Positions 1 to 64,000 of a stretch of 64,000 nt of DNA are shown one piece after another (positions within the stretch are counted from its first letter, which is position 1; every line of letters starts with the position of its first letter). The notes under the pieces were generated by a model, which saw nothing but the letters and a program-made list of their open reading frames with translations, had not been told where the DNA came from and made no database searches. Made by a program: the position numbers and the translations under genes. This DNA comes from Azolla caroliniana (Eukaryota > Plantae > Polypodiophyta): contig JBHGNT010000002.1 in the NCBI GenBank assembly GCA_043228905.1, positions 27,652,001 through 27,716,000 on the forward strand. The letters are read 5' to 3'.

Positions 1-368
1 TTCTGTGCAAGTTTCGGGAGGCTCGCGCTGCTCTGAGGAATGCCCGAGTGCTTCCGGCAGCACCTCCAACCTACTCCTTCCTCTCTGTGCGTTTACGAGC
101 AGGTATCGGCATCTGTTCGCCGGCTTGTTCGGTTGTAACCGACCTCATGTTTCGTTGTCTTCGTGTTCTTGTTGTTTGTCTTGTTAATACATACATACAT
201 TCGTGTCTTTCTGTGTCGTTGTCCCACTTGCGTCTTTGCGTCGAAGGGCCGTGTCCCTGTGGATCTACGCTCGCACGTAGAGGGATTCTTCCCCTCCTCT
301 CTTGCTCTTTGGTACAAGACCCCCGAGGTTCCGCCTCATTCCACGCATCCGCGAGGAATACCTCGACA
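1..368 (+). mobile_element. 3' part of an LTR (element A) nested in the RT of element B in opposite orientation
   Basis: 1-368 aligns by eye with the reverse complement of ~3369-3740. It ends ...cctcgaCA at 368 with no PBS following. The minus-strand RT reading (SNRWFTV) breaks exactly here. The next bases are ACGG. Confidence 0.85.
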
Positions 369-1216
369 ACGGTAAACCACCGGTTCGAGTACGGGGCACT
401 CGACGGTTCGAGGATGCCCATATCGACTTTCTGCCTCAACAGCTCCATCAGCTCCGGGATGTGACCTCTCGGTACCGGAATTGGTTTGAGATTCCACAGC
501 ACATGCGATACCGTGAATATCACCATCGGCTTCACGACTATCGGGTCTACGCACCCAATCTCTTCCGGTGAGAATGCGAAGGCTTTCTCGTGCCTTCCGA
601 GCATTCTCTGAAACCGGTCTTCTTCCGCCGGCAGTAGGAAACCGCCCCCACCGATTTTGAGCTCCCGTAGCGTTCTGTCGGTGAAGGTGTGTCCTATGCA
701 GGCCGGATCTCGTAAACTGGGGTCCGACGCGACCCCCTTGATTCGCAACTCGCTGCCCTCCGGTAAGGGTGTCGTGACTGGCCTTACCTTCCGGTCCACA
801 GTCTTGTACTTCGTGTTAACCCGGGCCGTCCGATCCAACTCGAGCCCCCGATTGAAGTCCGCGATGACTTCGTACATCTCTTCTGAACAAACCGGTATCA
901 TTCGGTCCTCTTTAAGGCCTTCTCCGACCACCTCTCGCAGTATTCCCAAGGTATCGTCGAAGGAGACCGCCTCCACGGCTCCGTTGATTTCCTCGCTGGG
1001 CCCGAGAACTCTGCACGCCCGAAGTCGCTCTTCCACCCTTGTCTTTTCTCGGCCAACGACGCCGACTATCGTACACCCTCCGTTGTCGGAGAAACAAAAC
1101 TTCCTACTTATGGTACAAGGTTTCTTCGGTTTCGCCTCTATCGTACATTTGTGGGGTTTTCCCGGAGTGTCCGGACTGTCTCGGCCCCATGCCTTGACAG
1201 CCCTCTCTAAAAATCC
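369..1216 (-). pseudogene. pol (RT N-terminal part) of element B, truncated by the nested LTR
   Basis: Open frame from 1216 through KYKTVDRKVRPV, HEKAFAFSPEEIG and PIPVPR to SNRWFTV at 369. Confidence 0.85.
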
Positions 1217-3351
1217 TCTCAGTTCTCGCCACCGAGGGACTCGCGGTTTCGCTCGTGGTTCGGTCGCACCGTCAGGAACTGGACCGAATGACGCCCGTCC
1301 TGACTCTTGACCCTCGCGTAAGCCGACCCGTTGTCCAGCACCTTGGTCTCCATCCGCGCTGCCGTAATGTACGGTTCTCCCAGTATGACCGGGTGCGAGG
1401 ACGTCTCCTGCACAAAGAAGTGTTGATCTATCTCGATGTCGCCGATCTTAACTCGCACGTTTGGGCAGGCCCCGTGTAGTTCCTCGATGGCGCGCGTCGC
1501 CGCCCGTATCTTCCACCCGTGCTTGGTGTTGATCGGCCATTTCCCCTTCTTGTAGAAGTCCATGGACATCAGGTTTATTTCCGAACCGTGGTCCACCAAC
1601 GCAACCACCGGTTCCTAAACATCTCCGATCTTCACCAGGGTTTCTGTGGTCGCTCGGGCCAGTGTGGCCTCGAATAGTGGCTCTCCGCCCACTCATCTTC
1701 CAGCGCCATGTCCTCTATGTGCGTCGTCCGCACCTCCACCGGCCTTTCCGGTTCTGCCTCCGTCGACAGCCTCTTCCTTTTCACCAAGTCCACGATGGAG
1801 TCGTGGAACTCCTTCTTGGCGATTCCGAGCACCTCCCACAACGACAGTTCCACCTTGCTGTCGAGGATTCGTTCTTCCAGGACCTTTCGTAGGTCCGTGG
1901 TCCTTTCGATCTCCGTGCCCAAACGGTATCCGCCCTTCTTGTGGTTATCCCGGGCACTGGACTCACCGGCCTCGTTCCGTTTCGGCCCGAATCGGGTTTT
2001 GTATCTCTGTGAGGGTCCGGCCCCTCCGGTTTTACCTACCCGTTTATCTTCAACCAGAGCCTCGTAGTTCTGGCAAGTTGCTTCGACGAAACCCGTCTTT
2101 TCTTCGACCGGGTTACTCCACCCGGTTACCTTCTGGACCCGCTTCTCCGCACGGTCCGCCTTGTCTTTCTTTAGTCGGGCACTGGCGAGTCCTTCCAGCA
2201 CCGTCGGCCAGAACCCGGCTTTGCTCTCCTTTCGGGCCCCGCTGCCTTCCGACCCGGATACCGGCTGACGCTGAGTAGTGGATGGTCTCCGCGTGCCAGG
2301 CCGCCGCCTCTTCCATCAGCCTTTTCATTCCTCCTCGCCCATCGTTTCGGTTCAGGGCCCTCCGGGTATCGTTGGCGTGCACCCGACCTTCCCACAGGTA
2401 CACTACCCGACTTCTCAAAGCCTCCGCAAAGTCCCCGCAATCTTTCCGGATGTGACCGACCTCGTCGCACCACATGCACCTATTTCCTGCCGGAGGCCGT
2501 CGGTCACGAGCCTGTTCGCCACCTTCCCTCCGAGCCTGGGCGATCTGGAGATCCTTTACCGCTCATGTCAACTCCTCCAAAGCTGTCCCCCCAGACGAGC
2601 CTCTGACCACGCCGGTTGAAGCCGAACCGGTTTCGAGCCACTCCCGGGTCTCTTCCGGTCGCGCCTGCGGTATCGGTTCGAGCTTCCTTGTTGCGACAGG
2701 ACCTGCCCCTGTATCAGCCCACTCCCACCGTTTGTCAAAACGGCCGCAGACTCTTTTTACCGCGGCCCAGTCGGCCGTCAACCCGTCTTCGGTTTCCAGT
2801 AAGGAGCCCACTTGCTCCCGATCCCGTGCGTCAACCGATTTGACAAACAGTAGGACACGACTTGTGTCCAGAACGATCCGATCGGGCGCTGAAAGGCGCG
2901 CAAAGCGATCCTCAAACTCCCGGAAGAGTGCCGACGCATTTCTTCCTTTGTCGAGGGACTCCACCCACTCCATGAAGCCCCGCTTCGAGAGTCGAAGCGC
3001 GTCATCCAGCCCGTATTTCTCCAGGAGCCGTCCTTCGAACTCCTCCCAGGTTCGGCTCTCCGCCCGGACCTCGAGCACCTCCGCATGGATGCCCGGCATC
3101 GCCACTCGAGGGAATCTGGCAAGACGCCTCTCTTCCGGAATATCCCTCATCAACATCTCCGCCCGGTAGGACGCCAAATAACTCGTGGCATCCTTTCCAC
3201 TGAACCGGCCGATCATACTGACGATCGCCTCAATAGCCCTGTCAAGGGCACCGGTGCCCTCGCGCACGCTCACTATCCGGTCCACGGCCGAAGCCATGGC
3301 CTCTGCAAGATCTGACCCCCTCATCTTCTGCTCCTCTACCGCCTTGTTCAC
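1207..3351 (-). pseudogene. gag-protease ORF of element B, disrupted
   Basis: ORF pieces 3351-2563, 2475-2113, 2201-1632 and 1608-1219. In-frame TGA stops at 2565 and 1221 are probably CGA>TGA. Frameshifts lie near 2230 and 1650. The probable natural end is ...EDF* at 1207. Confidence 0.85.
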
Positions 3352-3364
3352 GTCGGGTTCACCA
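3348..3364 (-). promoter_or_regulatory. Primer-binding site complementary to the tRNA-Trp 3' end
   Basis: Minus strand reads TGGTGAACCCGACGTGA, the complement of ...UCACGUCGGGUUCACCA (plant cytosolic tRNA-Trp 3' end as recalled), just inside the LTR. Confidence 0.8.
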
Positions 3365-3368
3365 AATA

Positions 3369-4019
3369 TGCCGCGTTACTACGCGCGTGCGTGGAGAAAC
3401 GAGGTGGGACCACCGGGGTCTTGAACCAAAGAGCAGGTGATAGAAGGGGAAAGAGAAAGAGAGAGACGCTCGGTTACGTATGAGCAAAGAAACACAGGGA
3501 CACGGCCCTGTCAACGCAGAAGACACGAACGGACACAGAGACAGAGAGACACGAATGTTTGTATATTAATGAATGGCAAATTAACAACAGAGCACGCGAG
3601 CGGTTACAACCGAACAGGCCGGCGAACAGATGTCGATGCCTGCTCGTCTGCGCACGAAAGGGGATAGGATGGAGGTGCTGCCGGAAGCACACGGGCGTTC
3701 CTCAAAGCAGCGTGAGCCTCCCGAAAACCTGCAGAGAAGAGCAATAGAGAACAAACAGAGGAGAAGCGTTCGGTTACGGTCTGACAGCACTTCGTCCTCC
3801 TCAATGCGCGATCCCCTTCTCCCCCGCGTCTCCCTCTCCTTTATAGCTTCAAGAAGGGAGCCATTTCCCTCATTGACTTCCTACCTACCGAATCTAACTA
3901 CCTAGGATATGCCTTTGTACTTAATTCTCTATTATATACATTAAGGGCACGCACGCGTGAAGAGCCGGTTCACGCGCGCTATGCACCGATTGCTCTAAGG
4001 GACGGTTTTCTTCACGACA
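3369..4019 (-). repeat. 5' LTR of element B (651 bp)
   Basis: Minus strand begins TGTCGTGAAG and ends ...AACGCGGCA, 4 nt before the PBS. A TATA-like CTATAAAAG lies at ~3839-3847. Flanked by GCGG at 4020-4023. Confidence 0.88.
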
Positions 4020-5858
4020 GCGGGTTTTCGATATGCCATTGGATTCCCACATTATCGATACCATACGTGAGGACTTGAAGACATATTCTTTCACTCAAGA
4101 CATTCTAGCACAAATTGATCCCTCTCGAGCAGCTTATTCATAGTTGCAACAACCAGGTACGAATTATCGACAATTCGAATGTCATGATGGATTACTATTC
4201 TTTAAGAAGCTCTTGTATGTTCCTAATGGTTCTTGTCGCATTCGAATAGTCCAAAATTGTCATCACACATATACAACTAGGCATTTTGGTAGTACTAAGA
4301 CGTTAGATTTAGTACAACAATCATTCTGGTGGCCCCATATGCGACGATTTGTCGAAGATTATGTTTGAACATGTGATACATGTTGTAGAGCAAAGATGCC
4401 AAGACATCATCCATATGGTTTATTAGAACCATTACCAATTCCAAGCAAGCTGTGACAATCCATTGTTCTAGATTTCATCACAGATCTTCCAGTTTCTAAG
4501 GGATTCAATGTGATCTTAATAGTAGTAGATCGATATATGAAGATGGCCCATTTCCTGCCATGTACTAAGGAAATCACTAGTGAAGAAACCGCCAAAATTG
4601 TCATGTGTGAGGTATGTCGGCATCATGGCCTCCCCGATAGTATCATCGGCAACCGTGGACCCCAATTCGTCTCGAAATTCTGGAAGCAGCTCTTCAAAAT
4701 GGTCAAGGTCACTTGTAACCTCTCCTCCGGTTACCACCCGCAAATTGACGAACAAGCAAAACGAACAAATCAAATGCTGGAACAGTATCTTCGGTATTTT
4801 CTAACCTATCACCAAGATGACTGAGCGGTGTCGTGAAGATTTCCGGCTATAGTGTGAAACCGGGGTGGAATGGGCAAATCGGTGGTGTGCAACATGTGCA
4901 CGTGTATACTAGGAAATGATGTGTAGAACGAAGAGGGGAATTTTATCCCACATTGTAAGGTCCCTCATAATAATTTTATCCCACATGGTTGCCTATTTTG
5001 AGGGAGAGAGGCATACCACTTAGGTCGAGGGTTTCCTATTCGGTTTTAGGGTTTCGGTTAGGGTTTTCTTCTTGGGCTTTCCTTTAGGGTTTTCTCATAG
5101 TCGTTTGGGGCGGCCATGGCGGCCACCATTGTAAAGCGTTTATGTTTCCTTAAGCTAACTTGTTGAGCATCTTGCCTTGTCTATTCTATGTTATTGTCTT
5201 ATTCTTTCTCACCTCCTCTTGAGCTAAGTTTCCATTTTGTGTCTTATTCTTTCTCCTCTACTCCCTAGTCCAAGACCCCCGTGGTCCCGCCCCTTCTCCA
5301 CGCACGCGCGTAACAACGCAACAGCGGATATTCTCCACTTCGCCGAATTTGCATATAATAACTCTGTCCACTCATCGACTAAGGTCACACCATTTTATGC
5401 TTATACGGGCTATCATCCCCGGTAGAGTGCATTCAAAACTTCGGAGTTACCCACAAATCCTTGTGGAGAGGATCGTTTGGAGCAGTTACACAAGATACTG
5501 GCGGATTTATCTATTCATTTACAACAAGCTCAACAAACACACAAGGATTATGCGGATCATCATTAGCTTCCATCCAATTTTAACATTGGAGATCGGGTAT
5601 GGCTATTACTACGACACATCAAGACTACTCGCCCATGCGATAAATTGGATTATAGACGATTGGGTCCTTTCCGTATTATCGAAAAAATTAATGATGTTGC
5701 TTTTCATCTCGATCAAACCTCCGCAACTACAGATACATCCGGTATTTCATAGTTCTCTTCTAAAACCCTATTAGGACAACAGTATCCGGTATTTCATAGT
5801 TCTCTTCTAGAACCCTATTAAGACAACAGTATCCCAAGTCGTTTTAATAGGGAGATAG
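4020..5858 (+). pseudogene. Degenerate chromovirus (Tf2/Tcn1-like) Ty3/gypsy integrase, host of the nested insertions
   Basis: HHCC region (CH...HFGSTKT...FWWPHM...CDTC), core LDFITDLP...[22 protein letters not shown], and GPY/F motif [13 protein letters not shown]...[13 protein letters not shown]. Several stops. A ~48-bp local duplication at 5735-5833. Confidence 0.9.
4829..5323 (+). mobile_element. Solo LTR (element C, 495 bp) with 4-bp TSD GCGG
   Basis: TGTCGTGAAG...CGCAACA with GCGG at 4825-4828 and 5324-5327. Removing it plus one TSD restores the integrase reading [15 protein letters not shown]. Both termini resemble LTRs A and B. Confidence 0.92.
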
Positions 5859-6172
5859 TGTCATGATATGACAAGATTCGAACCCATGACCTTATGTTAC
5901 ATGGTTTGAGCCCTTGCCATTAGACTATATATTGTAATACGAAGGATATTATTTTCATTTATTATTTCACTAATGAAAATTGATGTATATTTCCAAATTT
6001 CTCTGGAACATTCTAGAAACTTCAGGAGTACTCCTGAAAACACTATAAAAGGAGGCACAAGGCATTATTTCGAACCAAATCGATTCAACGCTAGTCTTAA
6101 GCCTCATAGCTATTCTTGTACTTTTCATATAATATAATATATCTTTTGTTATCGTCATTCTATATCTCTCAC

Positions 6173-6214
<42 letters not shown>

Positions 6215-6345
6215 GTTCTACACCCTTTTCTCTCTCTTAGTACTAATTCGCATCTTTTAGTACTAATTCCCTCTTTATCTTAGTATTGTTCCTGATAACT
6301 ATGTTGGTACGTTACCCAACCTCAAGTCTCATCATTATGATGACA
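5859..6345 (+). repeat. Probable 3' LTR of the Tcn1-like element
   Basis: Purine tract AGGGAGATAG, then TGTCAT...ATGACA inverted termini. Internal CTATAAAAGG (~6043) and a (CT)n tract. Confidence 0.65.
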
Positions 6346-6475
6346 TACCCCAAAGTGCAACCTAATGGTCAAACCACACAAACCCTCTTTTCGTAGTAGG
6401 CTCGTGTGGGCCATCACATGGTTACGTCATACCGAATGCCTTCTGTAATGATGATCTCATGGTGGCATCATAACT

Positions 6476-6742
6476 ATGTAGTGAGTGAGGAATGTTGGAT
6501 GTGTGTTTCATACGGGCGACCTCACATGAAGTGGGTCAAGCCTTACGCTCTCAACATCATTGTGGCTATGATCGTTTCGTTCTAATGTGTAGCGAAATCG
6601 AGGTGACCATGTAACGAGTGAGGAATGTTGGATGTGTGTGTCATACGGGCTACCTCACATGAAGTGGGTCAAGCCCTACGCTCTCAACATCATTGTGGCT
6701 ATGATCTTTTCGTTTTAACGTGTAGCAAAATCGAGGTGACCA
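6476..6742. repeat. Two-copy ~134-bp tandem duplication
   Basis: gagtgaggaatgttggatgtgtgt...aaatcgaggtgacca occurs at ~6483 and ~6617. Confidence 0.85.
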
Positions 6743-6817
6743 ACGGGAATAACAAAAAAAATTATTTAAAGGATGGTGACGGTTTAACACATAGATCAAG
6801 AAGTTATGGGTTCGAAT

Positions 6818-7254
6818 CATTGTTGTAAAATACTTAGCATAAAATACACGTACAATACATATTCTAAGTATTCTACAAGTATTCTAACTTTTTTTTTAAA
6901 TACTTGGAATACGTATTTTATAGATAAAGTGCGTTAAATACGTTAAATACTTAGAACACGTGTAGAATACTTAGAATACATTTAGAATACTTAGAATGCG
7001 TGTAGAATACTTGTAAAATACGTTAAATACTTCGTAAAATTTAATGTTATTTTTTCAAGAAAAAGAAAATATTTTTTTAAATGATAAATACTTGTTAAAT
7101 ATGTAGAATACATAGAATACATCAAATTTTAGAATACGTAGAATACGTCAAATTTTTAAAAACGATTGTCTTAAAACGTAGAATACGTGTAGAATACTTC
7201 AGAGTATTCTAAAACGTACTCTAAACGTAGAATACACGTTTTTTAACAACTATG
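6818..7254. mobile_element. hAT-type MITE with 8-bp TSD GTTCGAAT
   Basis: TIRs CATTGTTGTAAAA and CATAGTTGTTAAAA (rc). TSD at 6810-6817 and 7255-7262. The interior is packed with TAGAATAC repeats. Confidence 0.85.
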
Positions 7255-9639
7255 GTTCGAATCCCTGTAAGCCAAACTGTATGTTTTCATGATACTTTCC
7301 CCATCTCACAAAACCCCCACGTGTACATTTGTTTACCATAAACAAGATATAGAATTCTCAACACTCTTTTCCAAACTACTCTAGCAATAGGACATATCCA
7401 TAAGACATGGAGAACCGATTCAATGTGTAAACCACAACTATCACATTTTAAACCATGGCAATGCCCACAACTACCATGACTTCACATGAATCCCATAATG
7501 TACCAACACAATACAATTTTTTAGGAATTTGCATGACCCACACCCATTTCCAATAAGCACCCAACCAACAGTCTTGTACGTTACTAGATCTCCAAAATTT
7601 ATAAGTTGTTGGTACAACAGCCAAAATCCCCCATTATGGAAGGATCCTGATTTTAGGTGTAAATGTAGTTTCTAAGGTAGCTACGTGAGGGCTTTTGCTA
7701 TTCACCATGTTGGTTGATGTGGGTATGGTGGTTGTGTTTTTATGTATCAGTTCTTTGTAGTCTTTGAGCATTTTTCTATTAATACCAAGGTGAATCTTCA
7801 AAAACAAAAGGCGGGATTCCACCAAAATAAGTCATGCACAATCTTATGTTTGCTTGTATTTCTATATCTATATTTTATATACACAAACTAAAAAATGTTA
7901 CTTTTTGGCATAAAATAGGATAATGTTATGGCTAAGCTATGGTTGAGACACATGTCACTTGTGAAGACGGAAGATAAAAGGGTTTATTATCCATTTTAAC
8001 ATTGTATTGTTTTAATAAGTTGATATTTATTCAAATTTAGTTTTTAGTAAATTATTGGTTATGATAATTTGTTTTATACATAGAATAATATCATGATCAT
8101 GCTCCTATAGTAGAGGAATCAAATATATGTAGCCACATATAAAGGTGTCGATACTTCATGAAACATTTCCCTTCATCAAAAGTTTTAATTATTTATTAAT
8201 TAATATGATGCTAATGACTAAACTGACATGGCTATCATGGATTTAAACTTAGTGTTTTCTAATATTACAAAATACACAATAGCAAAAAATATATGAATAA
8301 GGTCAACCCAAAAAAACTTAGTTCAAGGGCTAAGGAAGACAAGAGGTCGATAAACCAAATGAAGGTCGAACAAATTAATGAGAAAGTGAACAACAATGAT
8401 GATAACAACAACGAAAGCGTTGAGATCAACACTATCATGTCATGATGATTGGACTCTAGAAATTTGTGACTATATGTACAATATATATATTTATATATTG
8501 TGCATTGTAAATTTGGACAAATTTGTACACCAATTAATTAATCAAATTCTGTTTTCTTACTCCACATCTTTTTTCCTTGTATTAATGTATTTATTGTTGC
8601 AAAAGTGAGAACTAAGAGTAAGAGTGAGCTGAAAGAACTCGATCAAAGTTCTTGCTTAAATGGGGTAGTTCTCCTATGGTGGGCATATCATCATCAGGGC
8701 CTCAATGGAACTACCAAGCACCCCGATGGCTATTTCCCCCAATGGTTTCCATCAGTGACTAGGTGCTATAAATATGTATAGATATGGTACAAATTACTAG
8801 GTTATAGGAGTTATTTGGATACTTCTGTTGAAAATGAGGTGGGGACTATGTCCACTTTGGTGGGAAGGCCAGAGTGAGGGTTGATGAGAGGAATTTTTGG
8901 TGATCTATGATGTAATTTGTTTGCTAACTAATGCGAAGTAGTGTTTTTTTGGGAAAAAAAAAAAAAAAGAGTAAGAGTGACTCGTGAGAGAGCACGAAAG
9001 CACGAGAATGAAAGAGCCACGTCCATGGGAAACCGATTGCAATCTATGAGGCGAATATCGACATGCAAAAACACAATTATTGTAGTAAGGAATAGATGTG
9101 GTTTGATACATAAACCTATTAATAGGGTGATATTGCACGTCGCACAAAATTGACATCCACCTCATCAATGTACTTGATGTGTTAGGTGATCGATATAACC
9201 CTATTCTTTTGTAGAGATTTCCCAATGCTATTTGTCATAAGCTTCTTTTTAATGAAATATATCAATAGTACGACAAGTTAACCATTTTTTTAATATTAGA
9301 AAATGAGGGGATAAAGACTTCGGGAGAGGTAAGGTTTCTCACCATTATTTTTCTCCCATGCTTGTCCTCAAGGCCCTCTTGGATTTGCCTCTTTTGAATG
9401 CTTTGTCAAGTCTTCTCTTAGATTCCTATGGAATGTAAGACTAGCATGTCCTAATCTCCCGCTTCCATTGCTTTTCCAAGATTATTCCAAATGTTTTTGA
9501 CATTTTTTTTTCCTTGAAAGATTTTCTTCAATAGTATTAAAAACATCTAAAGACTACAGGTTGAAGTTATCTGCCCATAGGCTTACAACGTAGAATAAAA
9601 CCCAATTTATGTACACCAAAACCTATACCTACAAAAACA

Positions 9640-12600
9640 ACTTATACAAGGATGTTGAACCTTGATACGGTACATTAACATGTTGTTTTTATATTCAAGA
9701 AAGGGTCCATGGAAGTTTATAGTTCCATTGAGGTCTTTGATTTGTCACTACAAAGAGGGGAACCTTCCTCCATAAGTAAAGAAGCTTCATCCTTCTCTTA
9801 CGAATATTTTCTAGAGAACCATACATGTTATCATACTGCCCACGAACTACTGTCATCAATGTTTTCCATATCTCAAGCAGTACCTCTAAAAGAGCAAGCT
9901 TTGTTGCATCATAAAGTCAATTGCATCTACATTTCCATAATATCCATAACGTTACCGTAGTCACAGTTTTCTAGACATGGACAGAGCGCACCTGCTAAAT
10001 TCGAGGTTGTTGAAATGGACTAACCGATATCAATCTTTTGTTGTGTACCGTCATGGCTTCTTGAATATCATCTGCCTCATACAACATCAAGCTGGAGTGT
10101 AAAATTCCCTACACCGCTACTCCCCATGAGAACAAGCAACCAACATTGATCGTTAGGAATAAAGAAAGAACTTTATTCCATACTTGTTGAGCCAAGGAAC
10201 AAGACCAGAGGGCATGCTTAGTAGTCTCCTGTGTTGCATAGCTAAATCCACATTGCCTGAGATTAGGTGCTACATTCACTTTCAACGACTAGCCAATTGG
10301 TAATGCTACATGCACTAATAGACATCTAAAAAGAATAAATTTAGAGGGGCCCTTGAAAGACCAAATCCATCTCCAATAGGTTTTCAATTGCACCATTGAA
10401 TCCAATGTTTTTGAGCTGTTGGCGCCATTACATTCGTATACCTTAGTAATGACCTTCCAAGCTTCACTGAATACTGAAAGAAAGGAACCTTTATGATCTG
10501 TTCCCCCAAGGAATATGTCCAGATGCAACCCCCCTGATCCCATAGTAAAGTTGCAATAGGTTCTTTTGCATACAACCACATCATATCACACATATGAGCG
10601 ATAGAAGGGTAAGGATCAAACAACCACTTCTTTCCCATTTTTGCAACCACACTGGCTATTTTGTCGCGGGCTTTTTCAAAGTCCAGTAGTAAAACTGCCA
10701 TTTGTTGTTTATTTTGTTGAGCTAATGCAACCATTTCCCAAAACAAAAAGATATTATCAAAAATGCTTCTGTCTTGTATAAAACTAGATTGCGTATCATG
10801 AATAATAGATAGCAACATAGATCATAATCTAATGGCAATTGCTTTTGCCACAATCTTATAAACATCATTGAGCAATGTTATTGGCTGCCACTTAGAGACT
10901 TCATCACATTGAGCATTAGGAATCATATATACTATTCCTTCCTTCCATTCCGCCGGCATAGTTCCCGTTGAAAAAATTAGATTAGTCTCTCTAGTGAGGA
11001 TAGGGCCAAGAAAATCCCAATAATGTAAGTAGAAGCCAACTCCTATTCCGTCTTTTCCTGGACAAACATCCTAACCCAAGGATTTGGTTGCAAATAAAAC
11101 CTCTTGAAGCATAAATGGTTGTAGTAAATGAGATGCCATTTCATTTGTAATCTTTTGCTAAATAGTTGCAAGTATATCTTGTTTCTTATAAAGACCATAT
11201 TGCAAATAAAACCTCTTGAAGCATAAATGGTTGTAGTAAATGAGATGCCATTTCATTTGTAATCTTTTGCTGAATAGTTGCAAGTATATCTTGTTTCTTA
11301 TAAAGACCATATGTCGTAAAAGTTGTAGCAGACAACAACTGATGATAGTAATCTGAGACTATACCTCGCATCTCAGAGTCATCTGATGTATATGATCCAT
11401 CAGGCTGTTTCAAGGAGGTAATAGAGATAGGTTTACATTTTCGTTTGAACTTATTGAAGAATTCCTTATTAACTCGATCTTGCTTTTGCGACCAGCAAGC
11501 AGCATTGCGATAAAAGAGGAACGTTGAACGTGCCTATTGCTTTTCTTTTAAACTTCCTTTTACCTGCTGCAAATCAGAACGTATAATGAATGATGTTGGA
11601 TACCTTTCCAACAGTTTTTGTAATGTTGCGAGAGCACGACGCAAATGGGCAATTTCTGAATTGCAGCGATACAACGAAACTGAAACTATATTCATGAAGA
11701 AATTATTTGTATCAAGTATGGCATCAACCATATCACGAAGCAAACAATCATCAGTCAAGTTGTATTTTGACCATATCTGAACAATTGACATCCGATGGCT
11801 ATCATCATATAGCAAGGAAGGAGGAATACACCACTGCTTAGAGTATCGTTTCTTATCAAATGTAACATTTAACTTCAGAGGGTCATGGTTCGATATCATT
11901 GACCCCGGAATAATGCCAAGGGATCCGCCCGCATCCCAAAAGAAACTGTTGGCATAAAATCTATCCAGCCGAGACAAAGTACCACTAACCACACTCCCAT
12001 CCATAGTATGAACCATACATACCATACGTGCATTCGCATTCGTGAATGTTTCAATCATTTGTGTAAGAAAAACACCCTCAAAGAATGATAAATACCATAC
12101 TTTTGAATTAACTATTTATTATGAGGTAAATAAGCCTAAAAAATTAAAAATAATAAAAATAAAAAACATTTAAAAAAATTGGGAAAAAAACAAAAAAAAC
12201 ACAAGAATGTTTAAATAACATTCGCATTCATTTTCCAACGTAGGAAAACAAATGTTATGCTAGACGAACACGAATTTTACGTATTATGATCCCATCTGAT
12301 CTAGAAAACTACAGGGACCCTTGTATACGTGAGAAAGACCACACCTTCCATAAATCAAGCAGACCAAAGGCAAAACAAAAGGAGTCCCAACACTTAGCTT
12401 CCCAACCTGAAACTGTAGTAGTTGTACATCCTATTCTATCGGAAGCATCCTTGATCATATTAAAATCACCTCCCACTAACCAACAATCTGCTAACCCCGC
12501 ATATTCCGAAAGAGACAACCAGAAACCTACCCTCTCTTACGCGGAGTTAGGTGCGTAGATATTCATTAGGCCAACCTTCTAAGAACCTATTTTTATAATA

Positions 12601-12760
12601 AGAAATTGTGCCCATTTATTCATAATAGTACTTGCTAACAAGATAATAGACTACAAGTGTTGTCTAAGAGCTACACATAATCCGGCCTGGCGGCCATTTG
12701 GACCAAAGGTAGGAACCCAAAAATGAGTCCACCGTCCTGGTAAAATGTTGTCAAAGGGTC
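9640..12760 (-). mobile_element. Degenerate L1/Tx1-type LINE ORF2 (endonuclease, partial RT, zf-RVT)
   Basis: WLVGGDFNM, SRLDRFY, SNHDPL, WQPITLLNDVYKIVAK, QSSFIQDRSIFDNI, LLDFEKA, and CGFSYATQETTKHALWSC at ~10260-10190. The RT core appears deleted at ~10665. A 113-bp tandem duplication at 11088-11312. Boundaries are approximate. Confidence 0.88.
12002..12288. mobile_element. hAT-type MITE inserted in the LINE endonuclease
   Basis: TIRs CATAGTATG and CATAATACG (rc). TSD CTCCCATC/ATCCCATC (7 of 8). Excision restores FSRSDGSVVSGTLSRLDRFY. Confidence 0.8.
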
Positions 12761-13487
12761 CTATGTAACTGTAAATTGAAATCCACAATGAATGTGCTAT
12801 TGGTTCCTTTCAATATACACTGGTTGTCCTTGGGACTATCCGAATCCACTTGTAGATTAGAGGCAACTTTTCCTTTAAGCTTATCGGAAGAATCTGAATT
12901 AGTAGACGGGACCAAAATTTTATTATCCAATTGCCTCTAAATATGTGTTGTTGTTTTGAGTGGGAAAATATGTTTGTTAATCCTCAAAACAATGTCATTT
13001 TTTGGTCATGGAAAAATATGCCTAAGTGAAGAACTGGGAATCAGTAGAATGAAGCTTATTGTTAACTCCTTAGGTCTTGACCTTAAAGCCTAGTAACTAC
13101 GTGCAGTAACCAAGGTCTCATACGTCACAAAGAAAGATTTCTAAATAAACCCAAATCTAAGTAGTGGGATATGCACTTGCAAAGTCGCATTAAATGCAAG
13201 TATCCATGGACCTATACTATTTTGTAACGATCAGACAAGTTGTTTGTTCGACAAAAGCATTGTTGAAATACATTATACCTTGATCTTTGAATTTTGGTTT
13301 CAAATTATTAAAGCACACAAAGTTGAGATATGGCACATATGTTTAAGTTGAGTATGACAAGCTTTAAACTTTCCCACTTGGCCTTCATTCATCAATGAGA
13401 ACAATTTCAACAAATGTTGTTTGCTTAGAAATATTGGTTTTTTCACCCTTTTTCAATTTTCTCGTACTTAAGTTATTAGCACCCAAT

Positions 13488-13860
13488 GATGCAACCTTCT
13501 TCTTGCACAAATTGCAAGAGTGACCAAACTTGGCATTATCCTTATCATCATTCAACTCGGTTCGTCTATAAAATCCAAATTACTAACATTTTGATGTGAA
13601 GAGACTTATCTAGCATATATGTCTAAAGGTTACATTTTCACCTGTTATGGCATGAGATTGACTATATAACCCCAAGGACCCTTCTTCTTGCATAGATTGC
13701 AAAAGATAGCAAACTTGGCTTTATCCTTACCGTCATTCAATGTGGTTCATCTATGGAATTCAAATTAGTGATGTGAAGAGACTTATTTAATGTATCATGT
13801 CCAAAAGCTACATTTTCACCTAGGAAGACATGAGCTTGACTATAGTCTATAACCATGAGG
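13488..13860. repeat. Diverged two-copy ~185-bp tandem duplication
   Basis: ccttcttcttgca...caaacttggc...gatgtgaagagactta...acattttcacct...ttgactata occurs at ~13495 and ~13680. Confidence 0.8.
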
Positions 13861-16056
13861 AAGACATCCAAAACGCGTGATTAAAACTTACAACAAAAAT
13901 GTAGATATCACAATAAAATAATTGATACCTTCATGGGGCATTACTGCTTGTATTAGAGTTCTTTGGCATGTTTACAAAGCACTCATACGATTGCTTTTTT
14001 TTATCATGTTTCATGATTGCTTCTTTTATCATGTTTCAATATTTTTTTCAACAAAAACTTTGTACCCAAATACTCTTAAATAGAATGCAGAAAATAGAAA
14101 AGTTGGGATTCCAAGATAAAAGAGGAAAGAGAAGTGAAATACTCCTACTTTCTTTGGACCAGTCCTAAATTTTTAAAACTTACTAAGCACCCCCAATTTA
14201 CTACATATTAGAAAGGAGTATTCATGGTAATTTTTTAAAATTTAGAGGTATTTTGATAAATATATGGAAAGTCTAGTTGTCCGATTATCAATAGAAATGG
14301 TTAACGTCGCGATTAATCTTTCTAAATTACCCTCATTAAATGCCCAATGAATAAATTTTCATTATTAATCTCTCTTAATTTACTCTCATTAAATGCCCAA
14401 TTGATTGTTTTTCATGATTATTCTCTCTAAATTGTTGTCATTACTCTATCGTGATTAAATGTTTCGAATTTTTATGTCATGATTTATTCACAACTTCAAT
14501 GTCATCTACCCTTATTGATAGGGCCATTGGGTAGCCAGACAAGTAGAGAAATGTTGATGGTGTATTAGCAGTTCTCCATCCTTCCTTGTCGCTTCACAAC
14601 ATACAATGCATGCCCTCATTTTCATGGATTCTTAAAATCACTTTTGCAATTGCTTGATTGGATAAGGCATATTCCTTCAACATCACCTACATTTGGGTCC
14701 AATGTATAAAGGTGATGCAATGAACATTTATTAAATGCATAACTTGATTATCGAAACTTTCTATTTGGCATTCCATGTAATTTACATTTATGATAGATGC
14801 ATTTCATACCAAAGCTTCCATGAGATAGCGAGAATGGGATCATGGCTTCTGTTGATATTGAAGGCATTTCAACCTGGTATTTCGATCCAATGTATATAAG
14901 AAGATGAATGAACATGCAATAACTATATGGCGTGGAAAATGCTCACATGAACCATTTATGTTAGAGTTATATAACAAATGTGATCACCACATTGTGTGTT
15001 TGTTTGAAGAACGACCTCAATATATATTTGAAGCTACCAAGCTGTTTTGTGGCATAAGAATTGTTACGATCATTATGCAAACCTTTTGGGAAGGACTCAT
15101 GCATTAATTAACCTAAAAGAATGTGAACGGGAAATACAATATTTTAATATAAGAGAAAGTGTTTAAATAAGTTGCTACATGTGATAGAAGGTTTCTCATA
15201 TGAATAAGACAAAATTAACTCTCCATAACAAATTAAAGTTTATTGATGTTTGTGGCGTCAATGTGCCAAATATAACCCATTTTGAATAGCTTATGTGGGG
15301 CCAATGCTTTGATTCTTGGAAGGATATGAAGATTTCGATCACTTACAACAAAATAAAATGGGTCAATAATTATGTCCTGACTCCTAATACATGTGCACAT
15401 ACATTTTCCTTCTATAATATAATGTGGAAATTTGTAGTTAATTTTTTTCTTTGTAGTGGATTAGGTCATCTTTTTGAATAAATGTTACTTTTGTTTTTAT
15501 TATGACTTACCATGAATAAAAAGGAATGGCATTTCTCATGGTATTATACATGTGAACAAGCATAAAGGATAGAAATCTCAATTGTTATAAATCTAGGAGT
15601 TTGCCACCAAGTGGCAATAGTTGTTTTTTCAATTGAACGAGTCATTAATTGAATTTGTAGCAACAAAACAACAACTAAAACTCAAGTTGCACATAGTTAT
15701 CATCAATCTTCATTACATTATGGGAACAAAAAGAAGAGTGTGAGAGTGAAGTGTGTGTGTGTGAGTGAGAGAGAGAGAGAGAAAGAAAGAAAAGATAACA
15801 TGCACTCTTATATGTTTGGTGGCGAGAAACCTTCTACACGAAAGACCTAACTATCATATGTAGTAAGTTGATACACAACCCTTAGTATGTGTCTCTACAC
15901 CAAAGACCCTAAACATCATATGCAAGCAAGAGGTTACAAACACCAACCTTACAAGTGTGATCAGTAGGATATGTCCACAAGCTATTGAGGAAGAGGAAAG
16001 GAAATAGGTGTGTCGTTAGTGCTTGGTTAGTTCTCCCGATTCTCTTTGATTTCATT

Positions 16057-16367
16057 GTTTGTGAAGAAGTTTAGGGGGGCAACAACACAAACAATGGTTT
16101 CTCGTACACAGTTAATCAGAATTCCTTCACACGGATTACTTAACATGCAATGATCGTTAAATGTCATAACTCTATAGGCATCTTGATTCATAAAGTCATA
16201 ACTCAATAGTTTGTGAAGAAGTTGCAAGGGGGCAACACACACAAGCCTCCTCCTCAATGGTTTCTCGTACACAGTAAATCAGAATTCCTTCACAAGGATT
16301 GCTTAACATGCAATGATCGTGAAATGTCATAACTCTATAGGCATCCTGATTCATAAAGTCATAAACT
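16057..16367. repeat. Two-copy ~150-160-bp tandem duplication upstream of the Sec14 gene
   Basis: gtttgtgaagaagtt...caatggtttctcgtacacagt...gattcataaagtcataa is repeated with few substitutions. Confidence 0.9.
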
Positions 16368-16858
16368 CTATAGTCCTCTGGATTGGGCAGGCGCGGGCAC
16401 AAACAAATCGAGGAGGAGGGAGCTGGAATATAGAAGCCCAAATCTAGCTAGCCAAGGTTTTGCCAGGACAAAAGAAAAGAGAGAGACAAAGAGGGAAAGT
16501 GGAAAAGCTAGTGTGTAAATTTGGGGTGAGTAGATCTAATAATATAATGAGGGGTATGTTTTGGGATTTAATGAATATAGTGCAGGGGTATTGTGGTAAT
16601 TCCCCAAAACAGAAGAAGAAGAAGAAGAAGAAACAGAGGAGAGAAAGATAGAAGAAGAAGAAGAAACAGAGGAGAGAAAGACAGAAGAAAGAAAGAAAGA
16701 AAGAAAAGCAGCAGGACTCATCTATCATCACCATTAATGATCGTTTCTGTGCACTGCTCAAGAATTGGAACTCTTTTTTTCCCTTCTTCTTCTTCTTCTT
16801 CTTCTTGGTATTGGTATTCCTTTCCTTTCCTTCCCATTTTGTTTGTTTCATCGACGGC

Positions 16859-18530
16859 ATGTCTTCAGAAGAAGCTGCCATGTTTTCATCTCTACGTATA
16901 GAGACCGATCATCACTGTCAACAGAATCAAGAGCATCATCCTCATAGTAAGGGTAATGATGATGATGATGAAGAAGAAGAAGAAGAAGAAGACGAAGAAA
17001 GAAAGAAAGAAGTAGAAACTCTAAAAGAGTCTGTGGAACTCATCAAATCTTTCTTACAAGAATCGGACCCCTCTCTCCAGGTTCTTTTTCTTTTTATTCA
17101 AATGTATACGTATATACATATACATATATATATAATGGTCTGCGAAATTCTTATAGATATTGTGGGCTTTTTCTCGTATTCTCCTATTATTTCATGATAA
17201 ACCCCCATTCTTTATATACATATATATAATGGTCTGCGAAATTCTTATAGATATTGTGGGCTTTTTCTCGTATTCTCCTATTATTTCATGATAAACCCCC
17301 ATTCTTTATATACATATATATAATGGTCTGCGAAATTCTTATAGATATTGTGGGCTTTTTCTCGTATTCTCCTATTATTTCATGATAAACCCCCATTCTT
17401 TATATACATATATATAATGGTCTGCGAAATTCTTATAGATATTGTGGGCTTTTTCTCGTATTCTCCTATTATTTCATGATAAACCCCCATTCTTTATATA
17501 CATATATATAATGGTCTGCGAAATTCTTATAGATATTGTGGGCTTTTTCTTGTATTCTCCTATTATTTCATGATAAACCCCCATTCTTTATATACATATA
17601 TATAATGGTCTGCGAAATTCTTATAGATATTGTGGGCTTTTTCTCGTATTCTCCTATTATTTCATGATAAACCCCCATTCTTTATATACATATAAACACA
17701 CATATGATACACTAATTTAGAATCCTACTACTCGAGTAAAATGCTGATGATTTCTTTCAATTATTCGGTTTGAAAATGTTATGAAACGAATCACAGTTCT
17801 GCTCAGTTTCTCGTAATCTCCTATTATTTTGCAAAGGTTTAAGGAATTATGAAAGAAAGAAAGGAAACTACTGAATGCTTTAGAATAATTCTAGACTCAC
17901 ATACCATAAAAAAATAGGAATTCTTTAAAAAATTGGATATTCCACTTTAAAGAGAGTCGAAATCTTGATAGATCAAAGTTCATGTTCATAAGGATAATAA
18001 AAAAAACCATGAAGCAACAGGTATACAAAAACAACGTGTCTCTGAGTATTGTACTTTAAATCTTATCATAAAGCTCATAAAATGTATATATTTTCTCTCA
18101 GAAAAACATGTCACACTCTCGTCAGTTTTAATGAGTAATTTTGCACGGTTTAGTAGAAAAGAAAATCGAGAGTCACCATGTGAATATTGACTGATTTTAT
18201 TTTTGTGTGATTTAATAAAATAAATAGAACCTGTGGAGATGATGATGATGTTTGCTTATTCATTCAGGAAGCAGAGAATGCAGTTGTGGAGCGTTTTTTG
18301 ATCACAAATGGTATGGATGAAAAAAAGGCATCAGAGTCTCTCTTGAAGTACTTGAAATGGAGGTCTACATATACTCCACTAGGGTATGTTGTTGAAGAAG
18401 AGATTGTGAATGAGAGGAAGAAAGGAAAGCTCTGTTTACAAGGCCATGACAAAGTGGGAAGGACTTTAGGTGTCTTCCTTATCGATCGACACAATGCGTT
18501 TGATCGCGACTTAGAAGAATTCAAACGTAT

Positions 18531-18564
<34 letters not shown>

Positions 18565-20701
18565 AATAAGACTAACGTTTTGGTGAATTTATTGTTTTTT
18601 GTTTTAAAATGTGTACGATGAATGTCTATCTATTGGTCATATATTTTTAGGGTTTTTATGTGATCTTTTCTTCTTCTTTTTGCGCTATGCATGCGAACCT
18701 AATATTCATTTATATTTTAATTTTTTTGTGTTCGTATTATTGCCCAACTAATGTTTAATATGCGATAAAAACAAAATAAATTTTTTATTAGTTAGTATGA
18801 AAAGAAAATCCCTTGTTATGATGTGGCTAACAAAGTACTGTATCCTTTTGATGTGGGTGAAAAGAATTTGATGTAGCGTGTTACATTTCTCGTAGGTTAT
18901 ACCGTCTATACGTTTGACAAGGCGATTGCACGGTATTTGCAAGTTTTAATCTTTATTCATGGTTTTCATTGAAGTGTCTCTCAATCTCTAATTTGGATGT
19001 CCTCAAAGAAATTAATTTAAATTATGTGCTCTTTGATCATACTTTGGGTCTAAAAATGCAGCACAAAGCACAAACTACTGCAGATTTCTGTAATAGTAGA
19101 CCTGGCTGGTTGGGGTTACAAAAGTGTTGATGTTCGTGGCTATCTTGCATTGCTAGATATTCTTCAGGTATTTTGTTGTTTACTTGCATGTACTCCTGTT
19201 GTTGAATTACTCACATGTATTCATGCATTTTAATTTTTACTCGCATGTATAAAAAAAATTCATATTTGTTCAGTATATATAACCGTATTGCTAATGGATC
19301 TATTCTAACTTTCAAGGAACACTAATTCACATATGTAAAAATTTCTAATAACCTTTAATTTTTCATGCACAAATCTTTATAAGCTCTTTTAATACGTCTC
19401 TACTATGCATACAGTGTCATTGAATAGACGTTTATATCAAAGAGGAAAGATTATGTACAATAATTAGATGTTAAGTTAGAGAAAGAATGTTGCAAAATTC
19501 GAGTATTGTTTTTTGAGAACTCCAGTTCAGAAACATTATTGTAGTAAAGTCTAAATTTTTTATGAAGGCAATGCATATTTGTAACTCTTGTCAACATTTA
19601 TTGAATTGTTTTTTCTAGCTCTTTGTGGATTAGGTTAATCAATGTACATTTGCAGAATGCAAAAAATAGCATCTTTAGAAATTATGAGTATGAAGTAAAC
19701 GTTCTCCGAAAAGTATAAATAAATAAATTAGTGGCATCTTGAAGATACAAATTCTTATAGATGGACCAATTTAGTTCTTGCAATAATGAATAATGAAAGT
19801 TCTTATATTTTCATTCGATAATATCAGCCAGAATTTTACTATGTTAATCCAAAATTTCTTCTGATGGTCAACAGGAACATTATTTCAATCACTTGGGCAA
19901 GATCATTTTGATACATGTACCTTTCATTTTTTGGGCAGCATGGAAGGTTACATCCCCATTCTTCAACGATTTCACCCGAGAAAGGGTAAGTACCAAGCAC
20001 CTTCACCTTTTAGTTCATTGCATTTATGAAATAATGCATACACACATGTTTATGGAAAGGCCGCTCAAAACCCTAAGTAAAAATCTGAGCACATTGCATT
20101 TAAGAGTAAATAACAAACATTAGGTTGTTGCATTTATGATATGTCAATGTACATTTATTGGCACTGCCTCCTGAAACCCTTAAGCGTTAACTTACTGTTT
20201 TGAGAAATCCTAGTTAATTATAGTAATGAGATTGCCTTGTTAGAAAAGTTAATTGTGAAATCCTATATTTCAAGCGTAAATGCATCTAATTGGTCTTGCC
20301 TCACTAAAACCCTAAACCCTAAGGATACGGTCTGTTGTTTTGAGGAAAAGTTTGAAAAGCTTAGTGAATCTTATATTTGAAGCATGTATACATCTGATTG
20401 CTTCTGCCTCTTTAAACCCTAAATCCTAAACACACAGTCTATTGTTATTTGTGAAACTTATATTTGAGGATGTAAACAAAATGTTTTACAATGATGAAGG
20501 AAGAACAAGAATAGATTTGGGCAAAATACATTCATGGTGTCTGTATAACATCTTGTTGAGGCAGAAAAGTTTTCCGATTTTATTTTTATACAGATGATTT
20601 TTGTTGAAGACAAGGAACTGAAATCGGTGTTGCTTGATGAGATCGACGAAGATCAGCTTCCAGAGATATATGGTGGAAAGTTGCCTCTTGAGCCAGTCTA
20701 A
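16859..20701 (+). CDS. Sec14p-like CRAL-TRIO lipid-binding/transfer protein (~280 aa, 6 exons)
   Basis: Exons 16859-17080, 18268-18526, 18896-18932, 19062-19167, 19875-19985, 20594-20701; all GT-AG and phase-consistent (843 nt). Motifs LLKYLKWR, LQGHDKVGR, VDLAGWGY, HVPFIFWAAWK, IDEDQLPEIYGGKL. Confidence 0.92.
17119..17693. repeat. Intronic minisatellite, 6 x 94 bp
   Basis: ATGGTCTGCG recurs at 17135, 17229, 17323, 17417, 17511 and 17605. Copies are near-identical (one C>T seen in copy 5). Confidence 0.97.
20150..20470. repeat. Three degenerate ~110-130-bp intronic repeats with telo-box-like AAACCCTAA motifs
   Basis: tgcctc...aaaccct...tgtt(g/t)tt units start at ~20165, ~20297 and ~20406. 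Confidence 0.6.
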
Positions 20702-22435
20702 GGATTATATACTTTTTAACCGAATATAATACAGTTTTTGGAAATACAACCTTATGAATCATAACAAAGAAGAAACGAAAACAAAGTTCTAAATATCCTT
20801 TACATTTCCCATCTTCTCTTTGAAGTATATAGGTGGCATTTGCAATGCTAAATTGACTCGGGTACGATGACCCTCTCTTGGGACCAATCAACTCTTATTG
20901 AACTATTTTTAACTCTTAAGACCACAAATCCGTTTTTGGCACTAAAATGCAAAAAGCTTTTTCATTTTTCCCCGGAATAATCCCAATTATATGTCTATTT
21001 ACTTTTATAATAAAAAAATGATAACATCATTAGTTTCTCGTATTATAAGTGGCAAAAATTATGCCAAACAATGCATTGTTGGCTTGGACAAAAAGCCCTT
21101 TAATGCAAATACTTTCATCAACGAACTCCTTGCTGATATGGAAGCTTTTTTATTTGAGTGAATATGTATGGGTTGTGCTAATTGGGCACTTTGATAACAT
21201 TTTCCAAACAAAAAAGAGATTTACTACATGTTTAATCCCTAATTAAATGAGGAACATTTTTCTTGGTGAAAAAGATAAGAAACCAAAATATATAAGTGAA
21301 TACCTTCACCTCATTTTATTATTTTTGGCACACTTCAAACTTTTGAACCAAAGCAATACCTCAATGAATTTGGTGTTCTTTTGTTTTGCAACTAAGTGGT
21401 TCAAACCCAATCAAAATAACTATATTTGCACCGATGTTTGCTTGGTGGTATAATTATGTGGTTTGATCTTGTACTATTACACAATCCAAAATGACTTTTT
21501 TTTGAGCTCTTGAAAATGCAATACTAGAGAAAGCCTCTTTCCATCAATCATTCATGGTAGATTAATGCAGTGAGCATGTAGGTATTGCATGGTTGAGAGA
21601 GAGAGTGCACAAAGCATATAAGAATATAAACATGCTTGAGCCCATTTCTCTATCATAAGCTCCTAAATAGTAAGTATGAGTATATGACAACTATAATTGT
21701 GTAGATACTTCTTAGTTCACATCATCTTTTAAGGGCATTTTTATCATTTTCACTACTAATGTTGTGCGAAAAAACTTAGATCAATTTTGTGAAGCCATCG
21801 TCGTTAGGGTAAATTGTTCATCATTGTAGTCTCAAGCTAATAGTTGTTTATAATGCACATGACTTGAAGCCAAACCTTGATGTCATTGACCACAAATGCC
21901 ACACCATGCTTATATGAGTTTTGGATTTTAGTGAGCAAAACTCGTGAACCTATAAACAATGATTGTGTAGAACATACATTGGCTAAAGCCCATGCTTTCA
22001 CTTTGTAAAGTACACAGTGCATTGTGAGCATTGCCTTTGTGCTTTTTTGCAAAGCCATTTCGTCAATATAAATATATATGACAAAGGCCCATCATTCGAC
22101 TTTAAGAATTTTAGTAAGTTAAGAATGTGAATCTCTAATCAAATTGGTGGGATATTTGAGGCCTCATATGGTGTACAAAGACAATGCCTTAGTACTCCAT
22201 TATCTTGTCAATACATAATGATGGACATTATCACATCAATGCATTTATAGAATTCATATTTAGTAGTAACATCAATTATGTAGGGACTTGATTCAAATTA
22301 AACGAATTCCATTTGAGTGATTTTCACATAACAATCCATGTTCCACACAAATGAAAGTGTTCATATGAATCCACATCAAAATAAGTTGGAGATATATTTG
22401 CATGGAAACTTATTGAATAGAGAGCGTGCCCAAAT

Positions 22436-23340
22436 AGATGTAGCTTAGTGACGAGGACATTATGGGTTCAACCCCTACATTCCACGGTGGCATCTAGTGA
22501 ATTAAGATATATGTATGATGTATTAAGTAACAAAGATATGAGAAACTTGGGTTTCAAACCCAAGAAATTGTGTGTGTCGTGTAACAACTTACCATTAGGG
22601 TAAACTAATTATGATGTGTGTGTGTGTGTGTGTGCGCGCGCGTGCATGCGTGGGTGAGTGGATGCAACTCAATTGCTAAGGTTGTCCTTTAGAGATGGGT
22701 TCAACCCCTACATACCATAGTGGCATCTTGAAATTAAGAGGATATATGTATGGAGTAATAAAGAGTTAAGATAATTGGGTTTCGTCCAGTAGAGAGTAGA
22801 AGAGCATGGGTTCAACCCCTACATTCCACAATAGTATCTAGTAAATTAAGAGAGAGAGAGAGAGAGAGAGATGTGGATTAATGGAGAGGTGAGAAAATTG
22901 GGTTCAAATTAAGAGGATGTATATAAGGAGTAATAGAGAGTTAAGATAATTGGGTTTTGAACCCAAGTTCTAGAGCTAGTCGTTTAGCATATCACTAGGG
23001 TAGGTTAGTTGGTAAGGTTGCCCATTTGAGACAAGAGGGTCATGGGTTCAACCCTTACATTCTATAGTAGCATCTACGAAATTAAGAGAGGTGTATATAG
23101 CCTAATAGATAGGTCAAAAAATTGGGGTCTAAACTCTAGAGCAAGCTAGGTTAGTTGGTAAGGTTGGCCATTGGAGACTAGAAGGTCATGGGTTCAACCC
23201 TTACATCTATAGTAGCATCTAGAAAATTAAGAGATATATAGAATAATAGATAGGCCAAAAAATTAGGTCTCAAACCCCAGAGCAACCTAAAGGTTAGTGC
23301 TAATAATCTAACAACTTACCACTACATAAGCTAATTACGA
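22436..23340 (+). repeat. Cluster of ~5 degenerate tRNA-derived (SINE-like) units
   Basis: ATGGGTTCAACCC(C/T)TACAT at ~22462, 22695, 22806, 23042 and 23188. A-box-like TAGTTGGTAAGG precedes it at ~23006 and ~23152. Confidence 0.75.
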
Positions 23341-25449
23341 GAGAGATTGAGTTGCCCAAATAGATGAATTACACTAAAAGAGATTAGTGGTAACCTAATT
23401 ATGAAAAAGAGAGAGAGAGAGACGGAGATTGGGTTGCCCTAATGGATGATGGGTAACCTAATTATGAAAGAGAGACAGAGATTGAGTTGCCCTAAAGGAT
23501 GAATTACAATAAGAGTGAGAAAACTCATAGTCATATCATCATATTACGACATTCAAGGATTATGAATACAAACATTCTACAACTCTTACCATGATTGAGC
23601 ATGGAAACTTGAGAGGGTATGAAATGCTACAAATTATGGCAAATAAAATGTTGTCGCTAATATTAGAAGTATATTAAAATCTCTAAAGAGGCCAATGTGG
23701 CCTACAAAACCAAAACAATATATATCATATATCTTGTTCACTTGTTCCAAAGGATAAATAAAGATGGAAACCATGATTGATCTAATTGACTTGTTCCAAA
23801 GCCTTCTAATCGCATTGCTAGGTAGAAGAAACTTGGGACCTGTCACTTTTCTAAAGCCAGTAATTGACAAACATGTTGGACTACTTACCTAGGATTCAGA
23901 GTTTTTTAGTAAAAATGAAAAACTTGAGTGGTGCTTGCCTAGATATATGTGTACATTCACATGTTGATGTGAAGAATAAATTCGGACACGAATTGATATG
24001 CATGAGCTAGAAGAAGGTAAAAAACATGTCCCTCATCCATATGGGAACACAATTCATTGGTAAAAAATGTACCAATGTGCATCCATGCATGGGCATATGT
24101 CTGTGAGAGATTCGGCAACATATTTCAAAGCAGAAATACATGGATAAGCACACTCACACTCACACATGCATATGTGTGTATTACCACAAAGATCTATGAA
24201 TATATATTGATATACATATGCATCTATGTATGTAGAAACATAGAGTGTGCGTGAACGATTAAGTGCTCACATGTGTGTGCTTATCGTGCCAACATAAAAT
24301 TTTATATATTTACAAATTATCCACTTTGTTAAACATAGCACGAGGGATTGACTTATTTTAAGAACAAATTCGATCGGTACTTGTGGTTGGATACTTGGAA
24401 ACTTGGGATGAGAATGATCTCAATTACAAATTGCCATGTGAGTGACTTCACCTACACGAGATTTCTTATATATAAATTCCAGTGAATTATACAAGCATGG
24501 GCTTTTCATTGGGGAATGGTGCAACGTAGTTGTTACATCGTGTGCCAACATGGCTTGCTACAATGCTTTGTGGTGGAAAATGGAGTCGTAAGATTAAAAT
24601 ATCAAAGCTTGTCATTTACAAGGGACAGGGGGTTAACGTGTCATAGTTTATAATATGTGTACAATGTACATGTTTGTCATTCATGTGCATCTATTGAAAG
24701 AACTTGAAACATAGATTTCCACATCATACTAGGAAATACAACGAGAAAAAGAAATGATATAATGAAGTTGTGAATGTAGTCGAATCACTAAGTCTGTCAA
24801 GGTCACACAAGAAGATCATGTATTCAACCCTTAGATTTTGCATAGGCATGTGTTAAAATCGGATTGATTTGAACCCAAGACCATCAGACAAGCTTAGTAT
24901 TATGATTTAGACTAAGGTTTGTATAGAAAATATGCATATGGCCAAAATTTCCGACTCTTCGTTATGTCTAGAAAGGAATCATTGGCTTTTGTGCCACTCT
25001 TTTGAGGTGATTAGAAAAGAATCCTTGGCTTTTGTGCTAGTCTTTATAGGACAAGTAGATTCTCTATTTGAATGGCGTAAACTTACAATACTCCAAATCT
25101 AGGTATAGAAATGTCGAGTGTCATTTACCTATGTATGTACATTACATATCATCATCTAACATATATTGTTAGATACTCCAATGTTACTTTAAACAACCCT
25201 TCAATTATTGTCGGGATTAGTCATCTAACATTAAGAACAATTCTATTCTAAATATTTTTTGTTTGTATATCTTGCAAACTTATGAGATTCTACATGGTGT
25301 TCATATATTGGCCTAAGTTCTAACCTAGTCATTATTTGCTTATAAAAAAATCTATCAATTGAACTTGCATCATTATGAAGTCATCCACGTTTGTATGAAA
25401 CTTTTGAGATAGAAATGTATTGAGAAACCAAACTCCTATTTATAATATG

Positions 25450-26900
25450 AAACAAGGGGAAGGACTATGTTGTGACGAATATGATATCATGTTTCTCCGC
25501 CCATCCGTCAATGACACCATATACATCCTTTGTGACAATGAACCATCCAATGTCCACTATGCCAAATCCTTTGTGCAGTCATGTTTCCAATCAATTGCTA
25601 GCCAAGAACTCTTTGGTGTACTTCCCCAAGGATGTCTACCTCTCATGGTTAAGGGCTATCCATTACGCATTACACAATATGATCATTTACATTCTCTACA
25701 TATTCGACAAATGTGAAGCTTAATTTGCTCTTCCCATCTTGTCATCATCCCTAGGTGTAAAAACATTTGTGCATTTCCTAGAGCTCATGAAGAAAACGTG
25801 AAGTGTTGACCTTAAGAGTCCTTGATCGTGGTTGAGAAACCTAAAGATTTGTTGGGTTATATGGAAATAATCTTTTTTTCCCAATGTTAAATCACTTCTG
25901 TTGTGGCCAAAAATTTGTCCCCAAAAAAATTATGCATCATCTCCTCCACTTTCCATGTTGATGTGCCTACATTCCTCTAAAGGAAAAAGTTTAACTTTAC
26001 CATTTCCTCTCTATCAATGATTGAAACTCAATTTTGTGCAACGGATATGTTATGCAATTATGCTCTCTTTACATGCTCTCTCTTGATATGTCGGTATTCT
26101 CTAATGAAATCGATATTGAAATCTCAACTTCTTCTATTGTCATCGAGGCCTTACCTTCTTCCATCCATCATTGTGATGTCAAGTGTTATGAGAAGTATTT
26201 TGTCTTTGCACAATGAATTGTTCAATTGCTTTCTCTCCTTAATCTCAGACTTTGCCACTTCATTTTTCACAACTCAGTTAACTTCAATATTTCGATTATT
26301 GTATGATCAAAAGTCACACCTAAGACACATTCACGAAAATTGATGAACTCATACCTTTTCTTTTACAAAGTAAATTACCATTTTCATTTGTGCACAGCTA
26401 AAAAGGTTGTACCATCAGCAAACTAGGGAACAATTCCCTTGTCGTGGAAATGTACAAGTTCCAATCCACAATGTGTTCAAACATTGGCCTCCTTTTCAGG
26501 AAGTCTATGCCTTTGAATAGAAACAACATCCAAGTTTTACCATAATCTTAAGTATATATTAGGCTCGCCCGACCCAACCACCTTGGTTTTTCTTATAAAG
26601 CTTTGGCTCTCCTTGATCAAAACCTCGTGCCTCAATATTGCAATCTTGATGTTGACATTGATCGCAATGGACCACAAGTTTGCATCAACTTTATCATTCT
26701 ATTGGTACATGATGGATATTAACATGACCATTTTATTGCGTTATTGTGGATGCTTCTAAACGAATTCATATTGCATGCTAGCACCACCATTATAAATTTA
26801 TCACTTAATGCATTGTTGGAGTGGGGACCTCCATAGTAGCCATTTTTTGGTACCTCAACTTCATGGATGTCACTGGCAATGAGTTATACTAGACTTATGG
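25450..26900 (-). mobile_element. Highly decayed gypsy-like pol remnant (integrase zinc-binding region)
   Basis: The minus strand near 25640-25540 reads DILGEVHQ...GNMTAQRIWHSGHW, resembling the ILxExH..G..TAx(K/R)I..SG.W motif. The extent is uncertain. Confidence 0.35.
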
Positions 26901-28950
26901 GGGGCATTTGTCATGGGTTCAAAACTCTAGCCCTATGTACATACTTGATTGTAAATTTATCTCCATCCTATAATTAATTTAAAATTATATTTTACTATCA
27001 ATGTTGAAAGGAGTGATTTAATTCTAATTGGACATCTTTTTCTCAAGTCAAGGTCGTTTTGGGCACATTTGTCAATATGTGTGATGGAACCACAAGTAGT
27101 TTAGTTTGAGGATGAGTTTGTTTGAGAATAAGGTGTTCTTATGTTTATTTTATTAAGGTAGAAGTAATGGCAAAGGACAAAGTGTATGTTCTAGGTGTAG
27201 CATAAGAAAAACATAAAATTGTAGCGTTGGACTTGACATGACATGTATGAACATATATATGTATATGATAGATTTACATGGTTAACATTGTAATTTGGGA
27301 AAATATTCCATCCACAAACAATGTCATGGATTAGAAAGCATGTGGGATTTAAGTGGTGACATCAGTAAAAGAAGGATCCTAGAGTTAGAGCTTATATTCT
27401 ATCATTAAACAATCAAACCTAGGCATAATCTCTCAACATTAATTGCAAACCTCTCAATTGCATTAGAGTTGTTGACATCTATCATCAATGACAACATCAT
27501 TCCAAATTCATGCATTATTATTGTTATTTCCAAATTCATGTATTACCAAAGTGTTTTTACTACTTTGACTCAATTTGGATTAGCCTTGCCTCGATCATTT
27601 ATTCTAAGATGTCGTTTATTTATAGGATTTAAACCCCATACCATGATGATTCATTATCTTTGAGGAGTACATAGGATTGGACGTGACAAGGTCATTTGTA
27701 TAGCATTTGAAAGCCTAGGAATCGAAGTTGCATTATGGAATCAAAATCAGCCAAATATAAAGACATGTAAGGTATAGTGCAATTCGTGAACGCTATGATG
27801 ATATATTAAGAGGGGGTGATGACTTGAGTATCACACTAAAGAGAACACCTAAATGGTTGAGCTCATATGTGTATGCCTTATTCACACGTTGAGACTTGGT
27901 TTTTCAAAGTATGAACATCCCTCCTTAGGAAGAAGACACACGTCAAGACAACTTTTGTACTTAGGTCCTATGTGTCAATATTGGCCTCTCTATGGATGCT
28001 AAAAATATCTATCTATCCATCTACTCCACGTTGAGAAAACAAGGTCAAGTTAAATGCACATTATTTTTCACAATGGTCTGACCACAAGATATGGATGTAG
28101 TATATTGTCAAATGGATTTCTCACAACAAGATATTGTTTGAAGGAGAAATTCTAGATACCTTTTGATAGATGATTATTAACATTATCTTTTATATTATGC
28201 AATGTTATTATTTTTAAGGCCTAGGAGAATGTTTGAGTGGGTCTCTAGAATCTTTTAGGCCTTAACGATTAATACAGAGATCAACAAATGCAAGATCTTT
28301 AGAGCAACATGAAAAGAACTTTATATTTGAACCAAATGTAAAGATGATTAATCCCACATTAGGAATGGTAATGTGTTATTGTTTGTAATAATGTTAAAAT
28401 GTCATATATTATTGTTCAAGCATCACTAATGCATCCCACATATGACAAAATCGCTTGGCATGGATTACCATAGGATCCAAAATGAAAGAAACAAATCCCC
28501 CAAATCGTTTTCCAAAGTTTTCCATGATAAGGGGGTTTGGTATTTTTCATGCTTTTTAATGTAAAACCCTTCCTCCTCACGTTGGATTGTGAAAGCCCAC
28601 TTGAAGGCTCATCTACTTCAAACCCCATAGTTGGGGTCTTTAAAGTTCATGATGATGTGAAAAGCATAAACTTATCATATTCTACCATAAAGAAATGCAC
28701 AATTCATGGTTTTGACCTCTCGAATCAACCTAAAACCATAAATTGATTTTCACAACATGCAATCAAATGTGAAGGGTCGAAATCACAACAATCAATCGCT
28801 TAGTGGTTTTTTTATTGAATGCAAGCAATTGCTATGTATATTATCCTCCGAATATGTTTTTGAACTTGGTTGAGAGGTTCTAGTTTGCTTAGAACATATG
28901 AATTATGCCCAAAAAAACTCAAAAGTTGGTATTCTTCCTAGTTGGAGAAA

Positions 28951-29001
<51 letters not shown>

Positions 29002-32000
29002 TATATATAGTGATATTTGCATTCTTACAATGACAAAGGTTTTGCAGTCCTAAGACTTCTCTAAGATCATGAAAGCATTGAGCATTGCGCACAAAAATTA
29101 CTACAAGGCCCTCACTATAGATCCTTTTTCTATCATTTTTCATGTAATTTGTAAACTTTGTGTGTAGTTGTGGCCTTCACATTTAGAGTTTTGTCTTTCC
29201 AAAAAAAACTCCTTCCATTAGTTATAAAATTTTACAGATGAGAGTGTTATATACAAATCCTTGTAAGGACACGATAGTTCCATCTTATGTGGATGTTGTC
29301 ACGTGACAGATGCCTACTGACTCAAAAAAAGGAGAGGACGACCATTGTTGGATGAAGGCTAGTCATTGTTTTTCAACTCCATCGGATCCGCCCGTGAGGC
29401 CATCGTATTGGCTCTTTAGAGCGGCTACAAGTTCACTCCGTATTGGTTATCGTTTTCTCTTCAAATTTGATACCAAATAAGTGAATTGAGCATATATGTA
29501 TTAAGCCCAAAAAGTGTGCTTTTAGAGAGAACAATGTCTTTTCTTTTCTTTTTCCAAAACAAATTCTACTTCCATTAGTTAAGAAAAAGTACAGAGAATA
29601 ATATACAACTCATATGTTACAAGCCATTTTGCAATGGCTACAAGAAAACATCATGTATAAATGAAGCAACAAAGCCTCGTCACATAATTACTCGACAGAC
29701 TCCCATCAACATGAGCCTCACACAACCCACATTCAGCAAAGACACCCTCCAATGACTTCACAATTTAGCACCTACCTCTATGTTTGGTACCCTAGGAGGG
29801 AACAACCATCGGGGTGGCTAATATATCCACTTTGCATTGCCATCCACCATCTGTAACATCGGAGAACCTCTCCATTTAAGAAGGAAGAGGTACCTAGCTT
29901 CTGCACTCGCATTAGAGGGCCCTTGAAGGCTGTCAAACTTACCTTGTAACGTAGAAATCAGAACCAAATCATCATTAAACTCTTAGCCGATGGGGTTCGC
30001 TTCCCGGTAAATAACTCCTTACACCTTGAGACCCACACTTGCCAAATAGTAAGGCCAACCACTAAAAACCAAACATCTACATACTAATCCTATATGAAGA
30101 ATGAATCTCCTTGAGCTACAGGCTGAACTGTACCATTCACCACCTTTAAAGAAGGGTTATTTCCATTCCACTTTTCTAAAGTGCTATCTTTAGAGTGAAT
30201 GAGGAGCAATAATTTCTCTGGGGGGCAACAATAATGCTAAAACTCATATAAATGAATGGACAAAACTAATGCTTGTCAAGATTTCACAAATTATTAACGC
30301 TAATGTACTTTTACTTGTCCCAACATATGAACCCATGTAGTTAGTACTATTGGTTTGCTTCGTTGCATTAGAGCCATTTTAGTTAGCAATCCATTGTTCA
30401 TTATTGATATTTTTCACCATTGCATACCAAAACTTAGAGCTATATTAAACGCTTGGCATGTCAGCATGTAGCATGTCATATTTGTTCAAACATGATAAAA
30501 TCTAAAGCACTTTCCATGTTTTAATCAATGGGACACTATCTTTGTTGTATATCTCGTCAAAATATAATGGTACCCATAATCAATGCCAACAGATTTTAAC
30601 AAAGCATTTTAGTAAAGGAGCAATGGAACTTGTCCTTGAATTGTTTCTATTCTAAGCTTAATCATTGCTTTCTTAATAACATCAATCTCGCACAATTTGC
30701 ATTATGAAGGGAGTTGGGGTGGGTTTTTGAAGTTTGTCTTTTCTAGCGAATCATGAGATAGATTGAGCTTGAAATTGTTCCGGTGTTTTTAAATCCCCTT
30801 TACTATTGTATACTCACACTTACCAAAACATTGTATTTTGTGATGCCCTATCCTTTAATTATAAGGTTGTCATCCATCCAACCACACCTCATTCAATCAG
30901 ATCAGATGCAATTATCACATTGGAGGTAATGATTTATGTGTCATTTTCAGCACATTGTAACTAAAAAGGATCACTCAAAAAAGTTGTTGTAAAGTTGATA
31001 TTTCATACATTGAAAATAGTTTGATTGTGTTCTTTTGTTATCATGCTACATTTTTTGTAACCAGGATGCAAAAAGTTGGCAAAAGTTCACATCATTGACT
31101 CATCAACAATAAGGAGAGATTAGTGAAATGGCAAATTTCATTATAAGAAGAGGAATACAAAGAACAAGCAAAACAATACATGATAGCCGTTCTTAAAATG
31201 CATCCATGGTATATTCATAACCTCTAAAATGCTTGTTGATAATTATTTTAGAAGCTGAAAAATACAACGAAAAAACTTTCCAAGTATTGGGATTCCTAGC
31301 TTTAATTCTTAAATGTGACGGATTTTATCTTGTTTTCATCATATAAAAGGGCCTTAGTGGTCATTTAATGTTGAGAGGGCATCTTTAAGGCACACACGCG
31401 ATCTTTGTACCAACAATTATAATGGCCACCGATTCAATGTTGTCCCTAATTAAAACATTAGATTTTGTCATTTGTCTTTAGAGATATCGTCCTTGTATGA
31501 AGTACCAATACTTCTCAAATATCTTGTCTATCTTGCTTGGACTACTTGGAAGGGATTATAAAAGTAGGCACAAACTTGAGATTTTCAATTAATTCGCATG
31601 TTCATTTGAGACATTTAAACTGCTTAGTAAGTAAAGATAAATGCCGCAGGATCTTTTACGTTGTGGAAAATGGACTATTCGTATTTGCATTAATTCAATT
31701 TTGATCATGCATTAGCTAATTCAGTGATCATTACTATATTATCACTTAACATGAAAGCATTCATCGATGTGATAAATAAGCTTTATTGGCCTTGCAAAAG
31801 AGTGTAAGGAGAAGCAAAATTGTACCATTGATGCCAACAGCATCCTAGCCAATGGCCATCTTGAATGTGGTCTCGTCGGGCAAGTCTCAAAAAGAGGGAG
31901 TTGGATTGCAATATCTTATGATGATTAACCATATTATAACATTGCAATTAGTATAGTTTTCTCTTCGAACAATTACTTTTACAACTATGAAGCGGCATAT

Positions 32001-35000
32001 TCTCCACAATAGAAAACGTGAAAGTGATGGTGTTGTTTTTTATGGGGCAATAGAGACAAGTTTATGCAAACGTTAAACTCCTTTCCGGCGTACCTCTATT
32101 TTTCACTTTTTTAAGATTAGACATCCAATATATGGTGCTATCATATGGATGGACCTAAAACTCAATTGCAAGGATGTTGTAAGTGTCTGATGCATATGTC
32201 ACAAGTGATGTTTTAACCCATTTATCCATAACATTTAACTCTATACTTTGTTAGTATTGCCTCTATAAAAAGAAGAATTTGTTTCTGTTTTTGGGAAACA
32301 TAGTGATGCATTTAATCTCTTTAGTAGACAAGATTCGTAGAAGGGTCATGGTGTCTCCTTGATATTGTTGATGATCTTCATGAAACCACATGTTATGACC
32401 ACACATCAAAATCCAAGGGCACCACATAAATGGCAAAGATTTTGTATCCCATATATTGTTCATCCACATTATGTATAGTGGAAAATGGGTCTATAAAAAG
32501 AGGCAAAAGGTGCCAAAGACCCCTTCTTGTTGATGCCTTCAACAACACAAAATGTGATTTATTAGTGGACTTTAAAGACAAAAGTGACTGCAATAAACCC
32601 GAATTGAAATTCTACTATGCTTGTGACAAACATAGAACAAGAATCCACAATTTTTTAATGTAATTCAACTCACTTGGATTACATGGCTTTTTTTTATGGT
32701 TGTAACTTTTGTGTTTAGGTGGTTTACCTGGGTCTTGAGTATAATTTAATATATATATGCATGCATATTATATTAATTTTTATTATGTTACATGTTTGTT
32801 TGCTTCATATCTTATGGGTTCTGAAAGTCCAATTCGAAAAAGAAACTTTTCAATGTGACTTTTAAACAACTAAAATATAAGGCTTCATGTACCGTGTTTG
32901 ATGAACTTCTAGCCTTGTTTGATTTGTGTATTTCAAAGGGTTTTCCAAGTTAATGCAAAGTGATTCCATGTAATTACATTCTTGTTCAATTATGAGAAGC
33001 ACTGATAAATCTAAGAAGTGGCCCTAATGAACTTCTCTCTTCTTTGAAATTAGATTCTTGTTAAACTATGAGAACATATACTTTGCGTGCCAATAAATCT
33101 AAAACGTAGGCCTAGTGAACTTTTGGACTTGTTCATTTACATAGTGTTTTAGAGGGTCTGTTAGGTTTTTGAGATAAACACATTTGGTCTTTTAGATGAT
33201 AGAGATTTGTACACTAGTGTTCTCACATTCGTGTTAAACAAGACATTATGCGTGTTATTGAAAACCATTGTGTTTATACATCATATCAAAGACTTGAGAT
33301 AAGAGCTACCTCATTAACATTCTAAAAATGTGGATATACATGTACTCTTGTGTATATTGCTTAATTTCATCTATATTGTTGGTATCTTCAAGTAATACCC
33401 CTATACTAACCTATGTCAAATAATAATAACAACATATCAAGGTTTATTTTTTACTTCAATAATAACTTTAATGGAAGGAGAGATCTACAAGTTGTAATGT
33501 ACTAAGTGTTTTTATTTACTTATTATAGAATAACATTTAAAACATAGGTTTGAGTTTGATCGAGCCATAGGCTTTATGTAGACTTCTTTCATGAGCCTCT
33601 TCATAATTTTAGTTTGGGATCATAATTGCGCATTTAATAGTTTGCTCCTGAAAAAATAATAGCTTTACAACGTTGACAATGACGATGTTTTCAACCACAT
33701 GAGTAGTGAAAGCGATAGTCGCTCCTTTTCAAGATACATATTTATCTCTCCCTCTCTCTTTATTTACATTATTTATATGCACAAATTATATGCTCAAGTG
33801 ATCTTTAGAGTTCTTTTTACTTTCAATTGTTGAGAGATTTCAATGATTTAAAGTGGACGTATATGTCGTTCCACTGTTTCTTGACCGTCAAGTTTATCTA
33901 CCACTTGAAAGATCCCAACAGTGATTGGTCAGACAACAGGCTTAAAAAATGTAGGCCCTACAACTCGATGTCCATTGATGGCGTTGCTTGTTTCAAAGGA
34001 CTTTAAATACACAGATCACATTGTTCATGTGATTTGTATGTCTCGCAGATAATAGGACTTAAAAGAAAAGGTCGTGTCAAGTGCAACTTTGATCACTCTT
34101 GTGATTGTTACGCAATGAATAAATGTCACCATCTGGGTACTCGAACATTGTCTTCTATCTTAATATATACCAAACCGTGAGTTAAGCATAAGAGAATTGG
34201 CCATCATCTTTTAACATTATAAATCGACAGGTTAAGCTAAAAATATCTCAAGCAGAAGTTGCTTTTTTTTTTAATACTTTGAGATATTGAAACATTTAAT
34301 ATCGAGGTTGCTACTGCATGGGCCAAGGCCCAAAACCATAAATAAAAACAATTACATGATGCATGTGCCTTGTATTAAATACATCTCTCTTGCAGTTTCC
34401 TTTGTATCCATCGAAGAGTAAAAATCAATCACACACTTTTTCTTCATCTCCACTTTAAATATTTTCCCTTTCCTCAACAAGCTAGCAATAAATCCAACGC
34501 ATCAAGAACAGACATTACATCCTTTTCTGCAGAAAAAAACAAAGAATGGGCATGTCCTTGCTCAGGTATAATTATCTTTTCATCGAGTATTGACATAAAC
34601 TTTCATTTAAGAAATCAAGATCATGATTATACTTGACCATAACATATACATAATTGTGGGAAAAAAACCTTGGCGTTATTCCGTTATTTTCCCACATGGT
34701 AGATGGCCTAGCTAAAAAAAAACCACAAAAAATGTAGTTTGTAAGGTGGCTTCAACCCCTTTTAATAAAGCTTGCAGACAAATTGACATGCATGTGGGAT
34801 AGTGAGCAAAATGTCAAAAAAACTATGTATGATACGATATGACACCTTAACCACATCATCAAATTTAATCTCATGTTTGTAAAACACTTGTTGAACGTAT
34901 CCTTAGAGACAAATGATTACATGGTCTGCTTAGAACTTTCAAAATCAAAGAATATATTGTTGGCATGGTCGAGGCCTTCTATTTGCATGAGTTGCGTGCA

Positions 35001-36049
35001 CATTGTTATCACAAAGGCATGGTTTCAGGGAGACATATATTATGTGAGCCTAGGCATGGGGATGGAAATTTGGTGAGAATTAATGTAAGCCGCAAGTAGT
35101 GTGTGTACTATTCATAAGCTTGCATTTTATCGTACAAAACCAATATCACTTTGCTACACCCAAACAAGTGCCACATCAAAGTTCTTCATAAAAGAAGCAA
35201 AGGGACATCTTCAATGGATGCCCCCTCATATATGATGGTGCACGGTACATTTTGGACTTATTATGCTTAGACCTTATCGATTTCCAATTTCATCGGATGT
35301 CAAGATGCGTAGATTTACATATCGCCTACGAGTGCTCAAAACCTTAGGTCTCAAGAACACTTGAATGAAAACCCCAAACAAGAGATAACATCATGAAAAA
35401 GATCCTACTTGAAATCAAGCATTGTTGTTATCGTCTACTTGTAACAAGTAGTCGTCTTCCTTTGTTAGTTTTGAGAGGAGGGTTCCAATGAACTATTTCT
35501 TCAAGAAGAGAGATACTCTTTTGTTGATTAATTTGGAAGGGGCTTCACGACTTATTTCTGTCATAAAAGTCAAGAAAGCCCTAGAAAAATGTTCCTTGGT
35601 CTTCAATTCAAGTGAATGTCTTAATGGGCCTTTCAATGTAGATTACAAATTTGATCTTTGATGTTCCTATTGAAGGTTTCCTTGTGTACTTTAAACGATT
35701 GTGGCCTAGTACTTAATAGTGGCATCAAAACTTATCTTTGAGTGTGTGCGACTAATCTAAAGGACTTTTAGTTGGGCCCTACACATACTCTCTCTTTTGG
35801 CCTTGATACATTTATGTTTCCTTGTTTCCCGAAAAAAAGGTCATTTTCTATATAATAATGAGCTCAACTCCTACACAACCAATTTCCAAGAGGCCTTCCT
35901 TTTTACTCAACCCAAAAAGAAGGAATCAAACATTGAAATTTTGGCAAAAGAAGAAATGCACCTTTTTTCGCTTAACCTTTTAAAGGTCTACGATGCTTAA
36001 GGGTTGTCTAAAAACTCATTTTCTAAATAAACGTCCATGGTTTGATCCC

Positions 36050-36960
36050 TAGACTCTAGGGTATTCACATGAATGAAAGAGCATGTATCCCAAAGATGTG
36101 TCACCCACCAAAGACAATATCGATTGCGCACTCAATGCGACTACACATGAAAAGAATCGACTAAGTTCTCACAATATTCTTGATTTGCGATATTTTCTTT
36201 GTAACGTGGGGCAAACGACATCTTCATAACTACATAAAGTGTCATCATCCATCAACGAGAACAACTTGATATATGACATCACTAAGTTAGACTTACGAGA
36301 AGAGGGTGCAAGGTCTCTAATATGGACACAATAGAATAGGCTTAGAGATGGTAAGCGTGTCCACACAAGGGAGACCTAGGTTTGAGCTCTAGAATGTTGA
36401 GAGACATTTTGGTGTATGACAAGCCTTTTGTGGGTGAATGAATACCAAGCTACGTGAACACAAAAACCTCCATGTGGTTCCAAAGATCGGTGATTGTGAG
36501 CTTTTTGCTTTTCTTGATGAGAAGGATCACGACGGTCGCACAACGTAGTGCAAACAAATGGTTTTTGACTAATCCTCGAATCATTGGCACCATACTATGT
36601 GCAAAGAAAATAATTAATTCAGTAGTATATATGTCCTTGAAATTCAATTGCTCAAGATGGTTGCTTCACCCAACCGATGACAACAACAAAACATGGCTAC
36701 ATACGTACATATGAAAATTAAACATTCGGCTCTCCACCGAAATATCTAGTTGTTGCTTTCATATAGTCAACTAGAGAAGCTCTAGTTGTGATGTGTTTCT
36801 CGAACACCAATTTAGGGTGACAAGACCCTCTAGGACCCACAACAACGAGGATATTGTACAGTGATTCCTTCTCCTCTATGTTTTTTTGTTTTTGTGCATT
36901 TCACGTATAGACACACCATACACACGAAGTGGTTTAACAGAAGGGTGTGATGTACACATT
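36050..36960 (+). mobile_element. Highly decayed gypsy integrase 3' remnant
   Basis: RHFGV at ~36400 and IGT...KKIINSVVY..LKF....LHPT (GPY/F-like) at ~36580-36675. Confidence 0.35.
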
Positions 36961-37775
36961 GACTACAACCTTCCTTATCTAGGTAGCATTTTGCCACTCC
37001 TAAACTACATACTACTATCTAACTTTGACTCATGAACAACTAGAGGTACTATTTGCCACCAAAAGCTTTTAAGGATGCCATAAATAACACCCCTTACAAG
37101 TCTCTCTCTCTCTCTCTCTATCTTTTGTTTCTCTCTACTTGAGGTTCTCCAGAGTCCTCCTCCTCCTCTTATGGAGGTGGACATTCTTCAATCAATCATG
37201 CATCAAAATCTAGTTACAAAGGTTAGGGTTCCAATGAGCCAATATATATATATGTACACACTTTGCACTGCACAAAATTTGCCGACCATCATCCACTCTC
37301 TAGAGCCCATCCTTATCCACTCTCTAGGGGCCTCCCTCAAGGAGCATATAATACCCACACATACCCATCACATCCCCACACTCTCTAGAACTATATATGT
37401 ATTTGCACACACCCATCACATCCACACACTCTCTAGAGTTCTCTCTCAATGAGCATATATCAAGATATATGTAGAGTATTGCACACATGCACCCCCACAC
37501 ACCCATCACATCAACTCTCTAGAGCTCCAATTCCTCTCACTCTCAAACGAGCTACGTAATATGTATGTGCATTGTGCACAAATGAGTTATGTATGTGCAT
37601 GCACACATGCCCATCATCCTCCATGTAGAACAAGTGAACAAAACGATATGATGTCTTCAATTCTTTCGGTCGCATAGGCTACATTGGCCTCTTTGCCAAA
37701 CATAAGTAAACTTCTTCTTGATGAAATATATAATTGCACACGTACATACCCACCCCCATGACACCTAAAGAGCAG

Positions 37776-37823
<48 letters not shown>

Positions 37824-38886
37824 ATTTATCCCTCTCAAATCGAGCATATGATACAAGACAACGAATTCCCGTCATCATCATCATCCATCCTCTCGATGAA
37901 CACCACCATTCATTCTTTAGGGCTCTACTAGCTCCTCATTTCTGTGTGTATTGCCCCTACTACACATGTTGCACACATACCCATCCATCCTTGACCCACC
38001 TCATAGGGCTCTCCAGATTGATTGGATTCCTCTTTCCTCTCGAGCGTAGTGTAGTAGTAGTAGTAGTAGTAGTGTGCACATGCATGACCATCATCCACTC
38101 TCTAGAAAACACACACACATCCACTCTCTAGAAAACACACACACACACACATCTCTATCTATCTCTCTCTCTTTCCTTCCCATTTTCTTTCTTTATATAT
38201 GCCTTTCCTTTTGTTTTCTGCAAGATAAGATGCTTTTTGTTTTTCTAGCTTTTTGCTTTTGTGGGGTTTACAAAGCTGGTTCTGTTTTGTTTTGTAATGT
38301 ATACATATATATGTATTTTGACTCAAAATCTGCATATCCATTCTAATCTCTATCTATCTCTCTTCTATCTTTCCTCATGTTATATTACTTTTCTTCTTCT
38401 TCATCTTCTTCTGTGTGAGTCCAAAAAACACAGAGACAGACAGAGACAGAGCTAATCCAAACCCTTTTCCTTCTTTCTCTTTTCTTTTCCTTCCCTTCCC
38501 ATACACTCTCCCCTCATCTTTGCTCTGTTCCTCCTCTCTATCTCCATTTTTCCTTCCTTCCTTCCTTCCGATTGCGCCTCTGTTTCTCCCTTCTACTACA
38601 TATCTCCTTCACTCCCTCTTACTCCATCTCTCATTTTGTCTCTAATTTTCTTCTTCTTTTTGGCCTTGATTTTTTTGTTTCCCCCCCCCTCTTTACGCTG
38701 TTATTTTTTAATCTTCTTCTTTTGGGCATCCTTTCTTCTCCACTGACTGGATCACACTACTACCACTGCTACTTCTACTAGCCACATTCATTGAGCAGAC
38801 AACTATATTCTCACATTTTTTGTATATTTTCTTCTTCTTCTGAAGAATGATATGTTCACTTGAAGAAATCTTCATTTTTAACACTA

Positions 38887-39284
38887 ATGTGGAAGCTCAT
38901 CAACAACCCTACACCATCAGATTTGCAACAGTGTCAGCTTGAAGAGGTTAACTAATACATAAACTTATTTTTGTTTGCTCATCCATATTTTTCATACTAG
39001 TTTAATTCATATGCATAAACTTTTTTTTTTTTTAATCTCATTTGAAACAAAATAAAAAGTTCTCTTCCCTTCTCTGTCTCATTCTAATGGCGTAACTATG
39101 CTTGTATACTACCCGCACTGTGTTTGCATTTTTTTTGGTCTTCCTTCAGAAGGTCATTCTTTTGTCTAAATCATTAGTGTGCAACCTCACACGCTAATGT
39201 TGTAGTGATGGAATTTCATGAAATATAGCGTCAAATGCTAATATTTACATATATGTATACTTTACCTCTTGAAATTTCACACAT

Positions 39285-39319
<35 letters not shown>

Positions 39320-53500: not shown

Positions 53501-56500
53501 TCCAATGCATCGGAGTACCCATACACATGAATCATAGGTAAGGGTTGAGTCGCAGGCCAACTGCAGTTACTGAATGAACCTTTAAGAGCATCTGATCATG
53601 GTAACAATAGAACAAAAACTTCAATTAGTTTCCCTGAAGAACATCAAATCAAGCATGGACTCTTATTTTAATGATAATTCTTAACAGAATAAATTGGCTG
53701 ACACTTCAAGATACAAACACAAACTCATGCAATATAACACGCACATTTGTAGACCACAAAAATTGTGCAGGCATACAAGATTGTATTCCTGTTATTCTAA
53801 GCATTGAATACTCTCAGTCCTTGAAGCTGCACCCTTATCTGTTTTCAGGAAAAAGGTCGCCATATCAACCAGAATATTTCATAGGAGTTATATGAAGGTG
53901 CTTCCTTATCCGTCAATATAAATCAAGCAGAATTATCCTGTTATAACCATGATGGCTGTAACTTCAAGATGTATGCAAACATTGGTAAATAGAATTCAAT
54001 TGTCACCTGAAATGATGGGACATTGCTAAGCTCATAACTATAAAGGGTTTTCATGGTTTAGTATTAGTAGCCACAAGTTCATGGAAAAGCAGAAGAAAAC
54101 AGAGACACAAAGAAGACAACAATGCACAGCATACTTTTGTGCATGTAAATATTTCCTTTTTCTGTTGTAATACATGTTATTTTGTGGCACACAAAAAATT
54201 TATACAAAACGTTCCAGCTGCCATCCTAACAGTGCAGCCCTTGCCAATATTCATTAATTCACCTTTTCAGATCTAGAATAATCTGTCATTATGCACAAAC
54301 ATAAGTGAGTCATTTTATATTTGCAAAACTAGCCAGCAGTCACACTACACTGACTGAAGAAAAAGTACCTAGCAATCTGTCTCCAGTTGTTGACAAGTCC
54401 AAAATAACTTGAGTCATAATCACAGGTTTTCTAAAACCAAGCAATCTCCTTAGGAATTCATGGCATTCCAGATTGTATAGCTGCAAACAAGATACAATTC
54501 CTAAGAATAGGAGCACACACCTGGAAACTGAAAGTATGATGAATTGATGGTCGCTATGCTCAGCAAAAGTTCCATAATAAGCCAAATGGGTCTCCCCAAA
54601 ACGGATGTCGTAAGATGAATTGTAGAGCATGAACTCTTTATTCCACCATCAATATACAGATATCACACTTACCTCAATCTTAGCTTGCAAATTATTCTCT
54701 TCCACATTTTTTGCAAGGTACTTCAATGATTCTGGGTTTTCATCATTTGCAAATACCCTCCAAGCCTTCTTTGCAGATGCAAGAGCAAAGGCACCTACCC
54801 CTGCAGCTATATCACCTGCCATTGATAGGATTTCAGCACAAAGATAGAAGCAAAATTTGCCTAACTTCTCGGCCTCCCTAATGGCTCTTATAAAGCACAG
54901 TTATAGACATTACTTATTTGCCCACCTGATAATGCTAAACCTCGATAAAAAACATTACTACAGCTAATGCACATTCAAATAAGATCCATCTCATTCACAC
55001 ATTAGCCATGGTAGCCATGGAAGTCAAAGGACTCATGCAAGAGCTACATCTGAAATTTGCTACGAAGATCATTTTCCATTTTCCTAAGCTACCTATCCAG
55101 CTACACAGGATTTTACAATAGTGCGACGAGGTGAAAATACAGAAAAAGCAAACATATCTTAAAAGATGAAAATACCCCTTGTCCTTCTGCAGATCGAGAA
55201 ATCACTCAGTTTCCCACATGAGTTTGGAATTGATCATGGAATAAATGTTTTATGTGATCCCTGTTACGTCTCTGCCATTTTCGTTGGAAAACACACACAT
55301 AAATGCAAGGGGAGTTCCTTCACTCCAACAATGCTCATGCAACCAAATGGTCAGACAGATTCATCTATTTATGAAGATCTATCATATGTACTTCCAATTG
55401 AGAACAATTATAATGAATAAACAACGAAATCTTTATCATACATTCATTACAAAATATCATGTTGTAATTATGTCCAATCAATTGCAGTAGTTCCGGTAGA
55501 TCATATGAGGTTAGGAGTTACACATATATAGACAATATTGCAAAATAAAAAAAATAAAAAATGTAACATACAAACAATATCTTTCTCATTGAACTTCTTA
55601 ATAAGCTGTCCCGCTTCAATTGCTAGTTCTGGAATCCAGGACCTATGACGCAAAAAGTTTGGATATAAGCTTACTTGCCAACAAACAAACTCCAAGTAAA
55701 CATTAAAAGGTTTGTCTACTTTCGATAGGCAAAAAAGTGTGTTTGTATGAACCCCTCTTGTTTCATAACATCATCGAGATATAATGAATGTGATTGGAAC
55801 ATTCTTAAATTTCACTACCACTTTTATATTTCATGTAGCTTCAACAGCTACATCAAAGAGAATTAAAGGTTGTATTTATATTGAAGATACCTAGTAGCAT
55901 GTAATATGTAAGATGTTAAGGAAAAGAAAAGTACACTGTTGCTAAGTTGATGTGAAACCGAATCCCACCCTCAATTATGACTGTGGCAACTGAGTGATTA
56001 CCCGCCAGTACTTCCAATTTAGATTGACAACTATATATTGTTATCTCACGTTTATTGATGACTGTTTTTACCCTAGGCCTATATTTGTCTAAAATAACCT
56101 GTCAACAAGCATGTAAAAGATCACAAATGCAGTTAACCAATATAGAGAAGAGATCAGGAGAAATTATGAAACCTGTATTAGAGAATAAACCCTCTAAAGA
56201 ACCTTTGTATACATTTCCACATATATAGAGATACTTGTATACATTTTCTTGGTAGGATGAAACTCACTAAAAAGATGGCATGCACAGAAGTGAGTAGTAT
56301 CGTCGTGATACTAGAGGTAGTTCAACAAACGAGAATGGATACAGTTAACAATCGGCAACGGTTCGGTTTGAACCAAACCGCGAAACCGCGGCTTAACGGC
56401 TTGAACAGTTCGGTTCAGTTCAGGTTTAGGTTTTTTAAAACGGTTCGGTTTTAACAGCCAAAAACCGTGGTTTAAATAATTTAACGGTTTTTTGTTTTTT

Positions 56501-59500
56501 ATTTTTTATTTTTTATTTTTAAATTATAAAAAAATAAAAAAAAAAATTTTAAACAATCTTTTCATTTTTGGACCTTATTCTCACATTTTAGGAACATCTT
56601 AAAAATTTTAAAAATTTTAAATAATGAAATATTATAAATTTAAAAAATTTAAAATTTTGACCTATGTTGAAAACCGAAAACGAACCGCGAAACCACGGTT
56701 TTTACGGTTTAATGGTTTGATGGTTTGATAATTGTTTTAACGGTTCGGTTTAACAGTTTCGTGGTTCAGTTTGGTTTGGTTCAGGTTTCAAAAAAATTTA
56801 ACGGTTCGGTTTGGACCCTTTCAAACCGAACCGAACCATTGCCGATTGTTAGTACAGTATAGAAGATGCTTGAAGGTGGAAACATAGTAAAAACCTAAAG
56901 ATTGACACAATGAACAAAAACAATCAAATTTGGTTGAGAGATATATGTTCCCTTGGCTTTTCAAGGAATGTGCTGGTTGAAACCTTTCAGAAAATTTGGT
57001 GCCTCTTGTGTATTTTTATGAATCATGATTAAAAGGAGGTGGTGAGCACAAATAAAGCAGGTGTAGGCGAGTGGCAGGGACAATGAGAGCACATGAAAGT
57101 TTTAACCCCGAATATTTTGTTGAGTTTGGGACATCATTCTATTACAGTGGGGACTTTGGCCACTTGAATAGTGTGAACAGGCTAAAACTGTCCAAGTATG
57201 ATGCTTATACAAATTAAATCTCTCTCTACAAAGCTCCAGAAAAGAGCTACTGGGAGGAAAGGTCAACGCGTACATGAGGAAATCCCTTGAAGTCATTACC
57301 CACCGGCAAACTCCCATTTAATGGGCCAGGGAGGCTACTATTAAGCAACTCCCATCATTTCTAGACAATGTTGACAATGTGCCTAAGGGAAGCACTTAGT
57401 GAGAGCATCTGCAAACTATATCAAACTCACAACCAAAATGTGTCCCATCATAACCATGATTTTTCATAGAAAATACATAATTCAAATGCTGCTTTAGAGC
57501 ATTTAATGTGCTCTTTCCTTCCTGGAAAGGAACAAGAATGATGGGGCGTTCAATAGAGTTATTTTTCATGTAAGAACAACGATCTGCATGGCTTGGTTTG
57601 AAATCTCATTAAAATATGAGCCAAACTTTCTAGCCACTATCAAGAGGCCAATTTCAGCCCATAAAGACTTTTATTCAGCTTGCATGGTAGATTTGCTTTA
57701 TCTGGAATAGCAAAAGCTTCTAGTCGTTTCATGTACAGCTCTTCATCTAAATCGCCATGCAAGCATGTTGTTTTAATATCAATTTGATGGAGCTCCAAAT
57801 CAAGAGCAACTGTAACATGAAAGAGGATACGAAGTGTGATCATTATCACATGAGAGAACAACTCCTGGAAATCAATGACCTCTTTTCGTGCATAATCATC
57901 CTTAAGGAATAACCTGACTTTGTACTTGGGTTCACCATCAACAGTTTTTATTTTGTATACCCACTTCTTAGGAATAGATTTCCTACCTTTGGCAACTCAA
58001 CCAAATCCCAAGTATCATTTATCTCTTCTTGTATTTCTAGTTCCCACATGTTTTTCTGTTCGCAAGATATTGCTTCTTTAAAAGTAAGAGGCTCACCCTC
58101 ATCAGTCAACATGATATACTACAATGAGGGATCAAAGCTTGATACATATCTCCAAACTCTTGTGGTTTTGTTGACCCAATGATCCACATTCAGGAGGAAC
58201 CATTAACCCCCAATTTGGGGTTGTCCATCATTTACAGCCTTCTTTTCAGCGTGGTCTGCAGGCATCCGGGAAATTCAATGGCTATACAGCATTTTCTGGC
58301 ACAATTACCACGGGCTCAATGTTATTTTCAGCCCTCTGTTGTGCATCCTAAGACGTCTTTTCAGGACTTATACGTGGCTGTACATGCTAAAATTTGACCC
58401 TTTTACTGTCATCTTTTGAGGCAACATTATTTTGAGAAGCTTTAACTCATTAAAAACATCTTGACTGTGCACTGCTTTCTTAAACTGAAGAACCAAATTT
58501 GTATCCCATTTCATCTTCATCACCAGACTCATGAAGGTACCCTTAATAGATTTAAGGGTCAAGCTTATTTTACAAGTCTTACCAGATGTGCACAACGGCA
58601 TCACAACCAAATATGAGTAAGTGGTTATATGACGCAGGTTTTCCAAACCCTCTTCAAGGATGCCACATTGTAATGTTGTGTGAGGAGATCACTTGCAAAA
58701 TAGGAGCTGCAGTTTTCACAGCCCCTGCACAAAACTCTCGAGGGAGTTCAGTTGTGGCCTCTTAAAATATGTTAACATATATTTCATTCACAAAAAAATC
58801 TGTTATAATGTTTGGCTACACCGTTAGAAGAGGGGCTTTTTTAAAATATGAGAATCACAAAATTTCAGAAATTCAGCACTTATGAATTCCCCACCATCTT
58901 CTGTGCACAGATATTTTAATTTTCAACCTGTCTAGTTGGTCACAAATGCAGAAATGGTGTCATTTTATGCACATCAAAATGACTAGGGTCAAGCATGTTT
59001 TGCTTGCTAAACACACCAAAGTAATAAGAACTCCTTACTTTCTTTCCATATTGACAATCCTTACAAAAGTTTAGTTTTGCTCAGTGAAAATAAGATGAAA
59101 TATTAGGCCTTTCTGCCTCATGTAACCAAGCCTTTTGTTCCAAAGTCCCAAATGAGATTCTATCTCTACAACAGTAGTAAATGTCAGGCCAAAGCTTTTC
59201 CATGCAAGCAATATAGAGTGCCTCTCTTGCTTCCGTTAACAACCAGCATGGTATAGTACCTATAGTCTAGCCATGTGTGGCATTTCCTACCACACTGATA
59301 GTATGTTACATCAGATTGTTTACATTTGCCAAATGCAATTTGTTTCATTACCATTTGTTAGTATCATTTCCCAAATTCATTCAAATCACAAAAAGATTTG
59401 AATAACAACGATTTTCTTCTAATTTTTTATTTGATCATTACCAATATTGAACCCTTGAAACATAAACACAAACTGCATTGAGCATTTTCTAAGTTCATAT

Positions 59501-62500
59501 AGCATCGCTCTAATTGTTTTGTTAAGACTTTGACATAAATGCATTGTGATCTAGTCTACCTTTATATCCTTCCATATTCCATAAAACGTTCTCTTTCATT
59601 CTTGTCAAGAGCACTTATCATTTTATATTTCGTGCTACCAATTTATTTCCTTATCAAGTCAAGCAAAACTACATTTTTTCAACAAACTCACGTGAACATA
59701 TGATCATAATCAAAAGTTGTCCAATTATTATAACTTATTATTTCAACAAACACAAGTGACCATATGAACAGATATTCTCTCTACCACATTTGTTTGTGTG
59801 TGTTTGTTTGTCTATGTATATTTTATACATTTGTACATTAAGTTTTATACACCTTTATTGTGAGCATAGATTGACATATTCGCATTCGTCGGGTTTCCCA
59901 TTCGAATACAAACGAATACGAATACGAATGGGTGGTCAAGTATTCGTTTAACTCAAAAAAAAAAAAAAAAAACTGTCTTTTTTAATTTCCTAGGATAAAA
60001 AAAAGGAACTTGACAATAAATAGGGATAATAAAAGAGGGACTTGGGGATTTGACACTACTAAAATTTTATAATAAATGTATAACTTATAAGTTATAAGTA
60101 TTCGTTTTATTTTTAATAAATAAATAAAATAAAATAAAGGCTCATTAATTTCTCACTTTTTATTCCCTCAAAATTTATGGATATTTTTATTTTGACATTA
60201 AAAATAGTACTTCAAACTAATCATATATTCAAAGTTCATACTAATCATATTTGTATAATAAATATAAAAATATTCGTTTTTTAAAAATTGATTAATTAAA
60301 ATAAGTTTCATAAACTCTCTTGACACTATAATCTATTAATGAATAATTGTTCTTTTTTTGGTAAAATAAATTTATTTAAATAAATAAATAAATATTTTAT
60401 ATTTATTTTGCAAAACGAATGGTTTTTTAATATTCTTGGGGTCATTTCGTATTCTCGAATATTGAGAATATTACGCATGGAGAATATCACGAATATCACG
60501 CATGTGTCAATCTATGATTGTGAGTATGCCAAAATATAAATGTCATAAGAAGGTATCGAAGAAATAATCTAGAAAAGTAGTAAGAGAATATACATGATGT
60601 GGCCGGCATCTAGCATCTATTATTTGAAAGCCTCTAATCAGGGAGAGGAGCATCATTCCTAATAATAAATACAACATTAGATAACATTGACATACCTTGC
60701 CTATGATGTGTTTCAAATGAGAATATTGTTCACCGAGGCATAATTGTGCCATGTGACCCACAATTTTGATTGTTGGTGTAGTGGCCTCTCCTTCTGGAAG
60801 CAACTCTTTTAATATCTATTCAGCAAACCATATTTCAAGTTTCTTCACATGCCTAGTGAAACGAACCAGATTAATAGTTATAACAGTTACCTCTTGCATT
60901 GACCAATACTCATAAAACAACGTGAGCTTGCATGGCACAATCTCTCGTTTCCGTCTACTACTTGAGCGGCCTACTCTTTCATTAAGCAATACCTATATAC
61001 TCATCAATGTTATGTGGAGATTGTCGCAACCAAGCCAAACTCATCGTATGATTTCAGTAACTAGGTACATAGTTCAATGCAATATGATGACAACATCATC
61101 AGAAGACAGACCTGCACCACCCTTGGGAGAGCTTGAATGGGTTTTCTTGCGTAATTTATATCCAGAAGTAATAGGCGTGATGGGCCAACCCATTTCTTCA
61201 CATTGAAAGATACATTCTGAAGACTCTCATCTGAATTGACTTTTGGAACCATCTCTTTTACCATGTAAGATTTATTTTTATGGAACATCATAGGGTTTTT
61301 TTCCCTTTCCTTCCGTAATTCCTTGACAACTTTTCGATCTGGCCGGGAAATTCTTTCAATGTTTTCATAGTCACGAGACCTTATCTTATCTACTGTTCTT
61401 AGCTGTTTCTCAATGCGACCGGGAGGAGCTGTGGTTCCATAAACAGCACGAAGAAGAGAATCTTCGACATCTAAGGTCTTTTTTCCTTTGTCATCCTTCA
61501 ATAGGGACTTGATTTCTGTGTCAAGGTCATCTCCATCAACTCTTACCATGTTATCAACACCCTTCCAATTCAGCAAGTGCCCCTTGATACCATATGAAAT
61601 GTTTCTCCACTCATCCAATGGAACTCTCAATGCAACAACATCAAAGGTTCGGGCAAAATCATACCTATTGAAGGCTCGCAATAAGATCATATCATAAAAA
61701 ATTCAACAAAATTTACTGATAAGACCCAAAATTATAATTTCCCAACTGCAAACATACCTGTTGAAAGCTTTTCTGGAAGACCAATGCTTTTCAGATGCCT
61801 CAATTTTGCATGAAGATTCCGCATGAGAAGGTAGATCATCAGAAGCCCGAGCAAAAGCATACCTATCAAAGGCATGCAATTTAAACATCTGCCAAAATTC
61901 TCAAAGAGACCAGTAAGATGCTACACATTGCTTCTAAGAGAAGAATAAATCAAAAAGGTCATGCGATGTTATCATATCTCTTGAAAGCTTTCCAGGAAGA
62001 CAAGTGTTTTTTTATGATATCTCAAGTTTAAATGTAGCTTTCTCATGTGAAGAATCAAGATAGAACATCAAGAAGTTTGGGCCGAAGTATCATACTTCTC
62101 AAAAACTTTTGTAGAAGAACAATTCTTTTCTGATACCTCGAGTTTTCATGAAGCCTTCTCATGAGAAGAAACAGCATCTAAATTTGAAGAAAAAACGTAC
62201 CTTTGGAAAGCTTTTATAGAGGACGACTGCTTTTCCAGCCTCTCCCATGGAACCTCTTCAGCAAGCTCAGCAGCTATGGAGACGTGTGAAACATCAGATA
62301 AAACACGTTCTTGAGTGAAATCTCTAGTTTCTTCATCATAGTCGTCCACAACAACATCACCACAAGCTCTCAGAGCCGTCGAAGAAATCTTGTTCCATAG
62401 AATCTCTTCGTTAGGATCTAAGGCAGTGGCTATGGCGACATGAGAAGCATCAGAACAACCATTTACTGCAGCGAAATCCCTGTATGTTCCTTCAACATCA

Positions 62501-62790
62501 TCATCATCATCATCATCATCAATGACGTCGTCCTCGTCATCATCGAAGGCTAAATCAATGGATATGTCTGGATCCCTCGGGCGTTTCTGCAAATTCCGAG
62601 GAGAGTTGTGGGAAGTGAGGATCAGGGGCCGTCCAGCTCGGAAAAGGGGTCGACGGTCGAGCTCTGAGCAGATAGAGAAAGAATTGCAGGGCCTTATCCT
62701 CGAAGAAGAAGAAGAAGAAGAAGAAGAAGAAGAAGAAGGAAGAGGAGAAGGAGGAGGAAGCGAAGGTTGCCATGAAAGCCGAGAAAGCAT
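50512..62790 (-). CDS. TRM5: Divergent TRM5/Met-10+ family tRNA (guanine37-N1)-methyltransferase-like protein with Ser/Pro-rich transit-peptide-like N-terminus (~707 aa; ~742 with an optional exon)
   Basis: Exons 62790-62201, [61862-61758 optional], 61664-61112, 60992-60891, 60815-60696, 56098-55935, 55642-55572, 54815-54673, 54480-54369, 53591-53479, 50667-50512; phases consistent. Motifs ALRVP, KGHLLNW, GPSRLLLLD, CKLTLFYEYW, VGHMAQL, KTVINK, LEVLAGNHS, CDIAAGVG, ANDENP, PMIHVYGYS, ASFRLPKAVAF match the plant TRM5b architecture as recalled. Confidence 0.88.
51030..52850 (+). mobile_element. Degenerate RTE-like LINE RT remnant in the last TRM5 intron
   Basis: CFVDF*KAFDTV (~51040), ILLYGDDIVL (~51200), GLSVNIDQTNVMVF, and YTYLGITF (~51400). 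Many stops and frameshifts. Confidence 0.8.
56346..56851. mobile_element. MITE with ~22-bp TIRs and AACCG subterminal repeats (hAT-like)
   Basis: TAACAATCGGCAACGGTTCGGTT at the left end and AACCGAACCATTGCCGATTGTTA at the right end. The imperfect TSD shares TACAGT on both sides. Confidence 0.85.
57370..59330 (-). mobile_element. Decayed Ty1/copia pol remnant in a TRM5 intron
   Basis: LWNKRLGYM (~59145), LCTEDGGEFISAEF (~58900), EPLTFKEA (~58090), and LHQIDIKTTCLHGDLDEELYM...KLNKSLYGLK (57790-57650). Confidence 0.85.
59865..60516. mobile_element. hAT-type MITE with perfect 8-bp TSD ATTGTGAG
   Basis: TIRs CATAGATTGACA...TGTCAATCTATG. TSD at 59857-59864 and 60517-60524. Internal CGAATA repeats. 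Confidence 0.92.
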
Positions 62791-62888
62791 GGCCACGGAA
62801 GAAAGAAAGAAAGAAAGAAAAGCGCTGCCTGACTGCCTTTGTCTTCCTTGCATTAGTGTTAGTTGTTATTCCATACATACATACTCAT

Positions 62889-63070
62889 TAGCAATGGGCC
62901 CGTTTTTAGCCCGAACCGAACCGTTATATCATGGCTTAACGGTTTATAGGTTCGAAGATAAATAAACAGTTTGGTTTGGTTTCAAATGTTACTAATCGGT
63001 TCGGTTTTGAATTTCATGCTTTATCGATATCAGTTTATGTGGTGCGGTTTAACAATTTATAGGTTAAAAA
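62889..63070. mobile_element. MITE fragment (AACCG/CGGTT-rich) just upstream of TRM5
   Basis: TAGCAATGGGC start and repeated gaaccg/cggtt motifs resemble 56346-56851. The second end was not found. Confidence 0.45.
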
Positions 63071-64000
63071 ATACTCCTAAATTTTACTCATACATACCAT
63101 GCCATACATAGAATGTTATGGTGAGATTTGGGGTTTTGGGTTTAGATAAGGAGATAAATACATACGTACCATACATATAGAGTGCAAGTGAGAGGGTATT
63201 CGATGTGTCTAACTACTACCAAATATTAAAGAGCACAAGTGAGGGAATTGTGGGCGTAGACGGCACATGCGATCTGCATCGTCCAATGTGGATAATAATA
63301 ATAAAAGTGTGCACTCAAATTTTCACTTTAGGGGGAGGCCAAGGAGCCCGACCATTGAAATTGCAGGAGCTTGACAAGCCCAGCTCACATGACGTAGGAG
63401 CCCGAGGAGCCCGACTCTAACTCGTATATATAATTTGTGGTCCAAGAACTAGACATTTTCTTGAGTTGTTTCAATGGCTATTTGGATGAAGAAGTATTGG
63501 CAACTAGACGTCCCCAAAATCTAATTTATAGGCGGAAGCTTCAAACTTCTTGTCAATTTTGATGTGGAGCCAAATTTCTCTTGATTAAGCTCTTTTTCAT
63601 TAGTTATTTCAGGAGGAAATTTTTGATCTTTCAAGATGCTTAGGTTGGATGTGTGATTATTAACATTGAGGTGTTGAGCACATTGGTCAATTGTAAAGAT
63701 GTAAATTCTTTTATTCACAATATTGAGTGTCCCTCTGGTTGAGGATGGGCTTGTATATTAATAACTCTTACAATTTGTTATTTAACATAATACCATGTAG
63801 CAATTTGTTTTACAAATCAATCATATTTTGTTGTCAATGTTTTCATTTTAATATGACGGCGAATCAATATTATCCAGATGACATGTCGATTTGTTCAACA
63901 TCATCATTCGTAGGTGAAGAGATACATGATCTAATGCCATTCTTATTTACCTTCTCTCATAGGATCATATTAGAAACTTTCTTGAACGTTTCCACCTATT

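What the first reader, a model, noticed from the sequence alone, without database searches (positions are those of the whole stretch)
61640..62230. Introns apparently born from tandem duplication of a coding AG|GT motif: four same-phase dual splice sites in TRM5
Seen on minus: a ~100-120-nt unit encoding ..SHxE...KLExSEK..SSxKAFxRYxF is repeated about six times. Four copies keep AG|GT at the Arg of AF-x-R-Y: CAAAG|GTACG (62201/62200), GATAG|GTATG (61863/61862), AACAG|GTATG (61758/61757), AATAG|GTATG (61665/61664). Unspliced RNA hits TGA at 62146. Any donor-acceptor pairing among these sites regenerates AFxRY in frame, and 61862-61758 is a stop-free 105-nt symmetric cassette. The two middle copies (~62100, ~61980) have lost AGGT and gained stops. 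Established: tandem duplication of an AGGT is a proposed but rarely documented route to intron gain, and AG|GT sites are the recursive-splicing signature. Inference: a snapshot of intron birth, giving a modular variable-length linker.
Basis: partly seen in the sequence, partly recalled or inferred. Interest (0 to 1): 0.82.

Follow-up and report, generated by a model that had tools for sequence, protein, structure and literature searches.

The report
Fern introns born from duplicated exon
A fern tRNA-methyltransferase gene has two introns that transcript assemblies show cut out at repeated AG|GT sites; the first is largely built of decayed copies of the neighbouring coding exon and the second likely is too, so both likely arose by tandem exon duplication, a clear plant example of an already known way to gain introns.

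Summary
A 105-nt coding unit of a fern TRM5-family gene is repeated head to tail with six junctions, four keeping AG|GTAYG in one phase. Transcript contigs confirm intron 1 (62200-61863; 5 of 7 RNA-like runs) and intron 2 (61757-61665; 6 of 7), with the 105-nt exon 2 included. No skip junction or other acceptor appeared in 8 runs (contigs drop rare forms). Intron 1 starts with a gap-free 73/105 copy of exon 2 and a second copy, so its donor is a former exonic AG|GT. Intron 2 is older and more decayed: 105 nt in a relative, weakly collinear with exon 2, with an inner copy of the junction. Fifty-eight apparent genomic first-exon ORFs outside the fern clade cross this site unbroken; gene structure in other ferns could not be seen. 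Not supported: a fresh 'snapshot' (all six sampled relatives splice the same way), recursive splicing, or a variable linker. This is a new, RNA-backed case of the Rogers tandem-duplication route, possibly with one acceptor copied from the older intron as in potato RdRp. The scan has noted this route 21 times on other genomes.

The parts
62201..62790 (-). Exon 1 of the TRM5-family gene (ATG at 62790, open frame); low-complexity N-terminal extension ending ...SSIKAFQ-AG
   Evidence: Open frame; transcript contigs cover 62198-62692 and join to exon 2
61863..62200 (-). Intron 1, 338 nt, GT..AG, phase 2; three decayed repeat segments
   Evidence: Joint skipping 338 nt in X14, X2 and X12, X3, X18; X1 shows the exon 1 end as a 13-nt loose end
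62096..62200 (-). Intron 1 segment a: gap-free 105-nt decayed copy of exon 2, starting at the used donor AG|GTACGT; one in-frame stop
   Evidence: 73/105 identical without gaps, interior p<1e-4; differences spread 10/10/12 over codon positions, 18 GC>AT vs 7 AT>GC
61978..62095 (-). Intron 1 segment b: 118-nt decayed copy of exon 2 with indels; its 5' junction has lost AG (AA|GT) and its 3' junction has lost GT (AG|AT)
   Evidence: 67% to exon 2, z 11; a 7-nt indel at 62050 is absent in X13 and X18
61863..61977 (-). Intron 1 segment c: 115 nt (118 in L001), strongly decayed; supplies the used acceptor TTTGATAG|GTATG
   Evidence: z 3.3 to segment b, 1.6 to exon 2; acceptor region plus exon 2 start is 77% identical over 44 nt to the intron 2 acceptor plus exon 3 start
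61758..61862 (-). Exon 2, 105 nt, symmetric; the one repeat unit kept as coding (exon-3-start-like 27 nt plus exon-1-end-like 78 nt); begins GTATG
   Evidence: Included in every contig that covers it; 105 nt and open in L001, 7 non-synonymous vs 3 synonymous codon changes
61665..61757 (-). Intron 2, 93 nt here and 105 nt in relative L001; GT..AG, phase 2; last 28 nt resemble the exon 3 start and the segment b|c junction
   Evidence: Joint skipping 93 nt in X1, X2, X5 and X12, X3, X18
61112..61664 (-). Exon 3; starts G|TAT GAT TTT (R-Y-D-F-A-R-T-F-D), the first conserved stretch of plant TRM5
   Evidence: Homologue searches; joints
60891..60992 (-). Exon 4
   Evidence: Joints skipping 119 and 75 nt; open spliced frame
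60696..60815 (-). Exon 5; the gene continues to at least 54343 (TYW2_N_2 and TRM5-TYW2_MTfase hits)

Best explanation
Two spliced introns sit in a tandem array of a 105-nt coding unit and likely arose when duplications across an exonic AG|GT (the Arg-Tyr codons of F-N-R-Y-D-F) created paired donors and acceptors, so that spare copies were spliced out while one copy stayed as exon 2. Shown: both introns are removed at the repeated AG|GT sites, exon 2 is included, the frame is open, and the 5' 223 nt of intron 1 are two decayed exon 2 copies in which exon-end sequence abuts exon-start sequence with no intron between. Inferred: the ancestor was intronless here. The duplications were tolerated because the site lies at the border between a variable N-terminal extension and the conserved TRM5 region. 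Intron 2 came first, from one unit plus a short (~27-nt) copy of the exon start that supplied its AG. Intron 1 paired an exonic donor with a similar acceptor, possibly copied from intron 2. The spliced-out copies then decayed neutrally and drifted AU-rich, and the two inner AG|GT sites were lost, leaving one fixed isoform.
For: Splicing: intron 1 joint in 5 of 7 RNA-like runs and intron 2 joint in 6 of 7; the others lack a listed joint there (X1 shows a matching loose end, X5 and X14 lack cover); 6 organism labels, 7 studies. Intron 1 segment a vs exon 2: 73/105 without gaps, interior 68/97 vs null 26+/-4; segment b z 11. Intron 2 is exactly 105 nt in L001 and gap-free similar to window exon 2 (interior 40/97 vs 25.8+/-4.2, p 0.001; p 0.02 against L001's own exon 2). 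An inner junction in L001 intron 2 matches the segment b|c junction at 19/25, reached by 1 of 127,950 window positions. The last 26 nt of intron 2 resemble the exon 3 start: top 0.4% (window) and 1.2% (L001) of 2,694 YAG sites. Ancestral state: 58 of 128 proteins holding both anchor motifs look like genomic first-exon ORFs that run unbroken through the site, some on contigs of 13-337 kb. Fern orthologues have a single FNR[LF]DFAR-type motif, and three (P0003, P0006, P0010) lack the Arg. GC falls from 0.43 in exon 2 to 0.29-0.35 in the intronic copies.
Against: No genomic sequence of the orthologue from a fern outside the four-row clade was found, so an older fern intron at this site is not excluded. 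Intron 2's likeness to the unit is weak: 3' and 5' halves mostly fail a semi-global test (best p 0.03). Its length also varies (93, 105, and about 120 nt in P0004), and whether 105 is ancestral is not polarised. The short-copy signal for intron 1's acceptor is only top 2.5-5%, no better than control intron 4 at 5%. The last 65 nt of introns 1 and 2 are not significantly alike (best p 0.055). Several of these tests were made after seeing the likeness by eye. The 58 ORFs are classed as genomic by inference; intron-retaining transcripts or a hidden stop-free intron could be among them.
Confidence: 0.77

Rival explanations
1. Intron propagation or hybrid route: an ordinary intron already stood at FNR|Y in the fern ancestor. 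A duplication spanning it made intron 1's acceptor and exon 2 (as in Arabidopsis TOUCH3 or potato RdRp). Later exon 2 duplicates were absorbed at the 5' end of intron 1, whose donor is exon-derived. Only one splice site would then be new.
For: Intron 1 end plus exon 2 start is 77-82% identical over 44 nt to intron 2 end plus exon 3 start. The last 16 nt before the two acceptors share 11-13/16, against 5-10/16 with the coding-type ends. Intron 2 is present in distant relatives P0004 and P0005. Fern gene structures are unseen.
Against: Exon-end sequence abuts exon-start sequence at three junctions inside or at the edge of intron 1 and once inside intron 2, which needs an intronless template. Intron 2 has unit length in L001 and collinear likeness. 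TRM5 outside the fern clade appears to lack the intron. The two introns are not alike beyond their last ~18 nt.
Confidence: 0.17
2. Living dual-specific array, as in human UBC: the four AG|GT sites are used in several pairings or recursively, giving proteins with zero or one extra unit.
For: All four sites are in phase. The exon 1-exon 3 join reads QSSSIKAFQRYDFARTFD in frame. Splicing intron 1 rebuilds AAG|GTATGC, a donor-like site. PMC10809524 shows such behaviour for UBC.
Against: 0 of 8 laid runs list a joint 62201>61664 or any other pairing; only the two fixed joints appear, at depth up to 168. The inner sites have lost AGGT. The used donors are GTAYGT and the exon starts are GTATGC/A.
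Confidence: 0.1
3. Assembly or alignment artefact, or chance likeness of AU-rich intron DNA to the exon.
For: Repeats make the joints ambiguous by 5-7 nt.
Against: Independent genomic contigs (L001, X13) hold the same architecture with their own substitutions. Copies are 30% diverged, and shuffle tests give z 9-12.
Confidence: 0.01

Closest known systems
Rogers model: intron gain by tandem duplication of an AGGT-containing exon segment (vertebrate ATP2A1, re-enacted with ATP2A2, PMC3265369; reviewed in PMC3443670, 188 events in Table 1)
   Same: Intron sequence resembles flanking coding sequence, both ends lie at AG|GT, and the frame is preserved.
   Different: Several rounds rather than one: two introns, one unit kept as a new 35-residue exon, and inner sites eroded. 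The protein is lengthened ('imprecise' gain), and the source copies are still readable.
Potato RdRp PGSC0003DMG402000361 intron 2 (PMC4974935)
   Same: Plant gene; donor recruited from exon sequence; the acceptor of intron 1 here may be copied from a neighbouring intron together with the next exon's start.
   Different: There the parent intron is ancestral and only 10 nt are exon-derived. Here at least 223 nt of intron 1 are exon copies, and the neighbouring intron itself looks duplication-born.
Schizosaccharomyces SPOG_01682 / SOCG_00815 introns made of 24-nt tandem coding repeats (PMC3629103)
   Same: Multi-copy coding array in which several units form an intron at proto-splice sites.
   Different: Unit of 105 nt, decayed by 30% or more; two introns with a retained unit between them; junctions seen in several related organisms.
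[quoted passage not shown]
   Same: AG|GT at an Arg codon delimits each unit; intron 2 is one unit long in L001.
   Different: UBC splices stochastically among near-identical units. Here one fixed pattern was seen, and the intronic units have stops and AU-rich drift.
Plant TRM5 family, tRNA (guanine-37 N1) methyltransferase, AtTrm5b (At4g27340) type (PMC6344853)
   Same: Homologous exon 3 region, downstream TYW2_N_2 and TRM5-TYW2_MTfase hits, and a shared intron position after ..LPxxxQ/K|V.
   Different: Fast-evolving fern branch. Assignment to the b type rests on database names ('methyltransferase 1/2') and recall, not on a test against At4g27340 itself.

Membership tests
Intron gain by tandem duplication of an AGGT exon segment (Rogers model) | The segment is really spliced, with GT and AG at duplicated AG|GT sites | tested here: met
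   Joints in 5 of 7 and 6 of 7 RNA-like runs
Intron gain by tandem duplication of an AGGT exon segment (Rogers model) | Intron sequence is a recognisable copy of flanking coding sequence: intron 1 | tested here: met
   73/105 gap-free, and 67% with gaps, to exon 2
Intron gain by tandem duplication of an AGGT exon segment (Rogers model) | Intron sequence is a recognisable copy of flanking coding sequence: intron 2 | tested here: inconclusive
   For: 105 nt in L001, p 0.001-0.03 gap-free, inner junction 19/25, top 0.4-1.2% self-likeness. Against: half-by-half tests mostly not significant. Leans met.
Intron gain by tandem duplication of an AGGT exon segment (Rogers model) | Clear phylogeny: orthologues lack the intron and have one motif copy | tested here: inconclusive
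   58 of 128 apparent genomic ORFs outside the fern clade are unbroken; fern orthologue proteins have one motif; no genomic DNA for other ferns
Intron gain by tandem duplication of an AGGT exon segment (Rogers model) | Reading frame preserved after splicing | tested here: met
   Exons 1-5 join to 490 codons without a stop
Dual-specific splice site array / recursive splicing | The same AG|GT is used both as acceptor and as donor, or units are variably included | tested here: inconclusive
   No such joint in 8 laid runs, but all are contigs, which drop rare variants; not filed under this family
Dual-specific splice site array / recursive splicing | Lariats or nascent intermediates from the rebuilt donor | not testable with these tools
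   No raw-read run was offered
TRM5 family | TRM5-TYW2_MTfase domain and homology to named plant TRM5 proteins | tested here: met
   PF02475 E 1e-7 on one exon; nearest full-length homologue P0003 passes the PF02475 and PF25133 cut-offs; tree
TRM5 family | m1G37 methyltransferase activity | not testable with these tools
   Needs an assay; AtTrm5b gave no activity in vitro (PMC6344853 passage)

The most novel reading that the evidence does not exclude
Exon 2 is a plant recursive-splicing exon. After intron 1 is removed, AAG|GTATG is rebuilt as a donor, and the mature mRNA still holds a complete Rogers proto-intron (GT..105 nt..CAG|G). Re-splicing would then regenerate the ancestral single-motif protein unless the exon junction complex or GC content protects it. 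One gene would show the same unit as exon, as intron and as a switchable intermediate.
Probability: 0.12. Interest if true: 0.65.

Novelty: new member of a known kind. Interest (0 to 1): 0.38.

Why it matters
Most gained introns have no identifiable source, and plant cases with a readable source are few in the papers seen. Here one 105-nt unit survives in three states in one gene: a coding exon, intron filler with its splice sites eroded, and intron ends in use. That makes a compact natural test of what turns a duplicated plant exon into an intron (AU-richness, +5/+6 donor bases, loss of inner AG|GT). It does not change the model, which is established and was re-enacted experimentally.

Tried and rejected
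No whole genome is held, so no genome-wide intron control or paralogue search was possible; within the window no second copy of the region exists. Tandem Repeats Finder missed the array. No listed holder run is on record as RNA and all are contigs; 8 of 20 runs were laid, and the 'joined form in other runs' table was not given. Absence of cover in intron 1 is not used as evidence. The metagenome scan gave 1 true relative (L001); the other 40 of 41 loci are weak (E 3e-5 or worse) and were dropped unread. The contig of P0004 was not recovered, so its intron DNA and whether it has intron 1 are unknown. The idea that the last 60-65 nt of intron 1 are a copy of intron 2 was tested and not supported. 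A junction profile did not pick up the suspected hidden junctions at 61889 and 61693 in the window; the inner-junction match is 19/25 in L001 but only 15/25 in the window itself (expected 0.08 per 105 nt). My note called the gene a fern paralogue; the tree (40 chosen rows of about 158 proteins) is equally consistent with a fast-evolving fern orthologue. Literature: 'TRM5 + fern + intron' gave 2 unrelated papers and 'intron gain + fern + Azolla' gave 9, none on this gene by title or abstract start; this case was not found in those searches. No look-alike window among earlier findings. No structure or complex prediction was run, as it would not bear on the question.

Full report
Gene. The region lies in the 5' part of a minus-strand TRM5-family gene. 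Exon 3 finds named fern proteins first (Adiantum capillus-veneris, A. nelumboides, Ceratopteris richardii). In a tree of 40 chosen rows the window protein falls in an 11-row clade with them (100/99). Downstream exons hit TYW2_N_2 and TRM5-TYW2_MTfase. The organism is therefore a fern; that it is a water fern is an untested guess. No genome is held.

Observation. AGGTAYG occurs 4 times in 591 nt, about 0.07 expected. Cutting at the six junctions gives segments of 105, 118 and 115 nt (intron 1 a, b, c), 105 nt (exon 2) and 93 nt (intron 2). Segment a matches exon 2 at 73/105 with no gap and segment b at 67% (z 11). Segment c and intron 2 are weak (z 1.6 and 3.5). The unspliced frame stops at 62148-62146.

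Splicing. Eight of 20 listed runs were laid; seven behave as RNA and one (X13) as DNA. The 338-nt joint appears in X14, X2, X12, X3 and X18. X1 shows the exon 1 end as a loose end at that place, and X5 has no cover. The 93-nt joint appears in X1, X2, X5, X12, X3 and X18; X14 has no cover. One X12 contig runs through exons 1 to 5. Exons 1-5 join to 490 codons without a stop. No run lists a skip of exon 2, use of the GGCAG at 61889, or any other pairing. All runs are contigs, which drop rare variants, so this limits but does not exclude minor isoforms. Joint positions are ambiguous by 5-7 nt because of the repeat; the GT..AG reading falls on the AG|GT sites.

Origin of intron 1. The unit is exon-3-start-like sequence (27 nt) followed by exon-1-end-like sequence (78 nt). 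At 62201|62200, 62096|62095 and 61978|61977 exon-end sequence abuts exon-start sequence directly in genomic DNA. That can only be copied from an intronless template, so the donor of intron 1 is a former exonic AG|GT. Differences between segment a and exon 2 are spread evenly over codon positions (10/10/12) and lean GC>AT 18 to 7, unpolarised. GC is 0.32-0.35 in intron 1 segments against 0.43 in exon 2. This fits neutral decay with drift to the AU-rich make-up of plant introns (inference). The two inner junctions have lost AG or GT.

Origin of intron 2. It is older and less readable. In L001, a genomic contig 94% identical to the window, intron 2 is exactly 105 nt; X13 shows the same 12 extra bases. 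Without gaps, its interior matches window exon 2 at 40/97 (null 25.8+/-4.2, p 0.001), L001 exon 2 at p 0.02 and segment a at p 0.03. Its last 28 nt begin with a copy of the segment b|c junction: 19/25 in L001, reached by 1 of 127,950 window positions, but only 15/25 in the window. The same 26 nt resemble the exon 3 start (RTFD read as RAFN or RVFD): top 0.4% and 1.2% of 2,694 YAG sites. Against this, half-by-half semi-global tests are mostly not significant. The same self-likeness test for intron 1's acceptor (2.5-5%) is no better than control intron 4 (5%). Some tests followed a likeness seen by eye. The two acceptors plus exon starts share 77-82% over 44 nt, but the introns are not alike further upstream (best p 0.055). 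Whether intron 1's acceptor was copied from intron 2 therefore stays open.

Age and ancestral state. All six organism labels laid show the same splicing where covered. Genomic ORFs of more distant relatives read through intron 2: P0004 (68% to exon 3) goes from SFNR through 40 unrelated codons to YDR-YDFARTF, preceded by an exon-2-like peptide, and P0005 shows the intron end. So this is not a fresh event. Outside the fern clade, 58 of 128 proteins with both anchor motifs start at Met, cross the site unbroken and end in a short tail just past the next conserved exon border. That is what genomic first-exon ORFs look like, and some lie on contigs of 13-337 kb. Fern orthologue proteins have one motif, mostly F-N-R-[LF]-x-F-A-R, so an AGG codon followed by a T-starting codon was within easy reach; three lack the Arg. 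No genomic DNA of other ferns was found, which is the main gap. The site marks the start of the conserved region; the fungal homologue P0068 begins just before it, and the sequence upstream varies greatly in length. Exon 2 changes fast (7 non-synonymous vs 3 synonymous codons against L001; exon 3: 6 vs 11) yet stays open: a weakly constrained spacer, not a shown regulatory module.

Comparison. The route is Rogers' model. Papers as seen: PMC3265369 (abstract, results and start of discussion); PMC4974935 (introduction to conclusions, parts 1-3 of 5), which also describes TOUCH3 and the distinction between creating and multiplying introns; PMC3443670 (passages, Table 1 with 188 events); PMC3629103 (passages); PMC10809524 (abstract, background, passages); PMC6344853 (passages). 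Papers on exon-junction-complex suppression of re-splicing were seen as listings only. No supplements were read; those of PMC10809524 or of Gao and Lynch 2009 (seen only as a reference) could list further plant cases. Searches did not show this gene. Earlier notes of this scan list 21 findings with the same keywords in at least 13 other genomes; none holds 'fern' as well, and none is a look-alike of this DNA.

Verdict. Real, RNA-backed and well explained by a known mechanism. Intron 1's exon origin is close to certain (about 0.93) and intron 2's is likely (about 0.75). Recursive use and a variable linker are unsupported. New member of a known kind; interest 0.38.

Noticed in passing
window 62498-62429 vs 62339-62273 (minus): An older internal duplication inside exon 1 (71% over 70 nt, period about 159 nt; RDFAAV..SDASHVAIA vs RDFTQE..SDVSHVSIA) that stayed coding. 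Its R-D junctions read AG|GG and AG|AG, not AG|GT. If homologous to the unit, it is a natural control: copies without GT were not intronised.
   Followed up: no
protein P0058 (and P0071, P0072), about residues 150-205: Another fern orthologue seems to have its own coding tandem repeat just before the same motif (SWDD..SSQPCNKFN / SWDD..SQPSSKPFN; seen by eye), suggesting this spacer duplicates repeatedly in ferns.
   Followed up: no
window 57643-57996 (minus), within the 4.6-kb intron after exon 5: Decayed copia-type retrotransposon remnant (RVT_2, E 9e-24), with further broken pieces between about 57400 and 59300.
   Followed up: partly
window 54343-54900 (minus): The methyltransferase exons are divergent: the stretch that reads VVMNLP in angiosperm TRM5 reads VILDLS here and VVFSLP, VVLSSP or VVMDLP in other ferns. 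That the NLP asparagine is catalytic is recalled, not tested; fern proteins may have altered activity.
   Followed up: no
window 60993-61111 (intron 3): Contigs across the intron 3 / exon 4 or exon 3 border without a joint in X14, X5, X3 and X18 (60965-61139) suggest partial retention of intron 3 or unspliced RNA or DNA; its acceptor also reads AG|GTATTG.
   Followed up: no
P0004, residues 38-77: In this relative intron 2 is about 120 nt, in frame and stop-free, so retention there would give a longer protein instead of a stop.
   Followed up: no
run X1, window 61228-61864: Two haplotypes about 4-8% apart in one run, as in a hybrid or polyploid; both appear to keep exon 2.
   Followed up: no
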